A stretch of 35,120 nucleotides of DNA, taken from positions 1 through 35,120 of IMG/VR virus record IMGVR_UViG_3300020043_000969. One strand, 5' to 3'. The notes below the pieces were generated by a model, which was given only the letters and a program-made list of their open reading frames with translations, made no database searches and was not told the DNA's origin. The translations under genes and the position numbers were made by a program. This DNA is from a virus (taxonomy: Duplodnaviria > Caudoviricetes). Position 1 is the first letter of the stretch, and each line of letters opens with the position of its first letter. This document shows positions 1-35,120 of the stretch, in pieces.

Positions 1-121
1 GGACATCAAAAAACAACTCGCCAGCAGGAACTTCTATATTCTTGACCTCTATCAATGGACTGCCTTCAATCACCTGAGTTTTTGCCCAATACGCATGGAT
101 TAAGTCTTGAGTTAGTGCAAA
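1..121. repeat. Terminal direct repeat, copy 1 (assembly overlap of a circular or circularly permuted genome)
   Basis: ggacatcaaa...gttagtgcaaa at 1-121 is identical to 35000-35120; one ORF reads through the join. Confidence 0.95.
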
Positions 122-391
122 AAATAGCACAGGGCGATCTTGCTGAAATAGCTTCTCTTTGCGTAGCCCAACATGAATGGTGGGATAGTGGCAGTAGTCC
201 CAGCCACGAACTTCTACTTCAATATAACCAACTAACTTATCTGCTCTATATACGAGCAAATCTACTCCATACACATTAGGGTTTTCCCTACACTCCAATC
301 CCCATTTCATCTTCACCCATTTTGTTACTGCATCCCTAGCTGGGGGATCGTATTGATCGTGAAGTGCTTGGTTAAATTGTTTGGTGGTCAT
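1..391 (-). CDS. PD-(D/E)XK-like nuclease, 144 aa, 5' part (continues across the junction to 34956); absent from ORF track
   Basis: Manual translation from ATG at 391: MTTKQFNQALHDQYDPPARDAV...NPNVYGVDLLVYRADKLVGYIEVEVRGW...; VD-x10-IEVE resembles the restriction-endonuclease fold motif. Confidence 0.7.
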   Translation of the reverse strand, partial: MTTKQFNQALHDQYDPPARDAVTKWVKMKWGLECRENPNVYGVDLLVYRADKLVGYIEVEVRGWDYCHYPTIHVGLRKEKLFQQDRPVLFFALTQDLIHAYWAKTQVIEGSPLIEVKNIEVPAGELFFDV

Positions 392-460
392 GGGTGCTAG
401 TTTGATAGGAAGTGAACTAGCAGAAAACTTGTGAAGGATGCAGCCTATCTCTTAGTGGGG

Positions 461-613
461 TTATGGGGCTAAAGCAGCTTCTTTTTGGGCCTTCAGCATT
501 GGCGCAGATTTACGGATTGTTTCTAGTTCCGTTTCAAACGCCTTCTCTATCTGCTCAATTGTAAAACCCTGCCTTAGAAACTTTAATACTAGATCGGTGA
601 CTTGTTGTTGCAT
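461..613 (-). CDS. Small hypothetical protein, 50 aa (not in ORF track)
   Basis: MQQQVTDLVLKFLRQGFTIEQIEKAFETELETIRKSAPMLKAQKEAALAP; AGGAG RBS upstream. Confidence 0.75.
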   Translation of the reverse strand: MQQQVTDLVLKFLRQGFTIEQIEKAFETELETIRKSAPMLKAQKEAALAP

Positions 614-621
614 ATCAACTC

Positions 622-876
622 CTAAAAAGGGATGTCATCGTCAATTGTAGGCTTAGGCATTTCGTCATCGCCCTTGGCCTTAAAGTTGCTGCGCTCCTTC
701 TCTTTGCCAATTGCAATGCTAAAGAACTTACCATTCTTACCTTCCTTAATCCAGCCACTTAGCCAATGCTCTTTGCCATTGACCATAATTGTTCCAGCGT
801 AATCAGGATGGGTCGGTTTCTCTTTGCGGTCATTCTTGAATAGCGATCCGCTACCTTCTTTTGGTTCATAAGCCAT
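622..876 (-). CDS. Small ssDNA-binding protein (DUF736-like) with SSB-type acidic tail
   Basis: HPDYAG...WLSGW...FFSI core; ends DDDIPF like bacterial SSB; next to exonuclease. Confidence 0.75.
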
Positions 877-1486
877 TATTTATTTCCTTTAATTTAGAAT
901 ACATCTCACTCACTTCACCGAGGAATTTTTCTACTTCTGCTTCCATCGCCTTAATGTATTCCTCATCTCTCTCAAGGCGCACTACAAACAACTGCAAATC
1001 TTCCGGTAGGCGTGGGTCGTAACTTACAAAATCACACCACTCACGACCTGTTACTGCCATTTGGCATTGCATCTGCGGCACATACTTTGCAGGCGGTTTG
1101 CCACCCAATAAATACTTAATATGCGTTTTACTAGCTGGGCATTTAATCTCTACTAAACCAGTTTCACTAACCAGCCCGTCTGGGCTACATCCAAACCATT
1201 CTATCGTGGAATGATCTACAAAAGCAACCTGTTCTACAAATACATTGGCCTGCGCTTCATAAGCGATCCTAGCCATTGGTTCGGTCTGCGTACCCCATTC
1301 CATTGCCGCATTGGTAAACGACTCGCCTGGCTCGTTTGTGAGCCTTTGGACTACCAATTCTGTGCGGTAATCTTCCCTAGTGGCAGCCTCGCCCGATTTT
1401 CCTTTAGCCATGACATCAGCAATACGACTAGCCGTTACTTTGCCTAGCCTAATTGCCAACCATTCTGGCGATCCTTGCTCAATCAT
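866..1486 (-). CDS. YqaJ / lambda-exonuclease family 5'-3' exonuclease
   Basis: [42 protein letters not shown] motifs. Confidence 0.95.
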
Positions 1487-1632
1487 TTGACCGCCTCTAG
1501 CAACTCTTTTGCTAATTCATTGGTTCGTACTGCCGCCTGTTGCGCTGCCTCTGCATTGCCTTTCAGCTCATAGTTATAGAAACTTCGCAGGGTTTTGACA
1601 ATATCTATATATACTTCTGAATAATCTCTCAT
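1483..1632 (-). CDS. Small hypothetical protein, 49 aa (not in ORF track)
   Basis: [49 protein letters not shown]; ATGA overlaps at both ends. Confidence 0.75.
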   Translation of the reverse strand: MRDYSEVYIDIVKTLRSFYNYELKGNAEAAQQAAVRTNELAKELLEAVK

Positions 1633-1829
1633 TCTTTATCTTCCATTGATTCGTTAGTTGGCTGGGTTATAAATGGTACATCAGACAGCTCATCCATTTC
1701 CCATTTTTTAGCAAACTCAGCAGACATGGCATCTATCGCAGCGTTCCAGCCCAGCGCAAAGTATTCCTGCGGATGGTACGGAATCTTCTCTAGGTTATTG
1801 AAAGCCTCTAGGCAATGTTTGTTTATCAT
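1629..1829 (-). CDS. Hypothetical protein
   Basis: ORF tiled in operon; likely start MINKH at an ATGA overlap. Confidence 0.7.
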   Translation of the reverse strand: MINKHCLEAFNNLEKIPYHPQEYFALGWNAAIDAMSAEFAKKWEMDELSDVPFITQPTNESMEDKE

Positions 1830-2029
1830 TTTTTCTTCCATTTATAGACAACACTACTGGTCTTTACCTCTGGAACAATATCCTCTATAGACTGGTTGCA
1901 AATCGCACGAAAATCAGCCCACTTCTTTTTGTAGAACTCCTGCTCACTAGCCGGAACATAATCATACAATTTTGCCCAGCGAATAGTAATGTCTGTTCCA
2001 GCCTTGGTATAAACATAATTATTTTGCAC
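1826..2029 (-). CDS. Hypothetical protein
   Basis: GTG start, tiled in early operon. Confidence 0.65.
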   Translation of the reverse strand: MQNNYVYTKAGTDITIRWAKLYDYVPASEQEFYKKKWADFRAICNQSIEDIVPEVKTSSVVYKWKKK

Positions 2030-2174
2030 TTTTCTTCCCCTTATATTTTTGTTCTGCGGATCTTTTTAAACATACCCCACATCTCCATCTTGTAACTGGC
2101 CCAGTCTTTACCAACTTAAAATCACTAGCTGGTCTTTCCACCTGGCAACTAGCACAGAATTTCCTTTCCACCAT
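2019..2174 (-). CDS. Small Zn-ribbon protein, 51 aa (not in ORF track)
   Basis: MVERKFCASCQVERPASDFKLVKTGPVTRWRCGVCLKRSAEQKYKGKKSAK; two CxxC pairs; fills operon gap. Confidence 0.7.
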   Translation of the reverse strand: MVERKFCASCQVERPASDFKLVKTGPVTRWRCGVCLKRSAEQKYKGKKSAK

Positions 2175-2349
2175 CCCAACCTTCCTTTAAATATCCATAC
2201 TCTGAAGCATCGCATACTGCTCTCAAATCGGAACACACATCGCACTTGTCCACCCATATTCTGTACTGGTGGTCTTTTGGTCTGTGTGTCCCCCATTTTG
2301 TTCCACATTCTGAACATACATTATCGGGTTGCTGTTGTGCTAGTTTCAT
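2149..2349 (-). CDS. Small Zn-finger protein
   Basis: CSECG...CDVC motifs. Confidence 0.7.
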   Translation of the reverse strand: MKLAQQQPDNVCSECGTKWGTHRPKDHQYRIWVDKCDVCSDLRAVCDASEYGYLKEGWDGGKEILC

Positions 2350-2893
2350 TTAGCATCACTTTCATCTGCTCGTAAGCTGCAACTAATTTACCCTGTTCGG
2401 CCTTATTTTTGTTGAATTTAGGGTAAGATAGAGCGTAGGCGGTTCGGAGTTCGGCAGGGCTTTCTGCTGCCTGCAAATTGCCAATGTAGTAATCTACTGG
2501 GAACTCAGGCTTTGCAGTTAATGGCTCAGACGAATCGAGCGCATCGTGTTCTACAATCTCCATTGCCGTAACCCATAAATACCTACGCTGATAGGTTTCT
2601 ACAGCTCCGATGTTCTGGACTTCATGGCATCCTTTTAGAGCTGCTGATCCCATTGGGCTAGTGATAACGACATTGCTGTTATCTTCCGTATCCACAATCG
2701 TTAAGGTAGCTATCTCTGTGCCGTAAGACACAATGCCGCAAAGCCCTAGATCGGAAAAGATGTTCTGTACGGTAGGCAAAAAATCACCCAGCTCAAAGTA
2801 GCGATACCCAGCAAACTTGTTATGACCTGACTTGGTAAGCTCTGTGTTTTGCAGCTTAATTCGTGCTTGGTTTAGTTTAATAAATACTGACAT
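2321..2893 (-). CDS. erf: ERF-superfamily ssDNA-annealing protein
   Basis: KSGHNKFAGYRYFEL.D and QNIGAVETYQRRY motifs; clustered with exonuclease and SSB. Confidence 0.85.
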   Translation of the reverse strand: MSVFIKLNQARIKLQNTELTKSGHNKFAGYRYFELGDFLPTVQNIFSDLGLCGIVSYGTEIATLTIVDTEDNSNVVITSPMGSAALKGCHEVQNIGAVETYQRRYLWVTAMEIVEHDALDSSEPLTAKPEFPVDYYIGNLQAAESPAELRTAYALSYPKFNKNKAEQGKLVAAYEQMKVMLNETSTTATR

Positions 2894-2904
2894 GGTTTTC
2901 CCCT

Positions 2905-3183
2905 TCACTTGGTTAAAAAATGTTCTGCAACAGCTTCTTGATACTCAAACGACAGGTAGTATAACTTCCTACCTAACTTCTCCCACTCTTTCTTTTCAAT
3001 GCAATCACGCAGAAAGGACTGCAAATCGGGATCATTACACTTTTGTTGTAGAGCTTCGCCCCACTTAAATATATCAGATGGGTCGTACTCTGGGTCGTTC
3101 TTAACGGTATCGTAGATACGCTCTTGCAGATCCAAACTGTAATCGTCATCTGCTGGCTCGTAGTAGTTGTCGTTGTTATACAT
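2905..3183 (-). CDS. Acidic hypothetical protein
   Basis: Start MYNNDNYYEP after GGAG RBS. Confidence 0.75.
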   Translation of the reverse strand: MYNNDNYYEPADDDYSLDLQERIYDTVKNDPEYDPSDIFKWGEALQQKCNDPDLQSFLRDCIEKKEWEKLGRKLYYLSFEYQEAVAEHFLTK

Positions 3184-3185
3184 AA

Positions 3186-3356
3186 TTATCTTCTCCACGA
3201 ATTGTTTAAAAATAAAAACGCTGGGGGGTTCTGCATAGGACAATCATTAGTCTTATAGCATGGCGTTTGGTCTACTACATCATTCTTATAGCGTTTGATT
3301 GGGATGGGCGCACAGCCCACCAGAGAAATTGCTAGGATTAGAGCCAAGGCTTTCAT
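3186..3356 (-). CDS. Small lipoprotein, 56 aa (not in ORF track)
   Basis: MKALALILAISLVG|CAPIPIKRYK...; type II signal with lipobox LVGC. Confidence 0.75.
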   Translation of the reverse strand: MKALALILAISLVGCAPIPIKRYKNDVVDQTPCYKTNDCPMQNPPAFLFLNNSWRR

Positions 3357-3448
3357 AATGTATATGCTCCAATACGAAAGCCATAAGTGCCAAGAACTAC
3401 AAGCACGATAACAAATCCTAACAAGCCACCTAAAATAATATCTTTCAT
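3353..3448 (-). CDS. Single-pass membrane peptide, 31 aa (not in ORF track)
   Basis: MKDIILGGLLGFVIVLVVLGTYGFRIGAYTL; AAGGAG RBS; ATGA-coupled to the lipoprotein. Confidence 0.7.
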   Translation of the reverse strand: MKDIILGGLLGFVIVLVVLGTYGFRIGAYTL

Positions 3449-3471
3449 TTCATACTCCTTCACGAGTGTTT

Positions 3472-3493
3472 AAAAATCTCCCCCGAAGGGGAG
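3472..3493 (-). terminator. Rho-independent terminator after first early gene
   Basis: Minus strand CTCCCC-TTCG-GGGGAG followed by ATTTTT. Confidence 0.75.
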
Positions 3494-3499
3494 TGTTTG

Positions 3500-3676
3500 T
3501 TAGGCTAACTCTACAGCTTTTTTAATTTGGTTTACATCAAAATTAGTGAATAGATCGCAAATTGCTAAAACCATTTCTTCTGATACTGGCTCTTTTGTTG
3601 CCAAGATCAATTCTGCTTGCGTTAGAACAAATGTTGTGCGGCTAATTTTGTTGCCTTGTTTAGTTGTGTATTCCAT
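3500..3676 (-). CDS. First leftward early gene, 58 aa hypothetical (not in ORF track)
   Basis: MEYTTKQGNKISRTTFVLTQAELILATKEPVSEEMVLAICDLFTNFDVNQIKKAVELA; AAGGAG RBS. Confidence 0.8.
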   Translation of the reverse strand: MEYTTKQGNKISRTTFVLTQAELILATKEPVSEEMVLAICDLFTNFDVNQIKKAVELA

Positions 3677-3699
3677 TTTGTTACTCCTTCACGAGTTGA

Positions 3700-3841
3700 T
3701 AAAATTTACTGCATGGATAAATCTTAATCCATAAATGTAGAGTTTTTACAAGGAATGTAGAAATATTTACAAAATGTTGCTTTTTTGCACTATGTTGCGT
3801 TTTTGCAAAGGTGTAGAATAAAAGTCTACATAGGAGAAACC
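3700..3841. promoter_or_regulatory. Divergent promoter region with three TGTA(GA)...(TC)TACA operator-like palindromes
   Basis: TGTAGAGTTTTTACA 3736-3750, TGTAGAAATATTTACA 3756-3771, TGTAGA-N7-TCTACA 3812-3830 overlapping TAGAAT (-10-like) and adjacent to the cro RBS. Confidence 0.65.
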
Positions 3842-4021
3842 ATGACCGCATTTGAAAAACTAATGGCAGAATTTGGCACAATCAAGAATCTATGCCAAAT
3901 CTTAGGGGTAAAGTATGTAACGGCCTATGCCTGGAAGATGAGAAACGGCATCCCTGCTAAATGGCATCAGAAGATCGTAGAAGCCTCGGAAGGTCGTATT
4001 ACTGAGCAAGACCTTGGCTAA
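3842..4021 (+). CDS. cro: Cro/YdaS-like HTH regulator
   Basis: FGTIKNLCQILGVKYVTAYAW...GIP...EGRIT pattern; AGGAG RBS; position at the divergence point. Confidence 0.8.
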   Translation: MTAFEKLMAEFGTIKNLCQILGVKYVTAYAWKMRNGIPAKWHQKIVEASEGRITEQDLG

Positions 4022-4328
4022 TAGCCAAAACAGCCGTACAGTCGCTTTGCTGGAGTCTAGGGGCTATAAGTGTGATGTAGTAGAGTCGTACAATAGCTTC
4101 ACAAGGCGCAAGAAAGACCTATTCCATATATTCGATATATTAGCTATAGGCAATGGCGAAACGGTAGGTGTCCAGATCACTAGCAAATCCAATATGAGCA
4201 GTAGGGTTAAAAAGATTAGCGAGTCTGAATATTTGCCCGAACTCATACGCAGCAAGTGGCGCATCCTTGTTTTGGGCTGGTACAAACAGCCTAATGGCAG
4301 ATGGGCTTGCAAAGAAACCGAGTTGTGA
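4014..4328 (+). CDS. Small PD-(D/E)XK nuclease (Holliday-junction-resolvase / VRR-NUC-like)
   Basis: LESRGY...DLFHIFDILAI...VQIT motif. Confidence 0.7.
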   Translation: MANSQNSRTVALLESRGYKCDVVESYNSFTRRKKDLFHIFDILAIGNGETVGVQITSKSNMSSRVKKISESEYLPELIRSKWRILVLGWYKQPNGRWACKETEL

Positions 4329-4336
4329 GGTAAGAT
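4307..4336 (+). promoter_or_regulatory. Putative sigma70 promoter for the non-coding block
   Basis: TTGCAA (4307-4312) - 18 bp - TAAGAT (4331-4336); implied start ~4342 coincides with the first hairpin. Confidence 0.55.
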
Positions 4337-4341
4337 ACCAT

Positions 4342-4533
4342 TTCCTATGTTGGAGGCTCAAACGACATACCAGCGACATAGGGATACAGCGCTACTGGGG
4401 GTAAAGGATGAAACAGCGCAATATAGGTGGCGAAGTTAGTGCCTATTCCTTGAACGACTGACGGGTTCTGTAACTCCGATGGAGCAGATGAAGGCGAATC
4501 TAGGTAGGCTAGGTTCGTTCACCGAAAGAGCAG
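4342..4533 (+). ncRNA. Putative structured ncRNA (five hairpins)
   Basis: Stems 4342-4352/4374-4384, 4389-4393/4415-4419, 4423-4428/4441-4446, 4467-4488, 4493-4503/4509-4519, several with G-U pairs; no ORF. Confidence 0.6.
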
Positions 4534-4550
4534 TAACCTTTAATACTACT

Positions 4551-4875
4551 AAGTCTTATTAAAGACTTGTTAATTATGTATCTCATTAGATACAAAACGA
4601 CAATGCAACTGCATTACTTACAAAATGCCCCGATCAGTAATTTTTGTGTAATTAACTACACTTTTTCTTACATTCTTCCCGATCAGGAAACTTTTTTCTA
4701 CACGCTATATGTGCTAGGTTGCTGTGCAAAAAATCCTGTTAAGTGCATGAATTATCAATAAAAAACCATGCAAAAATGTGACATGGTTGTCCGATATTTG
4801 TATATCTTTTTCGGACATAACAGTCTAAATTTAAACTTTAATACCGACATAAGTATTAAAGAAGTCGTTAATTAA
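4551..4875. repeat. Tandem array of distinct short inverted repeats (operator-like)
   Basis: About 11-12 palindromes of different sequence in ~325 bp; listed in findings. Confidence 0.75.
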
Positions 4876-4888
4876 ACCATTACAATTG

Positions 4889-4957
4889 ATGCGACCCCAG
4901 CCTTGGCGAATACTCTATCTGACTTTGAGTGGTTGGCTAAAGCGCATGGGGTCGTAT
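4889..4957 (+). ncRNA. Long imperfect hairpin (RNA element or leader)
   Basis: ATGCGACCCCA/TGGGGTCGTAT outer stem; TTGGC/GCTAA and TACTC/GAGTG inner stems. Confidence 0.5.
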
Positions 4958-5019
4958 ATACATTGTCTATACAAAAAAACACTTGCACAAATGTAGATTT
5001 GTAGATTAGTATTTAATTT

Positions 5020-5367
5020 ATGAAAAAAATACGAGCATCTACAGATGGCTTATGCGCTCAAGCCACATTTTGCTTTCCTTCCTGGGGAAACAAAGAGCTG
5101 CGAAAAAAATGGCTTGAAGACCGCACATTGCTTAAAGGTATTCTGAACGAGGGCGAGGTTATTCTTACCCCAGTTCAAATCCTTACAGATCCCAAAAATA
5201 AAACACTAATGATGGACAGCGTTACCGGAAGTCTTTATCGGGATGACGGATCTTGCTATACATCCGACAAATTAAAATTAATTGAGATTAAAGCAGAAAA
5301 AGATTTAGACAAAGTATTGCTAAGTATGAAGGCCATAAAAGCATTAGGAGGAGCAAGTGCCAACTGA
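5020..5367 (+). CDS. Hypothetical protein
   Basis: 115-aa ORF opening the middle operon; no clear RBS. Confidence 0.7.
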   Translation: MKKIRASTDGLCAQATFCFPSWGNKELRKKWLEDRTLLKGILNEGEVILTPVQILTDPKNKTLMMDSVTGSLYRDDGSCYTSDKLKLIEIKAEKDLDKVLLSMKAIKALGGASAN

Positions 5368-5572
5368 GTTTATTCCGTTTGCTGGTGAAGTAGACATCAG
5401 CAAAACTGCTATGGAATTAGCAGATGAGTTAGAAAGCGCAATGCAGTTTAGTAATGCAATGTATGCGTTAGTAGAAGCAGCAGAGATGCTAAGAGCGCAA
5501 GAGCTAAAAATCCGTGATATGCAGATGCGGATAGATAGCCTTACTGTTTACACAAACTATGGAGCGCACTAA
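5357..5572 (+). CDS. Hypothetical coiled-coil protein
   Basis: GGAGGAG RBS, GTG start. Confidence 0.75.
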   Translation: MPTEFIPFAGEVDISKTAMELADELESAMQFSNAMYALVEAAEMLRAQELKIRDMQMRIDSLTVYTNYGAH

Positions 5573-5814
5573 TGAACAATAAACCCGTAGCGTGGAGAAC
5601 ACATTACCCAAGTGGGTGGGAATATAAAGATGGCAATCCACCTTTTGAATTAAAAGAAAATTCACAACTTCTCTACACCCATCCAGCAAAGACACTAACA
5701 GATGAGGAAATAACACAAGTGTTTGATGAGTGTTACCCAAATAATGCTGATGGTGATGTAGTTACTTTGATTGATTTTGCTAGAGCAATACTAAGAAAGG
5801 CACAAGAGAAATGA
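5572..5814 (+). CDS. Conserved phage hypothetical protein (Ead/Ea22-like PVAW...LYT module)
   Basis: PVAW, LYTHPAKTLTDEEI, FARAILRKA motifs. Confidence 0.7.
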   Translation: MNNKPVAWRTHYPSGWEYKDGNPPFELKENSQLLYTHPAKTLTDEEITQVFDECYPNNADGDVVTLIDFARAILRKAQEK

Positions 5815-6035
5815 GTTTATGGCAAGCAGCAAACGATATAGAGGAATTATCATACAAACTTGCTAATGTAAGAGATATGGTTGAGCTGGTCGCAGCAGAT
5901 GTTAGCGACCCTTATAGTGGTGCATTGTGGGCCATCAAAGATATGATTGAGCATATTGAGGATAAGGTTGCCAAGCAAGCAGATGCGGTTATGGAGCTGT
6001 ATATGGCAGATCTAAAGAAAGCCAAGAAAAAATGA
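5811..6035 (+). CDS. Hypothetical protein
   Basis: ATGA-coupled ORF. Confidence 0.75.
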   Translation: MSLWQAANDIEELSYKLANVRDMVELVAADVSDPYSGALWAIKDMIEHIEDKVAKQADAVMELYMADLKKAKKK

Positions 6036-6151
6036 GCTTTACCATTTACGAGCCAAGCGGTCAGATGTTTATACAATGGTTTTCTAGCATAGACTTGCTG
6101 ATTGCAAGCATGGTAAAAAATCCACAAAACATTTATCACAGAAATAAATGA
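6032..6151 (+). CDS. Small hypothetical protein, 39 aa (not in ORF track)
   Basis: MSFTIYEPSGQMFIQWFSSIDLLIASMVKNPQNIYHRNK; ATGA overlaps at both ends. Confidence 0.7.
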   Translation: MSFTIYEPSGQMFIQWFSSIDLLIASMVKNPQNIYHRNK

Positions 6152-6387
6152 AAACACTAAAGTGGGTAGGAACTATTCTTTGTTTGTTTGGCATACTGCT
6201 GACTGCACTAAACATCTACCCAGCTAACATTCTTATAGGATTTATAGGCTCTGGCTTGTGGGCTGCGGCTGGATACGCTCAAGACGATATGGCCTTGTTT
6301 ACAGTAGAGATAGTAGCTGTTGCTTTTTACTTTGCAGGCATAGTATTATTTGTAACCAGTCAACTTAATAAGTGGGGGCTTTTATGA
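6148..6387 (+). CDS. Small 3-TM membrane protein
   Basis: Three hydrophobic segments; LKWVGT...NIYP.N pattern. Confidence 0.8.
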   Translation: MKTLKWVGTILCLFGILLTALNIYPANILIGFIGSGLWAAAGYAQDDMALFTVEIVAVAFYFAGIVLFVTSQLNKWGLL

Positions 6388-6770
6388 GTTTTGATGCGTT
6401 GTGGGGGATGTATCCAAGAAAGGTAGCAAAGCGTGTAGCGCAAAAGAGTTTTGAGCGCCTCACACAAGCAGAGCAAGCATTGGCATTAGCAGTAATGCCA
6501 AACCATATTACTTATTGGAAAACGCAGGATACGCAACTAGCGTACATACCGCATTTAGCCACTTGGCTTAACCAGTATCGGTTTGAGGATCAGATTGTCA
6601 TTGAGCCGCCAAAAGTAAACAAGCGACCAGAGTTGCCTTGGTACAGCTCGGAAGAACTAACGATAAAAAAAGCACAAGAGATAGGAGTACAAGCGTATGC
6701 CGGAGAAGGATGGCAGCAATGGAGAGCTAGGATCAGCAATAAGATTAAACAACTCGAAGAACAGCTATAG
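6384..6770 (+). CDS. Replication-initiator C-terminal-domain protein (no N-terminal HTH)
   Basis: FDALWGMYPRKVAK...YIPHLATWLNQYRFED resembles the C-terminal region of lambdoid O / replisome-organizer proteins. Confidence 0.65.
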   Translation: MSFDALWGMYPRKVAKRVAQKSFERLTQAEQALALAVMPNHITYWKTQDTQLAYIPHLATWLNQYRFEDQIVIEPPKVNKRPELPWYSSEELTIKKAQEIGVQAYAGEGWQQWRARISNKIKQLEEQL

Positions 6771-7005
6771 CGAGGAATGGCGTAACGAATGTGAGGCCAG
6801 GGATTTACTTACTTGGCCTTTAGCAAAAAGACGGAAACAACTAGCCTTAGTATTAGAAAAGCGTGGTGAAGTTGGGTACTACAAACTAACACAGGAAATG
6901 ACTAGACAATGGACAGAAAAACAGACCATGCACTTGAATCAGCCCAATTTATCTTTGACCACTCCGACCAGTACGCAAAAGCGTACTCAAGGCGAATTGC
7001 TTTAG
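6697..7005 (+). CDS. Hypothetical protein (SEEWRNECEAR motif)
   Basis: Fills the 6770-6909 gap and overlaps both neighbours; start uncertain. Confidence 0.55.
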   Translation: MPEKDGSNGELGSAIRLNNSKNSYSEEWRNECEARDLLTWPLAKRRKQLALVLEKRGEVGYYKLTQEMTRQWTEKQTMHLNQPNLSLTTPTSTQKRTQGELL

Positions 7006-7244
7006 AGCATCATATAAAAGCAGAAAAAAGCGTACAGATGATTGCATCTAGCCAGCCTAGCATTTCCGGCAAGGAGATGGAGGCGCAAGCCAGCGACTCT
7101 TTTAGACAAAAGATAGATGAGTTAGAAGCTGCGGCTTACAATGAAAAAAGGCTCTACAACCAAATCAAAGCAAAAGAACTAATGATAGAGATATATAGAA
7201 CAGAAAGTGCTAATAATCGTATTCTTGATCGTGCTGTAAGATGA
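6909..7244 (+). CDS. Helical hypothetical protein
   Basis: 111-aa coiled-coil ORF in operon. Confidence 0.75.
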   Translation: MDRKTDHALESAQFIFDHSDQYAKAYSRRIALEHHIKAEKSVQMIASSQPSISGKEMEAQASDSFRQKIDELEAAAYNEKRLYNQIKAKELMIEIYRTESANNRILDRAVR

Positions 7245-7318
7245 TTGATTTACCATACTACATTGGGCTGGCTATATTTATTGCGCTAGGTATATCAATT
7301 TGGGTTACATTTAGGTAA
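7241..7318 (+). CDS. Membrane peptide, 25 aa (not in ORF track)
   Basis: MIDLPYYIGLAIFIALGISIWVTFR; ATGA and TAATG coupling. Confidence 0.6.
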   Translation: MIDLPYYIGLAIFIALGISIWVTFR

Positions 7319-7605
7319 TGTATAGAAACAAAAAACTGCTTGAGTATGCAAGAAAACTACCCTGCCAACATTGCGGCATTGACGATGGAACAGTCGTTGC
7401 GGCACATAGTAACCAGCTTCGAGATGGTAAAGGTAGAGGACTTAAATCGCATGATTACCGTATTGCGGCCCTCTGCTATAGCTGCCACTCGAACCTCGAC
7501 CAAGGACAAGTGCTGTCAAAATCCGATAGGGTACAGATGTTTGAGGATTCACATCGTTCCACTATTGGTGAATTTTTTGAACGGGGATTTATTACCGTAT
7601 CCTAA
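7318..7605 (+). CDS. DUF1364/YbcO-like Zn-binding HNH-fold protein
   Basis: LPCQHCG...TVVAAHSN...GKGRGLK.HD...ALCYSCH. Confidence 0.75.
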   Translation: MYRNKKLLEYARKLPCQHCGIDDGTVVAAHSNQLRDGKGRGLKSHDYRIAALCYSCHSNLDQGQVLSKSDRVQMFEDSHRSTIGEFFERGFITVS

Positions 7606-7607
7606 GA

Positions 7608-7961
7608 CTACAGTTCGAGCGGATCAAGTCCTAATTCCGTAGCCACAAGTTTGCAGCGATCTCTAAACGCTTTTCCATGATGTAGCCATCTATCGCCCTT
7701 TTGCCGATGAAAGCTCATGTGTATCATCTCATGGCATAGTGTAGTTAATACGGTGTAATAATGGCCGCACCTAGCAGACGATACCGTAACGCTATGCTCA
7801 AAGTCCTCGCCTGTATCGTAGAGATATGTACCCATAATCTCAGGGTCAGCAGTAACTACGAAATCAACTTCTTCTGGTAGTGGCATCTTCCAACGGCTGT
7901 ACGGATAGCAACACGCTAAAGAAGCGTATAGATTGCTAAGTACGGCTGGAGTCAGTTTCAT
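7608..7961 (-). CDS. SprT-like zinc metalloprotease
   Basis: TLCHEMIH (HExxH) followed by HGKAF. Confidence 0.85.
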   Translation of the reverse strand: MKLTPAVLSNLYASLACCYPYSRWKMPLPEEVDFVVTADPEIMGTYLYDTGEDFEHSVTVSSARCGHYYTVLTTLCHEMIHMSFHRQKGDRWLHHGKAFRDRCKLVATELGLDPLEL

Positions 7962-7980
7962 GCCTTCATGCCATCATGCG

Positions 7981-8961
7981 TTACACACGGTTAATGCAGC
8001 CCCGAAACTCAAACTCATCTTCTCCGCTTACTTGGAAAATCTCTGGCAATAATAATCTTCCTTTTTCCCAAGATAAAAGCACCCCTCCAGGCCGCCAGTC
8101 ACGAGGGTTATCTTCCGTGTATTCAAAGGCCAAAGAGTGCGGATCTGCTAATGTTCCAGTCTGTACCCCATAACGAGTACCCATATTAAAATTAGGAGAT
8201 AGGTCTGTCCAAGGCTCAATCTTTAGCTGGTGCGTGTGACCAGTCACGATATTTATGCCCGCCATTTTAGTATTGATAAATCCATTGCCACGAAAGCGAT
8301 GCTTAATAACAGTATCCTCGTTTACATAGAATGACCAGCAAGATTTCCACATGGGGAAGAAATCCTTTAATTCTGTCATTGGCAAACCTTCTAATGCTGG
8401 GGCGTTTCTGGCGATATAGTTGGTCAGCCTCGCATCGTGATTTCCGGCAGTCCATATAAGAGGTATATGTTTAGGCGTAACCGCCTCAATGCCAGCCATC
8501 ATCTCAATGCAACATTCTAATTCTTCTTTTGCGGTAGGAGCTTTAGCCCAGCCCATTCGTGGATGACTAGACACTTGACCAGACCCATCAAACATATCTC
8601 CATTTGCCACGACTGCCTTCAATTCACCTTTAAAATGTTGGATCATTTTCAAAAGGGCTTTATACGCAGTAGTTACTTCTCCTGGCTGAAAATGAGCATC
8701 AGAAAATACAATAACTTTGCCCTTGTCTTTTATTTCAATTCCACGCCTTACATGACCAGGAGTTTGTTCTACTTTTTTTAGGTAAGCTGGATTTTGGCTT
8801 GCAAATGTATCTAGTTGGATACCGAGCCTATTCTCAATTGATCTGCGCCTAGCATATACATTTCGTATCGCAATGTTATGAATTTTAGCAAATTCTTGTG
8901 GGCTGCCAGTTTTATTCCAAGAAGCAATCCATTCATCATCTGTTAGGTGATAGCCAGCCAT
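7981..8961 (-). CDS. Calcineurin-like metallophosphoesterase with N-terminal HTH-like region
   Basis: SDAH, NGDMFD, GNHD, H, GHTH motifs; likely start MAGYHL. Confidence 0.9.
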   Translation of the reverse strand: MAGYHLTDDEWIASWNKTGSPQEFAKIHNIAIRNVYARRRSIENRLGIQLDTFASQNPAYLKKVEQTPGHVRRGIEIKDKGKVIVFSDAHFQPGEVTTAYKALLKMIQHFKGELKAVVANGDMFDGSGQVSSHPRMGWAKAPTAKEELECCIEMMAGIEAVTPKHIPLIWTAGNHDARLTNYIARNAPALEGLPMTELKDFFPMWKSCWSFYVNEDTVIKHRFRGNGFINTKMAGINIVTGHTHQLKIEPWTDLSPNFNMGTRYGVQTGTLADPHSLAFEYTEDNPRDWRPGGVLLSWEKGRLLLPEIFQVSGEDEFEFRGCINRV

Positions 8962-9023
8962 ATATGCCTTTGCTTTAAGATATTGAATATAATACAATAA
9001 ATTACTGAAAATTAAATGACATT

Positions 9024-9428
9024 ATGGAAGATCGGCTAAAAAACTGGGCTTGGTATGTTTCTTATGGGGTAATTGGCCCACAAGTAGAAACAACCTGTCG
9101 CTCGTTTGAGAAGAACTATGTTTCAGAGCTAGGTAATTTATACGCAGAGCCAGAGCCACATTATGAGCCTGACCATGTAGACGGTGATTTGATAGAGCAA
9201 GCGATTAAGGGTTTACCATTAAACCTACGGCAAGCGCTTAAACTAAGATATGTAAGCCATCCATACGCATCCATTAACCAACTTGCTAATGCCGCTAGAA
9301 CAACAGTACACAGAATAGAGTCAGATTTACAAAATGCAAAAAAACGACTCCAGCATGAGCTGGATAAAAAAGCCAAGTCAAATCACTATACGAACTTGCT
9401 CACGGTGCAAGATCAGCAAATCGACTGA
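9024..9428 (+). CDS. Late-gene regulator (antiterminator Q / sigma region-4-like HTH)
   Basis: RLKNWAW N-terminus; LPLNLRQALKLRY...LQNAKKRL C-terminal HTH; position before late genes. Confidence 0.65.
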   Translation: MEDRLKNWAWYVSYGVIGPQVETTCRSFEKNYVSELGNLYAEPEPHYEPDHVDGDLIEQAIKGLPLNLRQALKLRYVSHPYASINQLANAARTTVHRIESDLQNAKKRLQHELDKKAKSNHYTNLLTVQDQQID

Positions 9429-9516
9429 AAATGGAATGATGGAGATATATGGCAATGGTATATACCAACGATTCGTCTGTAAGACCTGCCATAGTAATAG
9501 CAACAAAGACGGCTAA
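9355..9516 (+). CDS. Small Zn-ribbon protein
   Basis: CSRC...RFVCKTC; overlaps both neighbours in a third frame. Confidence 0.55.
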   Translation: MSWIKKPSQITIRTCSRCKISKSTENGMMEIYGNGIYQRFVCKTCHSNSNKDG

Positions 9517-10147
9517 ATGCCTTCCTGTGCTGTTTTCGTCTATTGACCAGTATGTGCCATTAGATGTTACCGTTATCATCTCTGGGAGCGATCTAGAGCT
9601 TCCTAGACACCAAACCATTAACCTGCCAAATAACGGCACTAACTATGGTGATTCATACAATGATGCGGTGCAATATGCCTTTGATATGTTCCCTGAGATT
9701 ATTGTCGCAAACGATGACATAGTATTAACCCCTAGTAGTTACCCTAAACTCATGGAAGATGTAGTGTTGTTAAAAAACCACAAACTAGGCTGGGTATGCA
9801 GCAGATCGGATTATGTGCGTGGGCTACAAAACATTAGGAATGGCGAAGTACGCAATGGAATCAAATTTGTAGAGGAAGATCAAATATTCCCAAGCGATGT
9901 ACTTTCTCCTCTTTTTGGCTGGGTTAGTCGAGAAGCCTGGGTAGATTACAAGCCAATTAACTGGTATTCAGACGATATACAATGTCTAGAGATGAGGGCA
10001 AATGGTTTTGTAAACTATATTAGTCGCTCGTATGTTCACCATGTAGGAAGCCAGACGATTGGTATGGATCACCAAAAGAACAACCTAGAAGCGCAGGCAT
10101 GGATTAAGGTGTTTATGCCAGACTTGTACAAGTTGTGGTTTAGTTAA
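9449..10147 (+). CDS. Glycosyltransferase, GT2/GT-A fold
   Basis: IVIAT, NYGDSYN, ANDDIVL, WYSDD..C, VHHVGSQT motifs. Confidence 0.85.
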   Translation: MAMVYTNDSSVRPAIVIATKTAKCLPVLFSSIDQYVPLDVTVIISGSDLELPRHQTINLPNNGTNYGDSYNDAVQYAFDMFPEIIVANDDIVLTPSSYPKLMEDVVLLKNHKLGWVCSRSDYVRGLQNIRNGEVRNGIKFVEEDQIFPSDVLSPLFGWVSREAWVDYKPINWYSDDIQCLEMRANGFVNYISRSYVHHVGSQTIGMDHQKNNLEAQAWIKVFMPDLYKLWFS

Positions 10148-10161
10148 AAAAGCGTTAAAAT
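10133..10161 (+). promoter_or_regulatory. Possible late promoter
   Basis: TTGTGG - 17 bp - TAAAAT in the gap before the late gene block. Confidence 0.35.
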
Positions 10162-10198
10162 TGTCTTGGGCAAGTTCGCCTTAAATTCTCTTGACACC

Positions 10199-10570
10199 AT
10201 GAAACCACAAAAAACTACGATTATGATCGGTCTGCTGGGCGATAAGCCTAAGATGGGCGAAAAAGAAGAAGGTGGTTTACTGGCAGAGGATAAAAGCTCA
10301 TGCCCATTAGCCACTCAAGATGCCGATATTAACAAGGGCAATATGAAAAAGGCCGTTCTCACAGCCAATTATGGCGAGAAGGGCGATGGCGAAGGCAAGT
10401 GTAAGGCTTGTGAATACTTCTGCACACCAAAAGAAATGCCTGATTGTGGACTAGAAAAGACAATGGGCTACTGCGAAATCTACGATTTTATGTGCAACCA
10501 AAACAACGGATGCGATGCCTGGGAAGCTATGGGCAAAGAAGAAGAAATGGAATCTGAGTACGAGGATTAA
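10199..10570 (+). CDS. Cys-rich acidic protein (possible metal/Fe-S binding)
   Basis: CKACEYFC...C...GYC...C...GCDAW. Confidence 0.7.
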   Translation: MKPQKTTIMIGLLGDKPKMGEKEEGGLLAEDKSSCPLATQDADINKGNMKKAVLTANYGEKGDGEGKCKACEYFCTPKEMPDCGLEKTMGYCEIYDFMCNQNNGCDAWEAMGKEEEMESEYED

Positions 10571-11085
10571 TGGCTCATCCCCAGCAGTTTCAATTTGTAG
10601 AGTCTGTTAGGTCGGAATATCCCGATAACTTCTACAATGCAAAGGTTTTAGAAATAGGAAGTTTAAATATTAATGGCACAGTCAGAACGCTATTTGCTGA
10701 TTGTGATTATTTGGGTGTAGATGTAGGGCAAGGCAAAGATGTAGATTTAATCTGCGAAGGGCAAAAGCTAGACCACCCAGACAACACATACGATACAAGC
10801 ATTAGCTGTGAGTGTTTTGAGCATAACCCTTACTGGGCAGAAACCTTTAAGAATATGCATAGAATGACTAAGGTAGGTGGATTAGTCCTATTCTCCTGCG
10901 CTACTACTGGCAGGCCCGAACATGGCACTAAGAGCAGCAGCCCTCAAGATGCTCCGTTGATCGAGTGGGATTACTACAAAAACCTTACAGAAGAAGATTT
11001 TGATGTAAAGGGTATGTTTACACAGTATCAATTTTCTACCAACTCAGGATCTTGCGATCTTTACTTTTACGGAATTAAAAAATGA
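10570..11085 (+). CDS. Class I SAM-dependent methyltransferase
   Basis: VLEIGS, YLGVD, YD..ISCECFEH, KVGG motifs. Confidence 0.9.
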   Translation: MAHPQQFQFVESVRSEYPDNFYNAKVLEIGSLNINGTVRTLFADCDYLGVDVGQGKDVDLICEGQKLDHPDNTYDTSISCECFEHNPYWAETFKNMHRMTKVGGLVLFSCATTGRPEHGTKSSSPQDAPLIEWDYYKNLTEEDFDVKGMFTQYQFSTNSGSCDLYFYGIKK

Positions 11086-11243
11086 AACCTGGACTCTACA
11101 GTAATATCAACGCCAAACGCAAGCGTATCGCTGCTGGATCAGGCGAAAAGATGAACAAAGTAGGCAGCAAAGCTGCTCCATCTGCCAAAGACTTCAAACA
11201 AGCAGTTAAAACTGCCAAACCCATGAAGGCCAAAAAGAAATGA
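11082..11243 (+). CDS. Small basic protein, 53 aa (not in ORF track)
   Basis: MKPGLYSNINAKRKRIAAGSGEKMNKVGSKAAPSAKDFKQAVKTAKPMKAKKK. Confidence 0.85.
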   Translation: MKPGLYSNINAKRKRIAAGSGEKMNKVGSKAAPSAKDFKQAVKTAKPMKAKKK

Positions 11244-11401
11244 AGATGAGCAAAAAGCAAGCCAAGATTGGCAAGGTAATGGGCGAGTACAAAGAAGGTA
11301 CTCTACATTCCGGCAAGGGTGGCAAGGTAGTTAAGAATCCTAAACAAGCTATCGCCATTGCTATCTCAGAAGCAACCAAAAAAGCTCGTTATAAAAAATG
11401 A
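11240..11401 (+). CDS. Small basic protein, 53 aa, DUF6496-like (not in ORF track)
   Basis: KIGKVMGEYKEGTLHSGKGGKVVKNPKQAIAIAISEA. Confidence 0.85.
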   Translation: MKMSKKQAKIGKVMGEYKEGTLHSGKGGKVVKNPKQAIAIAISEATKKARYKK

Positions 11402-11886
11402 CAGACTTAGAGTTGCAGGCTCTCTTACAGAGCATTGCTAATCAAAGGGGCGGCTATAGCGACCCATTGCCCAGAGAAACAAGCCCATACACTATGCCAG
11501 ACCAAATTAATCCTGCGTTTGAGCAATATATGGCACGAGTATTCCAAGGTGGGCAACAAAATCAATTTTCCCCAGTAGGTTTAAATGGTGGTGGAGCAGG
11601 CTTTAACACAGGCAATGTTAAGGGCATGGGTTATGGCGGTAGATTAAGCGCAGACCTGCCGCTAACCGAACAACAGCTACTTAACCTAGGTGTTAGCGGA
11701 ATGGCTAACGATGTTACTTATGCTATGGGAACACCATATCAAGGTAGAAGTGCTAGAGCAGACATTACAGGCATAGATGCTACATTGAGGGACTTAGCTA
11801 GAAATCAAGAGTTTGGCGCATCTTTTGTAAAAGACCCAATTAAAAATGAGCCGTTCTACAGCCTGTTTTACAGAAAGCGTTTCTAA
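11398..11886 (+). CDS. Hypothetical protein with beta-barrel-like C-terminal half
   Basis: Amphipathic strands; ends FYSLFYRKRF; no signal peptide. Confidence 0.7.
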   Translation: MTDLELQALLQSIANQRGGYSDPLPRETSPYTMPDQINPAFEQYMARVFQGGQQNQFSPVGLNGGGAGFNTGNVKGMGYGGRLSADLPLTEQQLLNLGVSGMANDVTYAMGTPYQGRSARADITGIDATLRDLARNQEFGASFVKDPIKNEPFYSLFYRKRF

Positions 11887-12156
11887 ATGAAGATTAGGGA
11901 TGCTGCCAAGATATTTGAGCGCATAGGTGTAGCTGGGTATAACAAGCCCAAAAGAACTCCTAGCCATCCCACTAAAAGCCATGTAGTAGTTGCTAAAGAA
12001 GGCGATCAAGTTAAGACAATCCGTTTTGGTCAGCAAGGCGAAAAGGGCAGTCCAGATGGCAGCGCAAGGAATAAAGCATTTAAAGCAAGACACGCTAAGA
12101 ACATAGCCAAAGGCAAGATGAGCGCAGCGTTCTGGGCCAACAAGGTGAAATGGTGA
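11887..12156 (+). CDS. Small basic conserved phage protein
   Basis: KTIRFGQQG...FKARHAKNI...SAAFWANKVKW. Confidence 0.85.
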   Translation: MKIRDAAKIFERIGVAGYNKPKRTPSHPTKSHVVVAKEGDQVKTIRFGQQGEKGSPDGSARNKAFKARHAKNIAKGKMSAAFWANKVKW

Positions 12157-12157
12157 T

Positions 12158-13543
12158 ATGGCTTTATTAGACGAACAGGTTTATAGAGGCTACCCACAGA
12201 TGGGCAGGCGCAGAGCCATGCCTAATACCGATGTAGAGATAAATCAAGGGCTGCTAAGAGGCGCATCTTACTATCCGTATGATCTACTAGGCTCACCTGT
12301 AGACCTTATCAACATGGCACTTACGCCTTTAGGATTAGGATCAGAAAAGCCTGTAATGGGTAGTGCTTATTTGCAGGGCTTGGCACAAAGAGCTGGCCTA
12401 TCTGCACAACCCACAGGATCTAATGCAGAGAATGTAGCTAGATTAGCTATGTCATTAACAAACCCTGCTGCTGGAGCTAGGGCGGTAGGCAGGGTAGTAG
12501 AGCCAACAGTACAATCTTTAGGGCCTAAAGCTGTACAGATGGCAGAGAACTATATGCGCTCTACTGGCGGCATAGCAGACATTGTCCCAGTAAGTAATGT
12601 TCCTGTAACAACTAGGTCTGTAAGCCAGTTTGACCCAAGATTTGACCCAAGGGCAAAAGAGCAGGAGCGATTAAAAAATCTTAAAACTGTTATTGAAGGC
12701 CAAGTAACGCCACAGCAAAAAACGGTATCGCTTGTAGACTTTGAGGGCAGGCCATTCATTACCAGTATGTCAGACAGAACTGCTGCTGGTGGAGAGCTGG
12801 TAAGAGTTAATGATGTAAACCTTAATAGGCCAGTTGGTTTATTAGGCGGTCAAGACTATATGTTTAACAACGCTGGACAAGTATGGGCATCTGCACAAAA
12901 GCCTGTCACAGATATTCTTGAATTGGCTCAAGATTTGAAAGCGCAAACTGGTCAAAACCCATTGTATATACCTTGGAGAATGACTCCATCAGGCGGTGAC
13001 TTTGCCAACATGACATACGAAACAATGCTTAATTATGCCGAAAGCGCATTAAGCAAAACAGATAAAAAAGCACTCAATAAAACAATTAAACAGTTGATCC
13101 CAGATTGGAAAGGGATTGACTCAAAGGAAAGTATCCAGCAGTTTAGAGATGCACCAGACACCATCAGAAAAGAATTGATGAATCAGATGGATGTCAATTT
13201 TAGAGATGCTGGCGGCCTAAACATTGGAGAGGCTAGACTAGCTGTTGCTGATCCTAAACAATTAAATAGCAGAACTTTGGACATAATGAATGTGGGCGAG
13301 ATATTTGCTGATAGGCCAATGATTATGGATTCTGGTCATCCATCTTATCCAAGGGGCATAGCAGGGCAGGGGATCGGGATTATTGACCAGCCTAGAAGTG
13401 TCTTAGAGTTGTTGCCACAAGTGGTAAGGGATAGAGGCATTGCAGACCCTACAAACTGGTCACAGGCAGACAGAAGGGCTATGGAGATGAAACCCTATGG
13501 TGGCATCATAGATGAGCAGTTACTAAAGGCTCTTGGATATTAA
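12158..13543 (+). CDS. Putative internal virion / injected effector protein, 461 aa
   Basis: Ala/Gly-rich helical N-terminus plus globular C-terminal domain (SDRT, GGQDY, GHPSYP); function unknown. Confidence 0.6.
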   Translation: MALLDEQVYRGYPQMGRRRAMPNTDVEINQGLLRGASYYPYDLLGSPVDLINMALTPLGLGSEKPVMGSAYLQGLAQRAGLSAQPTGSNAENVARLAMSLTNPAAGARAVGRVVEPTVQSLGPKAVQMAENYMRSTGGIADIVPVSNVPVTTRSVSQFDPRFDPRAKEQERLKNLKTVIEGQVTPQQKTVSLVDFEGRPFITSMSDRTAAGGELVRVNDVNLNRPVGLLGGQDYMFNNAGQVWASAQKPVTDILELAQDLKAQTGQNPLYIPWRMTPSGGDFANMTYETMLNYAESALSKTDKKALNKTIKQLIPDWKGIDSKESIQQFRDAPDTIRKELMNQMDVNFRDAGGLNIGEARLAVADPKQLNSRTLDIMNVGEIFADRPMIMDSGHPSYPRGIAGQGIGIIDQPRSVLELLPQVVRDRGIADPTNWSQADRRAMEMKPYGGIIDEQLLKALGY

Positions 13544-13726
13544 GTATTCTGGTTTAAATGTAGAGGCAAACTGAGCATCGTATTTGTCCGTTAAGAATGT
13601 CATAACTTCTTCAATGGAAACAGAATCAACTCTTTTGCAAGCACAGATGGCCTCATGCCTATTAAGGGCGTGTAGCATCTCTGGCGGCATAGGAACTTCT
13701 ACATTGATTACTGGGGATAGTTTCAT
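13523..13726 (-). CDS. Small antisense-strand protein, 67 aa
   Basis: AAGGAGA RBS and TAAAAT -10-like element upstream; convergent 21-bp overlap with the 461-aa gene. Confidence 0.8.
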   Translation of the reverse strand: MKLSPVINVEVPMPPEMLHALNRHEAICACKRVDSVSIEEVMTFLTDKYDAQFASTFKPEYLISKSL

Positions 13727-13819
13727 AAATTCTCCTTGGTTCTACATTTTACTATACAAGCAATATTAAAAGTGTTGTAGAATAGCAACATCATCAACCA
13801 TTAACCCAAAGGGAATGGA

Positions 13820-14149
13820 ATGGAAAACGCTATAGAAAACAATAATGTAGAAGTTGCACCAACTAATAAGGGTGGTGCGCCTGTAGGTAATCAAAATGGC
13901 AAGAAGGGTAAGTTGTTCTACAACCAACTTAGGATCGCCTTAGTTCAAGAGGATAGCCGCAAGCTGCGTACTATCGCACAAAAGCTAGTAGATGCAGCAG
14001 AGCAGGGTGAGCCTTGGGCTATCAAGGAAGTGATCGACAGGGTAGACGGCAAGGCTGTGCAGGCTACCGAGATAAGTGGATTAGATGGTGGACTATTGGA
14101 AACCATAAACACAATCAACATCGTACTTAAAAAGCCTGATGGAGCTTAA
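13820..14149 (+). CDS. terS: Terminase small subunit
   Basis: GGAPVGNQN N-terminus, A..GE.WAIKE..DR.DGK; directly upstream of terL. Confidence 0.8.
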   Translation: MENAIENNNVEVAPTNKGGAPVGNQNGKKGKLFYNQLRIALVQEDSRKLRTIAQKLVDAAEQGEPWAIKEVIDRVDGKAVQATEISGLDGGLLETINTINIVLKKPDGA

Positions 14150-15389
14150 TGTAGAGTTCCCAGAGAAGTTAGAGTTTCTGTTCCAACCGAGCAGATACAA
14201 AGTTCTCTATGGTGGGCGTGGTTCTGGCAAGTCTTGGGGCGTGGCTAGGGCATTGCTAGTCATTGGTCTGCAAAAGAGTACAAGGGTGCTATGCGCCAGG
14301 GAGTTCCAAAACTCCATTAGCGATTCTGTTCATGCTTTATTAGCAGATCAGATTAAGTCTATGGGGCTAGAGGACTTCTACGAAATACAGAATACTGCGA
14401 TATACGGCAAGAATGGGACTGAGTTCTTGTTTGCCGGATTAAAGCACAACATCACCAAGATTAAGTCTTTTGAGGGTGTAGATGTATGCTGGATAGAGGA
14501 AGCGCAGACTACCAGTAAATCAAGCTGGGATACGCTGATTCCTACAATCCGCAAGGAAGGCTCGGAGATATGGATTACATTTAATCCTGAGTTAGATACG
14601 GATGAAACCTACAAGCGCTTTGTAGTGCAACCACCTAGCAATGCGGTAACGCAGAAGGTGAACTGGTCTGACAATCATTGGTTTCCTAAGGTTCTACAAG
14701 AGGAAAAGGATGATCTCAAAGAACGAGATATGGATGCCTATCTCAATGTATGGGAAGGCAATACAAGGCAAGTATTAGATGGTGCTGTGTACGCTAAAGA
14801 GTTAAGGAAAGCCCAAGAAGAAGGCCGTATCAAAGATATAAACCAAGATAAGGCTATCGAAGTAAGTACATTTTGGGATATTGGCTGGGCAGACATGACT
14901 AGCATCTGGTTTGTGCAAACGATACCAGGCGGTGAGGTAAGGGTCATAGACTTTTATCAGGACTGCCAAAAGCCTATAGATCACTATGTAGAAGTCTTGC
15001 AGAATAAAGGCTATGTCTATCGAGATCATTGGCTGCCGCACGATGCCGAGAACAAAAATATGACAGGCAAGAGCGTTAAAGATATTATGCAGAATATGAA
15101 TCTGCCAGTAAGGATAACCCCTAGACTGTCTATATCAGAAGGAATCAACGCAGCTCGTATGCTAATGAACAGATGTTATTTTGACCAAAACAGATGCGCT
15201 GAAGGTCTACAAGCATTAAGACATTATCGGTATGATGTAAACCCTGATACCAAGATGTTTAGTGATAAACCCTTACACGACCAGCACAGCCACGCCTCAG
15301 ATGCTTGGAGGTATGCGGCAGTAGCGTTAGACGAGCAACCGAACAACTGGAACAAAGCAATTAAGATCAACACAAAATGGATAGTCTAA
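14139..15389 (+). CDS. terL: Terminase large subunit (PBSX/Terminase_3 type)
   Basis: YGGRGSGKS Walker A, WIEEAQ Walker B, TFNP, WDIG nuclease Asp, SHASDAWRY. Confidence 0.97.
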   Translation: MELNVEFPEKLEFLFQPSRYKVLYGGRGSGKSWGVARALLVIGLQKSTRVLCAREFQNSISDSVHALLADQIKSMGLEDFYEIQNTAIYGKNGTEFLFAGLKHNITKIKSFEGVDVCWIEEAQTTSKSSWDTLIPTIRKEGSEIWITFNPELDTDETYKRFVVQPPSNAVTQKVNWSDNHWFPKVLQEEKDDLKERDMDAYLNVWEGNTRQVLDGAVYAKELRKAQEEGRIKDINQDKAIEVSTFWDIGWADMTSIWFVQTIPGGEVRVIDFYQDCQKPIDHYVEVLQNKGYVYRDHWLPHDAENKNMTGKSVKDIMQNMNLPVRITPRLSISEGINAARMLMNRCYFDQNRCAEGLQALRHYRYDVNPDTKMFSDKPLHDQHSHASDAWRYAAVALDEQPNNWNKAIKINTKWIV

Positions 15390-17428
15390 TGGATGAAGGC
15401 ACACTAAAAGGCATACTCGATGCCGAGATAGATAACGCTATTGGCTTTATCGAGAGTGAAACTACAGATGACCGTAGGAAAGCCCTTGAATACTACAATC
15501 GTTACGAATACGGCAATGAAGTAGAAGGTCGTAGCCAAATCGTTACAGGCGAAGTAGCCGAGGTAGTCGATGGTGCGTTGCCACAACTACTGCGTATCTT
15601 CACACAGTCAGACGAGATTGTGCGCTTTGAGCCTAAAGGCCCAGGCGATGAAGAAAAAGCAAAGCAGGCCACAGAGTATGTCAATTGGGTAATGAATCGT
15701 GATAACGATGGCGTACTGCTAATGCACAATTGGTTTAAGGATGCGCTCTTGCAAAAGAACGGAATCGTTAAAGTCTATTGGGATGAGAAGATTGATGTCA
15801 GCAAAGAGAAGTATCAGAATCTTACTCAAGACGAAGTGGCAATGCTGCTGAATGATCCAGAGGTAGAAGTAGTAAACCAAAAGACTACAGAGGTAGCTCC
15901 GGCAGGTGTAGATGAGATGGGGATGATGATTCCACCTATCTTCTCTTACGATGTTAAGCTCAAAAAGACTAAGAAAACTGGTAAGGTAATTGTAGAGAAT
16001 GTACCGCCAGAGGAGTTCTTGATCTCCAAGAAGGCTAGGACTATTGCTGATGCGCCATTTGTAGCCCATAGAAGGCTTGCTACTCGCTCAGAATTAACTG
16101 CAATGGGATTTGATAAGGATGTTATTGATAACCTTCCTACCTATGCCGACCTAACCTATAACCAAGAGAATGTGGCTCGTTTCGATCAGGGTGAGCAGCC
16201 AAGCGATCAGGCAAGCCTAGATTTCTCTATGCAAGAGATCGAGGTAATGGAAGTCTATATCAAGGTAGACTTTGATGGCGATGGAATTGCTGAGTTGCGT
16301 AAGATTACCTATGCTGGAACGGAGATCCTTGATAACGAGGAGGCAGACTTTGTGCCATTCTGTTCCGTATGCCCTATCCCTATGCCGCACAAGTTCTTTG
16401 GTCATAGCCTAGCAGATCGAGCAGTAGACCTACAACTGATTAAATCTACAGTTACTCGTCAGATCCTAGACAATCTATACATGACCAATAGCCCAAGAAT
16501 GGGTGTAGTTGAAGGCCAAGTAAACCTAGATGATCTATTAACCGTTACAGCTAATGGCATAGTGCGTATGAAAAATACGCAGGCCATCATCCCATTGACA
16601 GTACCACCAACTGCAAGCCAATCATTCCCATTATTGGAATACTTGGATTCTGTACAGGCTAAGAGAACTGGTGTATCCGATCAGATGAATGGCCTTAATC
16701 CAGATGTGCTACAAAACAGCACAGCAACGGCAGTAGCCATGATGCAGAACAGCGCAGCAGGCAAGGTAGAGTTAATTGCTAGGGTATTTGCTGAAACAGG
16801 CGTAAAAGACCTATTCCAAAAGATTCTACAATTACTCTGCAAGTACCAAGATAAAGAGCGTATTGTGCGTTTGCGTGGCAAGTATGTATCCATTGATCCT
16901 AGAGAGTGGACTAATGGCTTTGACATCTCTATCAATGTCGGTCTAGGCACAGGCAACAAGCAAGAGCAGATGGCTATGATTGCTATGGTATTAGGCAAGC
17001 AAGAAGAAATCCTCAAGACTGTAGGCATTAATAATCCATTGGTAAGCCTTACAAACTACAGACAGACATTAGGTCGGTTTATTGAGGCTGCTGGCTTTAA
17101 GGACTCTAACGAGTTCTTCCTAGAGATTACTCCAGAGCAAGAGCAAATGATGGCACAGCAAGGCCAACAACAGGGTCAGCAACAAGATCCAGCAATCGAG
17201 GCTTATGTAGCTCAGATGCAGGCTAAGATGGCAGCAGATAACGCCAAGGCAGAGAACGATATTCAGATTGCCCAGGTTAAGGCAGAGGCTCAGATCAGAC
17301 TCAAGCAGCAAGAGTTTGAGATGACTATGGCACTTAAAAAGCAGGAGTTTGAGTACGAGGCTCAGTTAAAGGCATTGCAACTAGGCGCAAAACTATCACC
17401 AACGGCTAATATTCCTAATGTCATATAA
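15389..17428 (+). CDS. Portal protein (P22-like, with C-terminal coiled-coil barrel)
   Basis: ~680 aa after terL; DALLQKNGIVK; Gln-rich helical tail; TAATG-coupled start. Confidence 0.92.
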   Translation: MDEGTLKGILDAEIDNAIGFIESETTDDRRKALEYYNRYEYGNEVEGRSQIVTGEVAEVVDGALPQLLRIFTQSDEIVRFEPKGPGDEEKAKQATEYVNWVMNRDNDGVLLMHNWFKDALLQKNGIVKVYWDEKIDVSKEKYQNLTQDEVAMLLNDPEVEVVNQKTTEVAPAGVDEMGMMIPPIFSYDVKLKKTKKTGKVIVENVPPEEFLISKKARTIADAPFVAHRRLATRSELTAMGFDKDVIDNLPTYADLTYNQENVARFDQGEQPSDQASLDFSMQEIEVMEVYIKVDFDGDGIAELRKITYAGTEILDNEEADFVPFCSVCPIPMPHKFFGHSLADRAVDLQLIKSTVTRQILDNLYMTNSPRMGVVEGQVNLDDLLTVTANGIVRMKNTQAIIPLTVPPTASQSFPLLEYLDSVQAKRTGVSDQMNGLNPDVLQNSTATAVAMMQNSAAGKVELIARVFAETGVKDLFQKILQLLCKYQDKERIVRLRGKYVSIDPREWTNGFDISINVGLGTGNKQEQMAMIAMVLGKQEEILKTVGINNPLVSLTNYRQTLGRFIEAAGFKDSNEFFLEITPEQEQMMAQQGQQQGQQQDPAIEAYVAQMQAKMAADNAKAENDIQIAQVKAEAQIRLKQQEFEMTMALKKQEFEYEAQLKALQLGAKLSPTANIPNVI

Positions 17429-17654
17429 CAAGGCAGAACGGGCTAGAGCCTATTTATCAGATGAGTTCTTTCTAGAACTTGTTGAAAGTCAAAAACTGTT
17501 GTATTCTAACAACATATTTGGCAGTAACGAATACGATGTAGAAGTGCGAGAAAAGAACTTTCTCAAACTTAAAGTGATGGATGAATTTATAGCGACAATC
17601 CAAGCATTAGCTGATGATAAGCAAATTGCAGAGAAACGCTGGAAGATTTTATAA
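17418..17654 (+). CDS. Head-module hypothetical protein
   Basis: Between portal and scaffold. Confidence 0.75.
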   Translation: MSYNKAERARAYLSDEFFLELVESQKLLYSNNIFGSNEYDVEVREKNFLKLKVMDEFIATIQALADDKQIAEKRWKIL

Positions 17655-17675
17655 CCACCTTAAAAGGTAAACAAC

Positions 17676-18635
17676 ATGAGTGAAAACACCAATCCTGTAG
17701 AGGGAAGTGTTAATACAGTAAATGATGCGGCTAACGCATTTTTGTCTATGATGGATTCACCAGAGGAGAAAGCGCAAGCTCAATCGCAATCTGAAGAATC
17801 GGAAGTATCGGATTCAGACGAATCCTACGAAGATGAAAGTGCGGAAGAAACTGTAGAGTATGAGGATGAGCCTCCTGCAACAAAGACATTCAGAGTCAAA
17901 GTTGGCAATGAAGAAGTCGAAGTTTCAGAAGATGAACTCCTAAGTGGCTACAGTAGGACAGCAGACTATACTAAAAAGACTCAGGCTTTGGCTGAAACTC
18001 GTAAGGCTGTAGAGGCCGAAAGAGGGCAGGTCGAAGAAGCTAAGAAGATGCGTGATCTTTACGCACAACGCTTAGAGGCTATCGAGAGTGTTCTACAAAG
18101 CCAAAACTCTGTAGAGAACTTGCAAGAGCTAAAGGAAACCGATCCTATTGGTTATGCAATAGCGGTAGCAGAGCGTAGTGAAAAAGAAAAGCAACTTCAA
18201 GCTGTACAAGCTGAAAGACAGAATCTTGCTAAACAGCAGGATGCCGACAGACAGCAAGCACTACAGAAACATCTTGCAGAGGCAGCAGAACAACTGAAAG
18301 AGGCGATTCCAGAGTTTAGGGATGCCGCTAAAGCTGAAATTGTGCGTAGGGACATTCGTACTTATGCAAAATCAATCGGATTTAGCGACCAAGAACTAGC
18401 TCAAGTGTATGACCCCAGAGCAGTTAAAACGCTATACAACGCAATGATGTACGAAAAGCTATCAGGCAATAAGGGTGCAGCCGTCAAAAAAGTACAGGAT
18501 GCGCCAAAGGTACTAAAGTCTGGAACTTCCAATCCTGGCAGTTCACAGAATGAACAGATGAAAAAGCAGTTTACTCGCCTCCAAAAGACCGGCAAGAAAG
18601 CTGATGCAGCAAAACTTTTTGAACAATTTATTTAA
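17676..18635 (+). CDS. Capsid scaffolding protein
   Basis: Acidic N-terminus, VKVGNEEVEV..EL..GY.R.ADYTKKTQ.LA, coiled coil; precedes capsid gene. Confidence 0.9.
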   Translation: MSENTNPVEGSVNTVNDAANAFLSMMDSPEEKAQAQSQSEESEVSDSDESYEDESAEETVEYEDEPPATKTFRVKVGNEEVEVSEDELLSGYSRTADYTKKTQALAETRKAVEAERGQVEEAKKMRDLYAQRLEAIESVLQSQNSVENLQELKETDPIGYAIAVAERSEKEKQLQAVQAERQNLAKQQDADRQQALQKHLAEAAEQLKEAIPEFRDAAKAEIVRRDIRTYAKSIGFSDQELAQVYDPRAVKTLYNAMMYEKLSGNKGAAVKKVQDAPKVLKSGTSNPGSSQNEQMKKQFTRLQKTGKKADAAKLFEQFI

Positions 18636-18646
18636 GGAATTAAATC

Positions 18647-19591
18647 ATGGCAACATATCAAACCTATACCTCGATTGGTAATCGGGAAGACCTTTCGGAT
18701 GTTATTTATTCGATTTCACCAACAGATACCCCAATCATGTCATCTATTGGCAAGACCAAGGCAACTGCTGTTTATCACGAGTGGCAGACTGACTCATTGG
18801 CAGCTAACACTACTGCTAACGCATTAGTTGAAGGTGCAACTGCATCTGACATTACTGTTTCTCCTACAACTCGTTTGGGTAACTATACCCAAATCGTTGG
18901 TAAGACAGTTATGGTTTCCGGCACTTTGGAAGCAGTAGACAAGGCTGGTCGTAAGTCTGAGAAGGCTTATCAATTGGCTAAAGTATCCTCAGAGATCAAG
19001 CGTGACATGGAAACCATCATCACGGCTAACCAAGGTCAATCTGCTGGTAACGCCTCTACAGCTCGTACATTAGGCGCTTTGCTCTCATACATTAAGAGCA
19101 ACACAAGCAAGAATGGTACTGCTACTACCGGTGTAGACCCAGTAACTATCGGTGTTTCTACTCGTACAGATGGTACAACTCGTACCTTCACAGAAGCAAT
19201 GCTCAAGACTGTTATTGCCTCTGTATTCTCTGCTGGTGGTACACCTTCAGCTCTGTTTGTTAGCCCAACACAAAAGCAGGTAGTTTCTGGCTTTACTGGT
19301 TTGGCTGCACAACGCTACCAAGTGCCTACTTCTGGTCAAGCGACAATCTTAGCTGGTGCTGATCTTTATCAGTCCGACTTTGGCGTATTGTCAATCGTTC
19401 CAGATCGTTTCATGCGTAGCCGTGATGCTCTGATCCTTGATCCTGAGTATGCAGCATTGGCTTTCTTACGCCCATTCCAAACAAACGAGTTAGCTCGTGT
19501 TGGTGATGCAGAAAAGACACAAATCTTGGCTGAGTTCACTTTGGAAGTTCGTAACGAAGCTGCACATGGCGGTGTTTTCGATCTGTCATAA
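18647..19591 (+). CDS. Major capsid protein (DUF5309-like)
   Basis: NREDLSDVI..ISPTDTP, HEWQTD.L, NYTQI, EFTLEVRNEAAHG. Confidence 0.93.
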   Translation: MATYQTYTSIGNREDLSDVIYSISPTDTPIMSSIGKTKATAVYHEWQTDSLAANTTANALVEGATASDITVSPTTRLGNYTQIVGKTVMVSGTLEAVDKAGRKSEKAYQLAKVSSEIKRDMETIITANQGQSAGNASTARTLGALLSYIKSNTSKNGTATTGVDPVTIGVSTRTDGTTRTFTEAMLKTVIASVFSAGGTPSALFVSPTQKQVVSGFTGLAAQRYQVPTSGQATILAGADLYQSDFGVLSIVPDRFMRSRDALILDPEYAALAFLRPFQTNELARVGDAEKTQILAEFTLEVRNEAAHGGVFDLS

Positions 19592-19603
19592 GTAATGTAG
19601 AAT

Positions 19604-19632
19604 AAGGGGATTGGGAAACTGATCCCCTTTTT
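19604..19632 (+). terminator. Rho-independent terminator after capsid gene
   Basis: AAGGGGATTGG-GAAA-CTGATCCCCTT followed by T-run. Confidence 0.85.
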
Positions 19633-19644
19633 CTAGGAGAATGT

Positions 19645-19989
19645 ATGTCTGATCTCGGTAAACGAGGAAATCTCGGTGTAGTAGATGGAGTTATCCGTAC
19701 TGCATACGCAGATGGTGATGGTGGAATAGTTATTAAATCAGAAGTAGATTTAACCGATTTTACGGATCACACGAAAGAACAATTTAATGCTAGAAGTGGT
19801 AAAACAGGTTGGGGTGATAGTGTATATGACCCTAAAAATAAAATTGCTTCATTGCCTGCTGAGATTATTAACTCTCTCAACAAAGAAGGCATAATGCGTG
19901 GCTACCACATACTAGACCAAAAGGCTTTAGTAAAGTGGTTGAATAACCCTGACAACAGAGTATTCCGTACAAGGGGTGGCACAGTATGA
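19645..19989 (+). CDS. Conserved hypothetical protein downstream of capsid gene
   Basis: KWLNNPDNRVFRT C-terminus; AGGAG RBS. Confidence 0.8.
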   Translation: MSDLGKRGNLGVVDGVIRTAYADGDGGIVIKSEVDLTDFTDHTKEQFNARSGKTGWGDSVYDPKNKIASLPAEIINSLNKEGIMRGYHILDQKALVKWLNNPDNRVFRTRGGTV

Positions 19990-20615
19990 GGATAGGTATC
20001 TGCGTTCCAGCAAGAGGGCAAGTAGAAATATCCACATCGTTTGACTTATCTGCATTAGTTAATTACACAGCAAAACAGACGAAACACGATATTAATCTGT
20101 ACACATCTACAGGCACACTAATATTCGATCAACGCAATGCGTTAGTAGACTCTGTTATTAATGAGCGATGTGATTACCTAATGTTTATAGATGCTGATAT
20201 GCGCTTTCCAAAAGATGCGCTTGTTCGCCTTTTAAAGCATAATAAAGACATTGTTGGCGTAAACGCTACGACTCGATCAGAGCCAGTAAAGCCTACTGCC
20301 AAGAACATTAATTATGAGGAAGATGGTTCTGTATCTTGGCTGCCGGTATATTCCAATGTTAAAAAAGGAATAGAGAAGGTAGATGCCATAGGGTGCGGTG
20401 TCATTCTCATTAAAAACTCAGCATTTAAGAAAATAGAAAAGCCTTACTTCTACTTTGAGCAATTGCCCAATGGGAAGTTATTAGGTGAAGATGTTTACTT
20501 TTGCATTAAAGCGAAAGATGCAGGAATAGATACTTATGTAGATCACGATCTCTCAATGGAGATAGGCCACATAGGTAATTACACATACGGCTGGCATAAT
20601 ATTGAGGTGTCCTAA
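19986..20615 (+). CDS. Glycosyltransferase-like protein, GT2/GT-A fold
   Basis: QRN.L, FIDADM (DxD), GCGVILI, GEDVYFC, IGHIG. Confidence 0.85.
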   Translation: MRIGICVPARGQVEISTSFDLSALVNYTAKQTKHDINLYTSTGTLIFDQRNALVDSVINERCDYLMFIDADMRFPKDALVRLLKHNKDIVGVNATTRSEPVKPTAKNINYEEDGSVSWLPVYSNVKKGIEKVDAIGCGVILIKNSAFKKIEKPYFYFEQLPNGKLLGEDVYFCIKAKDAGIDTYVDHDLSMEIGHIGNYTYGWHNIEVS

Positions 20616-21235
20616 TGGGCTTTGCAACATACACAGAACTAAAGACTTCTATAGCCAACTATCTAGGTCGATCCGATTTAACAGCAGTCATCCCTGACTT
20701 TATTACCTTTGCAGAGATTCGCCTGGCTAGAGAAATCCGCACTCGCCAAACTCTCAAGGTTGCTACAGCAACAATGACGGCTGGTGATTCTACTGTTGGT
20801 TTGCCTACAGACTTCTTAGAGATGCGAGATATATTTACCCAAGGCAATCCAAGAAACACGATTAGCTATTTATCGCCTTCTTTGTTCTCTCGCAATGCTA
20901 GGGCTGGTGAGTCTGGTCTGCCGGTGTACTACACAATTATTGGTTCTGAAATCCAATTTGCTCCTGTGCCGGATTCTGCTTATGTTGTAGAGATGCTTTA
21001 TTACTACAAGCCAACGCCATTATCTGCAAGTGTAGCTACAAATGACTATCTAGCTAACTTCCCAGATGCCTTGCTTTACGCATCCTTGGCAGAGGCAGAG
21101 CCTTATCTTATGAACGATGCCAGAGTGCAAACTTGGGCTACCTTATACGATAGAGCAACTTCTGATATTAACGGCTCAGACGAAAGCTCAGAGTACGCTG
21201 GAGTACCGCTAACAATGCAATTAACCTCACGATAG
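20615..21235 (+). CDS. Head-tail adaptor (P22 gp4 / T7 gp11-like)
   Basis: TYTELK..IA.YL.R.DL...IPDFI..AE, FAPVPD, PDALLY; position. Confidence 0.8.
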   Translation: MGFATYTELKTSIANYLGRSDLTAVIPDFITFAEIRLAREIRTRQTLKVATATMTAGDSTVGLPTDFLEMRDIFTQGNPRNTISYLSPSLFSRNARAGESGLPVYYTIIGSEIQFAPVPDSAYVVEMLYYYKPTPLSASVATNDYLANFPDALLYASLAEAEPYLMNDARVQTWATLYDRATSDINGSDESSEYAGVPLTMQLTSR

Positions 21236-21242
21236 GATTATC

Positions 21243-21632
21243 ATGTCTGCAATTTCAAACTACCTAGAGAACGCATTAATTAACGCTACTCTACGCAATA
21301 CAACTTTTACATCCCCAGCAACAGTCTATGCTGCCTTATTTACTTCTGATCCAACAGAGGCAGGATCAGGCACAGAATGTACTGGCACAGGCTACACTCG
21401 CAAGGCCATCACCTTTGCTGCTCCTTCTAATGGAGTAACAACCAACTCTGCTGCTGCCGTTGAGTTTGACCAGGCTACAGGATCATGGGGAACGATTACC
21501 CACTTTGCTATTTTTGATGCCTTAACAACTGGCAATATGTTGTACTATGGCGCACTAACTACATCCAAGACCATAGCAGACGGAGATGTATTTAAGTTTG
21601 CTACATCTAGCGTTTCCGTAACTTTAGCGTAA
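21243..21632 (+). CDS. Virion structural protein
   Basis: Thr/Ala-rich beta protein, WGTITHFAIFDA..GN.L motif. Confidence 0.75.
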   Translation: MSAISNYLENALINATLRNTTFTSPATVYAALFTSDPTEAGSGTECTGTGYTRKAITFAAPSNGVTTNSAAAVEFDQATGSWGTITHFAIFDALTTGNMLYYGALTTSKTIADGDVFKFATSSVSVTLA

Positions 21633-21641
21633 GGCTAAACC

Positions 21642-23324
21642 ATGTCCACTATTGTTACCAGATCAGGTAAGGGATCTCCTTTAACCCATGTAGAAGTAGA
21701 TGCTAACTTTAATAACCTTAATACAGACAAAGTAGAAAAGACTGCTGCTGCCATCACAGGCGGCACAATCAATGGCACTACTATTGGTGCTACTTCGGCA
21801 ACTACAGGTAAATTTAGTACATTAGAAGCCACAGGAAATTCTACGCTTGGCACAGGTTCTAGCCAATATATTCAAGTTGAAGGCGGTGCAACAGCAGTTT
21901 TACTATCTGCTCAAGGTGCTGGTACAAATATTCCATTAGCTTTACAGCCTAAAGGAACAGGCGCATTACAAGCACAAGCTACTACATCTACTACAGCAGG
22001 TGGTAATGCTAGGGGTGCTAATGCTGTTGATTGGCAGACTATCCGTTACAACGCTGTTCATGTTGCTTCTTCTAGTCAAGCAGTAATAGCAGGTGGTAAT
22101 TCTAATACGGCAAGTGGAACACGAAGTTTTGTAGGAAGTGGATACAACAATACAGCATCAGGCACAGATTCTGTTTTAGGCGGTGGGTTTATAAATACTA
22201 CATCAGGAGTTTATGCCTCTGTAATAAGTGGATATGCAAATACAGCATCAGGATATTACGGATTTGTTGGTAATGGGTTTACAAACTCTACAACTTCAAA
22301 TTCAGCAGTAACCACCCAAAGCGGTACGATGAACGCTACCACAGCCGTAACGCTATCGGGCTCAAACGCATCAATTAAAGTTGGTCAATACATCACAGGC
22401 ACATCTATTGCTAGTGATACCTATGTAGCCGCCATTAGTGGAACATCCTTAACTTTAAGCAAAATAGCATCAGGTTCATCTACAAGCACTCTATCTTTCT
22501 TTACTCCTCATGGAGTAGTAGTAGGCGGTGGTAATAACCAAGCTACAGGTAGTTATTCATTTATCGGTGGTGGTGGTGATGCTGGTACTGCGGCTAATAG
22601 GAATGTGGCTAGTGGGGATTGGTCTGTAGTGGCTGGTGGTTGGAAAAATGTAGCATCTGGTGAAGCGTCATTTATTGGCGGTGGTGGCTCTTTTGGGGGC
22701 GGTGTAGCTGGAAATACTGCGTCTGGCACTTCTTCTGTAGTATGTGGCGGTTACAGTAATGTAAGTTCTGGGACATCTTCTGCAATTGGTGGCGGTAATA
22801 ATAATACGGCTTCAGGAACTAGAAGCACAGTTGTTGGTGGCACTTATGCAACTACAAGAGGAATTACGGGAAACACAATATTAGGAACTCCTGATAGGTC
22901 TATAGCAGGTTCTGCTGGTGTTTCTCAAGCTGGTTTACTTGTATTAGGAGTGCAAACTACCGATGCAACTGCTACAGCATTGCGTTCTAGCACAGCAGCC
23001 GCAGGAACAACAAACCAAGTAATACTACCTAACAACTCCGCTTACTTCTTTAGAGGTGAAGTGGTATCAGGCGTAACTGGTGGTGGTAACACTAAAGGGT
23101 GGACTATTGAGGGTGTTATTAAACGAGGTGCTAATGCGGCATCTACAGCCTTGGTCGGTACTCCTACAGTTACTTCCATGTACGCTGATGTAGGTGCGGC
23201 TACTTGGGCTATTGCTGTAACAGCAGATACAACCAATGGTGGATTAAGAGTTACTTTTACAGGGCAAGCTAGTACGACTATCAGAACTGTATGTTCTATA
23301 AGAAGTACGGAAATGACCTTTTGA
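21642..23324 (+). CDS. Tail fibre / receptor-binding protein with Gly-rich beta-roll repeats
   Basis: R..KGSPLT..EVDANF anchor; repeated GGxxNxASGxxSxV units. Confidence 0.85.
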   Translation: MSTIVTRSGKGSPLTHVEVDANFNNLNTDKVEKTAAAITGGTINGTTIGATSATTGKFSTLEATGNSTLGTGSSQYIQVEGGATAVLLSAQGAGTNIPLALQPKGTGALQAQATTSTTAGGNARGANAVDWQTIRYNAVHVASSSQAVIAGGNSNTASGTRSFVGSGYNNTASGTDSVLGGGFINTTSGVYASVISGYANTASGYYGFVGNGFTNSTTSNSAVTTQSGTMNATTAVTLSGSNASIKVGQYITGTSIASDTYVAAISGTSLTLSKIASGSSTSTLSFFTPHGVVVGGGNNQATGSYSFIGGGGDAGTAANRNVASGDWSVVAGGWKNVASGEASFIGGGGSFGGGVAGNTASGTSSVVCGGYSNVSSGTSSAIGGGNNNTASGTRSTVVGGTYATTRGITGNTILGTPDRSIAGSAGVSQAGLLVLGVQTTDATATALRSSTAAAGTTNQVILPNNSAYFFRGEVVSGVTGGGNTKGWTIEGVIKRGANAASTALVGTPTVTSMYADVGAATWAIAVTADTTNGGLRVTFTGQASTTIRTVCSIRSTEMTF

Positions 23325-24013
23325 TGCGTAAGCCAAGAATAGAAACCAAGCCCCGCAAGACTAGATTGACTTGTGAAAATGCCCATTTAACTAGAGATAA
23401 ACAATGGTTAGAGGCTAGGTATTTTGACGACAACTTATCTTTGGCTAAAATTGCAAAATTAATACCTTGCAGCACTAGAGGTATTCATCGTTGTTTTGTA
23501 AGGCTTGAAATACCTTTTAAACCAAAACACATTACCTATGGCGAAATAAATTTAAACCCAGCCAAAGGTGAACGCAATGGTAATTGGAAAGGTGGTTTGC
23601 CTAAATGTATTGATTGCACAAAATTGGTTAGTGCTAAAGGTTACGAAAGATGCAAGGAATGCGCTTCCAAATATTATCGTGGCGAACAACATCATTCATG
23701 GAAGCCAGCAGACCAGTGCGTAGGCGGTGAAGTATGGAAAATTAGAAATTCCATTGAGTACAAAGAATGGCGAATTAAAGTGTGGTCTAGGGATAAAAAC
23801 AAATGTAGAGTATGCGGAATCCGCAACGACCCAATGGTAGCCCACCACCTAGACGGATTTAATATATTTCCTGAGAAGCGTTTTGATGTAGATAATGGCG
23901 TTACTTTATGCGATAGACACCACATTGCTTTTCATACAAACTACGGCTTTGGCAATAATACTAAGTCCCAGTTTGAGGAATATTTGGCAACCACAACTGA
24001 AATGACATTCTAA
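23324..24013 (+). mobile_element. Free-standing HNH homing endonuclease
   Basis: KGERNGNWKGG (NUMOD-like), CxxC pairs, CRVCG...HH...NGVTLC..HH...H; TGATG-coupled start. Confidence 0.88.
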
Positions 24014-24023
24014 GGAGATTTAC

Positions 24024-24290
24024 ATGGCACTAAAACTAGCAGTAGAAACCCAATTTGGCGTACCAGCCCCCGAAGCCTACGCTCGAATCACGAACTTCTT
24101 TGGTACAAAAGACCAAATCCAAGTTCAAGTTGCAATCTATTACAACGAAGATGCTCGGCATGGCAACATGGCTACCGTTAAAGAAAACGCACATTACATC
24201 GCTATGGAAGATTTAGAAGGCGATTTAATCCCTGCAATCTACGAAGTATTAAAGACTTTTAGCGATTACGCTGGTGCAGAGGACTGCTAG
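24024..24290 (+). CDS. Small acidic fibre-associated protein (possible chaperone)
   Basis: Follows the fibre gene; AAGGAG RBS. Confidence 0.65.
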   Translation: MALKLAVETQFGVPAPEAYARITNFFGTKDQIQVQVAIYYNEDARHGNMATVKENAHYIAMEDLEGDLIPAIYEVLKTFSDYAGAEDC

Positions 24291-24895
24291 TGGCCTTTGC
24301 AGATCAATATGTCGTATATGGTTATTGGGAATACGATTATTGCGTAGGAGATGTATTAGCAACAGATGGTGCTGGCTCGATTGATGGCATAGGAACTATA
24401 AGCGGTAATCCTATAGCGGTATTTGCTGGTAATGGATCAATTAACGGTATTGGTTCTACATCTGGCGATGGCATTAGGATGGCATTGGGTGGCGGTTCTA
24501 TTAACGGAGTTGGAACAGTAGTATCAGAAGGAATAAGGCAAGCATTAGGCGCTGGATCTATCGATGGCATAGGATCAATAAATGGCCTTGGAAACTTTAC
24601 TGCTAGTGGAAACGGATCAATCATAGGATTGGGAACAGTTTTAGTAAATGGCAATGCAGTATTTTCTGCTAACTCATCTATAAATGGAATCGGTACAATA
24701 GTAGTTATTGGGTATCGAATTGGTGAGGAGTGGAGCAATTCTAGTGTAGGATCTAATACATGGACTGCTGCATCAGTTACCGGCAACAACTGGACAAATA
24801 AAAATACAGGCAGTAATACTTGGACACCTTCTAGCGTTACAAGTAACAATTGGACAAATAAATCAACGGGAAGTAATACATGGCTACCTCAATAG
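24290..24895 (+). CDS. Repeat-rich virion protein
   Basis: Six 20-aa xGSIxGIG repeats, then Trp every 10 aa. Confidence 0.75.
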   Translation: MAFADQYVVYGYWEYDYCVGDVLATDGAGSIDGIGTISGNPIAVFAGNGSINGIGSTSGDGIRMALGGGSINGVGTVVSEGIRQALGAGSIDGIGSINGLGNFTASGNGSIIGLGTVLVNGNAVFSANSSINGIGTIVVIGYRIGEEWSNSSVGSNTWTAASVTGNNWTNKNTGSNTWTPSSVTSNNWTNKSTGSNTWLPQ

Positions 24896-26304
24896 TAGAA
24901 TTTGGCGAATGGCTACCAGACCAAGCTGGAATAACTGGCGCTATACAGGATGCCTACAATGTCGTTCCCCAGGCAGTAGGCTATGGCCCATTCCCTGAGT
25001 TGGTAGAGTTATCAGGCGCAGCAAGCGAAAACCTAAACAATGTATTTGCTACTAAGTTTGGTGGCACTACTACCCTATTTGCTGGTGGTTTTACTAAACT
25101 ATTTAAGTACAATTCAACTACATTAGCATTAGCAGATGTATCTAAAGTTGGTGGATATTCTGGTACAAATCGTTGGACTTTTGCACAGTATGGGCCATCT
25201 CTCATTGCTGCCAATGGAGTAAACAAACTACAAGTATGGAATCTAGCAAGCTCTACAGCGTTTGCTGATCTAGATGCCGCAGCTCCTACTGCTAAGTTTG
25301 TGACTACAGTACGAGATTTTGTGGTCGCTGGCAATGTATCCGGAGAGGAATCTACTGTTTATTGGTCTGATTTAAACGATGAAACCGATTGGACTCCTGG
25401 CGCTACAAGCCAATCCGATAGCCAGGTCATTGCAGATGGTGGCGATATTCGTGGTATTACTGGTGGTGAATATGGATTAGTTTTCTTAGAAAAAGCAATC
25501 TCCAGAATGACTTATGTAGGTGCGCCACTATTCTTTCAGTTTGATACCATTGCTAGGAATATTGGGTGTTATGAGGCAAATTCAATAGCCCAGTTTGGTA
25601 ATTTAGTATTTTTTCTAGCTGATGATGGATTTTATATGTGCGATGGGCAGACAGTTACACCTATCGGAGCAGAAAAGATAGATCGCTACTTTTTTACCTT
25701 TGCAGATCAATCTGAAATAGATAAGATGAGCGCTAGTGTAGATGTCATTCGTAAACTAATCGTTTGGCAATACACAGACATTTTTGCCCAGAAACGGTTA
25801 ATAATCTACAACTTCCAAACTAAAAAATGGTCTGAGGCAGAAACTACTTCTACTTATGTAGCAACATTGGCACAAGCTGGAGTAACCCTAGAAGGATTAG
25901 ATACCTTTGGGAATATGGATACCATTGATACTTCCTTTGATAGCCGTATATGGGCTGGCGGTAAGTTTGTATTGGCAGGGGTAAAAGATACCAAAATTGT
26001 TACTTTTACTGGGTCTAATAAGTCTGGCTATGTTACTACAGGCGATCTAGGCAACGGAAACCAGTCAATCATTATGTTAGCCAAGCCAAAGGTAGATACT
26101 GGCTCTGCAAGCGTTTCTGTAGCCTCTAGAGCGTTGTTAAGCGATGTGCCTACATTTGGTACTGCTGTAGCCGCAGACAGCGAGAATAGGGCATCCCTGC
26201 GCTCTGGTGGCAAGTACCATAGAGTAAGGGTTTCCCCTACAGGCGCTAACTGGAAAACGGCTGCTGGTGTAGAGATTGATCTAGTTCCCCAAGGTGGTAG
26301 GTAA
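24880..26304 (+). CDS. Tail nozzle/hub (P22 gp10 / T7 gp12-like beta-propeller)
   Basis: FGEWLPDQ, VYWS, IGC...SI, FFLADDGFY; 474 aa; position. Confidence 0.8.
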   Translation: MATSIVEFGEWLPDQAGITGAIQDAYNVVPQAVGYGPFPELVELSGAASENLNNVFATKFGGTTTLFAGGFTKLFKYNSTTLALADVSKVGGYSGTNRWTFAQYGPSLIAANGVNKLQVWNLASSTAFADLDAAAPTAKFVTTVRDFVVAGNVSGEESTVYWSDLNDETDWTPGATSQSDSQVIADGGDIRGITGGEYGLVFLEKAISRMTYVGAPLFFQFDTIARNIGCYEANSIAQFGNLVFFLADDGFYMCDGQTVTPIGAEKIDRYFFTFADQSEIDKMSASVDVIRKLIVWQYTDIFAQKRLIIYNFQTKKWSEAETTSTYVATLAQAGVTLEGLDTFGNMDTIDTSFDSRIWAGGKFVLAGVKDTKIVTFTGSNKSGYVTTGDLGNGNQSIIMLAKPKVDTGSASVSVASRALLSDVPTFGTAVAADSENRASLRSGGKYHRVRVSPTGANWKTAAGVEIDLVPQGGR

Positions 26305-26606
26305 TGTTTCGTAGACTTCCTCCTATTGGTGGCGATCAACGAGCTGTAGCTGAGATCGTTAATGGAATGATGGATGGCAAGACCAACAATACTGGGTCTA
26401 TTACCTTAACTCAATCTAGTACAACTACTACTCTTACAGATGCAAGAATATCTAGAGATACTATTATTTTGTTTATGCCGTTAAATCAGAAGGCAGCACA
26501 AGAAATAGCATCAACTTATATTTCAGCAAGAACAACTGGATCAGCAACGATTACTCATGGGTCGCATAACTTTGATATGACCTTTGGATATGCTTTAGTT
26601 GGATAA
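26304..26606 (+). CDS. Small tail protein (needle/plug position)
   Basis: Position after nozzle; Thr-rich. Confidence 0.6.
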   Translation: MFRRLPPIGGDQRAVAEIVNGMMDGKTNNTGSITLTQSSTTTTLTDARISRDTIILFMPLNQKAAQEIASTYISARTTGSATITHGSHNFDMTFGYALVG

Positions 26607-26643
26607 TTACCACTTTTCTACCAATTGTAGGTAAAATTATGGT

Positions 26644-27030
26644 ATGCAAAAATTCTATGTAAAACCAGAGGATTTAAGGCTGTACTGGGATTATGTTAGA
26701 AAAGGTTTATTAAAGATTTTAAGTAAGACACCCGAAGGATGGATTCCAGAGGATGTATATGTAGAATGTTTCAATAACAAGGCTCTTTTATGGGCTTTCT
26801 CGCAGGACAACCGAATAGTAGGCTTTTCGGTTCTGCAACCCCAAGGCGATAATCTACATATATGGTGTTCATATTTTGAGCATAACCTCGATCCTTGTTG
26901 GCAGGCTCTATTAGAGATCGCTAAAGCTGGTGGAGCAAGTACAGTAACTTTTGACTCTCATCGTAAAGGATGGGATGTAATAGCAAGAAAATATGGGTTT
27001 AGACCTAGAAAATGGATAAAGGATATTTGA
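26644..27030 (+). CDS. GNAT-like small protein (P22 gp14 position)
   Basis: LHIW...AKAGGASTV.F.S.RKGW...YGF. Confidence 0.6.
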   Translation: MQKFYVKPEDLRLYWDYVRKGLLKILSKTPEGWIPEDVYVECFNNKALLWAFSQDNRIVGFSVLQPQGDNLHIWCSYFEHNLDPCWQALLEIAKAGGASTVTFDSHRKGWDVIARKYGFRPRKWIKDI

Positions 27031-27031
27031 T

Positions 27032-27886
27032 ATGGGCGGAATAGCAAGCGCAGTTGGCGGAATTTTTGGCGGTGGTGGCGGTGGTCAAACCGACATGAGA
27101 ACAACCACTACTCGTAACGAAATAGATCCAATGCTCCAGCCTTATGTACAGTTTGGACTAGGCGAGGCAAAACGCTTATACGAATCACAAGGCCCATCTT
27201 ACTTTCCAGGGCAGACCTATGTTAGCCCTACAGCAACCACCTTATCTGCGCTACAAGCCGGTGAGCAAAGAGCTGGGGCTGGATCTCCTTTACTAAGAGC
27301 AGCACAGGCTGAAAACTTAGCTAATGTACAAGGTCAGTATCTAGGTGGAAACCCTTTCTTTCAAGGTGCTTTTAATCCTGCTGCCAAGGCTGCTCAACAA
27401 TCCTATTACGATGCTATTCAAAATGTAACATCTAAGGCTGCTAGTGCTGGTCGCTATGGATCTGGCGCTTATGGTCAATTAACAGATCGTGCCGGTGGCA
27501 CTTTTGCAACTGCGCTTACTGATACTGCTGGCAAACTAGCCTATCAGAATTACGCAGACGAAAGAGCAAGACAGGTTGCTGCTACGGCTGCTGCACCTGG
27601 CATGGCAGAGGCAGACTACGGAGATATTCAGCGTTTACTTGCAATCGGACAGGGCAGAGAAGGTTATGCCCAGACTGCATTGCAAGATCAAATCAATCGT
27701 TATAACTACGAGCAAAATTTACCACAAGCAAAACTGCAATCATTCCTAAGTGGCGTATATGGCGCACCTAGTGGCGGTATCTCTACTTCTACTCAGCCTA
27801 TCTACTCTAATCCAGGACAACAAGGCCTAGGTAACTTGCTAGGCATTGCCGGTACAGGCGCACAAATTTATGGTGCATTTAAATGA
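27032..27886 (+). CDS. Ejection (pilot) protein, gp7-like position
   Basis: MGG N-terminus, Gly/Ala/Gln-rich, no Cys. Confidence 0.75.
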   Translation: MGGIASAVGGIFGGGGGGQTDMRTTTTRNEIDPMLQPYVQFGLGEAKRLYESQGPSYFPGQTYVSPTATTLSALQAGEQRAGAGSPLLRAAQAENLANVQGQYLGGNPFFQGAFNPAAKAAQQSYYDAIQNVTSKAASAGRYGSGAYGQLTDRAGGTFATALTDTAGKLAYQNYADERARQVAATAAAPGMAEADYGDIQRLLAIGQGREGYAQTALQDQINRYNYEQNLPQAKLQSFLSGVYGAPSGGISTSTQPIYSNPGQQGLGNLLGIAGTGAQIYGAFK

Positions 27887-28656
27887 ACCTAAGTTTCCTA
27901 GATGATCTTTTTAGTGGTATTGGCGGTGGTTTAGCTGATGTAGATAAATTTGTAGACAGAGAAATGCCATTTGATTCTGGATGGGGATTTCCTGCTGCTG
28001 TATTAGCGGCTATTGCTGCTCCTCAACTTATTCCTGCTTTTGCTGAAGCTGGCGGTGCTGCTGGAGGCGCTGCTGGTGTTGGTGCAGCAGAAGGAGCTGG
28101 AGTTGCTGCTAGTGGTGAATCATTTTTAGGAACTACGGCTATCCCACAATTTGACATGATGAATATATTATCAAGTGGGGGTGACTCAATTGGTTCTGGT
28201 GGAATGAATGGTCTTTTATCTAGTTATGGTTTGGATGCCGGCTCATTTGCTGGTCAAGAGGCTTTTTCACTTCCAAGCTCTGCTTACACTCCAGAATATT
28301 TGGATATGCTTGCAAAATCCCAAGGTGTAGATGCTGGCGATGTAAGTTTCTTAGATAGATTGCTTGGCAATACAGAACAAGGTTTATATAAGCAGGAAGG
28401 ACTTGCTAAACAAGCATCTAGTCAAACATTAACAGATATGTTGAAGAAACAATCTCAGCAGAAAGCACTTAGCCAACTTACTCAAAGTGGGTCTAATATG
28501 CAACAACAAAACAACGCTCAACAAGCAGAACAAAACAGAATGGCTCAGTTACAAGCAATGATGCGTAAAGGACAAGGGGTAGACACAACTACTGCTTTGC
28601 TTTCTTTATTGCAAGACAGAGAGCAATCAAGACAACCTAGAATATCTTTAATCTGA
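27883..28656 (+). CDS. Putative ejection protein with hydrophobic segment
   Basis: GWGFPAAVLAAIAAPQLIPAF, Gly/Ala run, Gln-rich tail. Confidence 0.65.
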   Translation: MNLSFLDDLFSGIGGGLADVDKFVDREMPFDSGWGFPAAVLAAIAAPQLIPAFAEAGGAAGGAAGVGAAEGAGVAASGESFLGTTAIPQFDMMNILSSGGDSIGSGGMNGLLSSYGLDAGSFAGQEAFSLPSSAYTPEYLDMLAKSQGVDAGDVSFLDRLLGNTEQGLYKQEGLAKQASSQTLTDMLKKQSQQKALSQLTQSGSNMQQQNNAQQAEQNRMAQLQAMMRKGQGVDTTTALLSLLQDREQSRQPRISLI

Positions 28657-28663
28657 GGCAAAT

Positions 28664-29875
28664 ATGGCAATAATTCCATCGTATTATGAAGGCTTATTAT
28701 CAGAAGATGATATGTCATCTCTGCGTAACCAAGCACTTGCATCTGGATTATTAAGCGCAGGCGCAGCATTTTCTAGAGCTGGCGCACCATCTACGATGCC
28801 ACAAGGAGGTGGCTTTACCGAGGCACTACAAGGCTTTAATCAAGGCTATACAGGCCAAGTAGATTCTGCGTTAAATAATATGTTAAGAGCTACTCAGGTT
28901 CAAGAGTTAGTGCGTAAGCAAAAAGAGGCGCAACAGTTAAGACAGTTATATGCAAGCGCATATACTCCAGAAAAACAAATTGCTCTGCCATCAGAAATAG
29001 GCCCTACTGTAGTAAACACTCCAGCATCTTTTGATATGGCAAAAATTATTCCTCAGTTAATGTCTAGTGGATATATTGACCAAGTAAAAACTGCTGCTGA
29101 GGCTACAAGTGCTTTAAAAGAGTCTGGCCTTATTCCTGGTGGCGGCACTATGAAATTCTCTGATGTTGCTGGGCCAGTAAAAGAGGCAATACAAACTCTT
29201 GGCATTAAAGATGCAAGCGGAAGGTTAAAGACTCCCGATATGTTCACAGATGAAGATAGGGCAAGGGTAGCAACTTATATTACTTCTTCTGATGTAAACA
29301 AATCTCCAAAAATTAATGTATCTGATCCTACTGCTGTTGCTAAAGCGCAGTCTGAGAATGTTAAAGATTTTAATACTCAGATTAAAGACTTTAGAGAAGT
29401 AGGAAGAAGGTACAACGCAATGGTAGAGGCGCATAAAGATAAAGCAAACCCAGCCACAGACTCTACTTTAATTTATGGCCTTGCAAAAATTTATGACCCT
29501 GCTGGTGCTGTTCAGCAGGGAGATATTGCAACAATTAAGGGTAAGCGCAGTATTCCACAATCCGTTGTTGGTTTGGCAGATAGAGTTGGTCGTGGTGGAA
29601 CTCTCACAGAACAAGAACGAGATAATGTAATTTCTACAGCATATAGCATGGTTAATAGCTATTCCAAATCCGTTCAATCAGATGTAGATACTTACAGATC
29701 ATTTTCTAAATCGTTTGGCGCAGATCCAAATCAAATTAAAAATCCTTTTGAGTCAATTGCAAAGCCAGATTACATTTTTGTAACTATTGGTGGTAAACAA
29801 GCAAAAGCTACAAAAGCAAAAGATGGTGCGTATTACATCCAGCGTGGCGATCAATACTACAAGGTGAGCGATTAA
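28664..29875 (+). CDS. Ejection protein, gp20-like position
   Basis: 403 aa helical; LAKIYDPAGAVQQGD motif. Confidence 0.7.
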   Translation: MAIIPSYYEGLLSEDDMSSLRNQALASGLLSAGAAFSRAGAPSTMPQGGGFTEALQGFNQGYTGQVDSALNNMLRATQVQELVRKQKEAQQLRQLYASAYTPEKQIALPSEIGPTVVNTPASFDMAKIIPQLMSSGYIDQVKTAAEATSALKESGLIPGGGTMKFSDVAGPVKEAIQTLGIKDASGRLKTPDMFTDEDRARVATYITSSDVNKSPKINVSDPTAVAKAQSENVKDFNTQIKDFREVGRRYNAMVEAHKDKANPATDSTLIYGLAKIYDPAGAVQQGDIATIKGKRSIPQSVVGLADRVGRGGTLTEQERDNVISTAYSMVNSYSKSVQSDVDTYRSFSKSFGADPNQIKNPFESIAKPDYIFVTIGGKQAKATKAKDGAYYIQRGDQYYKVSD

Positions 29876-32022
29876 TGGTTACTCTTACAGCCGTTCAAGG
29901 CAATCCGTTTGAAGATCAAGAAAAGAAAGTTCCTAGCCAATCTACCAATGTAGATTTGGGTTTGCCACAGTTACCAGTACCAACAGCACAAACTCCAGAG
30001 ATTACAAGTGCTATGGTTGGCCCTATGGAAAGTTTTAAGATGTTTCTTGGGACTTTATCAACAACAGACCCAAGAGCATTGCAAGATATTGTTTTGAAGT
30101 CTGTAGAAGGCTCACAAGGCGGTGAAGATGCTCAAGGAAACCCTTATGTTGTAATTGGTGGAAAGCCATTCTATACGAATAAGACTGGGCTATCCCCTGT
30201 GGATGCTATTGGTTTTGGTGGTGATTTGCTTGCATTTTTACCAGTTGGAAAATTTGCATCAATGGCAAAAAATGTAGCTACAAGATTAGGAATTGCTAGT
30301 CTTGCTAGTGGCGCTATTTCAACTGGAAAAGAGATAGGGGCGCAATTACTGGGATCAGAGCAACAAGTCGATACAACTAAGATTGCATTAGATGCTGCGT
30401 TTGGTGGCGGCGGTCAATTGGTTGGCGATGCTCTCACAACATTTATTAGAAATAGAAAACCAGTATTTAACGCTAGTGGAAATATATCTACTCAATTCTC
30501 AGACGAGTTAAAAAAAGCTGGAATCAACATTAATGATTTTGGATCAAAAGGACAAGAGGTTCTTGTTTCTGCTTATAAGAATTTAGGATCATCTTTTTCT
30601 AAAGAGGCTGAAAGAGTAACTGGCGCAGCAAGGTCTGCCGAGGCTGGTGGCATCCCATTAACAGCTGGTCAAGCTACTGGAGATGTTCGCCAAATAGCAA
30701 AAGAAGAAGCAATGCGCCAAGGTGCTAGAGGCGGTATTGCTCAAAAGATTATGCAGAAGTTTGAGGAAGGCCAAAAAGCTGCTGTTGGCCAAAGAGCAAC
30801 GGCTATCGGTGAAGAAATTGCTCCAGCATCTACAGTAGCAACGCAAACCGAGGCTGGTGGGATGTTGTTTGAAACATTAAGGGCCAAGCAAAAAGAACTC
30901 AAAGGTGCAGCATCAAAAGCCTACAATGAAACAGATTTACGGACTTTGGCTATACCAACAGAAACAACATCTACATTAACAAGTAAGATTTCTGATGTTA
31001 TTAAAGAAGGTGATTTTATTCTTAATAAAGAATTAACGCCTGCTGCATCAAGTGCATATAATTCACTTGTAAATATTATTCCAAAAATAGACAAAGCGAA
31101 TGTATCTCAAATTAATTTAAAATCTTTAGAATCTACAAGAAGAACATTGGGTCAATATTACAAAGCAGCAGCAAATGATGCTGATAGAAATGCTGTAACT
31201 ATGCTTACAAAACAATTTGATGATTGGCTAGATGACACAATCACAAAAGGTCTTGCTAGTGGCGATTTAGATCAATTAAATAAATTAAAAGATGCACGAG
31301 CATTATCAAGAGATTATTTTAGTAAATTTAAAATAGACCCTAAAGCTCCCGATGTAGATGCTCAAAAGGTTATTGATAAAATTGTTAGTAAAGATTTAAC
31401 GCCAGTAGAAACAATGAATTATTTGTTTGGCGCAGCAAAGCTAGGTGATAACCAAACAGCCGTAAGAACTGCTAAAAAATTCAAAGAAATTTTTGGTGAA
31501 AACTCTCCAGAGTTTGATGAGTTTAGAAGGGCTGCTTATTTAAGACTTGTACAAGATACGCAAGGAAACATAAAACCAGCAAGCAAAATTGTTGGTGAGG
31601 TAGATGAACTTATCCTTGGTCGTGGATCTGCATTAGCAAAAGAAATATTTACACCAGAACAAACAAGGTCTTTAAAACAATTTAGATCTGCTATTAGCAA
31701 AACATTAACTCCAGCAGAGGCAACAAACCCATCTAAAACTGGTTATGAAATTGCACGACTTGGAGAAGATATATTTAAGGGCGTTGGAATTATGAGTGCG
31801 ATAGGCGGTGATGTTGGTACTGGCGCAGCCATTAGTGCTTTTGGTGGTGTATTAAAACCAGCAAGAGGCGCAATTCAAGCAATGCAAGCAACTAGGGGGG
31901 TAACTGCTCCTGCTTTACGGAGTATGTATGGTGCGCCTGTTGGTGTTGCAAGTGGTAATTTTGCTGCCGATATGCTAAGAGAAAGAGAAGATATGCAACT
32001 AAGAGGATTATTAGGAGAGTAA
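29875..32022 (+). CDS. Large ejection protein, gp16-like position
   Basis: 715 aa; Gly/Ala hydrophobic hairpin, GIPLTAGQATG motif. Confidence 0.75.
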   Translation: MVTLTAVQGNPFEDQEKKVPSQSTNVDLGLPQLPVPTAQTPEITSAMVGPMESFKMFLGTLSTTDPRALQDIVLKSVEGSQGGEDAQGNPYVVIGGKPFYTNKTGLSPVDAIGFGGDLLAFLPVGKFASMAKNVATRLGIASLASGAISTGKEIGAQLLGSEQQVDTTKIALDAAFGGGGQLVGDALTTFIRNRKPVFNASGNISTQFSDELKKAGININDFGSKGQEVLVSAYKNLGSSFSKEAERVTGAARSAEAGGIPLTAGQATGDVRQIAKEEAMRQGARGGIAQKIMQKFEEGQKAAVGQRATAIGEEIAPASTVATQTEAGGMLFETLRAKQKELKGAASKAYNETDLRTLAIPTETTSTLTSKISDVIKEGDFILNKELTPAASSAYNSLVNIIPKIDKANVSQINLKSLESTRRTLGQYYKAAANDADRNAVTMLTKQFDDWLDDTITKGLASGDLDQLNKLKDARALSRDYFSKFKIDPKAPDVDAQKVIDKIVSKDLTPVETMNYLFGAAKLGDNQTAVRTAKKFKEIFGENSPEFDEFRRAAYLRLVQDTQGNIKPASKIVGEVDELILGRGSALAKEIFTPEQTRSLKQFRSAISKTLTPAEATNPSKTGYEIARLGEDIFKGVGIMSAIGGDVGTGAAISAFGGVLKPARGAIQAMQATRGVTAPALRSMYGAPVGVASGNFAADMLREREDMQLRGLLGE

Positions 32023-32101
32023 TTATCGCTCCATATAATCCAAACATTGCATAAGAAATATGACCAATTACAATTGATAAAGCAATAGATAAATTTTGCA
32101 T
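31892..32101 (-). CDS. Possible antisense membrane protein (SieA position)
   Basis: MQNLSIALSIVIGHISYAMFGLYGAIITLLIILLVAYLLFLLAYR...; no clear RBS. Confidence 0.4.
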   Translation of the reverse strand: MQNLSIALSIVIGHISYAMFGLYGAIITLLIILLVAYLLFLLAYRQQNYHLQHQQAHHTYSVKQEQLPP

Positions 32102-32112
32102 AAAGGCTAAAG

Positions 32113-32949
32113 ATGGCAAAGACTAAGATTTCAGAGTTTGATAGCACACCAGCTAACAATACAGATATAGACAGTATAAACATAGCAGAAGGCTGCGCTC
32201 CATCTGGCATTAACAATGCTATTCGTGAGTTAATGAGCCAACTAAAAGACCAACAAACAGGCGCATCAGGCGATAACTTTACTGTCGGTGGAAACTTAGT
32301 AGTAACTGGTACATCTGTACATACTGGGGCTACTACCTTTACTGGTGCTGTAGTAATGTCTACTGCCTTGCCTGTGGCATCTGGTGGAACAGGAGCATCT
32401 ACGGCTGGTAATGCTAGGACAAATTTAAGTGCTGCTAGTAGTGGCGCTAACTCAGACATTACTTCTATTACTGGTTTGACTACTGCATTAACTGTAGCAC
32501 AAGGTGGTACAGGCGCAGCAACCCATACATCTAAAGGTGTATTAATTGGTAATGGTACATCTGCTGTAACTACAGTATCACCAAGCACATCAGGAAATGT
32601 ATTAACTTCAGACGGAACAAGTTGGACATCTGCTGCAAATACCGGCTCTGCTAAAGCATGGGTAAATTGGAATGGAACAAGCACAGTAGCTATTCGTGGC
32701 TCTTACAATGTATCGTCTATTACTGACAACGGTACTGGAAATTACACCGTTAATTTTACAACTGCCATGCCTAACACTAATTATGCTACCGTAGGCGTTT
32801 GTGCATTAAGTAGCACCGTAAATCCTGGGGACACAGAAAGAGGTTTTACTCCTCAAGACTACAACACAACATCTATTAAATATGTTGTTACTGATAGTTT
32901 TTCAGGCATAGACCCATTGTTTTGTAATGTTGTAGTCTTTAGTTCTTAA
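32113..32949 (+). CDS. Second tail fibre / short tailspike
   Basis: EGCAPSGINNAIRELM anchor, LPVASGGTGA repeats, AKAWVNWNG...NVSSITDNGTGNY tip. Confidence 0.85.
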   Translation: MAKTKISEFDSTPANNTDIDSINIAEGCAPSGINNAIRELMSQLKDQQTGASGDNFTVGGNLVVTGTSVHTGATTFTGAVVMSTALPVASGGTGASTAGNARTNLSAASSGANSDITSITGLTTALTVAQGGTGAATHTSKGVLIGNGTSAVTTVSPSTSGNVLTSDGTSWTSAANTGSAKAWVNWNGTSTVAIRGSYNVSSITDNGTGNYTVNFTTAMPNTNYATVGVCALSSTVNPGDTERGFTPQDYNTTSIKYVVTDSFSGIDPLFCNVVVFSS

Positions 32950-32958
32950 GGATAAATC

Positions 32959-33354
32959 ATGTCACAAGTAATTATTTTTACTAACTCTAACGGTGGTGTA
33001 TCTACCTGCATCCCCACAGGTGAAATTAGCATTGAAGCTGTACTTGCTAAAGACTGCCCAGCAGGTGCAATCATTGTTGAGCAATCTTCTTTGCCAACCG
33101 CTAATGACTTCTATGACGCATGGGAATTAGCTAACGGAGTAGTTACTGTTAGTTTTGCCAAAGCCGTAGAGATTACTAAGAAGCGTTTACGAGCAGAGCG
33201 TACCCCACTTCTAGCCGCACAAGATGTAGCGTTTCAAAGAGCGCAAGAATCAGGTGCAGACACAACTTCTATCGTTGCTGAGAAACAAAGACTGCGTGAT
33301 ATTACTAACATTACCGCTACAACCTTAGACGAATTACGAGTATTGAAAGCCTAA
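32959..33354 (+). CDS. Tail fibre assembly-like protein
   Basis: LRAERTPLLAAQD...KQRLRDIT motif; follows fibre. Confidence 0.75.
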   Translation: MSQVIIFTNSNGGVSTCIPTGEISIEAVLAKDCPAGAIIVEQSSLPTANDFYDAWELANGVVTVSFAKAVEITKKRLRAERTPLLAAQDVAFQRAQESGADTTSIVAEKQRLRDITNITATTLDELRVLKA

Positions 33355-33356
33355 TT

Positions 33357-33554
33357 ATGTCAGACAAGCCAACTCTACCCCTTACAGACGAGCAGATTGA
33401 GCATATCGTTGAGCGAGTAACTGAGCGAGTTATTAGCAATGTATATACATCTGTAGGCAAGTCAGTCGTAACTAAATTCTTTTGGATAGTAGGCGTTGGT
33501 GCTATTGGCTTAGTTACCTACTTGGCTGGCATTGGTCAAATTAAGGTGGGCTAA
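33357..33554 (+). CDS. Single-TM protein in lysis region
   Basis: C-terminal hydrophobic helix. Confidence 0.7.
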   Translation: MSDKPTLPLTDEQIEHIVERVTERVISNVYTSVGKSVVTKFFWIVGVGAIGLVTYLAGIGQIKVG

Positions 33555-33557
33555 GAT

Positions 33558-34001
33558 GTGGACTACGGAATTATTGAAGGGGTCAAAGGACTTACAGATA
33601 GCCTTGAAGCAAGCAGAGTTGCAAGTAAAGGGCTATCTAAATCTATTGAAAATATACAACAAGATGGCGTGGATGTTGCCAAAGAACGAGCAAAAAATCG
33701 ACAGATCGCAGAAAGAGAAGCAGAGTTAAGAAAAGAACGAGCGTTAATCAAGGCTTTACAGGCATGGAAACATAAGAAACAAATTAGCGATGAAGAAGCA
33801 AATCTAAAGATAGAGTTCGTTAGGAAGTATGGCGCAAAAGAATGGGATGCGGTTCTAAAAATTAAGCTAGATATTGAGAACATGGAACGCAAATCTAACG
33901 AGGAATATCAACACGATATAAAAGCAGTAAGAAGGGTACAGTTTTGGTGTTTTTTTGTAGCTGCATTTATTGCGTGGTATTTAACTTGGGGTATTAAATA
34001 A
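33558..34001 (+). CDS. Coiled-coil protein with C-terminal TM helix
   Basis: Charged helices then FWCFFVAAFIAWYLTW. Confidence 0.7.
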   Translation: MDYGIIEGVKGLTDSLEASRVASKGLSKSIENIQQDGVDVAKERAKNRQIAEREAELRKERALIKALQAWKHKKQISDEEANLKIEFVRKYGAKEWDAVLKIKLDIENMERKSNEEYQHDIKAVRRVQFWCFFVAAFIAWYLTWGIK

Positions 34002-34486
34002 TGTTTACTTTGCTTACAACTCTCATATCGTTTTTGGCTGGTGGCTTGCCAAAGCTGATGGATTATTTTCAAGATAAGTCTGATAAGGCGCATGAACTAC
34101 AGTTAGCACAAATGCAAACTGAGCGTGAGTTAAAGATGCTCAAAGAAGGCTATGTAGCCCAGGCTAGAGTAGAGGAAATCCGCACAGAGCAGATCAGCAT
34201 ACAAAGCGCAGAGAAAGAGCGTGAGGCTCTTTATGCCCACGATATAGCCATCGGTCAGGGCGCAGCACAATGGGTCATTAACGCTAGAGCATTTACCCGC
34301 AGCTTTATTACTTATGGCCTGTTTATTCTATTTGCTTTTGTAGAGATATTTGGCTTTTACTATGCCGTTAAAACTGGCGTAGATTTCACCATTGCCCTTG
34401 ATGTATTGTGGGATAACGAAACTCAAATTGTCTGGGCTAGTGTTGTTTCTTTCTGGTTCGGAACTCAGGCCTTTAAAAGCAAATAA
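34001..34486 (+). CDS. Putative holin (3-TM type)
   Basis: N-terminal amphipathic helix, two TM segments, FWFG motif; TAATG-coupled to lysozyme. Confidence 0.7.
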   Translation: MFTLLTTLISFLAGGLPKLMDYFQDKSDKAHELQLAQMQTERELKMLKEGYVAQARVEEIRTEQISIQSAEKEREALYAHDIAIGQGAAQWVINARAFTRSFITYGLFILFAFVEIFGFYYAVKTGVDFTIALDVLWDNETQIVWASVVSFWFGTQAFKSK

Positions 34487-34959
34487 TGCTTGACCATAGA
34501 GTCATTGAGATGATTAAACACCATGAGGGCATACGAGTGCGCCCTTATCGGTGTCCAGCTTTATTATGGACTGTAGGAGTTGGTAGAGTTATCGACCCTA
34601 ATCATATAAAGGTAAAACTTGAAGAAAGAAAAAATTTACCAATCCCAGATGGATGGGACAGAACTCTCTCTATGGCAGAAGTGGACAAACTGTTGGAAGA
34701 AGATTTGGCAAGGTTTGAAAACGGAGTACGAAGATTATGTCCTAATGGCCTTACTGCTGGTAGGTTTGGCGCACTTGTTTCTTTCGCCTTCAATGTTGGA
34801 CTCGGCAATCTCCAAAATTCTACCCTTCGGATGAAGCACAATCGAGGTGAGTATGAGTCTGCTGCCGAGGAATTTCTAAAGTGGAATAAAGCCGGTGGCA
34901 AGGAATTAAAAGGATTAACTACCAGGCGAAAAGATGAAAAAGATTTGTATTTATCTTAA
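34486..34959 (+). CDS. Endolysin, GH24 phage lysozyme
   Basis: HEG.R..PY.C....WTVGVG, ALVSFAFNVG.G, W.KAGG..L.GL..RR..E. Confidence 0.95.
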   Translation: MLDHRVIEMIKHHEGIRVRPYRCPALLWTVGVGRVIDPNHIKVKLEERKNLPIPDGWDRTLSMAEVDKLLEEDLARFENGVRRLCPNGLTAGRFGALVSFAFNVGLGNLQNSTLRMKHNRGEYESAAEEFLKWNKAGGKELKGLTTRRKDEKDLYLS

Positions 34960-35120
34960 AATAAGTCTGTAAGATTTACATACTTAAAATGCTTGACTGG
35001 GACATCAAAAAACAACTCGCCAGCAGGAACTTCTATATTCTTGACCTCTATCAATGGACTGCCTTCAATCACCTGAGTTTTTGCCCAATACGCATGGATT
35101 AAGTCTTGAGTTAGTGCAAA
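34956..35120 (-). CDS. 3' end of the junction-spanning PD-(D/E)XK-like gene
   Basis: ...ELFFDVPVKHFKYVNLTDLF*, stop at 34956-34958 overlapping the lysozyme stop within TTAA. Confidence 0.7.
   Translation of the reverse strand, partial: FALTQDLIHAYWAKTQVIEGSPLIEVKNIEVPAGELFFDVPVKHFKYVNLTDLF
35000..35120. repeat. Terminal direct repeat, copy 2
   Basis: Identical to 1-121. Confidence 0.95.

Follow-up and report, generated by a model that had tools for sequence, protein, structure and literature searches.

The window analyzed here, a complete phage record of 35,120 bp with terminal repeats, carries at 4551-4972 an array of short palindromes. Sequence comparison shows that the array is variable in its units and contains sites that match promoter repeats from four or more toxin-antitoxin (TA) families absent from the phage. 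We consider it highly probable that the units copy TA promoter repeats, and we favor, with appreciably less assurance, a reading in which the array would act as a bare-DNA anti-defense decoy, binding host antitoxins and keeping their toxins quiet during infection. The original prediction, that the sites form a modular set recognized by proteins of the host or of mobile elements, TA regulators among them, is borne out by the density of the dyads, the turnover of units among relatives, and the matches to TA promoters.

A dense array of dissimilar dyads in a variable slot

PHROG matches in the phage include SSB, YqaJ exonuclease, Erf, a Cro-like HTH protein (3842-4021), terminase, portal, capsid, and endolysin. 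Family scans covered 28 and 58 ORFs selected by hand out of 139; none of these belongs to an integrase or antitoxin family, and no toxin-antitoxin pair or complete TA locus was found beside the array sites among the 58. A replication-initiator-like ORF (6372-6770, 132 aa) has a PHROG profile match confined to its C-terminal part, with no N-terminal DNA-binding part seen. The closest cultured capsid is that of Methylophilales phage Venkman (55.6%), and because of this similarity and the Rfam Betaproteobacteria-1 RNA (described in PMC5737381) a betaproteobacterial host is likely. The corresponding locus of Venkman has no such gap, BLAST of the array against 50,697 phage records gave no match, and strict unit patterns occurred in 0 of 201 and 0 of 251 genomes.

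Every palindrome string originally listed for 4551-4972 is present at the coordinates claimed for it. With arms of at least 6 and spacers of up to 20, this region contains 9 perfect dyads, compared with 2.76 ± 1.64 in 500 dinucleotide shuffles, none of which reached 9, so that the predicted excess over shuffled sequence holds. Arms of at least 7 gave 5 dyads vs. 0.84 in shuffles (4 of 500), and the excess was weaker at shorter settings (29 of 500 for arm 6 with spacer ≤5) and for arm 8 (92 of 500); across the other dyad settings, the shuffles equalling the array ranged from 3 to 92 per 500. The array is also the top 422-bp tile genome-wide (9 dyads; runner-up 6; mean 2.0). Several entries of the original list need qualification: CCCGATCAG, TTCCCGATCAGGAA, and TAAATTTAAACTTTA are present but are imperfect dyads, and TTAATTAA is too short to count as a palindrome. 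AACCATG-N11-CATGGTT (unit 7) is lost in most relatives and reads CATCGTT in L005, L010, and L011; it is rejected as a separate unit and regarded as a by-product of two adjacent units. As anticipated, the units resemble neither iterons, being mutually different with no iterated repeat and none invariant, nor CRISPR, as there are no identical repeats with unique spacers and one chance Rfam match falls below the gathering score. An ORF spanning the array (4567-4761) has no recognizable family and is not conserved, and RNA sequencing runs contain at most 7% of the array words, except for one run that is probably DNA. The features of the array and its borders are given in Table 1.

Table 1. Coordinates of the array units and of neighboring features in the window.
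Feature	Position	Strand	Remarks
Betaproteobacteria-1 RNA (RF02932)	4343..4466	+	97.4 bits vs. gathering 49.4; neighbor, outside array
Conserved RNA tail, hairpin ~4490-4525	4467..4533	+	Left border of variable slot; fold z -1.6
Unit 1, GTCTT-N4-AAGAC	4551..4568	.	SdhR-like (host metabolic repressor); resemblance only
Unit 2, TGTATCT-N4-AGATACA	4577..4594	.	Operator-like, TIGR02683/TIGR02684 (RelE/ParE toxin + antidote, HigBA-like) type II TA
Unit 3, AATGC-N4-GCATT	4602..4615	.	Conserved dyad; in 10/39 arrays
Unit 4a	4627..4640	.	First, degenerate site of Y4mF HipB operator-like pair; 49 bp from unit 4b
Unit 5, GTGTA-N6-TACAC	4646..4661	.	Inside spacer of HipB pair
Unit 4b, TTCCCGATCAGGAA	4676..4689	.	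Second HipB operator-like site; matches TTCCCGATCGGGAA at 13/14
Unit 6, TGCATG-N17-CATGCA	4744..4772	.	Operator-like site, one AbiEi clade (type IV TA)
Unit 8, TGTCCGA-N16-TCGGACA	4788..4817	.	Operator-like site, second (DUF6088) AbiEi clade
Units 9-11, AT-rich dyads	4826..4875	.	Dyads
Optional 70-nt hairpin cassette within array	4884..4953	+	Fold z -3.3; besides in L005, L011 only
Unit 12, GTATA-N9-TATAC	4954..4972	.	BrnT-promoter-like, or two HutC-type boxes
Likely early promoter, repeated TGTAGA	4983..5010	+	Read by eye, not called by promoter scan; right border

Eighty related loci were fetched through ORF 4014-4328. In the 46 that have both flanking genes, the interval between these genes varies from 288 to 1433 bp (694 in this phage). 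Units were counted with loose patterns over 39 arrays, i.e., this phage and 38 distinct relative intervals with the RNA tail motif: unit 1 is present in 11, unit 8 in 14, units 2 and 4 in 16 each, and unit 12 in 22; the half-site of unit 6 is seen in as many as 27. The predicted unit-wise gain, loss, and shuffling is apparent, as units appear or vanish singly and unit 6 is reversed in L004 and L028. Contigs from four runs of other studies have joints that skip whole units (4597 to 4954, 4690 to 4954, 4805 to 4954, 4817 to 4954, and 4596 to 4740) alongside one strand switch; these joints were aligned at 85% likeness, several with short sides, and serve as supporting evidence only. Because units are skipped whole and inverted among relatives, they would appear to be orientation-free DNA sites.

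Such units are scarce or missing in many relatives, in some of which an ORF takes their place, and L007, L008, and L066 have an ORF in the slot and almost no units. The slot accepts whole ORFs, either glycosyltransferase-like (PF13712) or DUF268 (L002 3549-4163, L008 3550-4200, and others), and in some relatives ORF and units occur together. Further recurring units that are absent from this phage include TACATAT-N7/8-ATATGTA, GTCAA-N23-TTGAC, GACTCAT dyads, and ACTTTACAA and ACTTTGTTAT repeats (in L010, L011, L014, L025, L028, L031, and L042). L014 has a different hairpin-like cassette (~3990-4080) at the position of cassette 4884-4953.

The suggestion that the array works together with its flanking RNA found no support, as the unit types occur elsewhere in other phages with no such RNA adjoining in the stretches inspected. 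The slot of the RNA and its conserved 65-nt tail (4343-4533) is occupied in more distant relatives (L061, L064, L068-L071, L076-L079) by other sequences that are GC-rich and look structured. At the right border, TGTAGA is found in 36 of the 39 arrays, with copies also near the Cro-like gene, and these repeats are probably the phage's own operator, with the Cro-like protein as its likely owner. The repeats (3736-3830 and 4992-5005) flank both early promoter regions, and the hexamer occurs 81 times genome-wide.

Matches to toxin-antitoxin promoters

Matches upstream of TA operons, as had been predicted, were found before AbiEi-AbiEii, Y4mF HipB, and TIGR02683 loci. The reverse tests, from TA genes back to their promoters, used plasmids and genome samples centered on Acidobacteriota and Bacteroidota. 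Plasmid BLAST of 4530-4990 returned 12 records, four of them on 4780-4822 (unit 8). Three of these four (L086, L087, and L089) have the site directly before an AbiEi-type gene followed by AbiEii, with two copies of the dyad each; in L087 the first gene after the site is annotated as hypothetical. The fourth is an orphan operator at 1501-1534 of Bradyrhizobium plasmid L088, where the related L087 has the whole AbiE operon. The remaining eight records look like chance, and an Acinetobacter plasmid match lay in no TA promoter. In the reverse test, DUF6088 homologs of L277 were examined at seven loci of the viral collection (L646-L652), and the unit-8 site stands just before the start in all 7. 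These correspond to about three independent loci, because the query locus is among them and five others have nearly the same sequence; 19 nt are identical between the phage and these five (L648-L652).

For unit 6, a metagenome scan (3 of 64 parts of the collection) yielded 121 loci, about half of which are matches inside ORFs that look like chance. Among 45 neighbor ORFs scanned (from 71 candidates), six resemble DUF6088 or AbiEi_3_N, with starts at a distance of 24-62 nt from the unit-6 site; one of the six passes the Pfam cut-off. One of these AbiEi-like neighbors led to 40 plasmid records, and in all seven that were fetched (L499-L505) an annotated AbiEii gene follows. When the 7 plasmid AbiEi-AbiEii promoters were scored with a unit-6 profile derived solely from phage arrays, all 7 exceeded the threshold set by 62 AT-rich controls (p = 3e-8), and the exact TGCA-N21-TGCA was found in 5 of the 7 vs. 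0 of 147 control windows; the spacer of unit 6 also resembles that of the plasmid AbiEi promoters. Both units thus have counterparts in an inverted repeat directly upstream of bacterial abiEi-abiEii, and they are best described as operator-like sites of two AbiEi clades, the repeats of these clades being assigned from their position.

The palindrome of unit 4 was found in ~280 viral stretches. Its copies are paired 49 bp apart in 16 of 16 cases among the 39 arrays, and at other viral loci (112 distinct) 14 of 27 second sites lie 49-51 bp away. A viral scan with TTCCCGATCGGGAA gave no owner among 18 neighbor ORFs; the owner came from a HipA search. Strict sites spaced 49-50 bp occur at two of the 31 HipA loci, and a related dyad with a spacing of 41-42 bp at three. 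The four ORFs tested upstream of HipA are TIGR03070 Y4mF antitoxins, and the TIGR03070 gene of L634 has sites 49 bp apart. Five of 14 plasmid Y4mF homologs were fetched; each has three sites at intervals of 48-50 bp, some of them identified by eye, and HipA is annotated adjoining three of the five. In L796, three perfect copies of TTCCCGATCGGGAA, 50 and 49 bp apart, precede hipB-hipA. Repeated dyads at fixed spacing therefore do occur before TIGR03070 genes with HipA downstream, and the CCCGATCAG pair, 49 bp apart, is an apparent copy of the 48-50-bp-spaced sites of Y4mF HipB promoters.

Unit 2 gave 72 viral matches (56 distinct). When 12 neighbor ORFs were scanned, the exact pattern was found before TIGR02683 toxins in L424 and L434, one with a TIGR02684 antidote, and a third match precedes a RelE-looking ORF without an NCBIfam match. 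Among 16 distinct TIGR02683 loci, 8 have GTA-N10-TAC at 9-12 nt upstream of the start (7 of 15 when the discovery locus is set aside), compared with 1 of 217 control windows. A unit-2 profile recovered 2 of 14 TIGR02683 promoters (p = 0.15), which is not significant because the inner letters vary. With its dyad found just before the toxin start, unit 2 is a putative operator-like site of TIGR02683/TIGR02684 TA.

The GntR/HutC reading originally given to the last unit is still tenable, and it now competes with BrnT promoters. Both halves of unit 12 fit the HutC consensus (PMC4494728) in 13 of 19 occurrences, and neither half in four. In the 466 kb of bacterial loci searched, GTATA-N9-TATAC is matched only within two of the 27 BrnT promoters, and the unit-12 profile recovers 8 of 27 BrnT promoters (p = 9e-4) with low scores. 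Unit 12 may thus be either a BrnT-promoter site or a HutC-type site. Unit 1, the sole such dyad in the phage genome, resembles an SdhR site: it agrees with the core of the SdhR palindrome given in the same source at 12 of 14 positions in the phage, and a 13-nt exact core is present in five relatives. Plasmid BLAST found no SdhR-like sites.

Units 3, 5, and 9-11 have no match in the collected TA promoters, and the HicA, Gp49, AbiEi_4, HigB (PF09907), and ParE promoters gave no owner for units 1, 3, 5, and 9-11; HigB promoters have a similar dyad, but with a center of 5 nt, not 4. BLAST of other array alleles or parts against plasmids gave borderline hits only and no TA match, and the five fetched were not TA promoters. 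Five to six units are accordingly without an owner, and the assigned units cover ~125 of 422 bp.

Similar sites in other phages and possible explanations

With the unit-8 arms fixed, viral contigs have a spacer of 12 at 63 loci and of 11 at 27, and 9, 10, 13, 14, and 15 at two to four loci each; at least two of the 63 spacer-12 loci are true TA promoters (12 neighbor ORFs scanned). Six motif families occur in the array, compared with none in 73 of the 75 other genome tiles and one in each of two, a count that is circular for the array itself because the patterns were partly drawn from it. Three or four of the families are reshuffled in other phages chosen by eye (L097, L138, L195, and L452). 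Related phages L195 and L452 have a similar array between DUF6552-like and SprT-like genes, so the position of the array is not fixed. Bacteroidota-like phage contigs, also chosen by eye (L103, L117, L164, and L158), contain tandem copies of three further dyads beside a unit-6 site, and these dyads precede DUF6088 genes in Bacteroidota genomes (L602-L608 and L612). The unit-8 dyad is within long reading frames of unrelated phages L229, L231, L240, L249, L252, and L258, as seen from ORF overlap only, and three phage records of 221-224 kb (L223, L230, and L237) have one unit-8 dyad each, immediately upstream of the start of a gene.

In the decoy reading, multiplying phage DNA would present sites that pull repressors off host promoters, leading to more antitoxin synthesis, and the same sites may hold antitoxins and TA complexes in a protease-resistant state during the shut-down of host expression. 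Each phage lineage would then retain units according to which TA systems its hosts have, with the site for an SdhR-like metabolic repressor possibly riding along. These steps draw on published background. AbiEi represses its own operon through inverted repeats (PMC7319586), derepression of TA operons favors antitoxin synthesis (PMC7167474), with a 21-bp operator present, Lon degrades HipB more slowly, at a half-life of >200 min (PMC3376134), and MqsA is possibly protected by DNA binding (bioRxiv 10.1101/2020.03.02.972737). By inducing phosphorylation of the toxin, type IV antitoxins can silence it (PMC11375011), and therefore more antitoxin would likely mean less active toxin. There are counterpoints to the decoy: derepression raises toxin as well, and in toxin-first systems (units 2 and 12) toxin displaces antitoxin from the operator, with toxin and operator competing for the antitoxin (PMC7167474), so that additional sites could release toxin. 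The evidence against it includes the 2 of 14 profile result for unit 2, the fit of unit 12 to HutC, the metabolic repressor to which unit 1 points, the units without an owner, and the relatives in which the units are scarce or missing.

Some of the same observations could be read differently. Since the end of the array directly meets the likely promoter of ORF 5020, and unit 12 abuts the promoter in many relatives, the array might be a sensor in which bound host antitoxins repress or delay the adjacent early promoter, thereby reporting TA load or stress state. We consider this rather unlikely, as most units are 170-430 bp from the promoter and occur inverted, units recur at other genome positions and within coding frames of other phages, and no integrase that would give a decision to make was found among the scanned ORFs. 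The SdhR-like unit 1 and HutC-like unit 12 would suit a general sponge for host regulators (SdhR and HutC-type together with TA sites), reshaping metabolism or coating and protecting phage DNA and not stopping abortive infection; four of the assignable unit types belong to TA systems, however, and several AbiEi-clade dyads are stacked in a row in other phages, so that this too is unlikely.

That the units are neutral debris, i.e., TA promoters of host islands acquired via Erf/YqaJ recombination at a tolerant slot, would agree with the whole ORFs (DUF268 and glycosyltransferase-like) entering the slot and with minimal alleles that lack nearly all units (L001). It appears very unlikely given that the units are trimmed to dyads without TA coding sequence, that arms and exact spacing are kept while spacers vary, and that unrelated phages carry the same set. 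A replication origin or DNA-entry signal made of AT-rich dyads is suggested by the base composition (34% GC), a nearby turn in GC skew, and the replication-initiator-like ORF at 6372-6770. No unit is invariant, though, several relatives retain only ~25 bp plus an ORF, there is no iterated repeat, and the AT-rich first 30 bp are the sole possible candidate; since units are lost singly and inverted, an invariant origin is excluded, and an origin or entry signal of any kind seems highly improbable. The antitoxin decoy remains our preferred reading. A broader version of it, which we hold tentatively and at somewhat under even chances, is that phages of several host phyla use a protein-free, modular anti-defense, in which TA operators are collected even inside coding frames and amplified phage DNA would stabilize antitoxins, leaving abortive infection silent.

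Significance and comparison with known systems

If true, the decoy would be a bare-DNA form of anti-defense that is invisible to gene-based searches. The broader version would further imply that many TA systems sense infection via the loss of operator DNA, and that the arrays are an inventory of the TA systems with a genuine role in phage defense. The arrays may bear on whether and how chromosomal and plasmid HipBA, HigBA-like, BrnTA, and AbiE systems act against phage: if selection maintains the operators, their identity would point to the TA families of importance in nature. The array further yields candidate operators for several antitoxin clades.

A literature search, covering titles and abstract openings and few subscription papers, retrieved no report of phage arrays of TA operators. 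The closest published case found is the pseudo-ToxI repeats of phage PhiTE, which counter abortive infection (Blower 2012, PMC3475682). Both are non-coding phage sequences that mimic a TA component and change by repeat gain and recombination. Pseudo-ToxI, however, is expressed as an RNA antitoxin and is directed at one type III system, whereas the array appears to consist of DNA sites that are orientation-free and relate to several systems of types II and IV, with escape from them a proposal. The tandem direct repeats in a single orientation that mark an RNA mimic were not found here, as the units are mutually different and inverting.

Similar to the type IV AbiE/MenAT promoters (Beck 2020, PMC7319586), where long inverted repeats stand just before abiEi-abiEii, units 6 and 8 appear to copy such repeats, but the array has them without an adjoining TA gene and in the company of sites from other families. 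The hipBA operon (Hansen 2012, PMC3376134) likewise has several dyads before a HipB-type gene, and its operator DNA slows HipB decay; unlike the E. coli hipBA operator TATCC-N8-GGATA, unit 4 fits the Y4mF subfamily TTCCCG-N2-CGGGAA, 48-50 bp apart. T4 Dmd (PMC7167474) resembles the proposed decoy in being a phage counter-measure to more than one TA system, and the two differ in that Dmd is a protein antitoxin, whereas the array is DNA.
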